Source of the DNA: Candidatus Hydrogenedentota bacterium
GTDB lineage: Bacteria; Hydrogenedentota; Hydrogenedentia; Hydrogenedentales; JAEUWI01
NCBI GenBank assembly: GCA_034669905.1
Contig: JAXMOL010000016.1
Location: 1 to 64,000, forward strand
Length of the DNA: 64,000 bases
Direction: 5' to 3'
Below the pieces are notes generated by a model. That model ran no database searches. It saw only the letters and a program-made list of their open reading frames with translations, and had not been told where the DNA came from. Numbering within the stretch: position 1 is the stretch's first letter; the number at the start of each line of letters is the position of its first letter. Positions 1-64,000 of the stretch are shown piece by piece. A program made the translations under genes and the position numbers.

Positions 1-334
1 CCAAAAGACCCAAAAGACCCAAAAGACCCAAAAGACCCAAAAGACCCAAAAGACCCAAAAGACCCAAAAGACCCAAAAGACCCAAAAGACCCAAAAGACC
101 CAAAAGACCCAAAAGACCCAAAGGACCCAAAGGACCCAAAGGACCCAACGGCCCCACAGGTCCCAACGGCCCCACAGGTCCCAACGGCCCCACAGGTCCC
201 AACGGCCCCACAGGTCCCACAGGTCCCACAGGTCCCACAGGTCCCACAGGTCCCACAGGTCCCAAAGGTCCCAAAGGTCCCAAAGGTCCCAAAGGTCCCA
301 AAGGTCCCAAAGGTCCCAAAGGTCCCAAAGGTCT
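1..334. repeat. 9-bp tandem repeat array (CCAAAAGAC > CCAAAGGAC > CCAACGGCC/CCACAGGTC > CCACAGGTC > CCAAAGGTC), truncated by window start
   Basis: Directly visible 9-bp periodicity, about 37 units, in blocks of gradually changing unit sequence. Confidence 0.97.
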
Positions 335-340
335 TTCATA

Positions 341-437
341 GGCCTTCCGGCCCGAAGGGCCTGCACAGTTCCCAGCCCAGGGCAACGCCCTGGGTAACAA
401 CACGGCAACCCCGTTGCACCCAGCCCTGAAAGGGCGA
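341..437. repeat. REP-like palindromic cluster
   Basis: Short hairpins GGCCCGAAGGGCC, CCCAGGGCAACGCCCTGGG and GCCCTGAAAGGGC in an intergenic position. Confidence 0.6.
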
Positions 438-507
438 CGCAGTTAAAAAAACCGCACACCCACGCGGTAAAATAGGCCCACCCGGCCCAAACCTAGGAGA
501 GACCAAC

Positions 508-1653
508 ATGGCCAAGAAAAAACTCAACATCGGCATCATCGGCTACGGCTTCATGGGCCGCGCCCACTCCAACGCCTTCCGCAAGGTCAACAACTTTTTC
601 GATCTCGAATACCAACCCGTGCTCAAGGCCGCCTGCGCCCGTAACGCCGAAAAGGCCCAGGGATTCGCCGACAACTGGGGCTGGGAAAGCATCGAGACCG
701 ATTGGCGCAAGCTCATCGAACGGGACGACATCGACTGCATCGACATCGGCAGCCCCAATAACACCCACTGCGAAATCGTGAAGGCCGCCGCCGAAGCCGG
801 CAAAATGATCCTCTGCGAAAAACCCCTCGCCATGGATGCCGCCGAAGGCGAAGAAATGACCGCCGCCGTCGAAAAGGCCGGCGTCGCCAACATGGTGTGG
901 TACAACTACCGCCGCGTCCCCGCCATCACCCTCGCCAAACAGCTCATCGACGAAGGCCGCCTCGGACGGGTCTTCCACTACCGCGCCAAGTACCTCCAGG
1001 ACTGGACCATCTCCCCCGACCTGCCCCAGGGCGGTGAAGGACTCTGGCGCCTCGACGCCTCCGTCGCCGGTAGCGGCGTGACCGGCGACCTCCTCGCCCA
1101 CTCCATCGACACGGCCATCTGGCTCATCGGCGGCATGGACTCGGTCACCGCCATGACCGAGACCTTCATCAAAGAGCGCACCCACAACCTCACCGGCGAA
1201 AAGACGAAAGTCACCATCGACGACGCCTGCGCCTTCCTCGGAAAATTCGACTGCGGCGCCCTCTCCACCTTCGAATCCACCCGCTACGCCCGGGGCCGCA
1301 AAAACCAAAACACCTTCGAAATCAACGGCGAACACGGCTCCCTCTACTTCGACCTCGAAGACCCGCACCAGCTGCAATTCTTCGACAATAAGCACGAGAG
1401 CCACGTCCATGGTTGGCAGACCATCCTCGTCACCGACTTCGAACACCCCTACATGGACCACTACTGGGTCCCTGGCACCACCATCGGCTACGAACACACC
1501 TTCGTAAACGCCACCGCCGACTTCCTCAAGAGCCTCGAAAGCGGACAAGACCCCGTCCGCCCCAGCTTCCGCGACGGCTTAGAGACGCAATACATCTGCG
1601 ACGCCGTATTGAAATCCGCCAAGACCGGACAGTGGGAAAGCTGCAAGGGGTAA
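508..1653 (+). CDS. Gfo/Idh/MocA family oxidoreductase
   Basis: GIIGYGFMG Rossmann motif, CEKPLA motif, [17 protein letters not shown] upstream. Confidence 0.95.
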
Positions 1654-1699
1654 GAAGAAAGCATAGAGCGGGGGCTACACAGTAACATCAGAAACACGG

Positions 1700-1733
1700 G
1701 CGGCCCTGACGCGAAGTCGGGGTCGCTTTTTTT
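1700..1733 (+). terminator. Rho-independent terminator
   Basis: GCGGCCCTGAC-GCGAA-GTCGGGGTCGC hairpin followed by T7, just downstream of the oxidoreductase stop. Confidence 0.85.
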
Positions 1734-2284
1734 GCACACAGCGCGCTGCAAAGTCACGTGTATCCGGCCTGGCTGCATAGCGCGGCAAAGCCCACTGAGA
1801 CTGCCAATGCACACGACTGCGAGAAAGTCCGCCTCGCCCCTTCCTTCGCTATCCCAAAAAACCAACAAAGGCCACGCCGAAATTTCCCGCCGACTAAAGC
1901 CGGATATGCTTCCAGCCTATCACGTAGAAGTGGCCCCTCGAACTGAACCCTGGGATTGTGACGATATCCGAAGCCTTCACGGAGTCAGTCGCGCCATCAC
2001 GCCTTCCCCCGCCGGCGCAAGCCCCACACACAACACCACCCCCGATCTCATCCGATGATAGCCGTGGTGGTGTGCCCAGACAAGGAGCTTCGACATGCCC
2101 TCCTACGCCCCGTCTCTCCCCCCTCGCCCGTCCCTGTTGTCCCTGTCCTCTCTTCTGTCCCGAAATCAGCGCCCCACGCACGCAGCATTCAGTTGTCCAC
2201 CGCACGGTCGGCCGCTATACTGGAGACGGACCTGACGCACCGGGTACGCTGGTGCACGGCATCCTGGATTGGAGAAACGTACCC

Positions 2285-2884
2285 ATGGACATCTTCCGCC
2301 ACGGCACATCCCTCACACTCGCCTTTCTTATTCTCCTCGCTGGCTGCACGGCAACCGATGCTCCCAAGGCCTGGATCGAAATTCCGCAGGAAGACCTGAC
2401 GGAATCACAGGCGGCGCAGTTTGAAGCCGCGGACGGGGCACGAAAGGCCATGTTCGGCAGCCTGATGGCGCGCCTGACGGCGGCGATGCAAGACGGTGGT
2501 CCGCCGGTAGCCATCGAGGTGTGCAAGGAGGTCGCCCCAGCGATCGCAGCCGAAACGGGCGAGGCGAAGAACCTGGCGATAGGCCGGACCTCCTTCCGTT
2601 TGCGCAATCCGAAGAACACGCCGCCCGCCTGGGCGGTGCCCTACGTGGCGGCGCGCCAGTCGGATCCGGTGGTCCTCCACAACACGAAGGACGGAAGCCT
2701 GGCGGCGCTCTTTCCCATTATGTTGAAACCCGAATGCGTCCAGTGTCATGGGCCCAGAGATGGCCTCGACCCGGCCCTTCGCGCGGCGCTGGACGGGGCC
2801 TATCCCGAAGATGAAGCCACGGGATTCGCAGACGGTGAATTGCGGGGCTGGTTCCACGTGACGGTGCCGCCTGCGCGGGAATGA
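2285..2884 (+). CDS. DUF3365-type c-type cytochrome lipoprotein
   Basis: Start moved to ATG 2285 (MDIFRHG...LAGC lipobox); RTSFRLRNPKN, CVQCH heme motif, YPEDEATGFADGELRG C-terminus. Confidence 0.85.
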   Translation: MDIFRHGTSLTLAFLILLAGCTATDAPKAWIEIPQEDLTESQAAQFEAADGARKAMFGSLMARLTAAMQDGGPPVAIEVCKEVAPAIAAETGEAKNLAIGRTSFRLRNPKNTPPAWAVPYVAARQSDPVVLHNTKDGSLAALFPIMLKPECVQCHGPRDGLDPALRAALDGAYPEDEATGFADGELRGWFHVTVPPARE

Positions 2885-3164
2885 CGGGGTGGAGGCGCGT
2901 ATGGGTGCCCTGCGATTCGTTTCATCCGCGAAGCACCCCGCAAAATGCACGAACTTCACCCAACTCGTTCAGACCCGTCGGTTGACGATCGCGCGGCACG
3001 GGCTGAGTAACGGTGTTCTGCCAGTCCCCCCAGATCCCTTAAATTTCCCCGCGCGCACATGCCTTCTGCGATTGAGTTTGTTATAGTAAGCGCTCGATCT
3101 GCACTCGGCCGTCTCTCCCCATCTGGAGCGACCGCCCTGATGAATATGAACAAGGAGAACACCC

Positions 3165-4250
3165 ATGCCCCTTAACCCACGTTTCGCCGCAGCCCTGCTC
3201 GGGACGGCGTCCGCTCTTGCCCTTCCCAACGCCGCGGTGGCCGACACCAACTCGGGCTATCTCATCCACGATATGGCCCGGGAGCAGGCCCCGGTGGTCA
3301 CCCCGGGAAAGGAATTCGAGGCCCCATCCGACGCCATCGTCCTTTTTGACGGCACGGACCTCTCCGCCTGGCGCACGGAAGACGGGGGCACCCCGAAGTG
3401 GAAGGTGGAGAACGGCTACTTTGAAGCGGTCTCCGGTTCCGACGACATTTTCACCAAGGAAGGCTTCGGCGATTGCCAGCTCCACATCGAGTGGGCCTCC
3501 CCGGCCGACCCTGCGGGTAAGGACGGACAGAACCGCGGCAACAGCGGCGTCTTCTTCATGGAGAAATACGAAATCCAGGTGCTCGATTCTCACAACAACC
3601 GCACCTATGCCGATGGCCACGCGGGCTCGGTCTACGCCCAGTATCCGCCCCAGGTGAACGCCACCCGCCCACCGGGAGAATGGCAGCGCTATGACATCAT
3701 CTTCCACCGTCCCCGCTTCCATGAAGATGGCACGGTGAAACAGCCCGCCCGCATGACCGCCCTGCTCAATGGCATCCTCGTGCAGGACGGCGTCGAACTG
3801 ACCGGGCCCACCAGCTGGCTCATGCAAAAGCCCTATGAGAAACACCCGGACAAGATGTCCATCAAACTGCAGGACCACGACTCGCCGGTCCGCTTTCGCA
3901 ATATCTGGATTCGCCCCCTCAGCCAGCCAGAACACCTGAAGCCAATCCCCATGAAGAAGCGGGAGCACAAGGTGGCCCTGAGCCCGGCCCAGCTCGACCG
4001 CTTCGTCGGCAGCTATGACCACAATCAGGGGGACAAACCCGTGCCCTTTATCGTCGTCCGCCGGGAAGACAATCAGCTCTTCGCCACGGTCCGGGACAAG
4101 CGCGAGTGGGCCCTCTTCGCACAGTCCGAGACGGAATTCGTCTTCGACAACTTCGACGGCACGTTGACCTTCAAGTCCGACGCCAACGGCGCGGTCACGG
4201 GGGTCGATTTCCTCGTGGGCCTCAAGCCCAAGTTCGAGAACAAGCTGTAA
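3165..4250 (+). CDS. DUF1080 (3-keto-disaccharide hydrolase-like) secreted protein with C-terminal DUF3471-like domain
   Basis: Signal peptide; LFDGTDLSAW, GNSGVF, YEIQVLD, LQDH..VRFRNIWIRPL motifs; C-terminal 'LSPAQLDRFVGSY' domain; AAGGAG RBS. Confidence 0.9.
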   Translation: MPLNPRFAAALLGTASALALPNAAVADTNSGYLIHDMAREQAPVVTPGKEFEAPSDAIVLFDGTDLSAWRTEDGGTPKWKVENGYFEAVSGSDDIFTKEGFGDCQLHIEWASPADPAGKDGQNRGNSGVFFMEKYEIQVLDSHNNRTYADGHAGSVYAQYPPQVNATRPPGEWQRYDIIFHRPRFHEDGTVKQPARMTALLNGILVQDGVELTGPTSWLMQKPYEKHPDKMSIKLQDHDSPVRFRNIWIRPLSQPEHLKPIPMKKREHKVALSPAQLDRFVGSYDHNQGDKPVPFIVVRREDNQLFATVRDKREWALFAQSETEFVFDNFDGTLTFKSDANGAVTGVDFLVGLKPKFENKL

Positions 4251-4363
4251 CACCAACGGGGGGGCGTGACCATCCCCCGGGCACGCCCCCCCTCCGGGGA
4301 CTTTCTTTGATAGCATCATCCGACCATCCCGAATCCAACCCCCCATCCGTTCCTCCGCCGCCG

Positions 4364-4687
4364 ATGAGCGCGCCTCCCACCTGCGTCCCGTGCCGGAAAT
4401 GCGGCCAGCCCATCGAGGCGACGGATGCGTTTTGCCGCTTCTGTGGTGCCCAACAGCAGGTGACCGATCCCCTCTATTACCATCCCATCGTCATCCTGCT
4501 CCTCGCGTTCCTCGTGCTGGGGCCCTTCGCGCTGGGCCTCGTATGGCGGGCCCAGGCGATGGACCGCACGGTGAAGATTGCGCTCTACGCCATCATCACC
4601 GCCTACAGCGCCGTGACCATCTATGCGGCCTATAAGATCATCATGATCACCTACCGCGAATTGAGTGTGCTATCGGACATTTTGTGA
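4364..4687 (+). CDS. Zinc-ribbon-domain membrane protein
   Basis: CRKC...FCRFCG zinc ribbon followed by two hydrophobic helices; start set at ATG 4364. Confidence 0.75.
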   Translation: MSAPPTCVPCRKCGQPIEATDAFCRFCGAQQQVTDPLYYHPIVILLLAFLVLGPFALGLVWRAQAMDRTVKIALYAIITAYSAVTIYAAYKIIMITYRELSVLSDIL

Positions 4688-4754
4688 GGTGCCCCCCATT
4701 AGCGTAGCCCCGCCTCCGCCCCCCCACCTTATTCGTTGAATGCCTAGGATACGA

Positions 4755-4965
4755 GGGTGCCACCCTCAAGCAGAGGAGCGAAGCGGGGGAAGCTTGTGGG
4801 TGAACGTGGTTTACCCTCTCCCGAGCCCACAACCCCCAGTCTAAATCAGACAACGCACGGTTAAGCACCCGCCCCTCATTCTTGCCAGGTCACACATTCT
4901 TGTGCTTCGAGACCAATAGACCCGTAAGCTCCTCCGCTTCGCTCCCCCGCGTAAGGGTGGCACCC
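4755..4965. repeat. Inverted pair of ~46-bp REP-like units (4755-4801 and 4920-4965)
   Basis: GGGTGCCACCCTCAAGCAGAGGAGCGAAGCGGGGGAAGCTTGTGGGT is a near reverse complement of 4920-4965; third copy at 28457-28503. Confidence 0.85.
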
Positions 4966-5236
4966 ATGGTCTTCTTTTAGAATCCCCCATATTCAACGTT
5001 GAACAAAAAGCTCTTGCGGTGCTTTGAGGTAGTATGACTATCGGTGACCCCCACTCCCATCAAGTCCCCTCCCTAATAAAAAATTCCCCGCCCCGCGAAC
5101 TTTCTTTCCCCCTTGGGTTCTAATGTCGTGTACCCTGTAACCTTGGATGGTTTCAATCGTTATCTCTAAAGGGAACCCCGTGGGTGATTCGGGGGATTGA
5201 ACCGTACATGACCTTAACCTTGGGGAGCGCTCTATC

Positions 5237-8200
5237 ATGCCGCTGCGCACGTACTTAGCTGTTGTCTTCTTGTTCCTGGGCATTCAACCGGCCTCCATGG
5301 CAGAGTTGCAAAATGTCGCCTTGGGGGGGGCTGCCCCCCACGAAGACGAACTTCCGTCCGTAAACTACGTGGCCCAGCCGCCCGGGGAGGTGGATCTCGA
5401 CTTTCTCGAGCGCTTTGCCCTGGCAGAAGACCGGGGGGAAGTCCTCAAGGAGCTCGTTCCGGGCACCCTCCCCTATTACTATTTCAGCTGCCTGCACCTT
5501 CAGGAACAGGGGGCCTTTGATGAGGTCGACGCCCTCCTGGTGACCTGGGTGGAGCGCCATGGCGACTCGCCCCAGGTGATTGAGATTCGCCATCGGCAGG
5601 CCCTCTTGCGCTATGACAGCCAGCCCGCCGACACGTTGGAATACCTGAAATCGACCTTTCAACTCCGGTTCAATCACCAGCGCCAAGTGCCGGGTGTAAC
5701 GCCCGATTATCCCACGGCCCTCGACCCGACGCTCATCGACCGGGAGACCCTGCGGGAGCAGGCCCTCAAGAAATCGAGCCAGTCCGACCATATTGACGCC
5801 TTCAACCCCAGTGCCTATGACTGGCTCCTCACCTCCAACCTCGCCGAGTCCCATCTGCGCAGTCTGTTGGGCAAGCTCCAACGACCCGATTACCCCCAGC
5901 TGGCAGAAAACATCGCAGCGGACCTCAACGGGCGCAACAGTGGCGGTTTCGGCTCCCTGCCCATCCACACCCTGCTCACCAGGGGCCAACTGGATACCCT
6001 CCTCCAACACAAGCCCGAGCTCCGCGATGACGACACCTTTGTCCAGACCTATGTGCGCCGTTTGGTCCCCAGTGCGGACAACGACCAGTGGCGCCGTGAC
6101 CCGGTGGCCATGGAAGCCTACCTGGATCGCCTGGAAGACTTTGTTGAAGGCCTGGCCCCTGCCCACCATACGCTGAAGGCCCACGTGCGCTATCATCGCC
6201 TCGCCTTTGACCAGTCCCAGGGCATCTACGACGCCCAGCGATTCCTCGCGTACCTGCGCATTCCGAGGCATACCCCCTACGTGCATCCCGATATGCTGAA
6301 GAAGGTGGCGCAGCGCAATCACGTGGCCGACCTGCAGCGGGATTTCGGTGAGGCGACGGTACTTCCCCCCATACAGAACGACGACACCCTCGTCGCCGAT
6401 TACTTCCGCCACTTCTTCGCGGAAGGACATGATATCGACCGCTACCGCCCCTATGTCCGCGAGTCTTTCCTCCGCACCGTGTTCGCCGAAACCCAGCTAC
6501 TACGGGGCACCGGCGACATGGAACAATGGTATTCCTGGCTTTCACCCGATGCGGTGGAGGCCTTAAAGGCCCGGGTGGATGTGAATTTTGCGCCGGAGAA
6601 TCAACAGCAGTTCGCCCAGGACGAAGCCGTCACGGTCGATGTGCTGTTGAAAAACGTCGACCGTCTGCTCGTCAAGGTCTACGAAATCGACACGCTCAAC
6701 TATTACCGCGAATTTGACCGGGGAATCAGCACCGACATCAACCTGGATGGTCTGGTCGCCAATCACGAAGAAGTGTACACCTACGACGAAGTGCCCCTCC
6801 GGCAACATCGCCGCACCTTTTCCTTCCCGGAGATTAAGGGCAAGGGCGTGTGGATTATCGAGCTCGTGGGCAATGGTGCGAGCAGTCGCGCGTTGATTTC
6901 CAAGGGCTCCCTCCAATACCTCAGCCACACGGGCCCCACCGGTCCGGTCTTTACCCTCTTTGACGAGACGGGCCGACGGGTCACCGACGGGTCCATCTGG
7001 TTTGCGGGCCGCCACTACCCGGCCAACGATGATGGGCGCATTACCCTCCCCTTCTCTACCGATCCCGGCACGCGCACGGTCCTGCTCTGTCAGGGTGATT
7101 TTGCTACCCGGGCCCCCATGGAGCACCTGGGTGAGCGCTATCATCTCAAGGCAGGCATCCATGTGGACTCCGAATCGATTCGCGCCGGGAAAATGGCGCA
7201 GGTGGTCCTTCGGCCCCTGCTCTATCTGAACGGTCGCCCCATGCCCCTCTCGCTCCTGAGAAACCCCACCCTGGAAGTCTATTCGGACACCCACGATGGC
7301 GTAAAGAGCACGCAACGGATAGACCAACTCCAACTGAAGGATGACGCGGCGTTGGTGGAATCCTTCCGCGTTCCTGCGAACCTGTCCCAGTTGAGCTTCA
7401 CCTTCCGCGCCACCGTCCAACCCCTCACCCAGAACGCCCCTCAAGAACTCCAATCGCAACAAAGCGTCGAGGTCAATGGCATCCTGACGCAGCCACGCAC
7501 AGCCAGCCTCTTCCTTCACCAGTCGGAACAAGAATACTCCGTGGAAGTCCGCGACACCAGTGGCAACCTGCTCCCGGACCATGCGCTTCATGTGCAGCTC
7601 CACCACCGGGACTTTGTGGAGCCGGTAGAAGCACACCTCAAAACCGACGAGGCGGGCCGGGCACACCTGGGCAGCCTTCCCGACATCGTGAAGATGGGCG
7701 CCTATTCCCGTGACACAACACGCCAGGGGCACATATCGGCCGAGTGGAACCTGCCCGCGCCCACGTTCACCTATCCGAGCATCATCAATGGGAGTTCACT
7801 CACGCCGCTGCGCATCCCCTACGCAGGGCGGGAGCACACCACACAACCCCGTCTCGCCACGCTGCTGGAGATGAACAACGGCACCTACATGGCGGACCGA
7901 AGCGACGCCCTCCGGGTGGAGGAAGGATATCTCATCGTTTCCGAACTTCCCCCGGGCGATTATCTCCTTCACCTGAAGGAAGCCAATCGCCAGATCACCC
8001 TCCGCCTCACGGAGAGCGAGGTGGTTGACGGCCAGCTGGCGTCCACCACGCGCGTCATGGATGCCCAGGTCCCCACGCCGCTGCAAATACAATCGGTAGA
8101 CGCCGACGATTCGGAGTTACGTATTCAATTGGCGGGCGCCAACGCCCTGACGCAGGTCCATATTGTGGGCTCCCACTTTCTCCCCGCACGTTTATTGGCC

Positions 8201-11200
8201 CATTCGCTCGATATCGACCAGAGGCAGATACCAGCAATGCGACGCATGACACCCGACCAGGCGCTTTACACCAACAGCCGTCCGATTGGGGATGAATACC
8301 GCTATGTCCTCGAACGCCGCTTCGCCACGAAATACCCCGGCAATATGCTTGAGCGTCCCGGCCTCTTGCTCACGCCGTGGGCCATCGAAGAGACGGAGGC
8401 GAGCCAGGAAGCCGCCGAAGAGGGCGCCGCCATACCTTCTGTCATGGCCGACGAAGCCGCGTCACCGCCCCCCCCTGCCCCTGCGCCCAGCCCCGCGCGA
8501 ACTGCCAACTTGAATCCAGCCCTCTCCCCCGCTTTCGATTTCCTCGATGGCGGCATGGCGGTCGCCTACAATTTGATTCCCGATGAGCAGGGGATGGTCA
8601 CCCTCCCCCGGGAAGCCCTCCAGGGTCGGAATTACCTGCAGGTCGTCGCCACCGACCCAACGGCCACCGTCTCCCGTTCGGCGGCCCTCCCAGCTATCCC
8701 CTGGTCACCCCGAGACCTCCGCCTGGCCGACGGGCTGGAGCCGGATAGCCATGTCGTGGAGCACAAGCGGGTCAAGCTGCTCGCCGAAAATGAATCCCTT
8801 ACGATCGATCGCACGGGCGACGTGACCGTGCAGCTCTATGATTCCGTCCCGTCAGTGTTGAATCTGCTCAGCACCCTGAGCCGCGATCCCCAGCTCCAGA
8901 AGTTTCAATTCGTGGGCCAGTGGCCCCAGCTGTCTGCGGAAGAAAAGGCGGAGAAGTTCTCTCAGTTTGCCAGTCACGAACTGAACTTTTTCCTCTACCA
9001 CAAAGACCGGGACTTCTTCGAGGCAACGGTCCGTCCCTTCCTGGAGAACAAGTTCCACAAGACCTTCCTCGATCGGTGGTTGTTGGAAGAAGACCTGAGC
9101 CCCTTCCTCGATCCCTGGCAGTTTGAGCAACTCAATCGGGTCGAGCAAGTCCTGCTGGCGAAACGCTTTCCAGAAGTGCAGAAAGCCGTGGCCGAGAAAC
9201 TGCGCGACGCCCTCGAAATGATGCCGCCCAACCCCGCCCTGGAGAATATGCGCTTCATGACCGCCCTCCACGGCACGGCCCTCCGCGGTAGCCGGGGACG
9301 TGGTGACGGCATCGAACTCGACGGTTCCATCCGGATACGCGGAAATTTTTACGATGACCATGATCGCGTTGCGGGCAACGGCGGCTTTGATCCGCGTGCG
9401 GGGGGATTCGCTGGAGGCGGTGGGTTGGGTGCACGCTCTGACGGCATCCGCGAATCGGTACGCAGCGCAAGGACCGTTCAGGAAGCCAAAGCTAAAAAGG
9501 ACGCCAACACCTTCAACCTCATGGACTCGGTGCAAAACGGGGCCTTTGCCATGGAAAGCGAGGCACTCGATGAAGCGCGGTCCCAATACCGCGCTCTCTA
9601 CCGCGCTCCGGACACGACCAAGGCCCTCGTCGAGACCAACTACTACGAGCGCACCGTCGAGGCCACCCATAGTGACATCATCCCGGTCAATGCCTTTTGG
9701 GCCGACTACGCCAACACCCCGGCCGGTAATCCCTTTTTCACCACCCACCTCGCCCAGGCCGACTCCGGTTTCACGGAGGCCATGATGGCCCTGGCCGTCC
9801 TCGATGTGCCCTTCGAGTCGCCCCAACACACGCTGGACACCGAGGAAGGCAGTTACACCGTCCAGGCCGCGGGACGGGCCATCGCCTACTTCAAGAATCT
9901 CGAGTCCGCCGACGTATCGGCGGAGAAGACCCCCGTGCTGGTCAGTCAGAACTACTTCCAGGAAGATGACCGATACCGCTTTGAGGGCAATCAGCAACAT
10001 GACAAGTTCGTGACGGATGAGTTTCTGACGGGCCCCGTCTATGGCTGCCAGGTGGTGGTGACCAATCCCACCTCGACGCCCTATGAATTCAACGTGCTCC
10101 ACCAGCTTCCTGAGGGGGCCCTCCCGGTGAACACAGCGCGGTACACCCAAAGTGTACCGGTATCGCTGGGTGCCTACAGTACGCACCGGCTGGAATACTA
10201 TTTCTACTTCCCCGAAGCGGGTACCTTCACCCACTTTCCGGCCCACATCAGCCAGGAGGATGAACTCCTCGCCTTCGCCGACGGCACTACGCTTAATGTC
10301 GTGGTGGAAGCCAGCCAGGTAGACACCTCCTCCTGGGAGTACATCGCCCATCAGGCCGATTCGGAAACCGTGTTGGACTACCTGAAAACGGCCAACCTGA
10401 ACCGCATCGAACTGGTACACATTTGCTGGCGACTCAAGGACCAGGATTTCTTCGTGCGGGTTATCGACGTGTTAAATGGGCGGCGCATCTATGCGCCCGA
10501 CGTGTGGTCCTACGCCATCCACCACAACAACGCCGAAGCCATAAGGACCTTCCTCGCCCATCGCACGGACCTGCCGAACCAGGTGGGCCCGGTGATCGAG
10601 AGTCCCTTACTCGAACTCGAGCCCGTCGAACGTCGCTTCTACCAGCACATGGAGTTTGCGCCCCTCATCAATCCCCGGGCGCACCATCCCAATGGAAAAT
10701 GGATGATCACCAATGGGCAGTTGATGGTGCAATACCGGGCACTGCTCAACGTGCTGGCCCATCGCAATTCGCTGCGACCGGAAGACCATCTGGCCCTGAG
10801 CTATTACTTTCTGTTGCAGGATCGCGTGGAGGATGGCCTGGCCCAGTTTGCCCAATTGGCGCCGAGCGCGTTGCCCACCCGAATCCAATACGACTATCTC
10901 CACGCCTATGTGAAGTTCTATGAGGAGGACCCCGAAGCGGCGGTCGCCATCGCCACGCCCTACGCCGAGTACCCGGTCGAGGCCTGGCGGGATCGCTTCA
11001 ACACGGTCCTGGCCCAGGCCGCTGCGATACGGGGAGAGACGATGGTTGCCGCAGGACAAGCAGACCAGGATCGCCTCGCTTCCGAGGAACCTCAACTCGA
11101 TTTGGACGTGTCCGACGACGGGATCCAGCTCTATTTCCAGAATCTCCAGGAATGTACCCTGAGTTTCTATCCCATTGATCTGGAGATGCTTTTTTCGCGC

Positions 11201-11662
11201 AGTCCCTTTGCCCTGACCAATACGGATGTCATCGCGGGGGTTAAACCCATGGCGGTCCTGACCCTGCACCTCGACCCCACCCAGACCCAACACACCGTGC
11301 CGTTGCCGGCTGACTTCGCCAATCGCCACGTGATCATCAAGGTCGAGGCACACGGAATGAGCCGCTCCGACATCCGCTATGCGAGTGAAATTCTTACCCA
11401 ACGTATGGAGCGCTATGGACAGATTCGGGTCACCCGCAAGTCTGACAACACCCCGCTAGCCAAGGCCTACGTAAAGGTCTTCGCCCGACTGCACGATGGA
11501 GAAGAACTCTTCTACCGGGATGGTTACACCGACCTCCGGGGCCGCTTTGACTATGCGTCGTCAAGTACCCTCGATCTCAACAATGTGGCCGAGTTTTCCC
11601 TGCTCGTCATAAGCGAAGAACTCGGCGCCAACGTGCTGACTGCGGCCCCACCGGCGCGATAG
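5237..11662 (+). CDS. Giant (2141 aa) secreted hypothetical protein, alpha-helical and beta-sandwich regions, alpha-2-macroglobulin-like layout possible
   Basis: Uninterrupted 6.4-kb ORF, N-terminal signal peptide, GGGAG RBS, C-terminal FYRDGYTDLRGRFDYAS; no CxEQ thioester motif seen. Confidence 0.85.
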   Translation: MPLRTYLAVVFLFLGIQPASMAELQNVALGGAAPHEDELPSVNYVAQPPGEVDLDFLERFALAEDRGEVLKELVPGTLPYYYFSCLHLQEQGAFDEVDALLVTWVERHGDSPQVIEIRHRQALLRYDSQPADTLEYLKSTFQLRFNHQRQVPGVTPDYPTALDPTLIDRETLREQALKKSSQSDHIDAFNPSAYDWLLTSNLAESHLRSLLGKLQRPDYPQLAENIAADLNGRNSGGFGSLPIHTLLTRGQLDTLLQHKPELRDDDTFVQTYVRRLVPSADNDQWRRDPVAMEAYLDRLEDFVEGLAPAHHTLKAHVRYHRLAFDQSQGIYDAQRFLAYLRIPRHTPYVHPDMLKKVAQRNHVADLQRDFGEATVLPPIQNDDTLVADYFRHFFAEGHDIDRYRPYVRESFLRTVFAETQLLRGTGDMEQWYSWLSPDAVEALKARVDVNFAPENQQQFAQDEAVTVDVLLKNVDRLLVKVYEIDTLNYYREFDRGISTDINLDGLVANHEEVYTYDEVPLRQHRRTFSFPEIKGKGVWIIELVGNGASSRALISKGSLQYLSHTGPTGPVFTLFDETGRRVTDGSIWFAGRHYPANDDGRITLPFSTDPGTRTVLLCQGDFATRAPMEHLGERYHLKAGIHVDSESIRAGKMAQVVLRPLLYLNGRPMPLSLLRNPTLEVYSDTHDGVKSTQRIDQLQLKDDAALVESFRVPANLSQLSFTFRATVQPLTQNAPQELQSQQSVEVNGILTQPRTASLFLHQSEQEYSVEVRDTSGNLLPDHALHVQLHHRDFVEPVEAHLKTDEAGRAHLGSLPDIVKMGAYSRDTTRQGHISAEWNLPAPTFTYPSIINGSSLTPLRIPYAGREHTTQPRLATLLEMNNGTYMADRSDALRVEEGYLIVSELPPGDYLLHLKEANRQITLRLTESEVVDGQLASTTRVMDAQVPTPLQIQSVDADDSELRIQLAGANALTQVHIVGSHFLPARLLAHSLDIDQRQIPAMRRMTPDQALYTNSRPIGDEYRYVLERRFATKYPGNMLERPGLLLTPWAIEETEASQEAAEEGAAIPSVMADEAASPPPPAPAPSPARTANLNPALSPAFDFLDGGMAVAYNLIPDEQGMVTLPREALQGRNYLQVVATDPTATVSRSAALPAIPWSPRDLRLADGLEPDSHVVEHKRVKLLAENESLTIDRTGDVTVQLYDSVPSVLNLLSTLSRDPQLQKFQFVGQWPQLSAEEKAEKFSQFASHELNFFLYHKDRDFFEATVRPFLENKFHKTFLDRWLLEEDLSPFLDPWQFEQLNRVEQVLLAKRFPEVQKAVAEKLRDALEMMPPNPALENMRFMTALHGTALRGSRGRGDGIELDGSIRIRGNFYDDHDRVAGNGGFDPRAGGFAGGGGLGARSDGIRESVRSARTVQEAKAKKDANTFNLMDSVQNGAFAMESEALDEARSQYRALYRAPDTTKALVETNYYERTVEATHSDIIPVNAFWADYANTPAGNPFFTTHLAQADSGFTEAMMALAVLDVPFESPQHTLDTEEGSYTVQAAGRAIAYFKNLESADVSAEKTPVLVSQNYFQEDDRYRFEGNQQHDKFVTDEFLTGPVYGCQVVVTNPTSTPYEFNVLHQLPEGALPVNTARYTQSVPVSLGAYSTHRLEYYFYFPEAGTFTHFPAHISQEDELLAFADGTTLNVVVEASQVDTSSWEYIAHQADSETVLDYLKTANLNRIELVHICWRLKDQDFFVRVIDVLNGRRIYAPDVWSYAIHHNNAEAIRTFLAHRTDLPNQVGPVIESPLLELEPVERRFYQHMEFAPLINPRAHHPNGKWMITNGQLMVQYRALLNVLAHRNSLRPEDHLALSYYFLLQDRVEDGLAQFAQLAPSALPTRIQYDYLHAYVKFYEEDPEAAVAIATPYAEYPVEAWRDRFNTVLAQAAAIRGETMVAAGQADQDRLASEEPQLDLDVSDDGIQLYFQNLQECTLSFYPIDLEMLFSRSPFALTNTDVIAGVKPMAVLTLHLDPTQTQHTVPLPADFANRHVIIKVEAHGMSRSDIRYASEILTQRMERYGQIRVTRKSDNTPLAKAYVKVFARLHDGEELFYRDGYTDLRGRFDYASSSTLDLNNVAEFSLLVISEELGANVLTAAPPAR

Positions 11663-11715
11663 CCCCTTCGGGGAGCAATCCTCGCCGTACGAAAGGCCCC
11701 TGTTTACACAAATAA

Positions 11716-11763
11716 GAAACGGCCCTGACGCTCGATTAAATCGCGTCAGGGCCGTCGTATTTC
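11716..11763. terminator. Probable bidirectional terminator between convergent genes
   Basis: ACGGCCCTGACGC...GCGTCAGGGCCGT 13-bp stem flanked by A-rich and T-rich tracts. Confidence 0.75.
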
Positions 11764-11785
11764 TGGTTTAGCTATTCCGCACTAC

Positions 11786-13603
11786 CTAGAAGGCGTCGGC
11801 GGCATCCAATTCGGTGAAGCCATCATCTTCCCGTCCCGTGATGTGCGGTCCGGTCAGCATGTCTTTGTACGACAGGCCGGGGCCCACCATGGGATATACA
11901 AAGGCGTTGCCATCGGTCATCACTTCGAGGAAGGCGGGCCCTTCGAATTTAATGAAGGCCTCCACCACCTTTTTCAGGTCGTCACGGGCTTCCACCCGTT
12001 CCGCAAATTTAAAGCCATCGGCTTTGGCGGCCGCCACGAAATCTTTCTGGTGCAGGGTCTTGTCCGTGCCAGAAAAGCGGCTGCCGAAATAGAGGGTCTG
12101 CCACTGAACCACCATACCGTCTCCCCGGTTGTTCAACAGGAGAATCTTTACCGGCAACTCATAGTTCGTGCAGGTCTCCATTTCACCCAGATTCATCCGG
12201 ATACTGCCGTCGCCGTCCACGTCGATAACGATCTTGTCGGGACAACCCACCTGGGCCCCTACCGCAGCGGGCAGGCCATAGCCCATGGTGCCCATACTAC
12301 CGGAGGTAAGCCAGGTGCGGGGCTCCTTGAAATCGAAATACTGGGCCGCAAACATCTGGTGCTGACCCACGCCCGTCGTGACAATGGCATCCCCTTTGGT
12401 CACTTCGTTGATGAGGGCAAGCACTTCCTGGGGCTGGATGATGTCGCTCTCGGTATTGAAAGCCATTTTGTGCTTTTCTTTGAGCTTCTGTACGTAATCC
12501 AGCCACGACTTGTGGGTAATCTGTTCCTTACCACCCGCAGCCGTAAGACTGCGCAGGGTCAGGCCGGCATCGCCCACGTGGTGCCAATCCACCATCTTGA
12601 CCTTGCCGATTTCGGCGGCGTCAATATCGATATGGGCGATTTTCGCGCGGGCGGCGAAGGCATCGGGCTTGCCGGCCACACGGTCATCAAAACGCGCGCC
12701 AACCGCGATGAGAAAATCGCAGTCTTCCACGGCGTAGTTGGCGTAGGCCGTACCGTGCATGCCCAGCATGTGAAGGCAGAGGGGGTCCGTCGTGTCGATG
12801 GCGCCAATGCCCATCAAGGTGGTCACAACGGGTATCTGAAACTTCCGGGCAAACTCGGTCAATTCCTGGCTGGCGTTGCTGTTGATCACCCCACCACCCG
12901 CATAAATAAGGGGGCGCTTGGCGGCTTTCAACATGGCAAGAAAGGACTGGGCCTTACGATCGGGCAACGTGGCCTGCTCGATCCGATCAATCCGGGCCTG
13001 GTAGCCCTTCATTTCCAGGGTACCTTCTCCGATGAACTCACCTTCCCAATTCTGTACGTCTTTGGGAATATCAATCACCACGGGCCCCGGACGGCCACTG
13101 CGGGCGATGTGGAAAGCCGCCCGTACGGTGGCTTCCAACTCGTCGGGGTTCTTCACCAGGAATACATGCTTGGCGCAGCTACTCATGATATTGAAGACGG
13201 GCGCTTCCTGGAAGGCGTCTGTTCCGACAGCGGCACGAGGCACTTGTCCACAGATAACGATCATAGGAATCGAGTCGGCCATGGCATCGCGCACGGGCGT
13301 TACCGTGTTGGTGGCACCCGGACCGGAGGTCACCAGGGTGACGCCGACCTTGCCGGTCACGCGGGAGTACCCCGCTGCCATGAACCCCGCTCCCTGCTCA
13401 TTCGCAGGCACCAGGAGTTTAATCTCCTGCTTGGGGTTGTCTTCGTTCCAGCGAAACACTGCGTCGTAGGTGGGCAGGATGGCACCACCGCTGTATCCGA
13501 AAATGGCGTCGGTGCCTTCATCGGCGAGGACCTGTATCACCATCTCGGCGCCGGTCATGGTTTTTCCTGCCCGTGGGTGACTCGCAACCTTTGCTGTAGC
13601 CAT
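11786..13603 (-). CDS. ilvB: Acetolactate synthase large (catalytic) subunit
   Basis: FGYSGGAILP, VTSGPGATN, GMHG, VGQHQM, GSMGTMGYGLPAA, GDGS...NN ThDP motif. Confidence 0.95.
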   Translation of the reverse strand: MATAKVASHPRAGKTMTGAEMVIQVLADEGTDAIFGYSGGAILPTYDAVFRWNEDNPKQEIKLLVPANEQGAGFMAAGYSRVTGKVGVTLVTSGPGATNTVTPVRDAMADSIPMIVICGQVPRAAVGTDAFQEAPVFNIMSSCAKHVFLVKNPDELEATVRAAFHIARSGRPGPVVIDIPKDVQNWEGEFIGEGTLEMKGYQARIDRIEQATLPDRKAQSFLAMLKAAKRPLIYAGGGVINSNASQELTEFARKFQIPVVTTLMGIGAIDTTDPLCLHMLGMHGTAYANYAVEDCDFLIAVGARFDDRVAGKPDAFAARAKIAHIDIDAAEIGKVKMVDWHHVGDAGLTLRSLTAAGGKEQITHKSWLDYVQKLKEKHKMAFNTESDIIQPQEVLALINEVTKGDAIVTTGVGQHQMFAAQYFDFKEPRTWLTSGSMGTMGYGLPAAVGAQVGCPDKIVIDVDGDGSIRMNLGEMETCTNYELPVKILLLNNRGDGMVVQWQTLYFGSRFSGTDKTLHQKDFVAAAKADGFKFAERVEARDDLKKVVEAFIKFEGPAFLEVMTDGNAFVYPMVGPGLSYKDMLTGPHITGREDDGFTELDAADAF

Positions 13604-13753
13604 TAGTCCCTGTCTCCTTACGTTCCTGATTCAATGGGGTTGCCCGCCGACTTCTCCCGAGATGGGGTCGGTGGCCTGGGGTCTCATACTACTTATTTAG
13701 ACCCGGGGATATGCATGCTTTTACGCGCTGTTGCCCCGCAGGGCCTAACGTGA

Positions 13754-13795
13754 AAAAAAGAGCGCCGCGGCGGTAGAACCGGGGCGGCGCTCTTT
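13754..13795 (-). terminator. rpsA Rho-independent terminator
   Basis: Minus strand AAAGAGCGCCGC...GCGGCGCTCTTTTTTT. Confidence 0.85.
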
Positions 13796-13826
13796 GGGTG
13801 TCATGTTACACGTAAGCGTCGAGTGC

Positions 13827-15770
13827 TTACTCGGCCTTGTCGCTATCCGCGCTTTCAGCAGGCGCTTCTTCGGGCGCTGCTGTCGTCGCTTCGGCGTCCG
13901 ACGCAACCTTTGCGGCTTCGGCTTCCGCATCGGCTTCCGCCGTACGGGCTGCTTCGGCCTTGCTCACCGCCGCCATCATTTCGTGGGCCACATCGGCAAG
14001 ACTACGTCCCGCCTGCATCATGCTATCGGGCATGGAACCCTGCATGGCGGCACTCACGTCAACCGATGCGCCACCGGATTCGCCGTGCTCACTCATGAGC
14101 GACTTGTCCATATCGCGCTGGGCTTCACGGATGCTCAGCCCAATCTTGCGGTCGCCGGCGCTGACGCTGATGACCTTGGCCATCACCTTGTCGCCGATGT
14201 TGAGCACTTCTTCGGGCTTCTGCACGCGGTCGGAGGAGAGTTCGCTGACGTGGATAAGGCCTTCAATGCCATTATCCAGTTTTGCGAAGGCACCAAAGCT
14301 CACGAGCTTGGCGATCTCAACTTCCACGACACTGCCCATGGGCATCTTCTCGATGACAGCCAGCCACGGATCCGTTTCAAGCTGCTTCATGCCGACGCTG
14401 ATCTTCTCGGTGTCGGTATCGATGCTGAGGATCTTGACCTGAATTTCCTGGCCCTTCTCGAGTACTTCGGAGGGGTGAGGAACTTTCTTGGTCCAGGAGA
14501 TGTCGCTCACGTGAAGGAGGCCGTCGATGCCTTCTTCAATCTGCACAAACGCACCGTAATCGGTCAGGTTGCGCACCGTACCCGTAACCGTGGAGTTGAC
14601 CGGGTAACGTTCGGCCAGCTGCTTCCAGGGGTTGGGCTGGGTCTGCTTGATACCCAGGGCGATCTTTTCGGAATCGGGGTCGACGGTCAGGACCATCACG
14701 TCCACTTCCGCGTCGAGCTCGAGGATTTCGTTGGGGTGACGCACGCGGCGGGTCCAGCTCATTTCGCTGACGTGGACCATGCCCTCGATGCCTTCTTCCA
14801 ACTGGACGAACGCGCCGTAGTCGGTCATGCTGACCACGCGACCACGAACCACGCTGCCGACGGGATAATTGTCGACGGCGGTCTTCCAGGGATTCTCGGA
14901 CTTCTGCTTGAGGCCCAGGCTGATGCGTTCCGACTGGGGATCGAAGCTGAGCACCATGACTTCAATTTCCTGGCCGACACTGACGACCTGCGACGGGTGC
15001 TTGACCCGGCCCCAGCTCATGTCGGTCACGTGCAACAGACCGTCGATACCACCCACGTCGACGAAGGCGCCGAAGTCGGTAATATTCTTAACTTCACCCT
15101 TGAGGACTTTACCGACCTCAATGGTTTCAAGGAGTTTTTCTTTTTCACCCGCACGCTGCTCTTCGAGCAACTTACGACGGCTTACCACCACATTGCGGCG
15201 GCGCTTGGTAAGCTTGATGATTTTCAGTTCCATCGACTCGCCGATGTAACGTTCCAAATCACCCATGGGGCGGAACGTCAACTGACTGGCGGGCATGAAT
15301 GCGTCGATGCCGATGTCCACTTTCAGGCCACCCTTGACGCGGCGAACGATCGTACCTTCGATGGTACCGTCGGCCTCGTAGATCTCCTGGACTTTTTCCC
15401 AGTTCTTGATCCGGTCTGCCTTCATCTTGGACAACACGGGAAGACCGGCTTCATTTTCCGGGTCTTCGATGTAGAAGTCGAACTCGTCGCCAACTGCCAG
15501 CTTATCAGCCTGGAGGAATTCAGAGTTGGGCACGATGCCTTCGCTCTTGTATCCAATGTCAACGAGTACGCGATCATCGGCAATTTCCATTACCTTACCG
15601 CGAACCACTTCGCCTTCTTTAAAATTCTGGATTCCCTCACCAAAGAGGGCCTCCATGCTGTTGGCTGCCAATTCAGCTTCAAGCTCCGAATCCAATTCGG
15701 AAAGCCCGTCTGCCATAATGGATTCCATTAGCTGCCGGTTTGATTCCATCATTTCTGTTTCCTGACTCAT
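13827..15770 (-). CDS. rpsA: 30S ribosomal protein S1
   Basis: Six S1 domains (DIGYKSEG, FMPASQ, TDFGAFVD.GG.DGLLH repeats); Ala/Glu-rich C-terminal tail; AGGAG RBS. Confidence 0.97.
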   Translation of the reverse strand: MSQETEMMESNRQLMESIMADGLSELDSELEAELAANSMEALFGEGIQNFKEGEVVRGKVMEIADDRVLVDIGYKSEGIVPNSEFLQADKLAVGDEFDFYIEDPENEAGLPVLSKMKADRIKNWEKVQEIYEADGTIEGTIVRRVKGGLKVDIGIDAFMPASQLTFRPMGDLERYIGESMELKIIKLTKRRRNVVVSRRKLLEEQRAGEKEKLLETIEVGKVLKGEVKNITDFGAFVDVGGIDGLLHVTDMSWGRVKHPSQVVSVGQEIEVMVLSFDPQSERISLGLKQKSENPWKTAVDNYPVGSVVRGRVVSMTDYGAFVQLEEGIEGMVHVSEMSWTRRVRHPNEILELDAEVDVMVLTVDPDSEKIALGIKQTQPNPWKQLAERYPVNSTVTGTVRNLTDYGAFVQIEEGIDGLLHVSDISWTKKVPHPSEVLEKGQEIQVKILSIDTDTEKISVGMKQLETDPWLAVIEKMPMGSVVEVEIAKLVSFGAFAKLDNGIEGLIHVSELSSDRVQKPEEVLNIGDKVMAKVISVSAGDRKIGLSIREAQRDMDKSLMSEHGESGGASVDVSAAMQGSMPDSMMQAGRSLADVAHEMMAAVSKAEAARTAEADAEAEAAKVASDAEATTAAPEEAPAESADSDKAE

Positions 15771-15825
15771 GAGAAGAACACATCTCCTGTTAAAATAGAT
15801 TTACCGCGCAAAACGGCATCTTGGT

Positions 15826-15855
15826 AGCGTAACAAATAGATACCATAGGAGTCAA
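15826..15855 (-). promoter_or_regulatory. Putative sigma70-type promoter of rpsA
   Basis: TTGACT-N18-TACGCT with TG extended -10; same architecture as the groES promoter. Confidence 0.5.
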
Positions 15856-15921
15856 ACCGAGAATCTTTTCCATCGCGTGCCTTCCATTTCGACACGATGT
15901 CCTCCCGTTGCCCCCTGTCCG

Positions 15922-16722
15922 TCAGCCTGCGGACCGCTGGGCTTCTTCGAACTGAAGCAAGCGGTTGGCCACCCGCTCAAAGCCGTTATTGTGGGCCAAC
16001 GTCGCCAAAGTCCAGTTCTCTTTGGGCGTCCGCTGAAACACGTCTCCCCCGGCCGCCACCATCAATTCCGTCGACTCCATGCCCCCTCCCGCGACGGCAA
16101 GTTGCAGGGCCGTCATCCCATCTCCACCTTTCGCCGCCACATCGGCTCCCCGTTCCAAGAGCAGGCGGACCATCGCGGGATCCTTACACTTGACCGCCAT
16201 CATCAGGGCCGTCATGTTCTTGGCGGAACGATGCTCCACATTGGCACGACGCTGCAGCAATAACGTAACGAGTGGAAGGCGTCCCTTCTCCACGGCGAGC
16301 AACAGGGCCGTGCGATTATGGCGCTCCACGGCCTCCAGGTCGGCTCCGTGGTCCAGGAGGAGTCCCACCACCGCGTCATGACCCTGGGCAGCGGCCGCGA
16401 GCAATGGGGTTACGCCCTTTTTCAGGCGGGCATCCACCTTGGCGCCTTGCTTCAGGAGGCACTCCACGATCCGGGCGTGGCCATTCTTTGCCGCGTAGTA
16501 GAGTGCGGTGTTGCCATTTTGCCCCTTATAATCGACTTCGGCACCGTGGCGGAGCAGCAATTGCACCGCCTCCAGTTGTCCCGCGCCAGCGGCGAGCGTC
16601 AACGGTGTGGCCCGATCTTTATTCCGCTGATCGGGCGAAGATTCCTTGGCGAGCAGGCGGGTGAGCCGGGCCATATCACCCTTCTCCGCCGCCTCGAATA
16701 TGGAACGAAACATACTAATCAT
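15922..16722 (-). CDS. Ankyrin repeat protein
   Basis: About 7 repeats of TPL/TAL..AA..G....V.LLL..GA. Confidence 0.93.
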   Translation of the reverse strand: MISMFRSIFEAAEKGDMARLTRLLAKESSPDQRNKDRATPLTLAAGAGQLEAVQLLLRHGAEVDYKGQNGNTALYYAAKNGHARIVECLLKQGAKVDARLKKGVTPLLAAAAQGHDAVVGLLLDHGADLEAVERHNRTALLLAVEKGRLPLVTLLLQRRANVEHRSAKNMTALMMAVKCKDPAMVRLLLERGADVAAKGGDGMTALQLAVAGGGMESTELMVAAGGDVFQRTPKENWTLATLAHNNGFERVANRLLQFEEAQRSAG

Positions 16723-16909
16723 TCAGAAACCCCGAGCGGGCACGGTACACCGCCGCTCATGTTGTTGGAGTGGCCCCGACACCGCCCCTGTCTAATCCAG
16801 TGCTTATGCACACACCATTACTACCATAGCAGCTCACACGATAAAACTCAAGGAGGCCAGTAAGAAAGAACCTCAGAAAACGGTCTGCCTGTAGCCCTTC
16901 GGGCAGTTA

Positions 16910-17683
16910 TTACCCAAGCGCAGGTAGGGTCGCAGCCTCCCCGTTCACATACTGCGTAAAAGCTGTTCCATCCCATACCGTGTGCACCCGATGGGCCAGC
17001 CAGTCTCCCGTATTGATGTAAATGCCCGTGCGCCCTTCAGAAGAGACGGCTTCAATAACCGGAGCATGGGCATGGCCACAGAAGACAACATCCGCTTCAT
17101 CCCGTTCGATGACCGCTATCCCATAGGCCCGCAAGGCCTGGGCTTCCGGACCCTGCGCTGGATCATCGGCCCCCAGCAAGGTCCGACTCCCATGACTCAC
17201 GCCCCGGGCGATGGCCATGGCGAGATCGGGGTGGATACACCGGAAAGCGCCCATAACATAGGGATTCCGCGCAAACTTCTTGTAGGCCCGATAGCGGGTG
17301 TCTGTGGGATTAAGGCCATCCCCATGGACCAGATGCCCGCGGAGCGACCCGAAAGCGTGGGTCATCACGTCGGGGTGCACCTGAAAACCCAGGTCATCGT
17401 GCAGAAATCGCCCGGCCCAAAAGTCGTGGTTGCCGCAGATAAGATGAAGTGCCACCCCCTGATCGCGGAGGTCGGCAAAGGCCCGCAGCACGTTAAAGAA
17501 ATCCGAAAAGATAACGCTGCGGTATTCATACCAGAAATCAAAGAGGTCGCCCAGACAGATTACCGTGTCGTATTCGTCGGGTGAGATACTACGGAGAAAG
17601 GCGACGAATTCTTCCTGGCGAGCGCGATCCTCCGGAATAGCCTTAAGGTGAACATCACTGAAAAGAAGGGTTTTTTTCACCAC
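16910..17683 (-). CDS. lpxH: UDP-2,3-diacylglucosamine diphosphatase (LpxH family)
   Basis: SDVHL, LGDLFDFW, GNHDFW, HGD, GHAH, NTGDW metallophosphoesterase motifs. Confidence 0.85.
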   Translation of the reverse strand: MVKKTLLFSDVHLKAIPEDRARQEEFVAFLRSISPDEYDTVICLGDLFDFWYEYRSVIFSDFFNVLRAFADLRDQGVALHLICGNHDFWAGRFLHDDLGFQVHPDVMTHAFGSLRGHLVHGDGLNPTDTRYRAYKKFARNPYVMGAFRCIHPDLAMAIARGVSHGSRTLLGADDPAQGPEAQALRAYGIAVIERDEADVVFCGHAHAPVIEAVSSEGRTGIYINTGDWLAHRVHTVWDGTAFTQYVNGEAATLPALG

Positions 17684-17767
17684 GGGCGCTTTCTATTCGG
17701 GGAGTGCCGCGATGGGAGAAATCCACCCCGACATCATGTCGTGACGGGCGCAGCCCGGAATCAGATA

Positions 17768-18430
17768 CTAGAGGAAGCCAAAACTACTCAGGGGCCAGAT
17801 GCGCAACACCGCCTTACCGATTATCTGGTCTTCCTGAACGGCCTTGAAACTGCGGCTGTCCTTGCTCACGCTGCGGTGGTCTCCGAGCACATAGTATTCG
17901 CCCTTGTCCAGGAAGACCGGCTCCCGCACATCGGGCGAATGCTGTTCTTCATGGACAAGATAGGGCTCTTCAATCTTCTGATTGTTCACATAGACCGAGC
18001 CATACTCGAAGAGCACCTTGACGTCGTCCGGATCAGTCCCATCGGCCTGTACCGCGCCGGCAGCCACTGTATTCCCCGGCCCCTGGGCCGGTCCGCGCGC
18101 AATGACCCGTTTGATATAGCGCTTGTTGTTTTCCACATTGCTGTCGAAAACCACGATATCACCGGGGTCGAGGGGACTGAATCCACCAATAAAGGGCAGG
18201 TGGGCCAACTTGGTGGGCAATTTGAAGACCAGAATCCGCTCCCGGTCTTCGAGGGTCGGGATCATGGAATCCCCCTGAACCTCATAACCTTCTATGACAA
18301 AAGCCTTTAGACCCCAAAAAACGATCAAAAAGAGGATGACCATCTTGACCAATTCGGTCACTTCCCGCTTCATATCCTGCGGAGTGTCTTCCGACTCTGA
18401 GGGGGTTGCCACCCGTTCTAAAGCTTCCAC
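17768..18430 (-). CDS. lepB: Signal peptidase I
   Basis: One TM, GDSMIPTL (Ser), YIKRVI (Lys), GDHR..SKDSR; GTG 18430 after AAGGA preferred over 18475. Confidence 0.92.
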   Translation of the reverse strand: MEALERVATPSESEDTPQDMKREVTELVKMVILFLIVFWGLKAFVIEGYEVQGDSMIPTLEDRERILVFKLPTKLAHLPFIGGFSPLDPGDIVVFDSNVENNKRYIKRVIARGPAQGPGNTVAAGAVQADGTDPDDVKVLFEYGSVYVNNQKIEEPYLVHEEQHSPDVREPVFLDKGEYYVLGDHRSVSKDSRSFKAVQEDQIIGKAVLRIWPLSSFGFL

Positions 18431-18431
18431 G

Positions 18432-19061
18432 TTAATTTCCTTGTCCTGCGCGTACGCATGGTCGAAATGTACCACGCCGCAGCGAATTGCGCAAGTCTTC
18501 TATCGACCGGACCGGTTCCAAAAACTCCGTCGCATAGGCCCCCACATCACGGAGCCGATGGGCATCGCTCGATGCCGTGGCCCGTCGTCCGAGGTCGTCG
18601 GCGAGTTTCTGCGCCAGTCGTTGCTCATGGGGTGCCAGATTGACACTCTTCACCTCCAGGGCGTCAAAGGGCATATCGACGATGCGCTCGTCAAAGGGTA
18701 TGGCCGCCCGGGTCGGATGCGCCGCAATGCATACCGCCCCCATCGACTGGGCGCGGGCCAGCATCACTTCCGGGGGATGCCCCGGGGCAAATTTCTGGGA
18801 CTCCTCCGGCTCCAATCCATAGATCAGCATGTCACCGTGGGAGGAGCTATACTCAAAGCCTGCAAGTAACAAAAATCCCGGATGGGCCGACTGGGCCACC
18901 AACTCGTCCAACTCGGCACGGCTCCACTGATAGTGGTGCTCCGTCAACACCAGCCCGTCAAGCCCCCGCTGCACCGCCCGATCGATGAGCAGCGCCTCAT
19001 CAATGGCACTACACGCCGAATGACGGCGGGTATGCAGATGAAGGTCAATAACGAGACTCAT
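18432..19061 (-). CDS. PHP domain-containing phosphoesterase
   Basis: DLHLHT, LTEHH, AAHP, SSDAH metal-binding motifs. Confidence 0.9.
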   Translation of the reverse strand: MSLVIDLHLHTRRHSACSAIDEALLIDRAVQRGLDGLVLTEHHYQWSRAELDELVAQSAHPGFLLLAGFEYSSSHGDMLIYGLEPEESQKFAPGHPPEVMLARAQSMGAVCIAAHPTRAAIPFDERIVDMPFDALEVKSVNLAPHEQRLAQKLADDLGRRATASSDAHRLRDVGAYATEFLEPVRSIEDLRNSLRRGTFRPCVRAGQGN

Positions 19062-19093
19062 GACGTCCTCTGGTCAACACCCGCAGTGCACCG

Positions 19094-20173
19094 TCACGCG
19101 TCCAGCGCGAGGCCCAGGGCCTTTACAAGCGGCGACTCCTGCACATATCGGGGCATAACAATTTCCAGGTCTTTGGTCACAAACTGACGGACCACAAAGA
19201 GCGGGGCCGCCGGGTGGGCGTATGCCAGCTCCTTGATGTACTGCCACCAGGCCCCATCATCCAGGGCGCGCCCCAGAAGTAGCTGGGGAATTTCCGCGGG
19301 ATCTTCTTCCTGCTGTTGCGCCTCAATTTCCTCTGCCAGGGAGCCGGTGGTGACCTTGTTGCTCTGCTGTTGCAGGCGGGCACCAATTTTCTCAACCAGA
19401 CGGCAGGCGGCGTGGTAGCGGGAAACAAACTCGGACCAGGTGGGGTCGATTGCGTGTACCAGTTCCACCAGAAACGCGAGGCGCTCTTCGAGGGTACGGG
19501 ACTCCAGCCGGGCCGCCAATTCGGGATTCAACAACAGGTAACCCAGGGCCACATTCACATGGATCTCCGGCGGCTGGAGGGCCAACGCCTCTTCCGGGCG
19601 GCTGGGATACTGGGCGTGGAGGATCTGGGCCTTGCTCTGGTAATTGGGCGGGCCGGGCATAGGCTCGGGAAATGCCGCATAGTCGTAGTCCAGTCCAACG
19701 GCGATGCGGTAGCCGCGAACGGCCTTCTTCATGTCCCCCGCAGTGAGGGCCTCGTCGGCCTGATCGAGATAGGCCTTTTGCATACGGGCCCGAATGCGCA
19801 GCAATTCATAGGCCTGGGCCGCAGCCTTGAACTTTCCAAGCTGGACGGCGTTGTCCGCCAGGAGCGTTACCAGCTCGGCGGGCAGCTGGGCAGGACTGTT
19901 TTTCTTCAGCTGGTCCTGCACATGCTCTTGCGTCTGGGGCTTGCGTACGGCCTGCAGGGCCACGTCGAAGCGATGGTCCTTTTCCACATCATCCCGAAGG
20001 TACGCATACTTCTCCGTCTGGATATCTTCCGTAGAAGATGCTCGCAGGGGCGAGTAGGACACAAACAGAAAGCGGAAGTTGACGATATCCCCTTCGGCGA
20101 CGGCTTTGGCCAGGCAGTGGTCGATGGTCTCCTGACTCACCGGTGCCTTGGTAATTTCTTTCGTGCGGGCCAT
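19094..20173 (-). CDS. Hypothetical protein (359 aa, helical)
   Basis: Long ORF, start overlaps upstream stop (TAATG), GGGAG RBS; no recognised family. Confidence 0.8.
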   Translation of the reverse strand: MARTKEITKAPVSQETIDHCLAKAVAEGDIVNFRFLFVSYSPLRASSTEDIQTEKYAYLRDDVEKDHRFDVALQAVRKPQTQEHVQDQLKKNSPAQLPAELVTLLADNAVQLGKFKAAAQAYELLRIRARMQKAYLDQADEALTAGDMKKAVRGYRIAVGLDYDYAAFPEPMPGPPNYQSKAQILHAQYPSRPEEALALQPPEIHVNVALGYLLLNPELAARLESRTLEERLAFLVELVHAIDPTWSEFVSRYHAACRLVEKIGARLQQQSNKVTTGSLAEEIEAQQQEEDPAEIPQLLLGRALDDGAWWQYIKELAYAHPAAPLFVVRQFVTKDLEIVMPRYVQESPLVKALGLALDA

Positions 20174-20757
20174 TAAACGGCACTCCCATCTGCCAGGGTC
20201 GATGCAACAACCTCGGCACGCTCATTCCAGTCGATTTCCGGTACCGTTATCTGGTAATAGGGCAACCGCTCGTGAATTTCATGATAAAGACGCTGGCGAA
20301 AATGACGCAGCACGCGGCTGGCGTGACGCTCGTGGGCACGGCTCCAGCGGCTGGCCTCGACGCACTCCCGGTCGCGACCGGCTTCCAGCACCAGCTCTTC
20401 CATATAGGTCGAAAGGAAATGCTTGAGTGCACCGTCATAGGCCCGTCGCAAGTGGTCTACCCGGTCGGTATTCTGGGCCACCGCTTCTTGCCACTCCGCC
20501 TCCAGAGAGACGACCTTCGCGCGGTCTTCAATATACTGTTGACGCCGCTCGTTATCCCGAAGGATATAGTAAGCCGCATTTATTTGGGCGATATTGAGTA
20601 AGAAGCTGTCCCGACGGCTGTCGGTGATGGTCGTTCGGCCAATCTCCGACAGGAGTTGCTTCATGACTTTCTTGTAGCTATTACGTACTTCGCCAAGTTT
20701 GCAGGTCTCCGGGAGTCCCAGGACCTCGAAGTAATTGATGTATCCGTGATCAGACAT
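20173..20757 (-). CDS. J-domain-like (DnaJ-like) protein lacking HPD
   Basis: NYFEVLGL..EVRNSYKK..QINAAYYILRD.ERRQQY J-domain pattern; ATG 20757 preceded by GGAG; upstream part of the 421-aa ORF overlaps clpS and is spurious. Confidence 0.8.
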   Translation of the reverse strand: MSDHGYINYFEVLGLPETCKLGEVRNSYKKVMKQLLSEIGRTTITDSRRDSFLLNIAQINAAYYILRDNERRQQYIEDRAKVVSLEAEWQEAVAQNTDRVDHLRRAYDGALKHFLSTYMEELVLEAGRDRECVEASRWSRAHERHASRVLRHFRQRLYHEIHERLPYYQITVPEIDWNERAEVVASTLADGSAV

Positions 20758-20898
20758 GATTGAAATACTCCAGGTAAGCTGTGATTGTACCTTGAAGGCA
20801 TGGGGGCGCTCAACTGTGCTATCATTAGATGACGTAAAACAAGGGAATTTCAGGCAACCCGGACGTCCGGGCAGGCCTGGCGAAGGAGATGATGCGGC

Positions 20899-21213
20899 GT
20901 GGCCGATTACATAGCCCAGGCGGGCAAGGGCGCGGCCCTCAAAGACAAAGAAAAGCTTGAGCGCCCACGGCGTTTTAAGGTAATCCTGCTGAATGACGAC
21001 TACACGACCATGGAATTTGTGGTGGAGGTGCTGCAGGGTATCTTCCGGCGAACGCCGGATGAGGCTATGGCGATTATGCTGAACGTCCATAAGAATGGGA
21101 TGGGCGTGGCAGGTGTATATGTAAAGTCCATCGCAGAAACGAAAGTTAGTCAGGTTCACAAACTGGCCCAGCGCATGGAGTTCCCGTTGCGCTGTACCCT
21201 GGAAGCTGAATAA
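20899..21213 (+). CDS. clpS: ATP-dependent Clp protease adaptor ClpS
   Basis: FKVILLNDDYTTMEFVVEVL, MLNVH..G.G, FPLRCTLE; AAGGAG RBS. Confidence 0.96.
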   Translation: MADYIAQAGKGAALKDKEKLERPRRFKVILLNDDYTTMEFVVEVLQGIFRRTPDEAMAIMLNVHKNGMGVAGVYVKSIAETKVSQVHKLAQRMEFPLRCTLEAE

Positions 21214-21250
21214 CGTTTCGCAATTTTTTTGAAATAGAGGTACGGCACCC

Positions 21251-23991
<2,741 letters not shown>

Positions 23992-24351
23992 GCTCCAGGT
24001 GGCACCAGGTCGTTCAGTTCGACCAATCCCCTGAACCTCGTGCCACGCGATGGCGAGTACAACACGGTTTCGTGTGCGTGGAGGAACGGACAACTTCCGG
24101 CGACAAGCCATCTCGAATGAGGGCGTCCAATGCTAAGGGGAGAGAAGGACGCCCGAACGGAATCTTCCAGGACGAGAAGCGATTCCCGCCACGTGGCGGG
24201 ATGGATTCATTCGGACCTGTTGCTGAGGACACGATGTGTTGGTGCCATTCTCCCTTCCGTGACCGAGCATGCTATACTTTTTCGGCTTCGGGGCCTTCGC
24301 AAATCGTGAACAGGCGCCCCATCAACTACCCTGAAATCCTGGAGAACCCCC

Positions 24352-25227
24352 ATGAGATTATGTATCGTTGCGCTGATTGCCGCAATGGCCACCCTTGTCC
24401 CCCAGGCAATGGCCGAAGAAAACAAGCAACTCCTGCTCATCGCGGGCACGCCGAGCCACGGCCCGGGCGACCATGAGTTCAACGCCGGCGTCCAGTTGTT
24501 GGCCCAGTGCCTGAAGTCCGTGCCCAATCTGGAGGTCACGATCCAACTCAACGGATGGCCCAAAGACGAAGCTATCTTCGACGGAAAAGACGGCATCCTC
24601 ATGTATATGGATGGTGGCGCAAATCACCCCGCCGTGCAGGAAGACCGCCTCGCATTCCTTGGCGCGTTGATGAAAAAAGGCGTAGGCTTCATGTGCGCCC
24701 ACTATGGCGTGGATGTCCCGGCAGATAATGGTGGATCCGAATTCAAGCAATGGATCGGCGGCCACTATGAAGCAGGCTACTCCTGCAACCCCATGTGGAG
24801 CCCGGAATACAACGACTTACCCGACCACCCCGTCACGAATGGTGTGAAGCCCTTCCAGATCAAAGACGAGTGGTACATGCACATGCGCTTTCGCGATGAC
24901 ATCTCGGGTGTTACCCCCCTCCTCGTGGGTACGCCTTCCGACGACGTCCGCGATGGTCCCTATGTCTACCCCAAGGGCCCCTATGAACACATCCAGGCGG
25001 ACAAGGGCAAACCGGAAACCATGATGTGGGCCGTGGAACGGGAAGATGGTGGCCGCGGCGTGGGCTTTACCGGAGGCCACATCCACAACAACTGGGGCCA
25101 CGACGATTTCCGGAAAATCGTGCTCAACGCCCTCGTCTGGATTACGGGCATGGACGTACCTGAAAACGGCGTGGAATCCACGGTCACCGCAGAAGATCTC
25201 GCGAAAAACCTGGACCCTAAAAACTAG
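24352..25227 (+). CDS. ThuA domain-containing secreted protein
   Basis: Signal peptide; AGTPSHGPGDHEFNAG, HPVTNG, DEWY, RGVGFTGGH. Confidence 0.88.
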   Translation: MRLCIVALIAAMATLVPQAMAEENKQLLLIAGTPSHGPGDHEFNAGVQLLAQCLKSVPNLEVTIQLNGWPKDEAIFDGKDGILMYMDGGANHPAVQEDRLAFLGALMKKGVGFMCAHYGVDVPADNGGSEFKQWIGGHYEAGYSCNPMWSPEYNDLPDHPVTNGVKPFQIKDEWYMHMRFRDDISGVTPLLVGTPSDDVRDGPYVYPKGPYEHIQADKGKPETMMWAVEREDGGRGVGFTGGHIHNNWGHDDFRKIVLNALVWITGMDVPENGVESTVTAEDLAKNLDPKN

Positions 25228-25294
25228 GGGCTTAGTTATTGCAGACGAGGCACTGCGTTTGCCTTAGATGCCTCGTCTTTTCGTAGGAAAATAC

Positions 25295-25373
25295 TCCCCT
25301 CCCTGGAGGGGCCGGGGGTGGGTCGCGTCACGAAAAGGTCGTAGACCCACCCCTAACCCCTCCTTGGAGGGGA
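25295..25373. repeat. REP-like inverted palindrome pair
   Basis: TCCCCTCCCTGGAGGGGCCGGGGGTGGGTC ... GACCCACCCCTAACCCCTCCTTGGAGGGGA. Confidence 0.8.
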
Positions 25374-25503
25374 ATCGACGGGTGTTTCACGCCTGTGGCA
25401 ACCTACTTTTCCCGAACGATTATTCAAACCACGTACACAGAACGACGGCCTGATCGCCCCCGTCATTCCGATTCGACCCTTCATCCAACCAGGAGTTTAT
25501 CCC

Positions 25504-26481
25504 TTGTCTGAACCCATCCGCTGGGGCATTATCGGCACCGGCCATATTGCCAATACTTTTGCTACCGCCATTGCCGCCCTCGACGACGCCGTCATCCAGG
25601 CCGTTGGCTCCCGCACCGAAGCAAGTGCCAATGCCTTCGCCGACAAATACGGTATCGCCAATCGCCACGGCTCCTATGAAGCCCTGGCCAACGACCCCGA
25701 AATCGATGCGGTCTATATTGCGACGCTGAATTCCCTCCACCACGACAACAGCATCCTCTGCCTCGAAGCGGGTAAGGCGGTCCTGTGCGAAAAGCCCTTT
25801 TGCATCAACCGCGCCCAATCGGAAGAAGTCATCGCGGTGGCCAGGCGGGAAAAGAAGTTCATCATGGAAGCCATGTGGACCCGATTCATCCCGGCGCTCC
25901 AGCAGGCCATGGCCTGGATTGACAAAGGCCGCATTGGCGAGGTGCGCATGGTGCAAGCCAACTTCGGCTTCCGCTGCGATGATGCTCCCCTCTTCGACCC
26001 GGAACTGGGTGGTGGTGCCCTCCTCGATGTGGGCATCTACCCCATCACGCTCGCCCATATGGCCTTCCGAAAGCTCCCCACGGAAGTCCGCAGCCTGGCT
26101 TACCTGGGTCGCAATGGCGTCGACGAACAGTCTACCTATCTCCTGGGCTTTGAAGGCGGCGGCCAGGCCCTCCTCGGCAGCGCGATTCAGACCAATACCC
26201 CCTACGACGGCTACATCATGGGCACGGAAGGCATGATTACCATTCATGACTCCTTCTGGAACGCCACCAAGGTCAGCCTCACGAAAGACGAGAAGGTCGT
26301 CGAATGCAAAGAACTCCCCCATATCTGCAATGGCTATGAATATGAAGCCATGGAAGTGCACCGCTGCCTCCGCGAAGGCAAGCTCGAAAGCGACATCATG
26401 CCCCACGAAACGAGTCTCGAACTCATGGGCCTGCTGGACGGCATCCGCGCAGACTGGGGCCTGAAATACCCGATGGAATAA
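25504..26481 (+). CDS. Gfo/Idh/MocA family oxidoreductase (paralog 1)
   Basis: RWGIIGTGHIA, LCEKP, MEAMWTRF, GGGALLDVGIYP; TTG start after AGGAG. Confidence 0.94.
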   Translation: MSEPIRWGIIGTGHIANTFATAIAALDDAVIQAVGSRTEASANAFADKYGIANRHGSYEALANDPEIDAVYIATLNSLHHDNSILCLEAGKAVLCEKPFCINRAQSEEVIAVARREKKFIMEAMWTRFIPALQQAMAWIDKGRIGEVRMVQANFGFRCDDAPLFDPELGGGALLDVGIYPITLAHMAFRKLPTEVRSLAYLGRNGVDEQSTYLLGFEGGGQALLGSAIQTNTPYDGYIMGTEGMITIHDSFWNATKVSLTKDEKVVECKELPHICNGYEYEAMEVHRCLREGKLESDIMPHETSLELMGLLDGIRADWGLKYPME

Positions 26482-26487
26482 CGGGGT

Positions 26488-26726
26488 GGGGACTGCCTCG
26501 CCGTAGGGCTCGTGAATGAGTAGCTGAAAACGCCTTGGCGGAAAGAGCCCACTTCACGGAAGCGCGGCCCTATAAGACAGGCGAGGCCGTCCCCCTCTTG
26601 AAATCGACGTGAACCATCCAGAGGGGGACAGCCCCGACGTCTGAATATCGCTCTATACACAACGACCTATGTCTCGCCCACGCGACCCCGCCGCGCTATC
26701 TTGCGTAAAGCGTCGGTGCAGTCCCC
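26488..26726. repeat. ~238-bp composite palindromic (BIME/REPIN-like) repeat, copy A
   Basis: GGGGACTGCCTCGCC...GGCGAGGCCGTCCCC + CTCT..AGAG + GGGGACAGCCCCGACG...CGTCGGTGCAGTCCCC. Confidence 0.9.
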
Positions 26727-26822
26727 GGGGACTGCCTCGCCGTAAGGCCCGCATGCCAGCATCGTGAACACCTTGGCGGAAAAAGTCTGCTGCACAGCAA
26801 CAACGCGCAATTAGACAAGCCA
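26727..26822. repeat. Partial, degenerate copy B of the composite repeat
   Basis: Begins GGGGACTGCCTCGCCGTA and retains CCTTGGCGGAAA, then decays. Confidence 0.75.
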
Positions 26823-26842
26823 ATCCTGTTGGAGTATCAATC

Positions 26843-27796
26843 GTGAGCCAAAGCCCCCCACAACATAGCGAAACGACTCGCACGCGCTATCGGGAGCGTT
26901 TGGCGAAGGCCCTGCAATACATCGAAGAAAACCTCGACCAACCCCTCCGGCTGGAAGATATCGCTACCGCCAGTTTCTTTTCCCCCTTCCACTTTCACCG
27001 CATCTTTCAATCGTTGATGGACGAATCGGTGAACGACTACGTGGTTCGCCGCCGCATGGAAGCGGCCGCCCACCTCCTCGTCTACGAACGTCACCTCCGC
27101 GTGACCGACGTGGCCGCCACCGTGGGCTACTCGTCCACGGCCAATCTTTCGAAAGCCGTGAAACAATATTTCGGCGTCTCTCCCAGCGCCATCCGTAATC
27201 CGTCGGATGAGACCATTCGCAAGATTGGAAAACTCTCCAGCAAATACGGAAAAATCTTTGACCCCCGCGATCTCTATCCTCGAGAAGTGCCCAATGGTGG
27301 GCCCAATCACAACGAGGATAAGCACATGCACGTAGAAGTCATTGAACGAGAAGAAGCCGCTGTCAGTTACCTGAGCAGTCCACAGGGCTATCTCCAGGAA
27401 TCCATCGAAGCCACCTGGACAAAGCTCATCGCCTGGGGAAAATCGGCGGGGGTCCCAATCGCGGAACAGCAATACTATGCCCTGTGTCACAGCAACCCCG
27501 CAGTAACCCCCGTGGAAAAGTGTCGTTACGATGCGTCGCTCGTCATCCCGCCGACGTTGACGGTCAACGCACCCTTTTCCCGCTCGGTCATTCCGGCGGG
27601 TCGCTACGCACGGGTCTATTACAAGGGCCCCTCCGAAGGCACCAGCCAGGCCCATCTTGCCATCTTCAACACCTGGCTACCTGAAAGCGGATTCGAGCCC
27701 GACGATTACCCCTCTATGGAGCACTACCTCAACGATGTACGAGAAGACGGATTCGTGGAGATGGAAGTCTTTCTAAAATTAAAAGACTTGGTGTGA
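26843..27796 (+). CDS. AraC family transcriptional regulator with C-terminal GyrI-like effector domain
   Basis: YIEENL..LEDIA...FSPFHFHRIF HTH; KCRYDA, IPAGRYA, WLPESG GyrI-like motifs. Confidence 0.93.
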   Translation: MSQSPPQHSETTRTRYRERLAKALQYIEENLDQPLRLEDIATASFFSPFHFHRIFQSLMDESVNDYVVRRRMEAAAHLLVYERHLRVTDVAATVGYSSTANLSKAVKQYFGVSPSAIRNPSDETIRKIGKLSSKYGKIFDPRDLYPREVPNGGPNHNEDKHMHVEVIEREEAAVSYLSSPQGYLQESIEATWTKLIAWGKSAGVPIAEQQYYALCHSNPAVTPVEKCRYDASLVIPPTLTVNAPFSRSVIPAGRYARVYYKGPSEGTSQAHLAIFNTWLPESGFEPDDYPSMEHYLNDVREDGFVEMEVFLKLKDLV

Positions 27797-27813
27797 GGCG
27801 GGGACGAAATCGC

Positions 27814-28051
27814 GGGGACTGCCTCGCCGTCGGGCCCGTGAATGAGCAGTTGAAATGCTTTGGCGGAAAACGCCTACTTCACGGGTGCGTGGCCCCCTAA
27901 AACAGGCGGGGCCGTCCCCCTCTTGAAGTCGACGTGGGCTTTCCAGAGGGGGACAGCCCCGACGTCCGAGTACTGTTCTCTACCCACCACCCTCTGTCTC
28001 GCCCACACGGTCCCATCGCCCTACCCGGCTCATGGCGTCGGTGCAGTCCCC
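27814..28051. repeat. 238-bp composite palindromic repeat, copy C
   Basis: Same termini and internal hairpins as copies A and D; first ~155 bp nearly identical to copy D. Confidence 0.93.
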
Positions 28052-28052
28052 G

Positions 28053-28280
28053 CTACGCTACTTCAACGCGCTTTCGAAGTGCTTGCTTTGCCTCGCTCCA
28101 ATCAACAACGCGCTCTTCACCCGCATCAACCCGCGCCGCCGTATCCGCAAGCGCCTTCTCATGCCATGGTGGAGATTCCAGACCTTCGACAGATTGGGAA
28201 AGGTCCGCCCATAGGGCTTCCATGGTCTGGAGTTTTTCCTGCCGCGACATTTGTGCGATTTGCTCTTCGCTTATCATCAT
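28053..28280 (-). CDS. Putative addiction-module antitoxin component (TIGR02574-like), orphan
   Basis: MSRQEKLQTMEALWADL..SPPWH..L...DWSEAK pattern typical of this family. Confidence 0.82.
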   Translation of the reverse strand: MMISEEQIAQMSRQEKLQTMEALWADLSQSVEGLESPPWHEKALADTAARVDAGEERVVDWSEAKQALRKRVEVA

Positions 28281-28456
28281 GCTGTGCGGACCTCTTTGTT
28301 GCCTTCGTATTGGTGAATTGGTCTTAACCGGACCGAAATTTACCTATCGGTGCCCATCGAGCTTGGAAGGGACTCTACTGTTTCCATTCTACTCGAAAAC
28401 CTGCATCGAGTCGAGCGTCTGTTCGGAAAGAGGACGCGCCCAAAAAAATCAACGTC

Positions 28457-28503
28457 GGGTGCCACCCTCAAACGGAGGAACGCAGCGGGGGAAGTTTGTG
28501 GGT
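28457..28503. repeat. Third copy of the GGGTGCCACCC REP-like unit
   Basis: GGGTGCCACCCTCAAACGGAGGAACGCAGCGGGGGAAGTTTGTGGGT matches 4755-4801. Confidence 0.85.
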
Positions 28504-28566
28504 GCGTTGGTGTCAAGCATTCGGCGCTACCCCCTCCGTAAGTCGACGTAGGCTTTCCGGAGGGAC

Positions 28567-28804
28567 GGGGACTGCCTCGCCGTCGGGCCCGTGAATGAGC
28601 AGCTGAAATGCTTTGGCGGAAAACGCCTACTTCACGGGTGCGTGGCCCCCTAAGACAGGCGGGGCCGTCCCCCTCTTGAAGTCGACGTGGGCTTTCCAGA
28701 GGGGGACAGCCCCGACGTCCGCATTTCCTTCTGTACCTGACACCCTTTGTATCGCCCACACGGCCCCGTCGTGTTTCCCGGCATATGGCGTCGGGGCAGT
28801 CCCC
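28567..28804. repeat. 238-bp composite palindromic repeat, copy D
   Basis: Same structure as copy C; preceded by a partial central module (AAGTCGACGTAGGCTTTCC) at ~28530-28566. Confidence 0.93.
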
Positions 28805-28874
28805 GCGTGCAATATCCGTCTCTATTTCGATACCATGCCGTCTCACCGAAACAACAACCACGCAGGAGCATGTC

Positions 28875-29861
28875 ATGGCGAAAACCTATCGTTGGGGTAT
28901 CATCGGAACGGGCAATATTGCGACCCAGTTTGCAACGTGTCTGAAGGTCTGTGACAACGCCGTCCTCCACGCGGTGGGCTCCCGGAGCCAGGCCAGTGCG
29001 GACGCCTTCGGCGATAAATTTGATATCCCCACCCGCCACGCCACCTATGAGGGGCTCATCAACGACCCGGAAGTCGATGTGGTCTATGTCTCTACGCCCC
29101 ACAGCCTCCATAAAGAGAACAGCATTGCCTGCCTGAAAGCCGGTAAGCCCGTTCTCTCCGAAAAGCCCTTCACCCTCAACGTCTCCGAATCGAAGGAGGT
29201 CATCGCCGTCGCGAAAGAAACGGGCCTATTCCTCATGGAAGGCATGTGGACCCGCTTTTTCCCGGCCATTAAACAGGTGGAATCCTGGATAGCCTCCGGT
29301 GCCATCGGCGAACCCCGCATGGTCCGCTGTGATTTCGGCTTCTACATGGAATATGGCGAGCGTAACCGACTGTGGGATCCCGCACTCGGTGGGGGAAGCC
29401 TGCTTGATGTGGGCATCTACCCCATCAACCTGGCTTCCATCGCTTTTAAAGACGCGCCCGAAACCATTCAGGGGGCTGCCCATATCAACGCGCAGGGCAT
29501 CGACGAGCAGGCGGCCTTCGTTCTCGGCTACAGCGGCGGACGCCTCGCCACCCTTTCGAGCGCGGTGCGGGCCCAGTCCGACTGGAATGCCTACATCTAC
29601 GGCGAAACGGGCATGATTAAGATTCATGAGTGCTTCTGGCGTCCCCATGCCGCCACGCTGATTCCCCGGGAAGGGGACCCGACGACCTTTGACGAGCCGC
29701 TGGAGAGCATCGGATTCGAGCACGAAATTCGGGAAGTCATGGGCTGTCTCGATGCGGGCCTCACCGAATGTCCCACCATGCCCCATTCCCGCACGCTGGA
29801 GGTCATGGGCACCATGGACACCTTGCGGAAGCAATGGGGGCTGAAATACCCCGGCGAATAG
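28875..29861 (+). CDS. Gfo/Idh/MocA family oxidoreductase (paralog 2)
   Basis: RWGIIGTGNIA, SEKP, MEGMWTRF, GGGSLLDVGIYP, ends WGLKYPGE; ATG 28875 after AGGAG. Confidence 0.94.
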   Translation: MAKTYRWGIIGTGNIATQFATCLKVCDNAVLHAVGSRSQASADAFGDKFDIPTRHATYEGLINDPEVDVVYVSTPHSLHKENSIACLKAGKPVLSEKPFTLNVSESKEVIAVAKETGLFLMEGMWTRFFPAIKQVESWIASGAIGEPRMVRCDFGFYMEYGERNRLWDPALGGGSLLDVGIYPINLASIAFKDAPETIQGAAHINAQGIDEQAAFVLGYSGGRLATLSSAVRAQSDWNAYIYGETGMIKIHECFWRPHAATLIPREGDPTTFDEPLESIGFEHEIREVMGCLDAGLTECPTMPHSRTLEVMGTMDTLRKQWGLKYPGE

Positions 29862-29978
29862 CGGGTTTCTATGGACGCGTTCAGGTTGCCGTCCGCAAGT
29901 GGGTACTTACGGCGTTGGAGTTTGCGTAATAGATTCTCAGGGTGACGGAGCAATTCCTCACCAATTCTCCGTGAACCT

Positions 29979-30019
29979 AAAAAAAATCGCCCCCGCCTAT
30001 CGAGACGGGGGCGATTCTT
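29979..30019 (-). terminator. Rho-independent terminator of the ydbH-like operon
   Basis: AATCGCCCCCG...CGGGGGCGATT stem with A8 tract (U-tract on minus strand). Confidence 0.8.
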
Positions 30020-30037
30020 ATTGCTTAGATGGATACC

Positions 30038-30715
30038 CTACGGAATGGTCACCCAGGCACCGGGGGCGCAGGCCGCACCGAGCTTCTTGCCCAGGGCCGA
30101 ACCTTTAATCTCGTCAAAGAGCTCCCCAGCCGCGGGAAGCTGGTAGCGCTCCCCAGGGGCACCACGCTTGAGGCGTTGGGCCGCGTAAATCTGCTCCACA
30201 GCCGATACGCTGAGTCCGTCCTCCTTATTCAGGCGGGCAATCTCGTTGTAGAGGGCCTTACGGGCCTGGTTCTCACTGGCGAGCAATTGCTGGGCTTCGT
30301 TCTTCGCCGCCGCATCTTTGAAGTCGTCACATTCCTGCAACTCCACATAGCCGCGGTTACTTTCGCCGAAACAACCCGACGCCACGAGCTTCGATACGGC
30401 CGCGTTATTCTTACGCAACTCGGTGGCAATCTGCTTCACCTTCGCCGAGTCCGTCTTCATTTCGGCCGCGTGAACCACTTCGATGGGGTTGAGGAAGTCG
30501 AGACTACGCTGGAGCCAGGAGGTGGCCTTCTCCTCTTCAAATCCGGGCAGGGCATCGGTCTTGCCCTCGATGAAATCCAAGACGTCCTCTGCCTGTTCCT
30601 GGACGTGACGGATATCGAGGGTAATATGGGCATCTATCTTGTGTTCGGTACGAATGACGCAGCCGACCAGCAAGGCCACTACGAGGACATTAAGTCCAAT
30701 CATTTGTTTTTTCAT
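30038..30715 (-). CDS. Lipoprotein: YnbE-like N-terminal segment fused to DUF1318 (YdbL-like) domain
   Basis: LVGC lipobox, IRTEHKIDAHITLDIR beta segment, GESNRGYV...ENQARKALYNEIA DUF1318 pattern. Confidence 0.8.
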   Translation of the reverse strand: MKKQMIGLNVLVVALLVGCVIRTEHKIDAHITLDIRHVQEQAEDVLDFIEGKTDALPGFEEEKATSWLQRSLDFLNPIEVVHAAEMKTDSAKVKQIATELRKNNAAVSKLVASGCFGESNRGYVELQECDDFKDAAAKNEAQQLLASENQARKALYNEIARLNKEDGLSVSAVEQIYAAQRLKRGAPGERYQLPAAGELFDEIKGSALGKKLGAACAPGAWVTIP

Positions 30716-30811
30716 GAGGTAATCCTTCCTGTTGGTAGAAGAGACGCACGGGGGGCGTCTTTATTCATTCATTCTATAACGGGTATCGTAAAAATTGCGA
30801 GCTTCACCCCA

Positions 30812-33763
30812 CTATTCCGTACTGGACCGGATGGCCTCCAGAATCGCGGAGGGCTGGGCGGATATGTCCACCGTCACATCGAGCGATTTGCTCTCGAGGC
30901 GCGCGATGCCCACGATGAGGCCGTCTTCCATCCCCAACTCGAGGATCGCCCGGTCAAAGGGGCGCTGTTCATCCTCGCCGATAACTTTTTCGATGATTTT
31001 CTGCACCGACTTGTTGCCCACGGCATCGTTCACATATTGGGACATGAGAATCTGGCGAACCATGCTGCGATTCAGCGTGAGGCCCTCGGTGGCCTCCATA
31101 TCCACATCCAGCGCCTCCAGCCCCTCGGTGGAAACCGTCATGGTCACCGTCCCCCCCACGATACCCGTCAGCACCACGTCGGGCGGCTCAAAGGTCTTCG
31201 TAAATTCTTTGAGGTCAATACGGGCCACCCGTAAATCCGCCTTCGTCTTCCACGCCGGATCGCGATAGTCCAACGTACCATCCAGCTTAACTGTCCCCCC
31301 TAGAAAGGTCGTCTCCAGGCCTTCGCAGTACAACTGTGTCGGGTCCAGTCGCAATCCCGTTTCCACGGCACCAAAAGGCATGCCGTAGATAGTGGCTGAC
31401 GTGGCCGCGACCTTTCCCTTCCCATCCTCCTCGTTGCCCGGATTGTAGGTGCCCGTGGTGACGAGTCCATTCAATTCCGCCATCTCGTCGGGTAACGCGA
31501 GAAACTCCGCGGCGATGTCCCAGCGGGTCTGGCCCCCAAAGTCTCCTTCCGAAAAGGTTAATTTCTCACTGCTCAGTGTGGCACGCCCTTCCCGGACCGC
31601 CGTGATCGCGCCAAAGGACTTCAACAACTCCAGATCGCTCTGCAGCACCAACGGCGTTGCCGTCATCCTGAACGGCGACGTATCCGTCGGCATGTCCATG
31701 TGGAAGGCTTCCATCTGAAGCATGGTGCCCTCGTCAATCCGGGCGTTGCCCGGCGTAAAGGAAAGTCGGCGGGCGTCATAGTCATAGGCCAGGTTGCCAT
31801 CGAGGGTGAGGGTGCTGCCATAGGGCACGCTCCAGTCATCCGTGTAACCCAGGTCGCTGGAAGAAGCCGTGAACCCGGAGAGGATAAAGGCCTTATCGTC
31901 GATCTGGATTCCCCCGGCGATATCCGCGTTGCCATAGAGGGAGGCCAACTCAAAAAGGGTCGCCACGGCATCGAGCGAAAGATGGGTTTCGGCGGCCGCC
32001 ACCACCTTCATGGAATCAGTCCCCATCTGCCAATCATTGGCCACGAGGTCAATAACCGACTCCTGGGCGAAATGCAGCTTTTTCCCCCGCACATGGCCCG
32101 TCTCCAGGTTATAGTTCATACGCCCGGATATCGTGGTGGGTCCGTCACCGGGCAGCACCAGGGTGTCATAGCCCAGGCCCATACCCGTGAGTGCCACATC
32201 GATGTCCAAGGGACCTTCCGGCGGCACCTCCACGTCCACCTGTCCCGTCAGTGCACCGCTCAGTCCAGGCACCATCTCCTTTCCGAGCAGCCCTTCGGTC
32301 CAGGCATTCACCACCACGTCGCTGAGCGTGTTCTTCGTCTTTAGCGCGCTCCCGAGCATGCCCGACACCGTCGTCTTCACGGTGGCCTTGTTCAGCGTCA
32401 GTTCCGTGTCCACCGTCAAGGCCTCCCCTTCCGGCGTGGCGGTCAATTGGAGCGCCAGGGGAATTTCCAGGGTATCATCGGCAAAGCGCGCATCGAGGGT
32501 CGCGGTCACATCCAACAGGTCAGGCGCCTGCACCACGGACACGGTACCGCCCAGCCCATTGAGGGGGGCAAGAACGTCGAAGGCACCCCGATAGGCCTCG
32601 GGCAGTAAGGCCTGGATCACCCCCTTGGGCCAGGGCGGGAGTTCCACCGTTCCCGTGACCCCGTCATCGGCCACCGTGACCTGGCCGTTCAGGGCCAGGC
32701 CCTCCTCCAGCGTCAACTGCCCTTCCACCGACGTGCTGTCTCCATAGCTGCCATGGAGCGCCATCTGAAGGGGGCCTTCATAATAGGGGGCGGCATCGGG
32801 ACCGATAGACACGCGAGAAACCGTACCATCGAGCTCCGCCGCATCGACCCGCAGGCCCGACTCCAGGGCATGGAGTCCAAGACGTACATCCGAAAGGGAC
32901 AAGGTGTCAAAGCGAATCGGTGTAGGGAGGTGCTCCACGAGTATGGCCGACCACAGCGGATCATCCAATACCGCCACAGGCACCGTGACATCCAGGTAAG
33001 GCGCGCCATCCCGGGTGGAGAGGGCCAGCTGGCCTTCGAGTTGGGCAAGGCGGCCAAAGTCCATCTCCGTGGACACGGCCACATCCGCGCCCTTCCAATC
33101 GAGTTCCAGCTTCAAACGCCCCACGTGGGACTGGGGACCACCGGGCATCAATTCGGAGCGCCATGCAATAGCCAGTTCTTCCGCCCCAAAGGAGAGGTGG
33201 CCCGCTTCCAGACCATAGAGTCGGGCGGCTGCCGCCAGGTTGTCCATTCGCACTTCGTAGCCCGGATACTGAATCTCGGCCCAAAGGTCGTTTACCCGGA
33301 CATTCTCCGGTATCCAAGGGGCCACGTCCAGGTCGGGATTCGCCGGGGCGGTCAACAGGTCATAGAGGAATTGATAGTTGTTGCCACTGCCCCCGCCACG
33401 GAGGGACAACTGCACCCCGTCCAATTCCATCGACGGAATATGACGCGGTGCGTCGGGCTCCCAGCGATATTGGGTTGCGATGGAATCTACCCGGACCAGG
33501 GGCGCATAGAGCCGGGCCGCCTGGTCTGTGAGTGCCAGGGAATGAATTACCAGGGGATTCCGGAGGGTTACGCCACCGACGTGTACATCCGCCTTCAGTT
33601 GCGACGCAAACAAACGCTGAAGGGCCTCCCGTTGGGGAATCCCTGTCCCCAGGAGCCCCACCACCAACACCACCAACATAATGGGCACCAGGAGCATCCA
33701 CAGAAGCACCCGGCGACACCCGCGCCCCCGCCGGGATTTTTCCTTCGCTGACATGGTAGACAT
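30812..33763 (-). CDS. AsmA-like/YdbH family intermembrane bridge protein
   Basis: Basic N-terminus, single TM, ~900 aa beta-rich periplasmic region, FLGGTV motif, directly upstream of the YnbE/YdbL-like gene. Confidence 0.7.
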   Translation of the reverse strand: MSTMSAKEKSRRGRGCRRVLLWMLLVPIMLVVLVVGLLGTGIPQREALQRLFASQLKADVHVGGVTLRNPLVIHSLALTDQAARLYAPLVRVDSIATQYRWEPDAPRHIPSMELDGVQLSLRGGGSGNNYQFLYDLLTAPANPDLDVAPWIPENVRVNDLWAEIQYPGYEVRMDNLAAAARLYGLEAGHLSFGAEELAIAWRSELMPGGPQSHVGRLKLELDWKGADVAVSTEMDFGRLAQLEGQLALSTRDGAPYLDVTVPVAVLDDPLWSAILVEHLPTPIRFDTLSLSDVRLGLHALESGLRVDAAELDGTVSRVSIGPDAAPYYEGPLQMALHGSYGDSTSVEGQLTLEEGLALNGQVTVADDGVTGTVELPPWPKGVIQALLPEAYRGAFDVLAPLNGLGGTVSVVQAPDLLDVTATLDARFADDTLEIPLALQLTATPEGEALTVDTELTLNKATVKTTVSGMLGSALKTKNTLSDVVVNAWTEGLLGKEMVPGLSGALTGQVDVEVPPEGPLDIDVALTGMGLGYDTLVLPGDGPTTISGRMNYNLETGHVRGKKLHFAQESVIDLVANDWQMGTDSMKVVAAAETHLSLDAVATLFELASLYGNADIAGGIQIDDKAFILSGFTASSSDLGYTDDWSVPYGSTLTLDGNLAYDYDARRLSFTPGNARIDEGTMLQMEAFHMDMPTDTSPFRMTATPLVLQSDLELLKSFGAITAVREGRATLSSEKLTFSEGDFGGQTRWDIAAEFLALPDEMAELNGLVTTGTYNPGNEEDGKGKVAATSATIYGMPFGAVETGLRLDPTQLYCEGLETTFLGGTVKLDGTLDYRDPAWKTKADLRVARIDLKEFTKTFEPPDVVLTGIVGGTVTMTVSTEGLEALDVDMEATEGLTLNRSMVRQILMSQYVNDAVGNKSVQKIIEKVIGEDEQRPFDRAILELGMEDGLIVGIARLESKSLDVTVDISAQPSAILEAIRSSTE

Positions 33764-33818
33764 TCACTCCCGTTCTGGCGACTGGAAAACGCGATTCGAT
33801 GGGTGGAAACGTGAAACG

Positions 33819-35258
33819 TTACTCGCTGGCCTCAGCGGCCGCCTCCTGAATCTTCAGCTGACCGATGATAGGCATAATCTTCGCCTGCTCAAAGAGATCG
33901 CCCTCGGCTAGCTTGATGTGGGTCACATCCGCGAGGGGCTGGTCAAAGGTGGGGTCCACATCGATCCACTTGCCGACCCAGACCTTGGCCCACTGGTGAA
34001 AGTAAAAGCCGGGTTCCGAACCCGAGACATAGACCAGGCCGGCCACTTCACGGGCGGGAAGGCCTGCCGCACGGGCCAGGGCGATAAAGAGAATGCTGTG
34101 TTCGGTACAGTCCCCTTCCAGGTGATCGAGCACTTCAATCGCATTGGTCAGTCGCGCCGAAAAGGTGCTGCGCATGTTGTCATGCACCCAGTCAGAGAGG
34201 AGCCGCGAAATCTTCAGGGTATTTGTTTCGTCCCCGATTATTTCCTTTGCCTTGGCAATAATCTTGGGGCTGTCACTCTGCACAAACTGGGTCGCCTTAA
34301 TCCAGGGCGAAACGGCTTCATCGGTAATGGGCACGTGGACCGGGGTGAAATCCTTCATGGCATAGCGACGCCCCTCAAAGAGATAGTAGCCATCGGCCGC
34401 TTCCACGGTCTGTCGCTCGTCATTAAACACGTGACCGCTATCCATGGGGCCACGAATTTCAAGGCGTAGGGTCGCGCGCTTCCGGGGGTTGGCAATGGGC
34501 GTAGTCACCATGGCCGCGTTGCTCACAATCACATCGTTGCTGTAGCTCACATCCTTGGCCAGATTCTCCGGCTCCAGGCGCATGGTGATCAGACCGGCCA
34601 CCTGATCTTCCAGCGTCGTGCCATCTTCCGCCACATAGGCGATCGATTCGACCCCCATCTGGGCAATGATGGTTTTCACCTTGAAGACCTTGGTATTCAC
34701 GCCATCAAATTCGCGCTCTTCCATGCCCTCGATGGTGCTGGTTCCGGTCAGCTCTTTCTTGTAGAGCGGCTCAAACACAGAAAACTGCATCGAGTTGCCC
34801 GCCTTGGGATTATCCAACACCAACTGGGAGAGCTTGATGGCATCCCGCAGGGATTCCTTGGGCTTGGGCAAGACCGTTTTCGTCTCCGCGCCGCCCACCA
34901 CGCTGGTGAGATGGAGTTCGTCTCCCCGCACTTCACCAAAGAAGGTATTCGTGCCGGCGGGGTCAACCACTTCAGAGGCGATGGTGAGCAAGGCGCCCTC
35001 GGGCGAATAGGTGCGCCGCGCCGTAATCCGCATGTCCTGCTTGATGTTGGCCATGGTGATCTGGAAACGGGCGTCTTCCGTGACCAGGATGGTGCCGTCA
35101 TCATTCCGTTCGACGCCGTTCACCGCGTAGCCGGCCTTCTGATTATTCATATAAACGCCGTACCAACTCGTCCCCAACAGGGACTCCACATCAATGGGTT
35201 GGGCAACGACGGCCTGAACGGACACGAGTAGGATAAGCAGTGCGCGGGCACATTTCAT
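33819..35258 (-). CDS. Secreted transglutaminase-like domain protein
   Basis: Signal peptide; GDCTEHS, HQW, VDPT Cys-His-Asp triad. Confidence 0.9.
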   Translation of the reverse strand: MKCARALLILLVSVQAVVAQPIDVESLLGTSWYGVYMNNQKAGYAVNGVERNDDGTILVTEDARFQITMANIKQDMRITARRTYSPEGALLTIASEVVDPAGTNTFFGEVRGDELHLTSVVGGAETKTVLPKPKESLRDAIKLSQLVLDNPKAGNSMQFSVFEPLYKKELTGTSTIEGMEEREFDGVNTKVFKVKTIIAQMGVESIAYVAEDGTTLEDQVAGLITMRLEPENLAKDVSYSNDVIVSNAAMVTTPIANPRKRATLRLEIRGPMDSGHVFNDERQTVEAADGYYLFEGRRYAMKDFTPVHVPITDEAVSPWIKATQFVQSDSPKIIAKAKEIIGDETNTLKISRLLSDWVHDNMRSTFSARLTNAIEVLDHLEGDCTEHSILFIALARAAGLPAREVAGLVYVSGSEPGFYFHQWAKVWVGKWIDVDPTFDQPLADVTHIKLAEGDLFEQAKIMPIIGQLKIQEAAAEASE

Positions 35259-35307
35259 ACGCTAAAACCTCCGACGTAACGTGCTACGTCTGTAATACGG
35301 CCTGGTC

Positions 35308-37188
35308 TCAACCGCCAACTGCCGGGCGGGTTGACGGGACCACATGCTGCTGGCCACCCCAAAGTGCGAGCACGAGCAGTGCCCACAGGTGATGGCCATA
35401 GTTTTCTTCGCCCTTCTGATGGGCCTGCCAGAGCTGCTCCACCACCCCCTTCTCCATCACGATGCCGTCGAGACGGTCACCACACAAAACTGTATCATAA
35501 AAGAGCTCCTTGAGGTCGTGACGCATCCACTGATGGATGGGCAGGGAGAATCCCCGTTTCCGTTGCATGAGGGCAGACGGTGGCAGCACCCCCTCCATGG
35601 CCTGCTTCAAAACCCGCTTGGATTGGCCCCGTTCATACTTCAACGCAAAGGGTAGGGTCGCCGCAAACTCCACAATACGGTGATCAAGCAACGGCACGCG
35701 GGCCTCCAACCCGTGGGCCATACTCATCCGGTCTACCTTGGCCAGGATGTCATCGGGCAGATAACGGTGGGTGTCCACCCGGAGCATACGCGTGCCCTCG
35801 TCCAGTGCCCCGCCACCGTCCCAGGATGCCGCGAATCCACGGTCCCCTTCCCGGGCCCCACCGAGCAGCGCAGTGCGTGTTTTTGCGTCGAAGCAGGTCA
35901 GCCGTCGCTGGAAGGCGTCCATCGGCGTGCGAAAACTGTCTTCCTGAAAGCGCCGGTAACGGTTCCAGCGGGCATTGCGGGGCAACAGGCCCAGGAGTGC
36001 ACCCACCCCCCGCCGAATAGGCGCAGGAACCTGACGGTATCGACTCGCCCGCAAGGCCATGTGGGTCCAGGTGTAGCCGGCGAAGAGCTCGTCTCCCCCA
36101 TCGCCCGAAAGGGCCACCGTCACCTGCTCCCGGGCCAGACGGGAAACCAACCACATGGGCAGCATGGAGGAATCGGCAAAAGGCTCGCCCATATGGGCCA
36201 CCAGTTCCGGCAACACGCTACTCAGGTCAGGCGATAAGACCGCCTCGTGGTGCTCCGTGCCAAAGCGCTCGGCCACGGCACGGGCATAGGCCAGTTCATT
36301 CGCCTCGGGGGCGTCGAAGCCGATACTGAAGGTCTTCAGCGGTGCGCTCCGTTGCTGACTCAAGGTGGCCACCACGGAACTGGAGTCGAGACCCCCGCTC
36401 AAAAAAGCCCCCAGGGGCACATCGCTGCGTTCCCGCAATCGTACCGAATCGTCGAGCAAGTGCCGCAATTCTTCCGCGGCACCAGCCAGGGTCCACTGGG
36501 CGTCTGGCGCATAGTCCAGCTTCCAATAGGGCTGTTCTTCCCACTCACCCCGCCGAAACACGAGACAATGGCCGGGCAGCAGCTTGGAGATGCCCTGATA
36601 AATCGTTTGGGGGGCCGGGATATACAGATACTGAAGGTAGTCGTGCAGGGCGTCCCGGTTGGTCGCCCTATCCGCCAGGCCCTGTTGGCACAAGGGCCCC
36701 ATTTCTGAGGAAAAGGCGAAGTTTCCCTGGTGCCACGCATAGAACAGGGGCTTGATACCCAGGCGGTCCCGGGCGAGGAGGAGGGTCTCCGTGGACTGGG
36801 TGTAGATGGCGGCTGCAAACATGCCGTTGCACCGGAAAAACACATCGACACCCCAGGCAGCGAAGCCCGCCAGCAAGACTTCCGTATCGCCGGAGGTGCG
36901 AAATCGATGGCCCATGCCCTCCAGGGTTTTCCGCAACTCCCGGTAGTTGTAGATCTCGCCGTTGTAGACGAGCACGTGATCACCATCGGCGCTGCACATG
37001 GGCTGGCGGTTCGCTTCACTGGTGTCGATAACACAGAGACGGCGATGGCCCAAATCTACTTGCGCGCTCTGCCAGGTGCCACCGTCGTCTGGTCCACGGT
37101 GGGCCAGGGCGTCATTCATGGACTGAATGATCGTGTCCCGGTTTTCGGGGGCGGCGTTTCGCCAGACGACCCCGTTGATTCCGCACAT
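35308..37188 (-). CDS. asnB: Asparagine synthase (glutamine-hydrolysing) family amidotransferase
   Basis: MCGI N-terminus, HRGPD, NGEIYN, LSGGLDSS, SGDGGDELF, KVDRMSMAHGLEAR. Confidence 0.93.
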   Translation of the reverse strand: MCGINGVVWRNAAPENRDTIIQSMNDALAHRGPDDGGTWQSAQVDLGHRRLCVIDTSEANRQPMCSADGDHVLVYNGEIYNYRELRKTLEGMGHRFRTSGDTEVLLAGFAAWGVDVFFRCNGMFAAAIYTQSTETLLLARDRLGIKPLFYAWHQGNFAFSSEMGPLCQQGLADRATNRDALHDYLQYLYIPAPQTIYQGISKLLPGHCLVFRRGEWEEQPYWKLDYAPDAQWTLAGAAEELRHLLDDSVRLRERSDVPLGAFLSGGLDSSSVVATLSQQRSAPLKTFSIGFDAPEANELAYARAVAERFGTEHHEAVLSPDLSSVLPELVAHMGEPFADSSMLPMWLVSRLAREQVTVALSGDGGDELFAGYTWTHMALRASRYRQVPAPIRRGVGALLGLLPRNARWNRYRRFQEDSFRTPMDAFQRRLTCFDAKTRTALLGGAREGDRGFAASWDGGGALDEGTRMLRVDTHRYLPDDILAKVDRMSMAHGLEARVPLLDHRIVEFAATLPFALKYERGQSKRVLKQAMEGVLPPSALMQRKRGFSLPIHQWMRHDLKELFYDTVLCGDRLDGIVMEKGVVEQLWQAHQKGEENYGHHLWALLVLALWGGQQHVVPSTRPAVGG

Positions 37189-37190
37189 AA

Positions 37191-38318
37191 TCAGGACCCT
37201 TGGTCGAGTTTATTCTGCAACAGCGTGTGGTAAAGCTGGCGATGTGCTTCGACCATGCGGTCCAGGGGAAGTTGCTCGCGAACCCACGCGCCCGCCGCAT
37301 TCCCCAACCGCTCCCGCCGTTCGGGATCGTCCAACAGGGCGCATACGGCGTCGGAAAAGGCCACGGCGGTCCGCTCTTCCAGCAGGACCCCCGTCATGTC
37401 ATTTTGGATGAGTTCGGGTATCCCACCGACCGGTGCCGCGACACAGGGCGTGCGCGACGCCATGGATTCCATGATGGCGTTGGGAAAGCCCTCCATCTTG
37501 GAGGTCAGGACCGTAACGTCGATGGCATGCAGGAGGTCAACCACTTCGCTGACCGTGCCCACCCGCGTAAAATGCTCTTCCAGGCGGCGGCGGTAGATCA
37601 TGGCGCGCATCTTATCGACAAGCTTACCGGTACCAATCAAGACAAAATGGACATCCTTGCGACGCGCCAGAATGTGCTGGGCCATTTCGAGAAACAACCG
37701 GTGATCTTTTACCGGACTGAAGTTGGCGATCATCCCCACGTTCAAGGTTTTGGGTGGCAACTTGAAGCGGGCCACAATCTGGGCCCGAGAAACACTCGAG
37801 ACGTAGTCGTCCGCCACCACACCATTGTGGATGACGCTGTAGTCGTTGCGGGAACGCCGCTCCTGTTTGGAAGCGTAGTCAGCCACCGCATGGCTGTTCG
37901 CGATGATGTGGTCCACATAACGATTGGCCCTGCGCTGAAAGAAACGGTGGCGCGCTTTCTGCCAGATGGCCAATTCGCGGCGGCTCGAGACGATGACCGG
38001 CACGCCCACGTTGCGGGCCGCCCGATTTGCAAAGAGGTCGAATCCAGACAGGTAGCTGTGCATCATGTGGGGCATGTGCGCCTGAAAAATGCGCTCCAGG
38101 CGGCGCTGTATCCGGAAGTCCCAACCCGTGGGCGAATCCAGCACGCGCACATAGGCCCCGGCCCGCCGTGCGTCTCCGATCAATGCACCTTCACTCCGGG
38201 TGCAGATGAGGGTCATCTCGAAATCATGTTGCAACCCCTTGAGCAGATGGAGCAATTGGATCTCGCTCCCCCCTACCCGCATGGTAGGAATCACCCAGGC
38301 AATTCGTGGCCGGGCCAT
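37191..38318 (-). CDS. Glycosyltransferase family 4
   Basis: GGSE N-terminal motif, KDH, EGFPNAIMESMA; start overlaps upstream stop (TGATG). Confidence 0.9.
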   Translation of the reverse strand: MARPRIAWVIPTMRVGGSEIQLLHLLKGLQHDFEMTLICTRSEGALIGDARRAGAYVRVLDSPTGWDFRIQRRLERIFQAHMPHMMHSYLSGFDLFANRAARNVGVPVIVSSRRELAIWQKARHRFFQRRANRYVDHIIANSHAVADYASKQERRSRNDYSVIHNGVVADDYVSSVSRAQIVARFKLPPKTLNVGMIANFSPVKDHRLFLEMAQHILARRKDVHFVLIGTGKLVDKMRAMIYRRRLEEHFTRVGTVSEVVDLLHAIDVTVLTSKMEGFPNAIMESMASRTPCVAAPVGGIPELIQNDMTGVLLEERTAVAFSDAVCALLDDPERRERLGNAAGAWVREQLPLDRMVEAHRQLYHTLLQNKLDQGS

Positions 38319-39364
38319 CAGTGCGACTCCAACAGCGAAAGCATTCGGGGCGCGGCCGCGTGCAGGGAAAAGCGGTCTTCCACCGTCGCCCGGGCCGCAG
38401 CGCCCAGGCGGGCACGCAGGGCGGGGTCGCGCAGGGCTTCCAGGGCGGCACGCCACTCTTCGGGCGTTTCGGCAAACCAGCCGTTTTCACCATGGGTGAT
38501 CATATCGGTTACCGCACCAAAGGGCGTGGCGATACAGGGGATACCTACAGCCATATAGAGGAGGGCTTTCAGGGCACACTTCCCCCGGGTCCACTCGTCT
38601 TGGGCAAGGGGCATAAGGCCCACGCTGAAGGATTGCAACAAACTGACCTCCGTGTCATAGTTCCACGTCGCGAATTCTGCTTTCGCCCAGTGTACCTCCT
38701 TTCTATCCGCTCCCGCCACCCGAAGCTCCCCCTCTGCGAGGCCCGCCAGCGCGGGGGCGATAAGCTGGAGGCTCCTGCTCGTGCTCGGTGCCCCCATCCA
38801 GCCCACCGTGAAGTCTTTCGGTGGGCTCGCCGCAGGGACGAAGCGCTCTGTGTCTACCACGGTCGGAAAGCAGGTCGCCGACCCGCCCACCTGGGCCACT
38901 TCATCGGCGAGCCAGGCATTCCCCGCCAACACGTGGTCGGCCCGCCCCATGAGTCGCGAAACCTGCGCGCGATCTTCCAGCGTGGACCAGGGGAAACGAA
39001 GGGGATGGGGTGGTGCCCGATGGACGGCATCGTCCATATCGAAGAGGAGCCGCTTGCTCTGGTGTATCAGAAGGCGGTCCATCCCCTGCAGGTAGGCCGA
39101 CATAACTGCCTTTTGAAGAAAGACAACATCGTAGTTTCGGGCGCTCAGGATCTGACGCAGGCGGCGGGGCGTTTCGTGGAAGTGGTACCAGAAGGCCCGG
39201 CCTTCCCGGTCCGGCCCGGTATGACGACGCCAGACCGCCTCGGTCGTAGGCGCCAACACGGTACAATCCAGCCCGTGGGCACGCAGATACGGCAGAAACT
39301 GATGAACCCGATAGCGCGGACTCGCCGCGACCTCTGGATAAAGAGTCAGAAAGAGTACCTTCAT
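38318..39364 (-). CDS. Glycosyltransferase family 4
   Basis: ASPRYRV, FDMDDA, VGWMG, GKCALKALLYMAVG. Confidence 0.88.
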   Translation of the reverse strand: MKVLFLTLYPEVAASPRYRVHQFLPYLRAHGLDCTVLAPTTEAVWRRHTGPDREGRAFWYHFHETPRRLRQILSARNYDVVFLQKAVMSAYLQGMDRLLIHQSKRLLFDMDDAVHRAPPHPLRFPWSTLEDRAQVSRLMGRADHVLAGNAWLADEVAQVGGSATCFPTVVDTERFVPAASPPKDFTVGWMGAPSTSRSLQLIAPALAGLAEGELRVAGADRKEVHWAKAEFATWNYDTEVSLLQSFSVGLMPLAQDEWTRGKCALKALLYMAVGIPCIATPFGAVTDMITHGENGWFAETPEEWRAALEALRDPALRARLGAAARATVEDRFSLHAAAPRMLSLLESH

Positions 39365-40287
39365 GGCGCGCCGCTCAATCCAAGACGTTCAAAAGCGGCA
39401 TCGGATACGGCCGCTACTGAAATCGACGCCAGGCAACTGGGGTGACCCAAAGGACACGCCCCCGGTGGCCCGACCACTTCCGCATGATTCCAGAATCCGC
39501 TACAGGCATCGGTGCTTCGCAGGGCAGTAAAGTCCGGGTCATCCCGAATCAGGATATCCGGATCCGTCGGCCCGAAGAGGGCGACAACCGGCGTATCAAC
39601 GGCGCGGGCCACATGCATCAGGCCCGAATCGCAACACACCGCCAGGTCGGCGGCATGGAGCACGCGGGCCGCTTCTTCCACCGTGGTCTGACCGGTCAAA
39701 TCCCAGCCGCAGGGCAGGCCTTCGCCCGTCTGCCCCAGCACGACCACACGGCAACCCCGGGCGGTCAACTGGTCTCCCAGCGCCTTCCAATGACTTCGAG
39801 CCCAGCGTTTCGTCGGCCAGGAAGCACCGGGTGCCAAGGCAACAAGCGGCCCCTTTCCCAAGGGGATACGGAGATGGGGCGGCATAGACGTGTCGCTCAA
39901 GTGAATCTGGGGACGGGCCGCCGGCACGGGAACCCCCGCCTTATCGCAATATACCTTCAGACGGTGCTGAAGTCGAGAAGCGCCCCGGAGCAGCAGGTAA
40001 CGATCCACCACGGCAGGCGGCGCTTCACTCACCTGCACATGGGGGTGGTCCCGAAATAGAATCGGATAGTTGCTGAGCAGATACACCCGCGTGCGGGGAT
40101 AGCGTCGGTGGAGGGCTTCGAATACCGGCAGGGCCATCACTTCATCACCAAGCCGCCAGTTGAGCTCCACGAGCATCGTGCGCTCCGTGCCCCGGAGCCC
40201 TTTCCACCACCAACGAAAGGCGCGGGCGACGCGCTGTAGCCGCCGCTGCACGGGGCCGAACTGCTCTTCGTAGCTGGTACTTTTCAA
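39361..40287 (-). CDS. Glycosyltransferase family 9 (heptosyltransferase-like)
   Basis: LGDEVM, PGASWPTKRW, DSGLMH, ALFGPT. Confidence 0.9.
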   Translation of the reverse strand: MKSTSYEEQFGPVQRRLQRVARAFRWWWKGLRGTERTMLVELNWRLGDEVMALPVFEALHRRYPRTRVYLLSNYPILFRDHPHVQVSEAPPAVVDRYLLLRGASRLQHRLKVYCDKAGVPVPAARPQIHLSDTSMPPHLRIPLGKGPLVALAPGASWPTKRWARSHWKALGDQLTARGCRVVVLGQTGEGLPCGWDLTGQTTVEEAARVLHAADLAVCCDSGLMHVARAVDTPVVALFGPTDPDILIRDDPDFTALRSTDACSGFWNHAEVVGPPGACPLGHPSCLASISVAAVSDAAFERLGLSGAP

Positions 40288-40300
40288 CGATGGCTCCCGG

Positions 40301-41467
40301 TCAATCGTGATTCAGGCGGCCATAGACCTCGGCAAGGCGGGCGGCATAGGTATCCAGATCGAAGCGGCGGCGGGCCACTTCCAGGCCTTTCTCAACGCAG
40401 GCCTCTTCCAGCAGGGGATCGGCAATCAAACGGGTCAGGGCCTCGTGGAGCGCAAAGAAATCATTGGGCTGACACAGGAGCGCGCTGTCTTCCACGATTT
40501 CCGGGATGGCGCCGCTGTGGGTCGTGACGACCGGCGTACCGCAGGCCATGCTTTCCATGAGGGACATTCCAAACTGCTCCTGCCAGGTCTCGGTCGCAAT
40601 GCTGGGCAACACGAAGGCATCGGCGCTCTGAAAGAGGGTGGGCATTTCGTCATAGGGACGGGAACCCACAAAGTGGCAATGTTCCATGACATTCAACCGG
40701 CGGGCCAAACGCTCGACACGCTCTTTACCGGGCCCGGAACCCACAACGACGAGCTGAATTCTATCCGCTGTCGGCGAGGCCGCAATGAGCTCCCGCAAGG
40801 CCAGCAAGAGGAAATCAAGGCCTTTTCGGGGGAGAAGCCAGCCCACGAAGAGGATGACGAAGGCGTCCTCCTCCACGCCGAGGGCACTCCGGTCGCCGGG
40901 GCCTGGCTTGAAGCAGCTCAAGTCGACACCGGGGTCAATCACCGTTATCTTCTCCGGGTCGGCGCCTTCGATGACCAGCGTGCGGCGAGACCGCTCGGTG
41001 TGCACGATGAAATGGTCGGCCTCGGCGAGGGCCCGCGCTTTCCGTTCTCGAAAGCGCTCGGTACTTTCCATGTTGAAGGGAATGTTATCCCACACCATAA
41101 TGCAGACCGGAATGCCCCAACGCCGCTTGGCCTCCAGCGCTTCTTCGGTCCAATCGGTGAAGAGTTCCCAGGTCTGGATAATGTCGTAGCCTTCCAACGC
41201 ATCGTGAAAAGGCAGGATGTGGGGCGTGCGATTCCGATAGCGGTAGGTCAGCAGGTTGGACCAGCGCCGCCACAGGGGACCGGCCTGGTAGTCAAAATAG
41301 ATGGGCGTGGTATTCAGCCCGCTCGCATCGGCACCCCGCTCGGCAAAATACTGTTGGATCTCAGAATCCGCCCGGAAAGCCGTGACGTCGTAGTCGCTAC
41401 CCAACCGCGTGAAGGCCGCGAGGTGCCAGGGATTGAAGCGGTTGCCTTTGAGTACGGCCAACTTCAT
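40301..41467 (-). CDS. Glycosyltransferase family 4
   Basis: FVGWL..RKG, EQFGMSLMESMACG. Confidence 0.9.
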   Translation of the reverse strand: MKLAVLKGNRFNPWHLAAFTRLGSDYDVTAFRADSEIQQYFAERGADASGLNTTPIYFDYQAGPLWRRWSNLLTYRYRNRTPHILPFHDALEGYDIIQTWELFTDWTEEALEAKRRWGIPVCIMVWDNIPFNMESTERFRERKARALAEADHFIVHTERSRRTLVIEGADPEKITVIDPGVDLSCFKPGPGDRSALGVEEDAFVILFVGWLLPRKGLDFLLLALRELIAASPTADRIQLVVVGSGPGKERVERLARRLNVMEHCHFVGSRPYDEMPTLFQSADAFVLPSIATETWQEQFGMSLMESMACGTPVVTTHSGAIPEIVEDSALLCQPNDFFALHEALTRLIADPLLEEACVEKGLEVARRRFDLDTYAARLAEVYGRLNHD

Positions 41468-41991
41468 GACGCGTCCGATTCGTCGCCCCAGAAATGGGCT
41501 TCCAGGACCTTTCGCGCCGCATCACGGTCAAGGGGTATATCGATGTGACGGGCCACACATTTCGCTTCGTATTCTTCCATGGAACAAATCACCCGCGCCG
41601 GATTGCCCGCCACCACCGAGTTGGGCGGCACTGATTTCGTCACCACACTGCAGGCGCCCACGATACAATTTTCGCCAATGGTGACAAAGGGCAGGATGGT
41701 GGCCCGCACGCCGATCTGGCAATTATCCCCTATCTCGATGGGGCCAAAGCCTGTGAGGGATTCGTATTTTTCCTGGAAAGGCCAATTCAACCCGTGATTC
41801 ACGAAGGTCACATCATTGGAAACACAGACGCGCTCCCCGATCTTGATGAGCCAGGGTTCACTGCCGAAATCGGTCGTGTAGATGCGGCACCCCTCCCCAA
41901 TACGCACGCCCATGGCACGGAGGGTCCCAATCACGGTTGCCTGCGAACCGTAACGAAGTTTCAGTTTCTGGAGAATGCGTTGGAATGTCAT
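41464..41991 (-). CDS. Hexapeptide-repeat (LbH) acyltransferase
   Basis: IGEGCRI, FGSEPWLIKIG, IGDNCQIG, VVAGNPA. Confidence 0.9.
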   Translation of the reverse strand: MTFQRILQKLKLRYGSQATVIGTLRAMGVRIGEGCRIYTTDFGSEPWLIKIGERVCVSNDVTFVNHGLNWPFQEKYESLTGFGPIEIGDNCQIGVRATILPFVTIGENCIVGACSVVTKSVPPNSVVAGNPARVICSMEEYEAKCVARHIDIPLDRDAARKVLEAHFWGDESDAS

Positions 41992-42088
41992 GGGCTGGAA
42001 GGGTACCGATGCTGTCGAACTCTGCCATCATTCAAGCAAACATCGCGTGGGCGAAGCAATTTTGTATCCCAAAAAAAAGCGTCGCTCG

Positions 42089-42442
42089 CTAACGAATCGG
42101 GCGGACACGTACCCTTCGGTCGGTCACCACGACAAAGTGCCCGGCGGCCCGTCCAGCAATGGTCCGCCATTGTCGTTGAAGAAGATTCAGGCGCTCCGCC
42201 TGGAGGGCTGCGTCAAATCGAAGCAGTATGATGCCTTCTGAGAGCCCACGGCGAGAATAGATAAGTTCACCAAAATCCCTATCATAGGTCAGAAGGATAC
42301 GATTTTCATCGTTGGCCAACGTAAGCAATTCGTCGTCCGGGATTGATGGTGGGAGTTCGGTGGCCCATACCACATCGTGGCCTTCGGCGCGCAGCCAGCG
42401 AACGAGCATGGCTTCGATATTTACGTCCGCCAGGAATCTCAT
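42089..42442 (-). CDS. DUF5615 family PIN-like toxin
   Basis: MRFLADVN, GHDV, DDELL, LLTYDRDFGEL; ATGA overlap with the DUF433 gene. Confidence 0.88.
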   Translation of the reverse strand: MRFLADVNIEAMLVRWLRAEGHDVVWATELPPSIPDDELLTLANDENRILLTYDRDFGELIYSRRGLSEGIILLRFDAALQAERLNLLQRQWRTIAGRAAGHFVVVTDRRVRVRPIR

Positions 42443-42681
42443 TGAATCGCTGGACTATCATCCCAAATGGTACGATCAAAGGAAAGATAGGCTGCCGCAT
42501 AGGCTTGGGCCGCCTGGATATCCTCTCGGGTCAATTGGGGATAGGCTACGAGCAGATCCTCAACCGGCGCTCCGCTCCCAAGGCGCTCTAGAATCAACTC
42601 GACTGTGAGGCGGGTACCTTTAAAAACCGCTTTGCCCAACATTACGTCGGGACGCTGTTCTATATGTCGTTGCCAGTCCAT
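42439..42681 (-). CDS. DUF433 domain antitoxin
   Basis: PDVMLGKAVFKGTRLTV..G...EDLL..YPQLTREDI; GGAGG RBS. Confidence 0.9.
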   Translation of the reverse strand: MDWQRHIEQRPDVMLGKAVFKGTRLTVELILERLGSGAPVEDLLVAYPQLTREDIQAAQAYAAAYLSFDRTIWDDSPAIQ

Positions 42682-42872
42682 GAAACAATACCTCCGACGC
42701 GATAATTCTAACCGATTGGTGCGCGGGGACTATATTCGATGCCGACAGCCATCCGTCGGCTAGCTCCTGTAAAATAGTAACAGGCAACAGAGAAAAAGGA
42801 AAGGGTGTGCAACGGCTTTACCAACACCGAATCCTCTGGTACACTTGACTGTAGTGAGGGAGGCGTGCAAGG

Positions 42873-43124
42873 GTGAAAAAGAAGAAGCTACTGAGAAAGC
42901 TACTGCTCAGTTCAAAAAACGCCCGCTTTGCGGACATCGTAATCTGCGCCGAGTCCTTCGGCTTCCGACTCGACCGCATCAATGGAAGCCATCATATATT
43001 TGTCCACCCGGACATCCCAGAACTATTGAATCTTCAGAATGTCAATGGCCAGGGAAAACCCTATCAAATTAAGCAGCTTCTTCGATTGGTAGAGACCCAC
43101 AACCTCCAGATGAGGGAAGATTGA
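42873..43124 (+). CDS. hicA: Type II TA toxin, HicA family
   Basis: GF...RINGSHHIFVHP, KPYQIKQ; GGAGG RBS. Confidence 0.88.
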   Translation: MKKKKLLRKLLLSSKNARFADIVICAESFGFRLDRINGSHHIFVHPDIPELLNLQNVNGQGKPYQIKQLLRLVETHNLQMRED

Positions 43125-43342
43125 TGAGTGATTATCATATCAACATTTTCTATAGCGATGACGATGCGGGGTACATCGCAGACATTCCGGATCTCACCCA
43201 TTGCTCCGCATTCGGAAATTCACCGGTAGAGGCACTGGAAGCCGTTCTGTGCGCCAAGGAGAGTTGGCTTGCCGCCGCACGGGACAACAATAAACCCATC
43301 CCCCCCCCGGAATTCAGGCCAGCGATTTATCAGGTGGCATAA
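43124..43342 (+). CDS. hicB: Type II TA antitoxin, HicB family (short form)
   Basis: YIADIPDL..CSAFG.SP.EAL...WL......IP.P; TGATG overlap with hicA. Confidence 0.88.
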   Translation: MSDYHINIFYSDDDAGYIADIPDLTHCSAFGNSPVEALEAVLCAKESWLAAARDNNKPIPPPEFRPAIYQVA

Positions 43343-44109
43343 ATTTCACCCTGCGAATTCCCCTTCTTCATCCGCCAGAAAATATGCAGACTACTCGTCG
43401 GGCATACCCCCGCGACCCCCGGACCAATGCGCGCAAACAAGCGCTGCAACCGAAACTGAATCGCTTCCGGCGTCTTCGGGTGATCCACCCACGGAAACAA
43501 TCCCAGGCCGACCTCCGCACCATGGCCGATGCCCGTTATGTTGGTAAAACCGGCCGTTCCATAAAGGCGACGCACAAACCAGGGCGTCAACGGTTGCTCC
43601 AACTCCTGGGGCTGCCAATGACCAAAGGGTGCCCACGTGTTTTTCTCATACCAGCCGAGCCCTTCGTAGACTTTCTTTACCACCCCCGCCACGTTGCCAT
43701 AGTTGGGCGCACTGAGAAAGTAGACACCACCGGGCTTGAGCACCCGAAAAAACTCTGTGGCGGCCGCGGCAGGTTGGGGAAAGTGCTCCGACGCGTCGAT
43801 GCAAAACACGGTATCCATACTACCATCGGGGAAGGGCAGTCGGGCGGCATCGGCGCGCACCAGGGGAAAGCCTCCTCGGGTGATGACGAAATCGGCACCG
43901 ATGTAGGTGCCGCCCCGGGCCTTCACCACCTCTTCCACGAAACCACGGCCACACCCCACATCGAGGACCCGCTTGCCGGCCACCTCAATGCCGAGCTTGC
44001 CCAGCACCGCCTCCAACAGGGTGGCATTGATGCCATCGACCCCACCGAAAGGCGAACTCACCATCCGGGGATTGTCACGGTAGAATTGTTGAATGGAATC
44101 ATCGGGCAT
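43330..44109 (-). CDS. Class I SAM-dependent methyltransferase
   Basis: VLDVGCGRG, ADAARLPFPD, RVLKPGG; start set at ATG 44109 after GGAG. Confidence 0.9.
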   Translation of the reverse strand: MPDDSIQQFYRDNPRMVSSPFGGVDGINATLLEAVLGKLGIEVAGKRVLDVGCGRGFVEEVVKARGGTYIGADFVITRGGFPLVRADAARLPFPDGSMDTVFCIDASEHFPQPAAAATEFFRVLKPGGVYFLSAPNYGNVAGVVKKVYEGLGWYEKNTWAPFGHWQPQELEQPLTPWFVRRLYGTAGFTNITGIGHGAEVGLGLFPWVDHPKTPEAIQFRLQRLFARIGPGVAGVCPTSSLHIFWRMKKGNSQGEIYAT

Positions 44110-44204
44110 AGTAGATTCTCCCGCAAAATAGCGCCGCCGTAGATCCCGTTTTCTTCGCGAAGGTAGCGCGCCAACAACGCGAATACGGTAGGCGATGGCA
44201 CCCA

Positions 44205-44231
44205 CTGGATTCCCACCTTCGTGGGAATGAC
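44205..44231. repeat. ATTCCC-N8-GGGAAT (dRS3-like) REP palindrome
   Basis: CTGGATTCCCACCTTCGTGGGAATGAC in an intergenic gap. Confidence 0.7.
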
Positions 44232-44283
44232 GGCCCCTCCCCCGCGCTCAATGCTGCAGGCTGCCTGGTTTGTCCTTCCATGC

Positions 44284-45165
44284 TCAGTACCACACCATTT
44301 TCCGGGCGAAACGGCTGCCCATGTAAACCGCGACGGGGCGCAGCGCGGGGTAACACCACTCGGCGCTGTTCCGCAGACTGCCCCGTTTCACTTCACGGAG
44401 CCACTGCACATATTTCCGGGGGCTGGCCAGGTCGGCAAGGAGATCGCCCTCGTGATAGGCGCACCCCATCTCGCGGAGGGCCAGGCCTTCATTCCGACAA
44501 CGGCGATAGACGCCCTTAAGGGTGTAGTTGTGGTGGTGTAAAACCGGCGCATCATCGGGGAACGCGATGGGTATGCCCGCGCCGTGGAGCTTCATCTGAA
44601 ATCCGAAGTCTTCCCCCGTGGCCTGGGGCTCAATACCGAGCCCCTCCCATACGGAGCGGCGCACTGCCGTATTGGCGAAAGACAGGCCCTTGCCGTAGCG
44701 CGCCGTAAACTTGCCGATCTCCCGGGTGAAGTAATAGTAGCCGTTTTTCTCCCACTGAAACTGAGGGAATTCCCGTTCCGGATCGGGTATAGACGACCCG
44801 CAAGACACCCCTACATCGGGGTCTTCGAGGGGGGCCACCAGGCGGGCCAGCCAATCGGACCCTGCAGGCACGGCATCCTGCGAGAGGCTGACCATGATGG
44901 CCCCCTGGGATTCCTGAAACATGCGCTCCCGAAGTCGTCCCCAGTCAAAGGTCGCCTGGTCGATATGGACGATGCGGAGGGGATGTTCCGCCAGGACTTC
45001 CAGCGTGCCATCGGTCGAGCCGGAGTCAAAGGCGAGCACCTCAAAGGGTACGTCAATATCCTGGGCGAAGACTTGTTCAAGGGCCCGACGGAGCAAGACG
45101 CCGCCGTTGCGGCAAGGGATGGCGACGGTAATATTCGGGGTAGACTGAGATGCTAAGGGGGACAT
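44284..45165 (-). CDS. Glycosyltransferase family 2 (rhamnosyltransferase-like)
   Basis: VAIPCRNG, DSGSTDGT, SQDAVP, GED; start ATG 45165 (or 45228). Confidence 0.88.
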   Translation of the reverse strand: MSPLASQSTPNITVAIPCRNGGVLLRRALEQVFAQDIDVPFEVLAFDSGSTDGTLEVLAEHPLRIVHIDQATFDWGRLRERMFQESQGAIMVSLSQDAVPAGSDWLARLVAPLEDPDVGVSCGSSIPDPEREFPQFQWEKNGYYYFTREIGKFTARYGKGLSFANTAVRRSVWEGLGIEPQATGEDFGFQMKLHGAGIPIAFPDDAPVLHHHNYTLKGVYRRCRNEGLALREMGCAYHEGDLLADLASPRKYVQWLREVKRGSLRNSAEWCYPALRPVAVYMGSRFARKMVWY

Positions 45166-45292
45166 GACATTCCTATTTGAACTTGACCAAGCAACCGCCA
45201 CGACTATACCGCGCATGGCATACACCATCCAAGCCGAGAGAAAAAGTAGCGATGCGTTGAGTAGACCCTACGCCCTTGTGTAAGCTCTGGCC

Positions 45293-46642
45293 ATGAAAGC
45301 TGCTTCTCCCTCACCACAACGCGCCCTCCTCAGCGTAGCGCTCCTTTGGCTCGTGCCGGGATTCGTCGTGATGGACTCCCTGCTTGCCGGGGTGTTTGCT
45401 TCCTGGCGGCCGTACGGTACCATCGAGCACGGACTCCTGGCCTTTTTCGGGGTGTGGCTCCTCGGGCTCCTCTGCCTCTGTTCAGAAAGGATACGGCACC
45501 GTCTGGGGCGAAGCTGGCGCGAACTGCTGCTGGTCACGACCATTTCCCTCGTGGGCTGGGCTGGCCTTGAATGGGGGGCCCATGTGGTGGAACAACAACG
45601 CAATCCCCGCGCTCCTTTTCATACCCGTGGCACCAACATCCACTATACCCGCCAGATAAGCAGCCCCCATGTCGTCGGAATTGCCGGCGTTTCCCACTTC
45701 ACCACCGGGCCACGGGGCATCCGCGCAACAAAACGGCCAACCGCGCAGCAACACACCCGCATCCTTTGTATCGGCGGCAGTACGACGGAATGCGTCTACC
45801 TGGACGACGAAGAGACCTGGCCAGCGCTGTTGGAAAAACAATTAAACGTTGCTCACCAGGAGGACGATATCTGGGTCGGAAACGTGGGGATCAGTGGCTT
45901 CTATACGCGGGAACATCTCCAGTTTGTGCAGCAATCCCCACTGCTGAACGGCACGACGGTGCTGGTGGTCCAGCCCGGTATCAATGACCTGTGGCGCTTT
46001 CTGGCACAGGAAGAGCTCTACACGAATTTTGGACGTTTTGAAGCGGTGAACGGACCGCCAGAAAATGAAAAGGCGCCCCCAACCTATCGTCCGCTCTGGA
46101 CCCGGTCACGGGTCATTCAGCTTTATCACACCCTGCATGCCGCGCCCCCGCCGCTGGCCATCCAGGAAGGCGTCGGCGGCATGGAGTACCAAATCCGCCG
46201 AGAACGGCGGGCAGCCGCCACGCTGGTTCAAAAACTTCCCGACCTGAGTGCGGGTATTGCGGGCTACCGGCAGCGGATTCTGGCCATCATAGACGCCTGC
46301 GCAAAAGCGGATCTTCCCGTCCTGTTCACCACCCAGCCCGTGCTTTGGCGCGATGATTTGCCGCCGGACCTTGCGGCGCGCTGCTGGTTTGGCTGGTTGA
46401 CCGACGACCGCTATCTGACCCTGGGGGCGCTACGCACGGCCATGGACCAGTACAACGCCGCCCTGCTGGAGGCCTGTCAGGAAAAAAACGTTCCGTGTGT
46501 GGACCTTTCCCCCATGAACGGCGACGAACGGTGCTTCTACGATGATTGCCACTTCACCGAAGCGGGTGCCGTCGAAGTAGCCCGACGGCTCGCACCGACA
46601 TTGGCATCGGTACTTGATGAGATTAAACCGATCACCCACTAG
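45293..46642 (+). CDS. Membrane-anchored SGNH/GDSL hydrolase family protein
   Basis: Three N-terminal TMs; GGSTT, GISG, GIND, DDCH blocks. Confidence 0.85.
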   Translation: MKAASPSPQRALLSVALLWLVPGFVVMDSLLAGVFASWRPYGTIEHGLLAFFGVWLLGLLCLCSERIRHRLGRSWRELLLVTTISLVGWAGLEWGAHVVEQQRNPRAPFHTRGTNIHYTRQISSPHVVGIAGVSHFTTGPRGIRATKRPTAQQHTRILCIGGSTTECVYLDDEETWPALLEKQLNVAHQEDDIWVGNVGISGFYTREHLQFVQQSPLLNGTTVLVVQPGINDLWRFLAQEELYTNFGRFEAVNGPPENEKAPPTYRPLWTRSRVIQLYHTLHAAPPPLAIQEGVGGMEYQIRRERRAAATLVQKLPDLSAGIAGYRQRILAIIDACAKADLPVLFTTQPVLWRDDLPPDLAARCWFGWLTDDRYLTLGALRTAMDQYNAALLEACQEKNVPCVDLSPMNGDERCFYDDCHFTEAGAVEVARRLAPTLASVLDEIKPITH

Positions 46643-46822
46643 TGAACCTGTCTCTGCCCCGGGTTCAGGTGGATCACCGCCCTCTGAATCTGTGACAATA
46701 CGGGTCCCACCCGGAAGTCACCTTCCTCATTCTTCTGTGCCCTCGGTGTGCATAGGGGTGGTATCTACCAGGCAATCACGGCGGGCAACCGCGTTTACTT
46801 TATCTGCAGGAGCATATCCCGA

Positions 46823-48193
46823 ATGGCAACGAAAGAATTTCCCCTGACGCCCGAAGAAGTACCCCCCGTCAATACCGCACACCGGAAAATCTGCACGGCC
46901 CTGCCCGCGCCGTCTTCCATTCCCACGCTGGAACGCCTGCGCGCCATCGAGCCCCGCAGTATGGGCGGCCAGCCCCCCATCCTCTGGGATCACGGCCATG
47001 GTGAATACATCAACGACGCCGATGGCAACCAGTGGATCGACTTTTCCAGTGGTGTGCTCGTTACTTCCAGTGGACACGGTCGTCCGGAAATCTGTGAGGC
47101 CATCACGGCCATGGCAAAGAAGGGCATGTATTATGCCTACGCCTTTCCCACGGAAATTCGCGCCCAGCTTATCGAAGAAATTCAGAGCTATCTTCCCGAG
47201 CCCCTGAAACGGGTCTTCCTCCTGACCACCGGCTCGGAAGCCACCGAGTGCTGCATCAAGCTCGCACGGACCAAAGGTATGCAGGTAGGCGGCAAGGACA
47301 AATCGGTCCTCGTCTCCTTCAGCCACGCCTTCCACGGCCGCACCATGGGCTCCCAGTTCGCCGGTGGTATCCCCGGCCTGAAGACGTGGATGGGCGACCT
47401 CGACCCCCGCTTCGTCACCGTGCCCTTCCCCGATGGCTACCGTCAGGAAGATGTCAGCTTCCAGGTCTTTGAAGACGCCCTCGCGGCCCAGGGCATCAAA
47501 CCCGAAAACGTGTGCGGTGTGATGAGCGAAACCTTCCAGGGCTGCAACGCCACCCTCATGCCGGCACCCTATGCCCAGGCCCTCCGCACGTGGTGTGACA
47601 AACACCAGGCCGTCCTCATCTTTGACGAAGTTCAGGCGGGCTTTGGCCGGGCCGGTAAGGCCTTCGGCTTCCAGCACCTCGGTGTGGTCCCCGATTTGGC
47701 CGCGTGCGGTAAAGGCATTTCCGGTGGTACAGCCCTCTCCGCCGTCGTCGGCACCGAAGAGCTCATGACCATGTATGGTCCCGGCGAAATGACCAGCACC
47801 CACTCGGCCAATGCCATCTCGGCGGCCGGTGCCCTGGCCAATCTCCAGGTCGTCAAGAAAGATGGCCTTATCGAGAATGCTGCCAATCTCGAAGCAGTCT
47901 TGAAGGAAGGTGCGGAAGCCATCGCCGCCGCATCCAAAGGCCGTATCGGCGCCCATGACGCCGTGGGCCTCGTCTGCTCCCTCCAGTGTCGCCCCACCGA
48001 CTCCGGCACGGACCCCGACCCCGACCTCGCGTGGCACATCGTCTACGAATGCTACAAGCGCGGCCTCCTGCTCTTCGCCCCCGTAGGCGTCGGCGGTGGT
48101 GCCGTCAAGATTTGCCCGCCGCTGGTCATCAAAGAAGACGCCCTCCGCGAGGGCCTGGCCGTGATTGAAGAAGTGGTTAAAGAGCTCGTGTAA
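46823..48193 (+). CDS. Class III PLP-dependent aminotransferase
   Basis: DADGNQWIDF, TGSEA, FHGRT, DEVQAGFGR, GKGISGG; ATG 46823 after AGGAG. Confidence 0.93.
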   Translation: MATKEFPLTPEEVPPVNTAHRKICTALPAPSSIPTLERLRAIEPRSMGGQPPILWDHGHGEYINDADGNQWIDFSSGVLVTSSGHGRPEICEAITAMAKKGMYYAYAFPTEIRAQLIEEIQSYLPEPLKRVFLLTTGSEATECCIKLARTKGMQVGGKDKSVLVSFSHAFHGRTMGSQFAGGIPGLKTWMGDLDPRFVTVPFPDGYRQEDVSFQVFEDALAAQGIKPENVCGVMSETFQGCNATLMPAPYAQALRTWCDKHQAVLIFDEVQAGFGRAGKAFGFQHLGVVPDLAACGKGISGGTALSAVVGTEELMTMYGPGEMTSTHSANAISAAGALANLQVVKKDGLIENAANLEAVLKEGAEAIAAASKGRIGAHDAVGLVCSLQCRPTDSGTDPDPDLAWHIVYECYKRGLLLFAPVGVGGGAVKICPPLVIKEDALREGLAVIEEVVKELV

Positions 48194-48210
48194 TTCAAAA
48201 AGTAAGTACG

Positions 48211-48247
48211 GCCCGGATGCGCCCCAAGCGTATCCGGGCTTTTATTT
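48211..48247 (+). terminator. Rho-independent terminator
   Basis: GCCCGGATGCG-CCCCAAG-CGTATCCGGGC followed by TTTTATTT. Confidence 0.85.
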
Positions 48248-48305
48248 GGTTCATGACCCATTACCGGGGAATTTCATCTGGGAAAGGTGGCTTGGGAAAA
48301 TTGGT

Positions 48306-48454
48306 CGTGCCGCGCGATCCCCAAAAGGCGAGTATCAACGAGTCCTGACGGGTTCGTGCGTAGGGCGTCGCACCAAACGTTCAACGGGCCTCCTCAACGA
48401 CCATTATTTCTCCCCAGGCGCACGAACCCTCGTGCCTCGGGATCGCGCGGCACG
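48306..48454. repeat. Long nested inverted repeat (MITE/REP-like)
   Basis: Perfect 16-bp CGTGCCGCGCGATCCC/GGGATCGCGCGGCACG outer arms and 11-bp GGGTTCGTGCG/CGCACGAACCC inner arms. Confidence 0.8.
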
Positions 48455-48473
48455 TTCGAACAGTCTAATGGCC

Positions 48474-49157
48474 CTATTTCAAGATCGCTAGTCGCGGTCC
48501 GCCCCGCCGCAACAGCGACTCCAGCGGGCATCCCGCGCAATTGGGCTTTGTCTTGCAGAAATCTTTCCCCGTCCACACGATGAGTCCGTGGTACTCCTTG
48601 AAATAGGCCACGTCCGCTTCCAGATTGTTCTCGAAAAAGGCGCGGAGTTCCTCGTACTTGATGTCGTGGGGCACCAGGCCGTGGCGACTGAATATGCGGC
48701 GGGTATAGGCATCCACCACGAAGACGGCTTTTTCACAGGCGTATAGCAAGATGTCATCGGCGGTTTCGGGGCCGATGCCCTTGAGGGACAACAACTCCGG
48801 GCGGAGCTCCTCCAGGGGGCGTTTCGCCATCCGCTTCACGCTGCCCCCATAGTGGTCGACCAGGTGTTGGGTGAAGAGGCGGACCCGGATGGCTTTCTGC
48901 CGAAAGTACCCTGACGGGCGCAGGGCGGACTCCAGCGCTTCTGTGTCTGCTGCGAGGAGGCGTTTGGGCGTGAGCAGGTTCTCCCGCTTGAGATTGACGA
49001 TGGCCTTTTCCACATTGGTCCATGCGGTGTTTTGCGTGAGGATAGCTCCCAGGCAGATCTCGAAGGGCGTGTCGCCTGGCCACCAATGGGTGGTCCCGTG
49101 GTGACGGGCCATGTGGTCGAAGTAGTTGATGAGGGAGGTGTTGGTGCGTTTGTTCAT
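48474..49157 (-). CDS. Endonuclease III-related HhH-GPD DNA glycosylase
   Basis: WWP, GAILTQNTAW, LLSLKGIGPETAD HhH, VVDAY. Confidence 0.88.
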   Translation of the reverse strand: MNKRTNTSLINYFDHMARHHGTTHWWPGDTPFEICLGAILTQNTAWTNVEKAIVNLKRENLLTPKRLLAADTEALESALRPSGYFRQKAIRVRLFTQHLVDHYGGSVKRMAKRPLEELRPELLSLKGIGPETADDILLYACEKAVFVVDAYTRRIFSRHGLVPHDIKYEELRAFFENNLEADVAYFKEYHGLIVWTGKDFCKTKPNCAGCPLESLLRRGGPRLAILK

Positions 49158-49227
49158 AACAACCGGGTTTGGCTCCCTTTCGACTCTCGGGTTACTGCTG
49201 CTGGCATCCCGCTGCCTTCTGTTCCCG

Positions 49228-49290
49228 GAGCGTGCGACGTGACAGGTCGCAGACGCGCCGGAGGCGTGCTGGAAGTCTGTCCCACATTAG
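49228..49290 (+). repeat. 63-bp repeat, inverted partner of 51604-51666
   Basis: 58 of 63 positions match the reverse complement of 51604-51666 by manual alignment. Confidence 0.9.
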
Positions 49291-49360
49291 TGCGCGATGG
49301 ATAGCTGCGCCTGCTGTGTTCGGTACGAAACGCGCTCCTGGTCTGTCGATAGTTGTATTC

Positions 49361-49888
49361 TCAACTTTGCTTTCGGTAGTGATTCTTCACCAGACCGCTT
49401 TTGAAGACTACCGTGTTCACATGGTCGAAGCGAATTGGCCCGTCCAGGTCGCCAAAGAGGGGGATGCCCTTCCCGAGTAGAATGGGCAGTTGGGTTACAA
49501 TCAGCTCGTCGATGAGGTCGTCGCGCAGGGCCTGCTGAATGACCTTTCCTCCGTCTATATAGAGGTTTTCATACCCGCGCTCGGCAAGATTCTTCACCAC
49601 CTCGGGGAGGGGGCCGCGACACAGTTGCACCTTGTCCGCATGAGATGGGGGCACCTCGGTCATGGTGTTGCTGATCACGAATACAGGCTTGGTATAGAAC
49701 CATTCATTCATGCCCGCCACCACGTCGAAAGAATTGCGCCCCATGAGCAGGGCGTCGATGCCGGCCATGAAGTCAGCAAACCCGTGGTCACCGTCATCGG
49801 GATGGCTTCGCTCCTCCAGCCAATCAATCTCGCCGTTTGGTCCGGCGATGTAGCCGTCCAGGCTTGCGCCTACGTAGACATAGTTCAT
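49361..49888 (-). CDS. Dihydrofolate reductase / RibD C-terminal family protein
   Basis: ASLDGYIA, LMGRNSF, YIDGG, PILLGKGIPLF; ATG 49888 after AAGGA. Confidence 0.9.
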   Translation of the reverse strand: MNYVYVGASLDGYIAGPNGEIDWLEERSHPDDGDHGFADFMAGIDALLMGRNSFDVVAGMNEWFYTKPVFVISNTMTEVPPSHADKVQLCRGPLPEVVKNLAERGYENLYIDGGKVIQQALRDDLIDELIVTQLPILLGKGIPLFGDLDGPIRFDHVNTVVFKSGLVKNHYRKQS

Positions 49889-50236
49889 CGAAATTCCTTG
49901 CGCGACACCCACGCCCGCTGACGTCGGTGCGTTCTGTGTTTGCTATCCGCACTCCGATTCCTGTCGCGGTTATAGCATGACGCCCCTGTGCAGTGCTATC
50001 CGGAACTGGCGGTCAATGTGAATTGACCCAAGGGGACGTGTTGAACTGCTACCATGTACAATAGATAGCGCATCCTGACTCAGCAACCGTACAAACAGGT
50101 GGGCCAACCACGAATGGACACAAATCTACACGAATCGGAGAGCGGTCCCCGGACATATCCCTGCGGCCAGACAGAATGGAATACCAAGTCAACAGGCGAG
50201 AGACTTTCAGTCCGTACTTCGCGGGCGCTCTATGCG

Positions 50237-50752
50237 ATGCTGCTAACGACGGCACTTTGTCTGCTCGGTGCCTGCAATGGGAGAAACGCGGCCACGGCAA
50301 CACTAGACAATACAGCGCGCCAGGAACGCATCGATTCCCTCTACCAGCGCTACCGCAAATCTTTCCCTGACGTCAATGAAGTCAGCCCCCAGGGCGTCTT
50401 GGATCTCCAGAACGCGGAACCCACCATCCTCGTGGATGTACGCACCCCCGCCGAGCAAGCCGTCTCCATGTTACCCGGGGCCATCACGCAGGACGCCTTC
50501 GAAGCGGCGCGGGAACTCTATGCGGACAAGGCCATTGTGACCTACTGCACCATCGGCGCACGGAGTGGAGAATTCGCCGAGGAATTGCGGCAGGAAGGGC
50601 TTGAGGTCTTTAATCTCAAGGGCAGTATCTTGTCCTGGACCCAGGCGGGCCTGCCCCTGGTGGACGCAGAAGGAAATGAGACCAAGCGGGTGCACACCTA
50701 TGGCCGAAAATGGGACCTGGTCGGCGAAGGATACGAAGCAGTTTACAATTGA
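50237..50752 (+). CDS. Rhodanese-like domain lipoprotein
   Basis: LGAC lipobox, LVDVRT, YCTIGARS active-site loop, NLKGSILSW; start uncertain. Confidence 0.85.
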   Translation: MLLTTALCLLGACNGRNAATATLDNTARQERIDSLYQRYRKSFPDVNEVSPQGVLDLQNAEPTILVDVRTPAEQAVSMLPGAITQDAFEAARELYADKAIVTYCTIGARSGEFAEELRQEGLEVFNLKGSILSWTQAGLPLVDAEGNETKRVHTYGRKWDLVGEGYEAVYN

Positions 50753-50798
50753 GAGTTGACAGTTGAAAGTTGAAAGTTGGTTTAGGCCATCCTAAATC

Positions 50799-50948
50799 GT
50801 CCACTGTCCACTGTCCACTGTCCACTGTCCACTGTCCACTGTCCACTGTCCACTGTCCACTGTCCACTGTCCACTGTCCACTGTCCACTGTCCACTGTCC
50901 ACTGTCCACTGTCAACTGTCCACTGTCCACTGTCCACTGTCCACTGTC
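50799..50948. repeat. 7-bp tandem repeat (GTCCACT) about x21
   Basis: Directly visible; one variant unit (GTCAACT); lies between convergent genes. Confidence 0.97.
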
Positions 50949-51498
50949 AACGGCTCACTTTGCGATCGTACTGCAGAATCGCCATGATGCTGAAGGCATC
51001 GTTGATTTCTCCCCGGTCCACCATAGCGACCGCTTCGGCCCAGGGCACGGTTTTCACCTGAAGCTCCTCCGTGCCCTCCGGTGACGCGCCGACGTGATGG
51101 AGTCCACGGGCCACATAGAGAAATCCCCGTTCCGACGAGTGGCAGTTGGTCAGGTGCAGTTCATGGCCCAAGGGCTCCCAATGATCGGCCCGCAACCCGG
51201 CTTCTTCCTGGAGTTCCCGCTTACAGGCTTCCATGGGGTCTTCCCCCACTTCCGCCCCGCCTTCGATAATTTCCCAGGAATAGCAGCCCAACGCATAGCG
51301 ATATTGCCCCACGAGATAGATTTCATCGGCCTCGGTCAGGGCAATCACCCCCGTGGCCACCCGGCAATCCACGACACCATAAATTCCCGGCTTGCCGTCG
51401 GGACGTATTACCTGATCCTCCCGAACGGTAATCCAGGGGTTTTCATACTTCACTTCGCTGGAGAGGGTTTTCCAGGGATTGCGTTCGGGGTCGTGCAT
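50947..51498 (-). CDS. NUDIX hydrolase (ADP-ribose pyrophosphatase-like)
   Basis: YENPWI, QYRY, EGGAEVGEDPMEACKRELQEEAG Nudix box. Confidence 0.92.
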   Translation of the reverse strand: MHDPERNPWKTLSSEVKYENPWITVREDQVIRPDGKPGIYGVVDCRVATGVIALTEADEIYLVGQYRYALGCYSWEIIEGGAEVGEDPMEACKRELQEEAGLRADHWEPLGHELHLTNCHSSERGFLYVARGLHHVGASPEGTEELQVKTVPWAEAVAMVDRGEINDAFSIMAILQYDRKVSR

Positions 51499-51603
51499 GG
51501 GAGGGTTAAACCTTCACTTGGTGACTTCGGATAATTTCACACGAATACGGTCCGTCGCTTCGCTTCGGTCCACTCAGGTGCATCGTGACGGTAGGCACGG
51601 CGG

Positions 51604-51666
51604 CTAAAGTGGGATAGGCTTCCAGCCCGCCTCCGGCGCGTCTGCGACCTGTCACGTCGCTCGCTC
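51604..51666 (-). repeat. 63-bp repeat, inverted partner of 49228-49290
   Basis: Contains GTGGGATAGGCTTCCAGCC; reverse complement matches 49228-49290. Confidence 0.9.
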
Positions 51667-51831
51667 AAAGCCACCAATAGTGCAGGACGCCACGAGGGGC
51701 CCCTTGGAATTGGGTAGCGAGCACCCCACCACCTCGCGCTATCCGGCATAGCGTGGTCGCCTCATGTCAGCCTGGAAGGCGAACCCACTTTGGCGCACCT
51801 TCAATCACTTGGATGTGCTTCTCTCGGGAAA

Positions 51832-51906
51832 CCCGGTGGACGGTGTGGACTTGGTGGACTATGTGGACATGTTTATCTGTCCACCTTGTCCACGACATCC
51901 ACCGGG
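51832..51906. repeat. Mirror-arranged 9-bp repeats forming a hairpin downstream of acs
   Basis: GTGGAC x4 at 9-bp period followed by GTCCAC/ATCCAC x3; CCCGGTGGA...TCCACCGGG ends. Confidence 0.8.
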
Positions 51907-51934
51907 CCTGACGTTCCTTCAAGAGAAATTAACG

Positions 51935-53890
51935 TTACTCGTCGGTCTCACGCAACTTGGCCAGCACGTTGAAGTCTTCCAAGGTGGTAGTGTCCTGCGT
52001 GGTCTCGTTACCAGCTGCGATATCACGCAGTAGACGTCGCATGATTTTACCGGAGCGCGTCTTTGGCAGCGAATCGGTGAAGCGAATCTGGTCCGGCTTG
52101 GCGATGGCGCCAATTTCCTTGGCCACGTGTTCACGGAGAGCCGCTTTCGCGTCATCACTGGGGTCCGCACCGGCGCGAAGCGATACGAAGGCGCAGATTC
52201 CCTGCCCCTTCACATCGTGGGGGAATCCCACGACGGCGGCCTCGGCCACGAACTCGCTGGATACGAGGGCCGACTCAATTTCCATCGTGCCCAGACGGTG
52301 TCCCGACACGTTGATCACGTCGTCCAGACGACCAATGATCATGTAGTAGCCATCCTTCGCGCAGAAAGCACCGTCGCCCGTGAGGTACCAGCCCTGCTTG
52401 GCGAATTTCTCGAAGTAGACTTCCTTAAAACGCTCATCGTCACCGTAGAGGGTGCGCAGCATGGAGGGCCAGGGCTCTTTGACCACCAGCAACCCACTGT
52501 GGCCCTGCTCCACTTCTTCGCCATCTTCCGTCACGATGGCCGGCTGAATGCCGAAGAAGGGCACCCCGGCGGAACCCGGCTTGGCGGGCATGGCGCCCGG
52601 CAGGGTGGTGATCATGATCCCCCCCGTCTCGGTCTGCCACCAGGTATCCACGATGGGACACTTCTCCCGGCCCACATGCTTGTGATACCAGACCCACGCT
52701 TCCGGGTTAATGGGTTCACCCACCGTACCGAGCAGACGCAGGCTGCTGAGATCATACTTGGCGGGGTGTTCGTCGCCCCACTTGGCAAAGGCGCGGATGG
52801 CCGTCGGGGCCGTGTAGAAAATGTTAACCTTATACTTGTCGACGATCTGCCAGAAGCGATCCGGGCCCGGGTGGTTGGGCGCCCCTTCGTACATGACCGA
52901 GGTCGCGCCATTGGCGAGAATACCGTAGACAATATAACTGTGCCCCGTCACCCAGCCAATATCGGCCGTGCACCAGTAGGTGTCTTCTTCTTTCAGGTCG
53001 AAGACGTGCTTCGAGGTGAGGTAGGTGCCCACCATGTAGCCACCGGTCGTGTGCAGGATGCCCTTCGGCTTTCCCGTGGAGCCCGAGGTGTACAGGATAT
53101 ACAGCGGATCTTCCGCGTCCAACTCTTCGGCGGGACAGTCATCGGAGACATCGGCCAGCAACTCGTGCCACCAGTGATCGCGACCTTCCACCATATTCAC
53201 GTCGTTTTCGGTCCGCTTGACCACCAACACGTTTTTGACCGTGGGACAACTCTGGAGCGCTTCGTCGACGGCTTCTTTCAGCGCGACGACGCTACCACGA
53301 CGCCAGCCGCCATCGGCCGTAATGATGCAGCTCACATCAGAATCGTGCACCCGGTCACTGATGGCCGTCGCGGAAAATCCACCAAAAATGATGGAGTGGA
53401 CGGCACCGATGCGTGCACACGCCAACATGGCGATGGCCAGCTCGGGGATCATGGGCATATAAATAGCCACACGGTCGCCTTTTTTGACCCCCATCTTCTT
53501 CAGGCCATTGGCTGCCTGGCACACGCGGCGGTGCAGCTCCTGATAGGTGAGGATTACCTGGTCGCCCGGCTCCCCTTCCCAGATAATGGCGGCCTTGTTC
53601 TTACGGGCCGTGGTGAGATGGCGATCGAGGCAATTGTAGGAAATGTTGGTCTTGCCCCCTTCATACCATTTCACAAAGGGCATATTGTCTTTGTTGCAGA
53701 CCCGGTCCCATTTCTTGAACCAGTGCAGCTCACTGGCCACATCGCCCCAGAACGTCTCCGGGTCTTCGATGGACTGCTTATACAGGGCGTCATAGGCTTC
53801 CCGAGATGGGACCGAAGCCGCCGAAGCAAAGGCTTCGGACGGTTCAAAGAGACGACTCTCCTCTAAGACGTGATCAATCTGTTGACTCAT
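51935..53890 (-). CDS. acs: Acetyl-CoA synthetase (acetate--CoA ligase)
   Basis: [42 protein letters not shown]. Confidence 0.96.
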
Positions 53891-54091
53891 GGTGCTCCTC
53901 CGTTGGGTACATCAAGATACCGCTGTCATTGCGCGGTGCGCGGCGATTCCTGCCTGGGCGCGCTTTCCCTGGGTCCCTGCCTTTGAGACGAAAAGCACAC
54001 CCCAGCCGCTGGCTGACGTAGCAGAATATGATTAGAAAGGGGTTATTGTACACAATTCTCGCCCGAATTCAACGGAACGACGGACTTCCCT

Positions 54092-56725
54092 CTACCCGTC
54101 GTAGTCGTTTCGGGTGACTCCCAGGGCCTCGATGATATCCTCATAGCCCGCAGCTTCCGCCATCCGGAGGGCGGTCAGGCCCTGAGAAATGGCGTCAATA
54201 TCGGCTCCGTGGTGGACCAGTAACTCCACCAACCTGACATCCGCACGGCCCACGGCCTGATGGATTGGCATCCGGCCTTCCCGTGTCGGGGCGTTTACAT
54301 CGGCACCGGATTCTACCAACAACTGGGTGATGGCATGGTTACCCGCACTAATCGCCATGTGAAGGGGGGTCAACTCACTGGGCCCCCAACGAAGACGAAT
54401 ACTCCCCGGCCAATAGTGCAGCACCTGTTTCAGGCGCTTGATGTCGTTTTCCTGCACCGCCTGGAAGATATCCAGGGCGCGGCCGCGGTCTTCGCCCTCT
54501 GCCAGATCCGCTTTCGTCTCCCCCGGAAACCCCGTGCGTGACAGATCCGACAACTGGCTTTCCACTTCCTGTAATAACATGACGACCCGGGCGTGCCCCC
54601 GGTCCAGGGCAAAATCGCAGGCCGTATTGCCTTCCCGCGAAACCAGGCGCACATCGGCCCCGTGATTGAGCAAGAGCCGCACCAGCTCCAGGTCCCCGTT
54701 GCGGGCGGCATACATCAGGGGACTCATTCCCCGGGCATTGCAGAAATTGACCTGGGCATGGTATTCCATGAGGAGGCGCACCATGCCCGAGTTGGACTCA
54801 CGGGCGGCCTGGAGCAGAGGCGTCCAACGCTCGTGGCGGGTTCGTGCATCGACGCAACCGGGGTTCTCTTTTAAAATCGTCAGGGCACGGGGCGGATCAT
54901 CCTCTTTTACGGCCTGAAACAGGGCGTACCCCGCTTCCTGTTGCACCAGGAAAGAATCCAGAAACTGCACAATAGCCTCTTCCCGTTGCGCCTCGGCATA
55001 GCTGCGGAGGTCCGTACCTTCCAGATCAACCTGATCGATGCGCGCCCCCCCTTCCAGCAGCACCTTCACCATGGCCAGGTTTCCGGTATCCACCGCATAG
55101 GCGATGGCAGACTTTCCGTCGATACTGCGGGTATGCACATCGGCCCCATGATCCAGGAGGGTCTGGGCAATCTCCCGTTCTTCGGCCCGCACCGCAATCA
55201 GGAGGGGGGTCCAACGACTCCGTTTCGAGTGGACGTTCACGCTCTGAGGCACCTGCACCACGATCTCTTTGATGCGGGCCAGGTCGCCCCGCGCCACCAC
55301 CTCCAGGATGTCCATACAGGCGGCCAGTCGCTTCTCACGCTTTTTCAGATAGGTGGCCAGTTCGGCGTGTCCCTGTCGCTCCGCCATTTCCGCGGGCTTC
55401 TCTTTGTTCGCAAAGGGTGCACTCACATTGGCACCCGCATTGAGCAAGCGCCGGGCGATAGGCTGATTGCCCCGCAAAACCGCAATGCGCAGGGCACACA
55501 TCCCGTCCCGGGCCACGTGGTGCACGTCCGCGCCTTGATCAATCAGCCGGCGTACCAGAACCTCGTCTTCCTGTTTCACGGCCATCATAAGGGCATGGGC
55601 ACCGTCTTTGGGCGCCAGGTTCACATCGACATTGTGGTTGAGCAAGAGGTTGACCACATCGTTGTGGCCCTCTCGCAGTGCCACCATCAGGGCGCTCCAC
55701 CCCCGATTATCCTGTTGGTTCACATTGGTCCCGGCATGGAGCAGCCCCGCCACGATTTCCAGGTGCCCTTCCCGAGAGGCGATCAGCAGGGGCGTCTCAT
55801 TGTGAACCGTCAACGGATCGACCGGAACCCCCTTGGAGAGCAAGTAGGCGGCCACACCGGCGTGGCCATTCTGCGACGCACAGTAGAGTGCCGTTTCCCC
55901 TTGGCGGGTCGGTTTCCCCAGGTCGGCACCAAACTCATGAAGGGCCTGGACCGTCTTCAGATCCCCCTGCCCGGCCGCATAATAAACCGGGGGGTAGCCC
56001 GCTTCATCCAGGGCATCTGGATCGGCACCACGCCGCAGCTTCTGGCCGATGGTCGTATTGAAGCCCTCCTGAACCGCCTCGTGAAGTCCGGTCGCCTTCC
56101 GACGGGTGGACAGGTAGACCGCCACACCCGCCAAAACAAGAAGCAGCACGCCACCCGCGAGCCCGCCAATTACCAGGGGATTCACCGGGCCGTTGCTACG
56201 TTGCTGCGCCGCGCGAACCTGGCCCGCCAGCAGCTTGCTGGCAGTCACCGTCGCTTCGAATGGCCCGTATTCGGACGAAATCTTTTCTTGTTGTTCCTTG
56301 AGTTGACGCCGGGTCGTGGTAAAAAAGGAACTGTCCCAGGCGCTACCCAGCGCCAGGGCCAAGACGCGCTTTTCCTCCACCAGAAGCAACACCAACGCCT
56401 TCTCGCGGCCCTGGTCATCCAGGGGACGCTGGGATTGAAGGGCTTCCAGCACGAGGGCAGCAAATGCCTCGGGTTGCATGGATTCACCGCCATATTCCAC
56501 CAGCGCGGGCAAGGCCACCACATACAGGGGCACCCCTGTTTCTTTTTCACACGAACCCACCGTCGCCTGAATTTCTGCGAGCGACTCGGCCGACAGCACC
56601 CCCTGGGGATCCACCACACCTGCAGTGGGCGCAATCCAGGAAGAATCGAATTCCGCGCAATGGGCCTGCGCGGCGCACAGCGCCACAGCAACCATTGCAA
56701 TGGGTAGAAAAATCCACTTGGTCAC
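54092..56725 (-). CDS. TPM-like domain + transmembrane helix + ankyrin repeat protein
   Basis: Signal peptide, VVDPQGVLS..ETG TPM-like N-domain, TM (LVIGG...AVYL) followed by RRK, then many ankyrin repeats. Confidence 0.85.
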   Translation of the reverse strand: MTKWIFLPIAMVAVALCAAQAHCAEFDSSWIAPTAGVVDPQGVLSAESLAEIQATVGSCEKETGVPLYVVALPALVEYGGESMQPEAFAALVLEALQSQRPLDDQGREKALVLLLVEEKRVLALALGSAWDSSFFTTTRRQLKEQQEKISSEYGPFEATVTASKLLAGQVRAAQQRSNGPVNPLVIGGLAGGVLLLVLAGVAVYLSTRRKATGLHEAVQEGFNTTIGQKLRRGADPDALDEAGYPPVYYAAGQGDLKTVQALHEFGADLGKPTRQGETALYCASQNGHAGVAAYLLSKGVPVDPLTVHNETPLLIASREGHLEIVAGLLHAGTNVNQQDNRGWSALMVALREGHNDVVNLLLNHNVDVNLAPKDGAHALMMAVKQEDEVLVRRLIDQGADVHHVARDGMCALRIAVLRGNQPIARRLLNAGANVSAPFANKEKPAEMAERQGHAELATYLKKREKRLAACMDILEVVARGDLARIKEIVVQVPQSVNVHSKRSRWTPLLIAVRAEEREIAQTLLDHGADVHTRSIDGKSAIAYAVDTGNLAMVKVLLEGGARIDQVDLEGTDLRSYAEAQREEAIVQFLDSFLVQQEAGYALFQAVKEDDPPRALTILKENPGCVDARTRHERWTPLLQAARESNSGMVRLLMEYHAQVNFCNARGMSPLMYAARNGDLELVRLLLNHGADVRLVSREGNTACDFALDRGHARVVMLLQEVESQLSDLSRTGFPGETKADLAEGEDRGRALDIFQAVQENDIKRLKQVLHYWPGSIRLRWGPSELTPLHMAISAGNHAITQLLVESGADVNAPTREGRMPIHQAVGRADVRLVELLVHHGADIDAISQGLTALRMAEAAGYEDIIEALGVTRNDYDG

Positions 56726-57291
56726 ACTTCACGCTCCCGGTTGGATGATATCGGCACACCGCCCCGGCGGTTAGCCACGTCATCGCCCTGCTCCGCCAGC
56801 ATCAACTCCAGATAAGAATATTCCTCATGGGCATCGTCGTCTATTTGGAAGGCCTCGATCAAGAAGCGCAGCTTCGCAAAGCCATCGTCCTCGTCATGTT
56901 CCCCGTCCAGCACGGCCTCAAACTCGATATAAGCGCCCAGACCTTCCACGGCGTCCAGGTGAATTCGTACATTCTTCCACAGATAGAGGTTGCGTACCTT
57001 GTCGACCACCGTGAGAACACCCAGGGCCGGACGCAACATCGCCTTAATCGACGGGTTGACCGTTTCCAGCTGATAGTCACAGCCCTTGGGCCCCGCGATA
57101 TCAGGCCGATGATAAAACACCAACTCGGTGACCCCCGGAGTGGCTTCCCGGAGCTTCAGTCGGCCCTCAGGCACCCGAAAGTACGTATCTACCTGATGAA
57201 TTGCGCCCTGGTGGGACGCCTTTAATGTCTGGCAGACGGATTCGGCCGCCGCGCGATCTGCCAGGCGCGCTTTTAGTTCGATATTTCGCAT
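56722..57291 (-). CDS. CYTH domain protein (class IV adenylate cyclase, CyaB-like)
   Basis: NIELKAR ExK motif, QVDTYF, RLKLR, VDKVR, HLDAV..LG.YIEFE, SYLEL. Confidence 0.88.
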   Translation of the reverse strand: MRNIELKARLADRAAAESVCQTLKASHQGAIHQVDTYFRVPEGRLKLREATPGVTELVFYHRPDIAGPKGCDYQLETVNPSIKAMLRPALGVLTVVDKVRNLYLWKNVRIHLDAVEGLGAYIEFEAVLDGEHDEDDGFAKLRFLIEAFQIDDDAHEEYSYLELMLAEQGDDVANRRGGVPISSNREREV

Positions 57292-57295
57292 CACC

Positions 57296-59359
57296 CTACC
57301 TGTCACGTACCAGCCATCGCTGGAGTACTTCTTCCAGTTCATCCCGACGGACGGGCTTGGCGAGATGACCATCCATGCCCGCCGCCTTACAGCGCTTCCG
57401 ATCTGAAATCATCGCACTCGCCGTAAGCGCCACGATGGGCGTTTTCCCAACCTTCCCTGGAAGCTGACGGATTCTTCGCGTCGCATCCAGGCCATCCAGC
57501 CGGGGCATTTCACAATCCATCAGGACCAGATCATAGTTTCCAGCCTGCACGGCTTCCACCGCCTCCAGGCCATCGCTGACACACTCGCTCGAAACGCCCA
57601 ATTGGGCCAACATTTTTGCGGCCACCCGTTGGTTGATCAGGTTGTCATCGGCGACGAGTACCACTCCCCGGTAGACCGCATGCCGTGCGACCGGCGAGGA
57701 AACTACCGGGGCCGTGTTTCCGTTGGCACCACCCCCGCGTTCCGTTTCAAAGACGCCCCCCAATTTGCGTATCAGGCTGCGAAAGCGAATCGGCTGAATC
57801 AATTCGGCAGCGTAGCCCAGGGCGCGAATCCGCGCTTCTCCCTGGCGGCGGGTCATCATGCCCAGCACGATAGTCGGAACCCGACCACGGACCGCTGGCA
57901 ATTCCCCGTCGGTTGCGTCCGGCTCCGATGCCCGGGTGGGCGCATAGATGATGGCATCCCAATCGCCTGCCTCCCCTTCCGCCAGCGTCCCGAAATCTCC
58001 ATGTATCCCCACCGCCTCGAGATAGCACCGCAAAAAGGAACGGCGAATTTCGTTCTCGTCGCATACCAGTACCCGTTTGCCCCTGAACGTCTGTTCCCAC
58101 GGGTTCGGGTCGGCCGGCTCGCTTCTAATAAATCGGGCCGTAAACCGGAAGGTGGAGCCCGCCCCTTCCTCGGAATCGACCGCAATATCGCCGCCCATCA
58201 GCGATACCAGGCGGCGGCAAATCGCCAACCCCAGACCAGTGCCTCCAAACTTTCGCGTCGTGGAGAGGTCGGCTTGTTCGAAGGCCTGGAACAGGTTTTC
58301 CTGTACCTCCGGCGGAATCCCGATACCGGTGTCCCGGACGGAGAAACGCAGCACGACCTCATTGCCTTCTTCCGAAACCGCCTCGGCGCACACGGACACC
58401 ATACCCTCGTCCGTAAACTTCACCGCGTTGTTGGTGAGGTTTACCAGTATCTGACGGAGGCGGCCCGGATCACCGATAAGTGCCGGCGGTGTGCCGGGAA
58501 GCACCTGGCTCACCATGGTCAGGCCCTTTTCCTGCCCCTTGATGCTGACCATTTCGATGGCCTCCTCGACAATGTCGAAGAGATCAAACGGTATGGACTC
58601 CAGGTTCATCTTCCCCGCTTCGATCTTGGAATAGTCGAGGATGTCGCTGATAATGCCCAGCAACACCTCACCCGAATAGATGGCCGTTTGCACCATCTCC
58701 CGCTGCTCCTCATCCAGCTTCGTATCGAGGAGCAGACCATTCATGCCCAATACGCCGTTGAGGGGGGTTCGAATCTCGTGGCTCATGCTGGCGAGGAATT
58801 GCGCCTTGGCGAGCGCTCCCAACTCCGCCTGGGCCACCAGCTGGTTGGCACGGGCCACCGACTCTTCCAGCTCTTTGTTCAGTCTGCGGGACTCCTCGTA
58901 GGCAAGTGCCAGAGAGGCTTCTGCCTGACGGCGCACCTCAACCTGCTCTTCCACAAGTTGCTGGGAGCGCTTCAGATCGCAGAATATCGAAACCTTGGAC
59001 CGTAGAATCAGTGGGTCTGGTGGTTTGTTCAGGAAGTCCACGGCACCCGCATCATAGCCGCGATGGAGATAGCTGCGCTCGCCCGCCCCCATGGAGGTGA
59101 GGAATACGATGGGAATACCGGCCGTGTCGGGCGACTCACGCAACGCTTCCGCGACTTCAAAGCCGTCCATGCCCGGCATACTCACATCCAGCAGTATGAG
59201 GGCATAGTCCCGCTGCACCGCCCGTTCCAGGGCGATCTCGCCGCTCAGGGCACCGACGACCTCAACATCCATATCCCGCAGGAGACGAGTCATGGCCTCC
59301 TGATCTTCTGGATTGTCATCCACAAGTAGAATATGTTGTCTATCGGCTGGCGAACTCAA
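57296..59359 (-). CDS. Hybrid histidine kinase/response regulator (REC-HisKA-HATPase-pseudoREC-REC)
   Basis: N-terminal REC (VDD, LDVSMP, KP), [27 protein letters not shown]-terminal REC (MDCEMP). Confidence 0.94.
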
Positions 59360-59623
59360 TCGTCACCTGACTCCTGCAGTCGGTATTCCAGATTGTTACG
59401 TACACTGTCCGATCGGGAATCCATGGCCATTCCAGGCGAAACGGGCGTCGCGTTGGGACCTGCAGACGACGAACGCATTTTATCCGCTGGAAAAACGCGC
59501 GGTCCTTCGGGGCTCCATCCTGCTACGTACGACCACACAAACAACGACGGCACGATCGTCCCTGTTGTGTCACTAACTCCGCGCTGCCCACGCTCCAACT
59601 ATAGTTTCGCACGATCCCTGCGT

Positions 59624-59669
59624 AAAAAGAAAGAAGCCGCCCGAGTGGTTTTCACATCTCGGACGGCTT
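59624..59669 (-). terminator. groEL terminator
   Basis: AAGCCGCCCGAG...CTCGGACGGCTT stem with A-rich tract (U-tract on minus strand). Confidence 0.75.
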
Positions 59670-59704
59670 GGAGGGTCTCTAAGGAATAGGGGCCGATGGG
59701 CCGA

Positions 59705-61342
<1,638 letters not shown>

Positions 61343-61372
61343 CTATGGTTGTAGGTTCCGGATAATGGAGAA

Positions 61373-61660
61373 TTACTCGATTACCGCCAGAACTTCTTCT
61401 TCGCGCATGATCAGGTGTTCTACACCGTCGATCTTCACTTCCGTACCGGAGTACTTGCCCATAAGGATGCGGTCACCCTTTTTGAGCTCGAGGGGCGTGC
61501 GCTTACCGTCTTCACCCACTTTGCCGGGGCCCACAGCAACCACTTTTGCTTCCTGGGGCTTCTCTTTGGCCGTGTCGGGGATGATGATTCCACCACGTAC
61601 CGTTTCACTAGCTTCTTCACGAATGACCAGAATCCGGTCAGCCAGCGGACGTACTTTCAT
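61373..61660 (-). CDS. groS: Co-chaperonin GroES
   Basis: [41 protein letters not shown]. Confidence 0.98.
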
Positions 61661-61756
61661 GGTCGATCTCCTTGTGTCGTTTCTGTTGCTTCATTACCGA
61701 TTTAAATCGGCCCACCCACGCGGGGGGCGCGATTGACCTGAATGGTTGGGAAGTTG

Positions 61757-61783
61757 TTAGCACTCACCCATGGAGAGTGATAA
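61757..61783. promoter_or_regulatory. CIRCE element (HrcA operator)
   Basis: TTAGCACTC-N9-GAGTGATAA, one mismatch to consensus TTAGCACTC-N9-GAGTGCTAA, upstream of groES. Confidence 0.92.
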
Positions 61784-61809
61784 TAACAACCTTCCCCGCC
61801 TGTTGTCAA
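61780..61809 (-). promoter_or_regulatory. sigma70-type promoter of groESL
   Basis: TTGACA-N18-TATTAT with TG extension; the -10 overlaps the CIRCE arm. Confidence 0.7.
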
Positions 61810-62065
61810 TCCGTTATTCAGTTGCGGGTTGCGCAGCGACTGGACAAGGGAAAACCCCACCGCAAAAGGGGTTACAACGGTTAGGCCCGGGCGAATGGGC
61901 GAAGCCACCCCGCCACCACACGGAAATATCCCCAAAGACCTTATTTACTTCGGACCGGTACCCATGGCATGATGAGACCTCAATTGAGCTTCCCACTTCC
62001 CCAAGGGGCGTTTCTGGGACCGTCATCGCGCTTCATGCACCCCACGCACTACCAAAGGTTTTGAA

Positions 62066-62755
62066 TTGGCTACTCTATTCTCGGGCTGGGACATTTCCAT
62101 CGGTGACCTCATCGGTGGCATCGCCGCCGCAATATTCTATGGCCGCTTCTATCTGCAATGGTTCTATTCCGAGCGGGCCAAACGCAGCGTCGTGCCCATC
62201 GGATTCTGGTATATGAGCAGCGTCGGGTCCCTCCTCCTCTTCGGTTACGGGGTCTACAAACAGTCGGCCGTGGGCACCTTGTCCCACTGTTTCAACATCC
62301 TGATCTATGCCCGCAATCTCATCCACATCTGGCGGGCGAAGGGCATTTTGAGCCGACGTCGCTCGCTCATCGCCCATGGCGTCGCCCTGGGTGTCATACT
62401 CGTGGCCCTCAGCCTGCTCGTTTTGACCTGGCTCAACGTGTTTCAAAGCACCCAGGCCAATGACGGGGCCCAGGCCACCCGCACCTGGTTCTGGATTGCG
62501 GTGGGGGTCCTTGGCCAGGGACTCTTTGCCTGCCGCTTTGTCATCCAATGGCTGGCCACCGAGAAGCGCAAAGAAAGCGTCATTCCCGTTTCCTTCTGGT
62601 ATTTCAGCGTCGCCGCGGCCGTGTTCATGTTCGCCTCCTTCGTCCAACTGCGGGAATGGGTCTTCGCCGTCGGCGTAATCACCACCCTGCCTATCTACCT
62701 GCGGAATCTATGGATCATCTACCGCGGCGAACAACAATGCACCGAGACCGCCTGA
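62066..62755 (+). CDS. Lipid-A-disaccharide synthase N-terminal (LAB_N) tandem-domain membrane protein
   Basis: Two RF..QW..E....S..P..FWY.S repeats. Confidence 0.88.
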   Translation: MATLFSGWDISIGDLIGGIAAAIFYGRFYLQWFYSERAKRSVVPIGFWYMSSVGSLLLFGYGVYKQSAVGTLSHCFNILIYARNLIHIWRAKGILSRRRSLIAHGVALGVILVALSLLVLTWLNVFQSTQANDGAQATRTWFWIAVGVLGQGLFACRFVIQWLATEKRKESVIPVSFWYFSVAAAVFMFASFVQLREWVFAVGVITTLPIYLRNLWIIYRGEQQCTETA

Positions 62756-62839
62756 CGCCGGACTTGCATGCCGAAGTGGCGTAAGCTAACGTAGGGGGCG
62801 GAGTCCCATCTACCCCGTGAACCGCTGTCTGGAGAGGTC

Positions 62840-63739
62840 ATGTTTCGCCCATTACCTTGTTGCTTCGCATTGTTGGCCGTCCTCATACTCGCCGCACCCG
62901 CTTCCGCTGCCCAGGAAGATGCCACCCTCTGGAAGGCCGCAGAAGCCCTCCTGCAGGCGGACACCCAGCGCCCCCCGGTCACACCGCAAGACCCGCCCGT
63001 AGCCGTCGGCCACCCCTATCTCTTTGAGTCCTTTTCCCAGTGGGACCCGGAAGCACTGCGGCGGGCTGTACAACTGTTTTTAGGGCAACAGCCTCCCCCG
63101 GCCGACACAGATGGGCAGGAAGCCCATTCCCGGGAGCTGGCGGCGGGGCTGCAAAAGCTCCTGGAATACTATCCCCTCACCGCCCGCACCCACGGGGACT
63201 TTGAGGCCGTGCGCAATTGGGTTTTCGACCCTGGACAGCCCCCAGCCCTGCGCATACTGCTCCTTCAACACGCCGCCCCGGGCCTCGCCCCTCCTTCTGC
63301 CTTTGGGGCCTATTTCCAAGGACATCTGAGCTACGACGACGGAACGTTTGAAAAGCGCTTGCTGGAGTTAATTCAGCTTCCCCAAGAGTCGAAACCCGTG
63401 CAACGGGTGGCCATGGATACCCAACTTGCCCGGGCGCGGGAAGGCTACCGTCGCTTGCTGGCACGGGATCCCCAGGTCGTCCGCGACCAGGGAACGGGTC
63501 CGGTGCCCACCGTGGCCCAGTTGATTGACGACCCCAAAGCCATTCCCATGACCGGGCGGACCACGCTCCTCCTGGAGCGCCACAACGCGGCTGTGGGCAA
63601 ATGGGCCGCCTCGCTGAAAGGCACCGCCGACAACCCCCAGCGCGAGGCGTCGGTCCGGGCCAAGGCCCAGGCCACCCTGGAGACTGTGCTGCGAGAATTC
63701 CCCATCCCCAATCGGGAAGCCTTGAGTACGCCCCCCTGA
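62840..63739 (+). CDS. Secreted hypothetical protein
   Basis: GGAGAGG RBS, signal peptide ending ASA-A, helical composition; no family recognised. Confidence 0.7.
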   Translation: MFRPLPCCFALLAVLILAAPASAAQEDATLWKAAEALLQADTQRPPVTPQDPPVAVGHPYLFESFSQWDPEALRRAVQLFLGQQPPPADTDGQEAHSRELAAGLQKLLEYYPLTARTHGDFEAVRNWVFDPGQPPALRILLLQHAAPGLAPPSAFGAYFQGHLSYDDGTFEKRLLELIQLPQESKPVQRVAMDTQLARAREGYRRLLARDPQVVRDQGTGPVPTVAQLIDDPKAIPMTGRTTLLLERHNAAVGKWAASLKGTADNPQREASVRAKAQATLETVLREFPIPNREALSTPP

Positions 63740-63747
63740 CAGCTCCG

Positions 63748-64000
63748 TTACGTCGTGGGCTGGGCCGCCATCAGGGCCAGCACGTCGGCCTGCGTCGGCA
63801 GGGACGGCTGGGCGCCTGCCTTGGTCGTCGCCAGGGCTCCCACGGCGTTGGCATAGCGCAGGGCTTCGCCCGGATTGGCACTATCCCATACCACGCCCAG
63901 TGCGGCGGTGAATGCATCGCCTGCGGCGGTTGTATCCACGACGGGCACCTCGAAGGCACCGACATAGTGGTCCGTCTCCGGCCCCACATAGCGCGAGCCC
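63748..64000 (-). CDS. PfkB family carbohydrate kinase (ribokinase-like), C-terminal part, truncated by window end
   Basis: VDTTAAGDAF, ANA.GALATTK.GAQPSLP. Confidence 0.88.
   Translation of the reverse strand, partial: GSRYVGPETDHYVGAFEVPVVDTTAAGDAFTAALGVVWDSANPGEALRYANAVGALATTKAGAQPSLPTQADVLALMAAQPTT

Follow-up and report, generated by a model that had tools for sequence, protein, structure and literature searches.

The closest described relatives of the repeats studied here are the TIRYTs, a class named in 2013. As stated in the text of the article that introduced them, TIRYT genes are flanked by TIRs carrying the consensus GGGGWSAS, and these TIRs are also dispersed as dimers and clusters (PMC3733652, Di Nocera, De Gregorio and Rocco 2013). 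TIRYTs have been equated with TnpA-Y1 subclass 2.1 and with RAYT group 1 in the text of a later survey (PMC6006769, Quentin et al. 2018). The key motifs of subclass 2.1 are given there as NHVH, W[EQ], YIELNP and an SS proximal tail (PMC6006769, Table 1), and subclass 2.1 TIRYTs are described, in the passages that we cite, with a C-terminal HTH extension. These passages do not report that an enzyme of this subclass cleaves or mobilises its repeats. For the TnpA-REP of E. coli, the article text documents C|T cleavage, the requirement of a mismatched stem, strand transfer and local amplification (PMC3333891). According to the text of a further study, REPINs are linked to RAYT groups 2 and 3, and group 1 is described there without abundant flanking 16-mers (10.1101/119735). 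Finally, CGTC-tagged REPs are presented in the 2013 article text as short palindromes without a transposase (PMC3733652).

In this study, we follow up one locus in a window of 64 kb, the whole stretch of DNA that was analysed, from a genome that we call G000. A first-pass annotation of this window had reported 238-bp direct repeats separating single genes, and proposed a BIME/REPIN-like gene-capture platform or a repeated structured RNA as a candidate for an undescribed system. It suggested a genome-wide catalogue of the unit, an analysis of covariation, and searches for a RAYT-type gene flanked by GGGGAC[AT]G repeats and for excised circles. Integron cassette arrays, to which the locus had been loosely compared, are defined by attC and IntI. 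We report that the repeat belongs to a genome-wide family that is probably of the TIRtron/TIRYT kind, and that the genes lying between its copies are mainly bystanders, inherited in place in close relatives.

The repeat unit and its neighbouring genes

The basic part of the family is a site of 15-16 bp with the consensus GGGGAC[A/T/G]GC[A/C][C/T]CG[A/C]C. Four such GGGGAC[A/T/G]GC sites make up a unit, arranged as two inverted doublets of ~104 bp with a CTC...GAG linker between them. As first described, three full direct copies (U1, U2 and U3; 239, 238 and 238 bp, with a pairwise identity of 81-90%) and two partial ones are present at the locus (Table 1). One of the partial copies consists of a single end site with its spacer, the other of what is left of a linker. 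The unit boundaries drawn at first also look right, the T-type ends being turned toward the host DNA and the A-type ends toward the linker, and the distances to the stop codons, reported as 1-17 bp, were measured as 6, 17 and 1 bp. The three-hairpin structure proposed at first needs a correction: the central stem competes with the two long-loop stems because both use the same inner sites. The predicted fold, whether computed for DNA or RNA, is nested instead, with the central stem paired and the two outer ends paired with each other. This folding beats all 200 shuffles both ways, with a z-score of -3.2 as DNA and of -4.6 as RNA.

Table 1. Features of the repeat locus (positions in the window)
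Feature	Position	Strand	Details
gfo1	25504-26481	+	Gfo/Idh/MocA oxidoreductase, conserved left flank; Pfam PF01408
Unit U1	26488-26726	+	left doublet 26488-26594 (CGCC variant)
Unit U1, inner parts	linker 26595-26623; right doublet 26624-26726	+	linker CTC...GAG; right doublet of CGAC variant
Partial copy after U1	26727-26820 (end approximate)	+	T-type site and spacer, without partner site
araC	26843-27796	+	AraC-family regulator with GyrI-like domain; PF12833, PF06445
Unit U2	27814-28051	+	left doublet 27814-27919, linker 27920-27948, right doublet 27949-28051
Antitoxin	28053-28280	-	remnant of type II toxin-antitoxin pair; PF09720
Copy of unrelated repeat family	28456-28510 (about)	.	GGGTG[CG]CACCC core; depth spike
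Partial copy before U3	28530-28566	+	relic of linker stem
Unit U3	28567-28804	+	left doublet 28567-28672, linker 28673-28701, right doublet 28702-28804
gfo2	28875-29861	+	second Gfo/Idh/MocA oxidoreductase, conserved right flank

Each interval had been said to carry one gene. This holds for the AraC/GyrI-like gene, and the PF09720 antitoxin, the single match to this family in G000, was also confirmed, but the second interval is not clean: the toxin gene that belongs to the antitoxin is deleted and a copy of an unrelated repeat is present. The lost gene, ParE-like and of ~290 bp, is found in the related genome G007 and at the metagenome locus L128. In G000 it is deleted near 28067, and the deletion does not end at a repeat. 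Contigs of the sequencing runs X5 and X6 carry an extra stretch at the position of the toxin.

Five of 8 genus relatives have gfo1 immediately next to gfo2 (gap of ~45-75 bp), so the insert between them is accessory. These five genomes have no strict doublets and also lack the inserted genes; gain of the repeats and gain of the genes are therefore not fully separable here. G007 and L128, the one close locus among 10 in a metagenome scan with araC, hold the same araC, toxin and antitoxin in the same order, with a different number of doublets. Single copies of araC occur in 3 of 9 genus genomes, always next to gfo1, and in one of them, G004, the gene stands at the same place without flanking repeats or any repeat relic. 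At fourfold sites, araC is identical to its G007 counterpart at 95 of 135 positions (70%), as compared with 82-88% in the flanking genes.

A genome-wide family of inverted doublets

In G000, the end-site pattern has 279 matches, against 16 in one shuffle, and these sites group in 105 clusters on 52 of the 102 contigs. They form 151 inverted doublets of 102-107 bp each, which nearly always combine one T-type with one A/G-type site. The genome has 14 full T-A-linker-A-T units in which the linker measures up to 60 bp, 11 of them outside the 64-kb window. Neighbouring doublets whose A-type ends point at one another across a CTC...GAG linker number 28 pairs at ≤3 kb and 0 beyond 3 kb, a distance at which T-type ends face each other 15 times; orientation was called by program, and some of these calls may be in error. 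Since A-type ends meet across linkers and full units recur, the 238-bp unit represents a genuine level of organisation. ORFs of ≥300 aa fully contain just 2 of the 151 doublets, versus 68% of random 104-mers.

The spacers keep a fixed length (~72 bp) and carry a central GG motif, and are 34% identical among 105 non-redundant doublets. Folding is near-absent in them (mean z -0.4 in the first 60 of the 105 non-redundant doublets) and they share no common fold. In the end sites, pairing ends at position 16, with positions 7 and 10 as fixed mismatches. Positions 11 and 13-16 covary, the observed pairing being reached by 0-1 of 1000 shuffles of copies that are related and not independent; covariation was thus found in the 16-bp end sites, but none through the body of the element. 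CTC follows the A-type end in 122 of 151 doublets. A CRISPR-like reading, with the spacers as captured sequences, was also considered and dropped: 17 spacer matches lie outside the called doublets, 16 of them beside another end site and 1 weak.

Between clusters, 22 intervals are shorter than 5 kb, for 6.8 expected, and by the ORF lists from which gene content was taken many of them contain either ordinary genes or none that is clear. Another repeat family, unrelated and with a GGGTG[CG]CACCC core, has 137 copies in G000, 26 of which lie within 300 bp of a doublet, in zones that make up 0.9% of the genome. As these repeats crowd the same gaps, the gaps look like permissive sites.

The strict doublet pattern is present in 3 of 41 related genomes; for G006 and G008 it was the only pattern used. 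The single end site occurs 114 times in G004, 197 times in G005 and 1-3 times in each of G001-G003. A scan of all species genomes gave at least 80 loci, all from three assemblies among the matches listed. The named relatives are Candidatus Hydrogenedentota, and by them G000 is judged to be one as well. Altogether, the 238-bp repeat is part of a genome-wide family of inverted repeats of the intergenic, small and mobile kind.

A tyrosine transposase bracketed by the repeats

It had first been noted that no integrase or transposase is present. None is found near the array, but a Y1_Tnp gene with family repeats on both sides exists on contig C58 (C58:44956-45582). This is a RAYT-type gene flanked by GGGGAC[AT]G repeats, and the only one among the 15 Y1_Tnp matches in G000 that has this repeat family within 1.5 kb. 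The BIME/REPIN-like character first proposed for the repeats is accordingly borne out by a family that is genome-wide, intergenic and brackets a Y1 transposase gene. Inverted GGGGACAG sites lie at -142 and +120 of the gene, in agreement with the published TIR consensus GGGGWSAS, and T-type sites at -40 and +20. The inner ends of the repeats read CGTC, and a CGTC-tagged REP family was rejected because such REPs lack a transposase whereas the present repeats bracket one.

The C58 gene is an open frame with all catalytic motifs intact. Its protein scores above the cut-off for PF01797 (HUH/Y1 tyrosine transposase), and reaches 76.2 on NF047646, for which the cut-off is 80. The motifs NHVH, WQ, YVEVNP and an SS tail (WSS) form the subclass 2.1 signature, and their residues show little or no variation across 69 aligned members. 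The structure model (pLDDT 92) has TnpA-REP 4er8 as its top fold match (18% identity). None of the 69 aligned members has a Pfam match to an HTH; the model ends in four C-terminal helices of high confidence, with no HTH entry among the fold matches listed.

A sister protein in G005 shares 69% identity with the C58 protein (tree support 92/93), and its gene is bracketed by the CGCC variant of the end site, the dominant variant of that genome. Moreover, the paralogs on C54, C25 and C30 each have an end-site variant of their own, so that end-site variants track transposase lineages. In G007 (94% complete, 710 contigs), no relative of the C58 transposase was found at E≤1e-20, despite 69 strict doublets.

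Age of the spread and local turnover

The left spacers of U2 and U3 are 97% alike, while left spacers at the same position are 65-76% alike between genomes, below the 82-88% identity of fourfold sites in the flanking genes. Copies at the locus are closer in sequence to adjacent ones than to those at corresponding positions in G007, which amounts to local homogenisation.

We compared the sites occupied in G000 and G007. Both genomes are occupied at 20 of 22 close two-sided sites, and the two "empty" sites are not clean; the other clusters comprise 42 without a two-sided ortholog, 18 with flanks too short and 6 that are distant. Clean insertion footprints were not found among close relatives, and recent jumping is not evident from these sites. 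The spread mostly predates the split of G000 and G007, since 20 of 22 sites are shared and G007 keeps the family with no transposase found. A distant locus, L153 (~73% flank identity), weakly suggests insertion of a whole unit without long duplication.

Contigs of several sequencing runs bear on variation at the locus. In run X2, one low-depth contig skips U2 and the antitoxin exactly between direct copies, which speaks for loss only. Backward joints in X5/X6 and X8, which might have indicated the excised circles that were sought, are explained by the likeness of neighbouring units (joints with sides of less than 30 bases were ignored), and no circle emerged. These runs are not independent: X1-X4 come from one study, possibly the source of the window, and X5 and X6 seem to be a single data set.

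Discussion

We demonstrate here the anatomy of the unit, its intergenic spread, the bracketing of a transposase gene, lineage-matched site variants and local turnover. On these grounds, we consider it likely that the unit is a gene-less element of the TIRtron/TIRYT class, copied across the genome by the C58 tyrosine transposase. By analogy with E. coli TnpA-REP, the enzyme would bind the mismatched end sites on single-stranded DNA. The candidate cut, an analogy taken from another subclass, would fall at the conserved C|T that borders each A-type site on its outer side (GTCCCC|CTC). Rejoining of the strands could then lead to unit insertions that lack a long target duplication, and to tandem duplication of doublets. 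At the present locus, units would have settled, prior to the divergence of G000 from G007, in the gaps that flank araC and the toxin-antitoxin pair; copies next to each other have since been homogenised, and as direct repeats they would let the DNA between them drop out. A fixed cargo with a varying number of doublets, in G007 and L128, counts in favour of this explanation. Against it count the 69 strict doublets of G007 with no transposase relative found, the 20 of 22 close sites filled in both genomes, the NF047646 score under its cut-off and the lack of a Pfam HTH match, though subclass 2.1 is described with such a domain.

Part of these observations would also suit a family that spread long ago and now varies only by host recombination, slippage and gene conversion, the transposase being uninvolved. 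Most close sites are indeed common to both genomes, G007 retains the family with no transposase found there, and deletion between direct repeats that are 90% identical needs no special enzyme. We nonetheless regard this as unlikely: the end sites are nearly invariant around spacers that are 34% alike at fixed length, implying that a binding protein still selects for these sites; the C58 frame is open with all catalytic motifs present; and the variants follow the transposase lineages. The unit could otherwise be selected as RNA, in the form of a repeated structured RNA or a 3′ regulatory element, as folding better than shuffles (z -4.6), a place just after stop codons and covariation at end-site positions 11 and 13-16 (0-1 of 1000 shuffles) might suggest. 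We find this very unlikely. A search of Rfam at E≤1 yielded three unrelated hits, all weak and far below gathering scores; pairing stops at position 16, is broken by the fixed mismatches at positions 7 and 10, and is followed by spacers without a shared fold; the copies are related, hence not independent, and a protein site used at both ends would be just as likely to change symmetrically. With no credible Rfam match and spacers that are so diverged and barely fold, the structured RNA proposed at first is not supported. A side effect on mRNA ends may exist.

The other initial proposal, gene capture, holds that a unit-gene-unit stretch is a passenger version of the transposase module, which the tyrosine transposase would cut out and insert at units so as to build an integron-like array. 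We judge it quite unlikely, although several observations lend it some appeal. The gfo1 and gfo2 flanks adjoin in 5 of 8 relatives, all five without a strict doublet; araC and the antitoxin have T-type ends on both sides, an arrangement that matches exactly that of the transposase gene; at fourfold sites, araC has diverged further than the flanking genes; and the X2 contig joins 27812 to 28566 through 37 shared bases, with the antitoxin uncovered. Elsewhere in G000, direct doublets enclose an additional copy of a core gene (55% identity; C3:5697-6943), at a site where G007 has a toxin-antitoxin fragment, which we take to be MazEF-like, and where G004 and G005 have no gene. An orphan ORF of 179 aa stands inside a linker (C5:88475-89014), with one 25% match among 8 relatives. 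BIMEs have moreover been proposed as able to sequester genes, as the article text puts it (PMC3333891). At the array, however, cargo and order are identical in G007 and L128, and araC is single-copy, always beside gfo1, and in place in G004 with no repeat relic. Among 8 other loci with toxin homologs, 0 adjoin this family, and other variants occur near two of them. Among the 22 short intervals between clusters, many contain ordinary genes or none that is clear; repeat-free relatives carry homologs of two further bracketed genes, at C37 and C65; unrelated repeats are crowded into these gaps as well (26 of 137 copies within 300 bp of a doublet); and the X2 join, a single low-depth assembled contig, fits ordinary recombination or misassembly. 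A gene-capture platform or cassette array is thus not supported at this locus, while elsewhere in the genome a weak case for capture persists.

TIRYT transposases and four-site units are in the same measure improbable as a non-integron gene-capture system with array turnover. We would give only a small chance to the corresponding route, by which a host or foreign gene between two units, arranged like the transposase gene itself, would leave as a single-stranded circle with one unit and re-integrate at another. Such a system would cover the C16 array, the swap of content at C3, the linker orphan at C5 and the X2 loss. If true, cassette-like arrays would have a second origin alongside integrons. 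The phrase "gene capture" was not found among the literature matches listed.

Returning to a transposase-copied TIRtron/TIRYT element as the likely explanation, G000 offers a large and clean example of a class whose name, TIRYT, is rare in the literature that we searched; among the matches listed, no mention of Hydrogenedentota was found in the literature on such repeats. It indicates that a group-1-like RAYT can own an abundant repeat family, and that repeats of this family turn over locally and can delete the DNA between copies. It is also of value as a test system: it provides several transposase paralogs, each with a particular end-site variant, together with a defined four-site substrate and a C|T as candidate cut site. 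With such paralogs and substrate, the specificity and cleavage of a subclass 2.1 enzyme become directly testable.

Comparison with known systems

With integron arrays, the locus shares direct repeats between single accessory genes, including a toxin-antitoxin pair. It differs from them in that the repeats are genome-wide, genes lie in both orientations and the cargo is fixed in close relatives, with no attC cores and no integrase over cut-off. Indeed, as had been noted at first, no attC GTT/AAC cores (RYYYAAC / GTTRRRY) are found in the three units plus 15 bp on each side, and the integrase model TIGR02249 gives 9 partial matches in this 95.7% complete genome, 0 of them above cut-off. An integron cassette array was rejected on these grounds and because the cargo is not shuffled in G007 or L128.

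Another comparison is with E. coli REP/BIME and TnpA-REP. In both cases two different sites form inverted pairs with mismatched stems, well-conserved tandem copies occur per locus with a copy number that varies between strains, and a C|T lies beside the site, as described in the article text (PMC3333891). In contrast to the E. coli sites, as presented in that text (Ton-Hoang et al. 2012, PMC3333891), the present sites have no GTAG tag; they are barely palindromic alone and pair with a partner ~72 bp away. The C58 enzyme belongs to a different transposase subclass and shares 18% identity with 4er8. With Pseudomonas REPIN/RAYT systems, as the article text depicts them, the family shares extragenic doublets at fixed spacing, tandem clusters and a distinct repeat type beside each transposase paralog (PMC3116915, Bertels and Rainey 2011), but here a group-1-like enzyme goes with an abundant repeat family. 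Canonical REP/RAYT of groups 2 and 3 was rejected in view of a consensus, GGGGAC[AT]GC[AC][CT]CGAC, without GTAG and of an NF047646 score below cut-off (76.2 < 80), though the extragenic inverted doublets at fixed spacing are a trait of canonical systems. The family works like REP/BIME-RAYT; it is neither a canonical REP family nor an integron array.

Finally, the comparison with TIRtrons and TIRYTs shows that the system is not undescribed, as had been suggested, but belongs to a class that was named in 2013. Several features are particular to the family studied here: its 279 sites, two alternating site types, a fixed spacer of ~72 bp with a central GG, and a four-site unit with a CTC...GAG linker, all of them set apart on the basis of the article text, whose figures and supplements may show similar layouts. 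The C58 family also differs in that no Pfam HTH is detected in it. The likeness lies in a Y1 gene bracketed by inverted repeats with a GGGG[AT][CG]A[CG] motif, in repeats dispersed as dimers and clusters (151 doublets in 105 clusters on 52 of 102 contigs), and in the NHVH, WQ and YxExNP motifs and SS tail of the C58 protein. By its Y1 gene, its GGGGWSAS repeats, its motifs and its dispersal, the family fits the TIRtron/TIRYT type.

Doublet and unit structure

A GG motif lies in the middle of the doublet spacer, at positions 48-49 counted from the T-type end, in 79 of 105 non-redundant spacers. Its surroundings are often TGGCGAA-like, and the spacers also display a faint periodic bias with a period of roughly 10 bp. 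This GG motif is possibly a third protein contact.

In the window's own genome, 32 of the 105 repeat clusters are located less than 600 bp from a contig end. The end-site repeats therefore break this assembly, and repeat copy numbers counted in it are lower bounds. The units of the window are hybrids, in which a left doublet carrying the CGCC site variant is joined to a native CGAC doublet. The CGCC variant is scarce in this genome (five exact T-type copies) and is the dominant form in the related genome G005.

Features in the window, elsewhere in its genome and in relatives
Feature	Position	Remark
Left doublets with CGCC site variant	window 26488-26594, 27814-27919, 28567-28672	
30-bp inverted repeat, separate	window 25295-25373	upstream of gfo1
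Second repeat family copy	window 28456-28510	core GGGTG[CG]CACCC
179-aa membrane-like ORF	C5:88475-89014 (L082)	within linker of a unit
TIRYT paralog genes	C54:10392-10997, C25:68749-69360, C30:83891-84511	loci L054, L062, L069
IS200-like transposase element	L039 126-578 (G005)	own palindromic ends
Antitoxin-like gene, frameshifted	L037 about 3230-3540 (G004)	downstream of araC

Genes between and beside the repeats

At one site, C3:5697-6943 (locus L106), the content between direct doublets differs from that of loci L116, L117 and L118. In the window's genome this interval holds a conserved hypothetical gene of 384 aa, present there as a second copy. In G007 it holds other repeats and part of a toxin-antitoxin pair that is truncated at an end site, and in G004 and G005 it holds no gene. 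The membrane-like ORF on contig C5 has a lower GC content, gave no match in a Pfam search and has a single match (25%) among eight relatives.

Around gfo1 and araC, the IS200-like element of G005 directly follows the first end site 3′ of gfo1, and the antitoxin-like gene of G004 is a different gene and does not match the antitoxin of the window. The inverted repeat upstream of gfo1 probably represents either a terminator or a member of a further repeat family.

Other repeats and TIRYT paralogs

The commonest 16-mers of the window's genome belong to runs of GAAGGT/GAAGGC hexamers (up to 539 copies), which probably encode Glu-Gly repeats. The second repeat family counts 137 copies, 26 of them within 300 bp of a doublet, and several are housed in linkers. 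Finally, end-site variants differ by TIRYT paralog: the three transposase genes each have their own, with 25-58 copies across the genome, and the C54 gene is flanked by one full four-site unit on either side.
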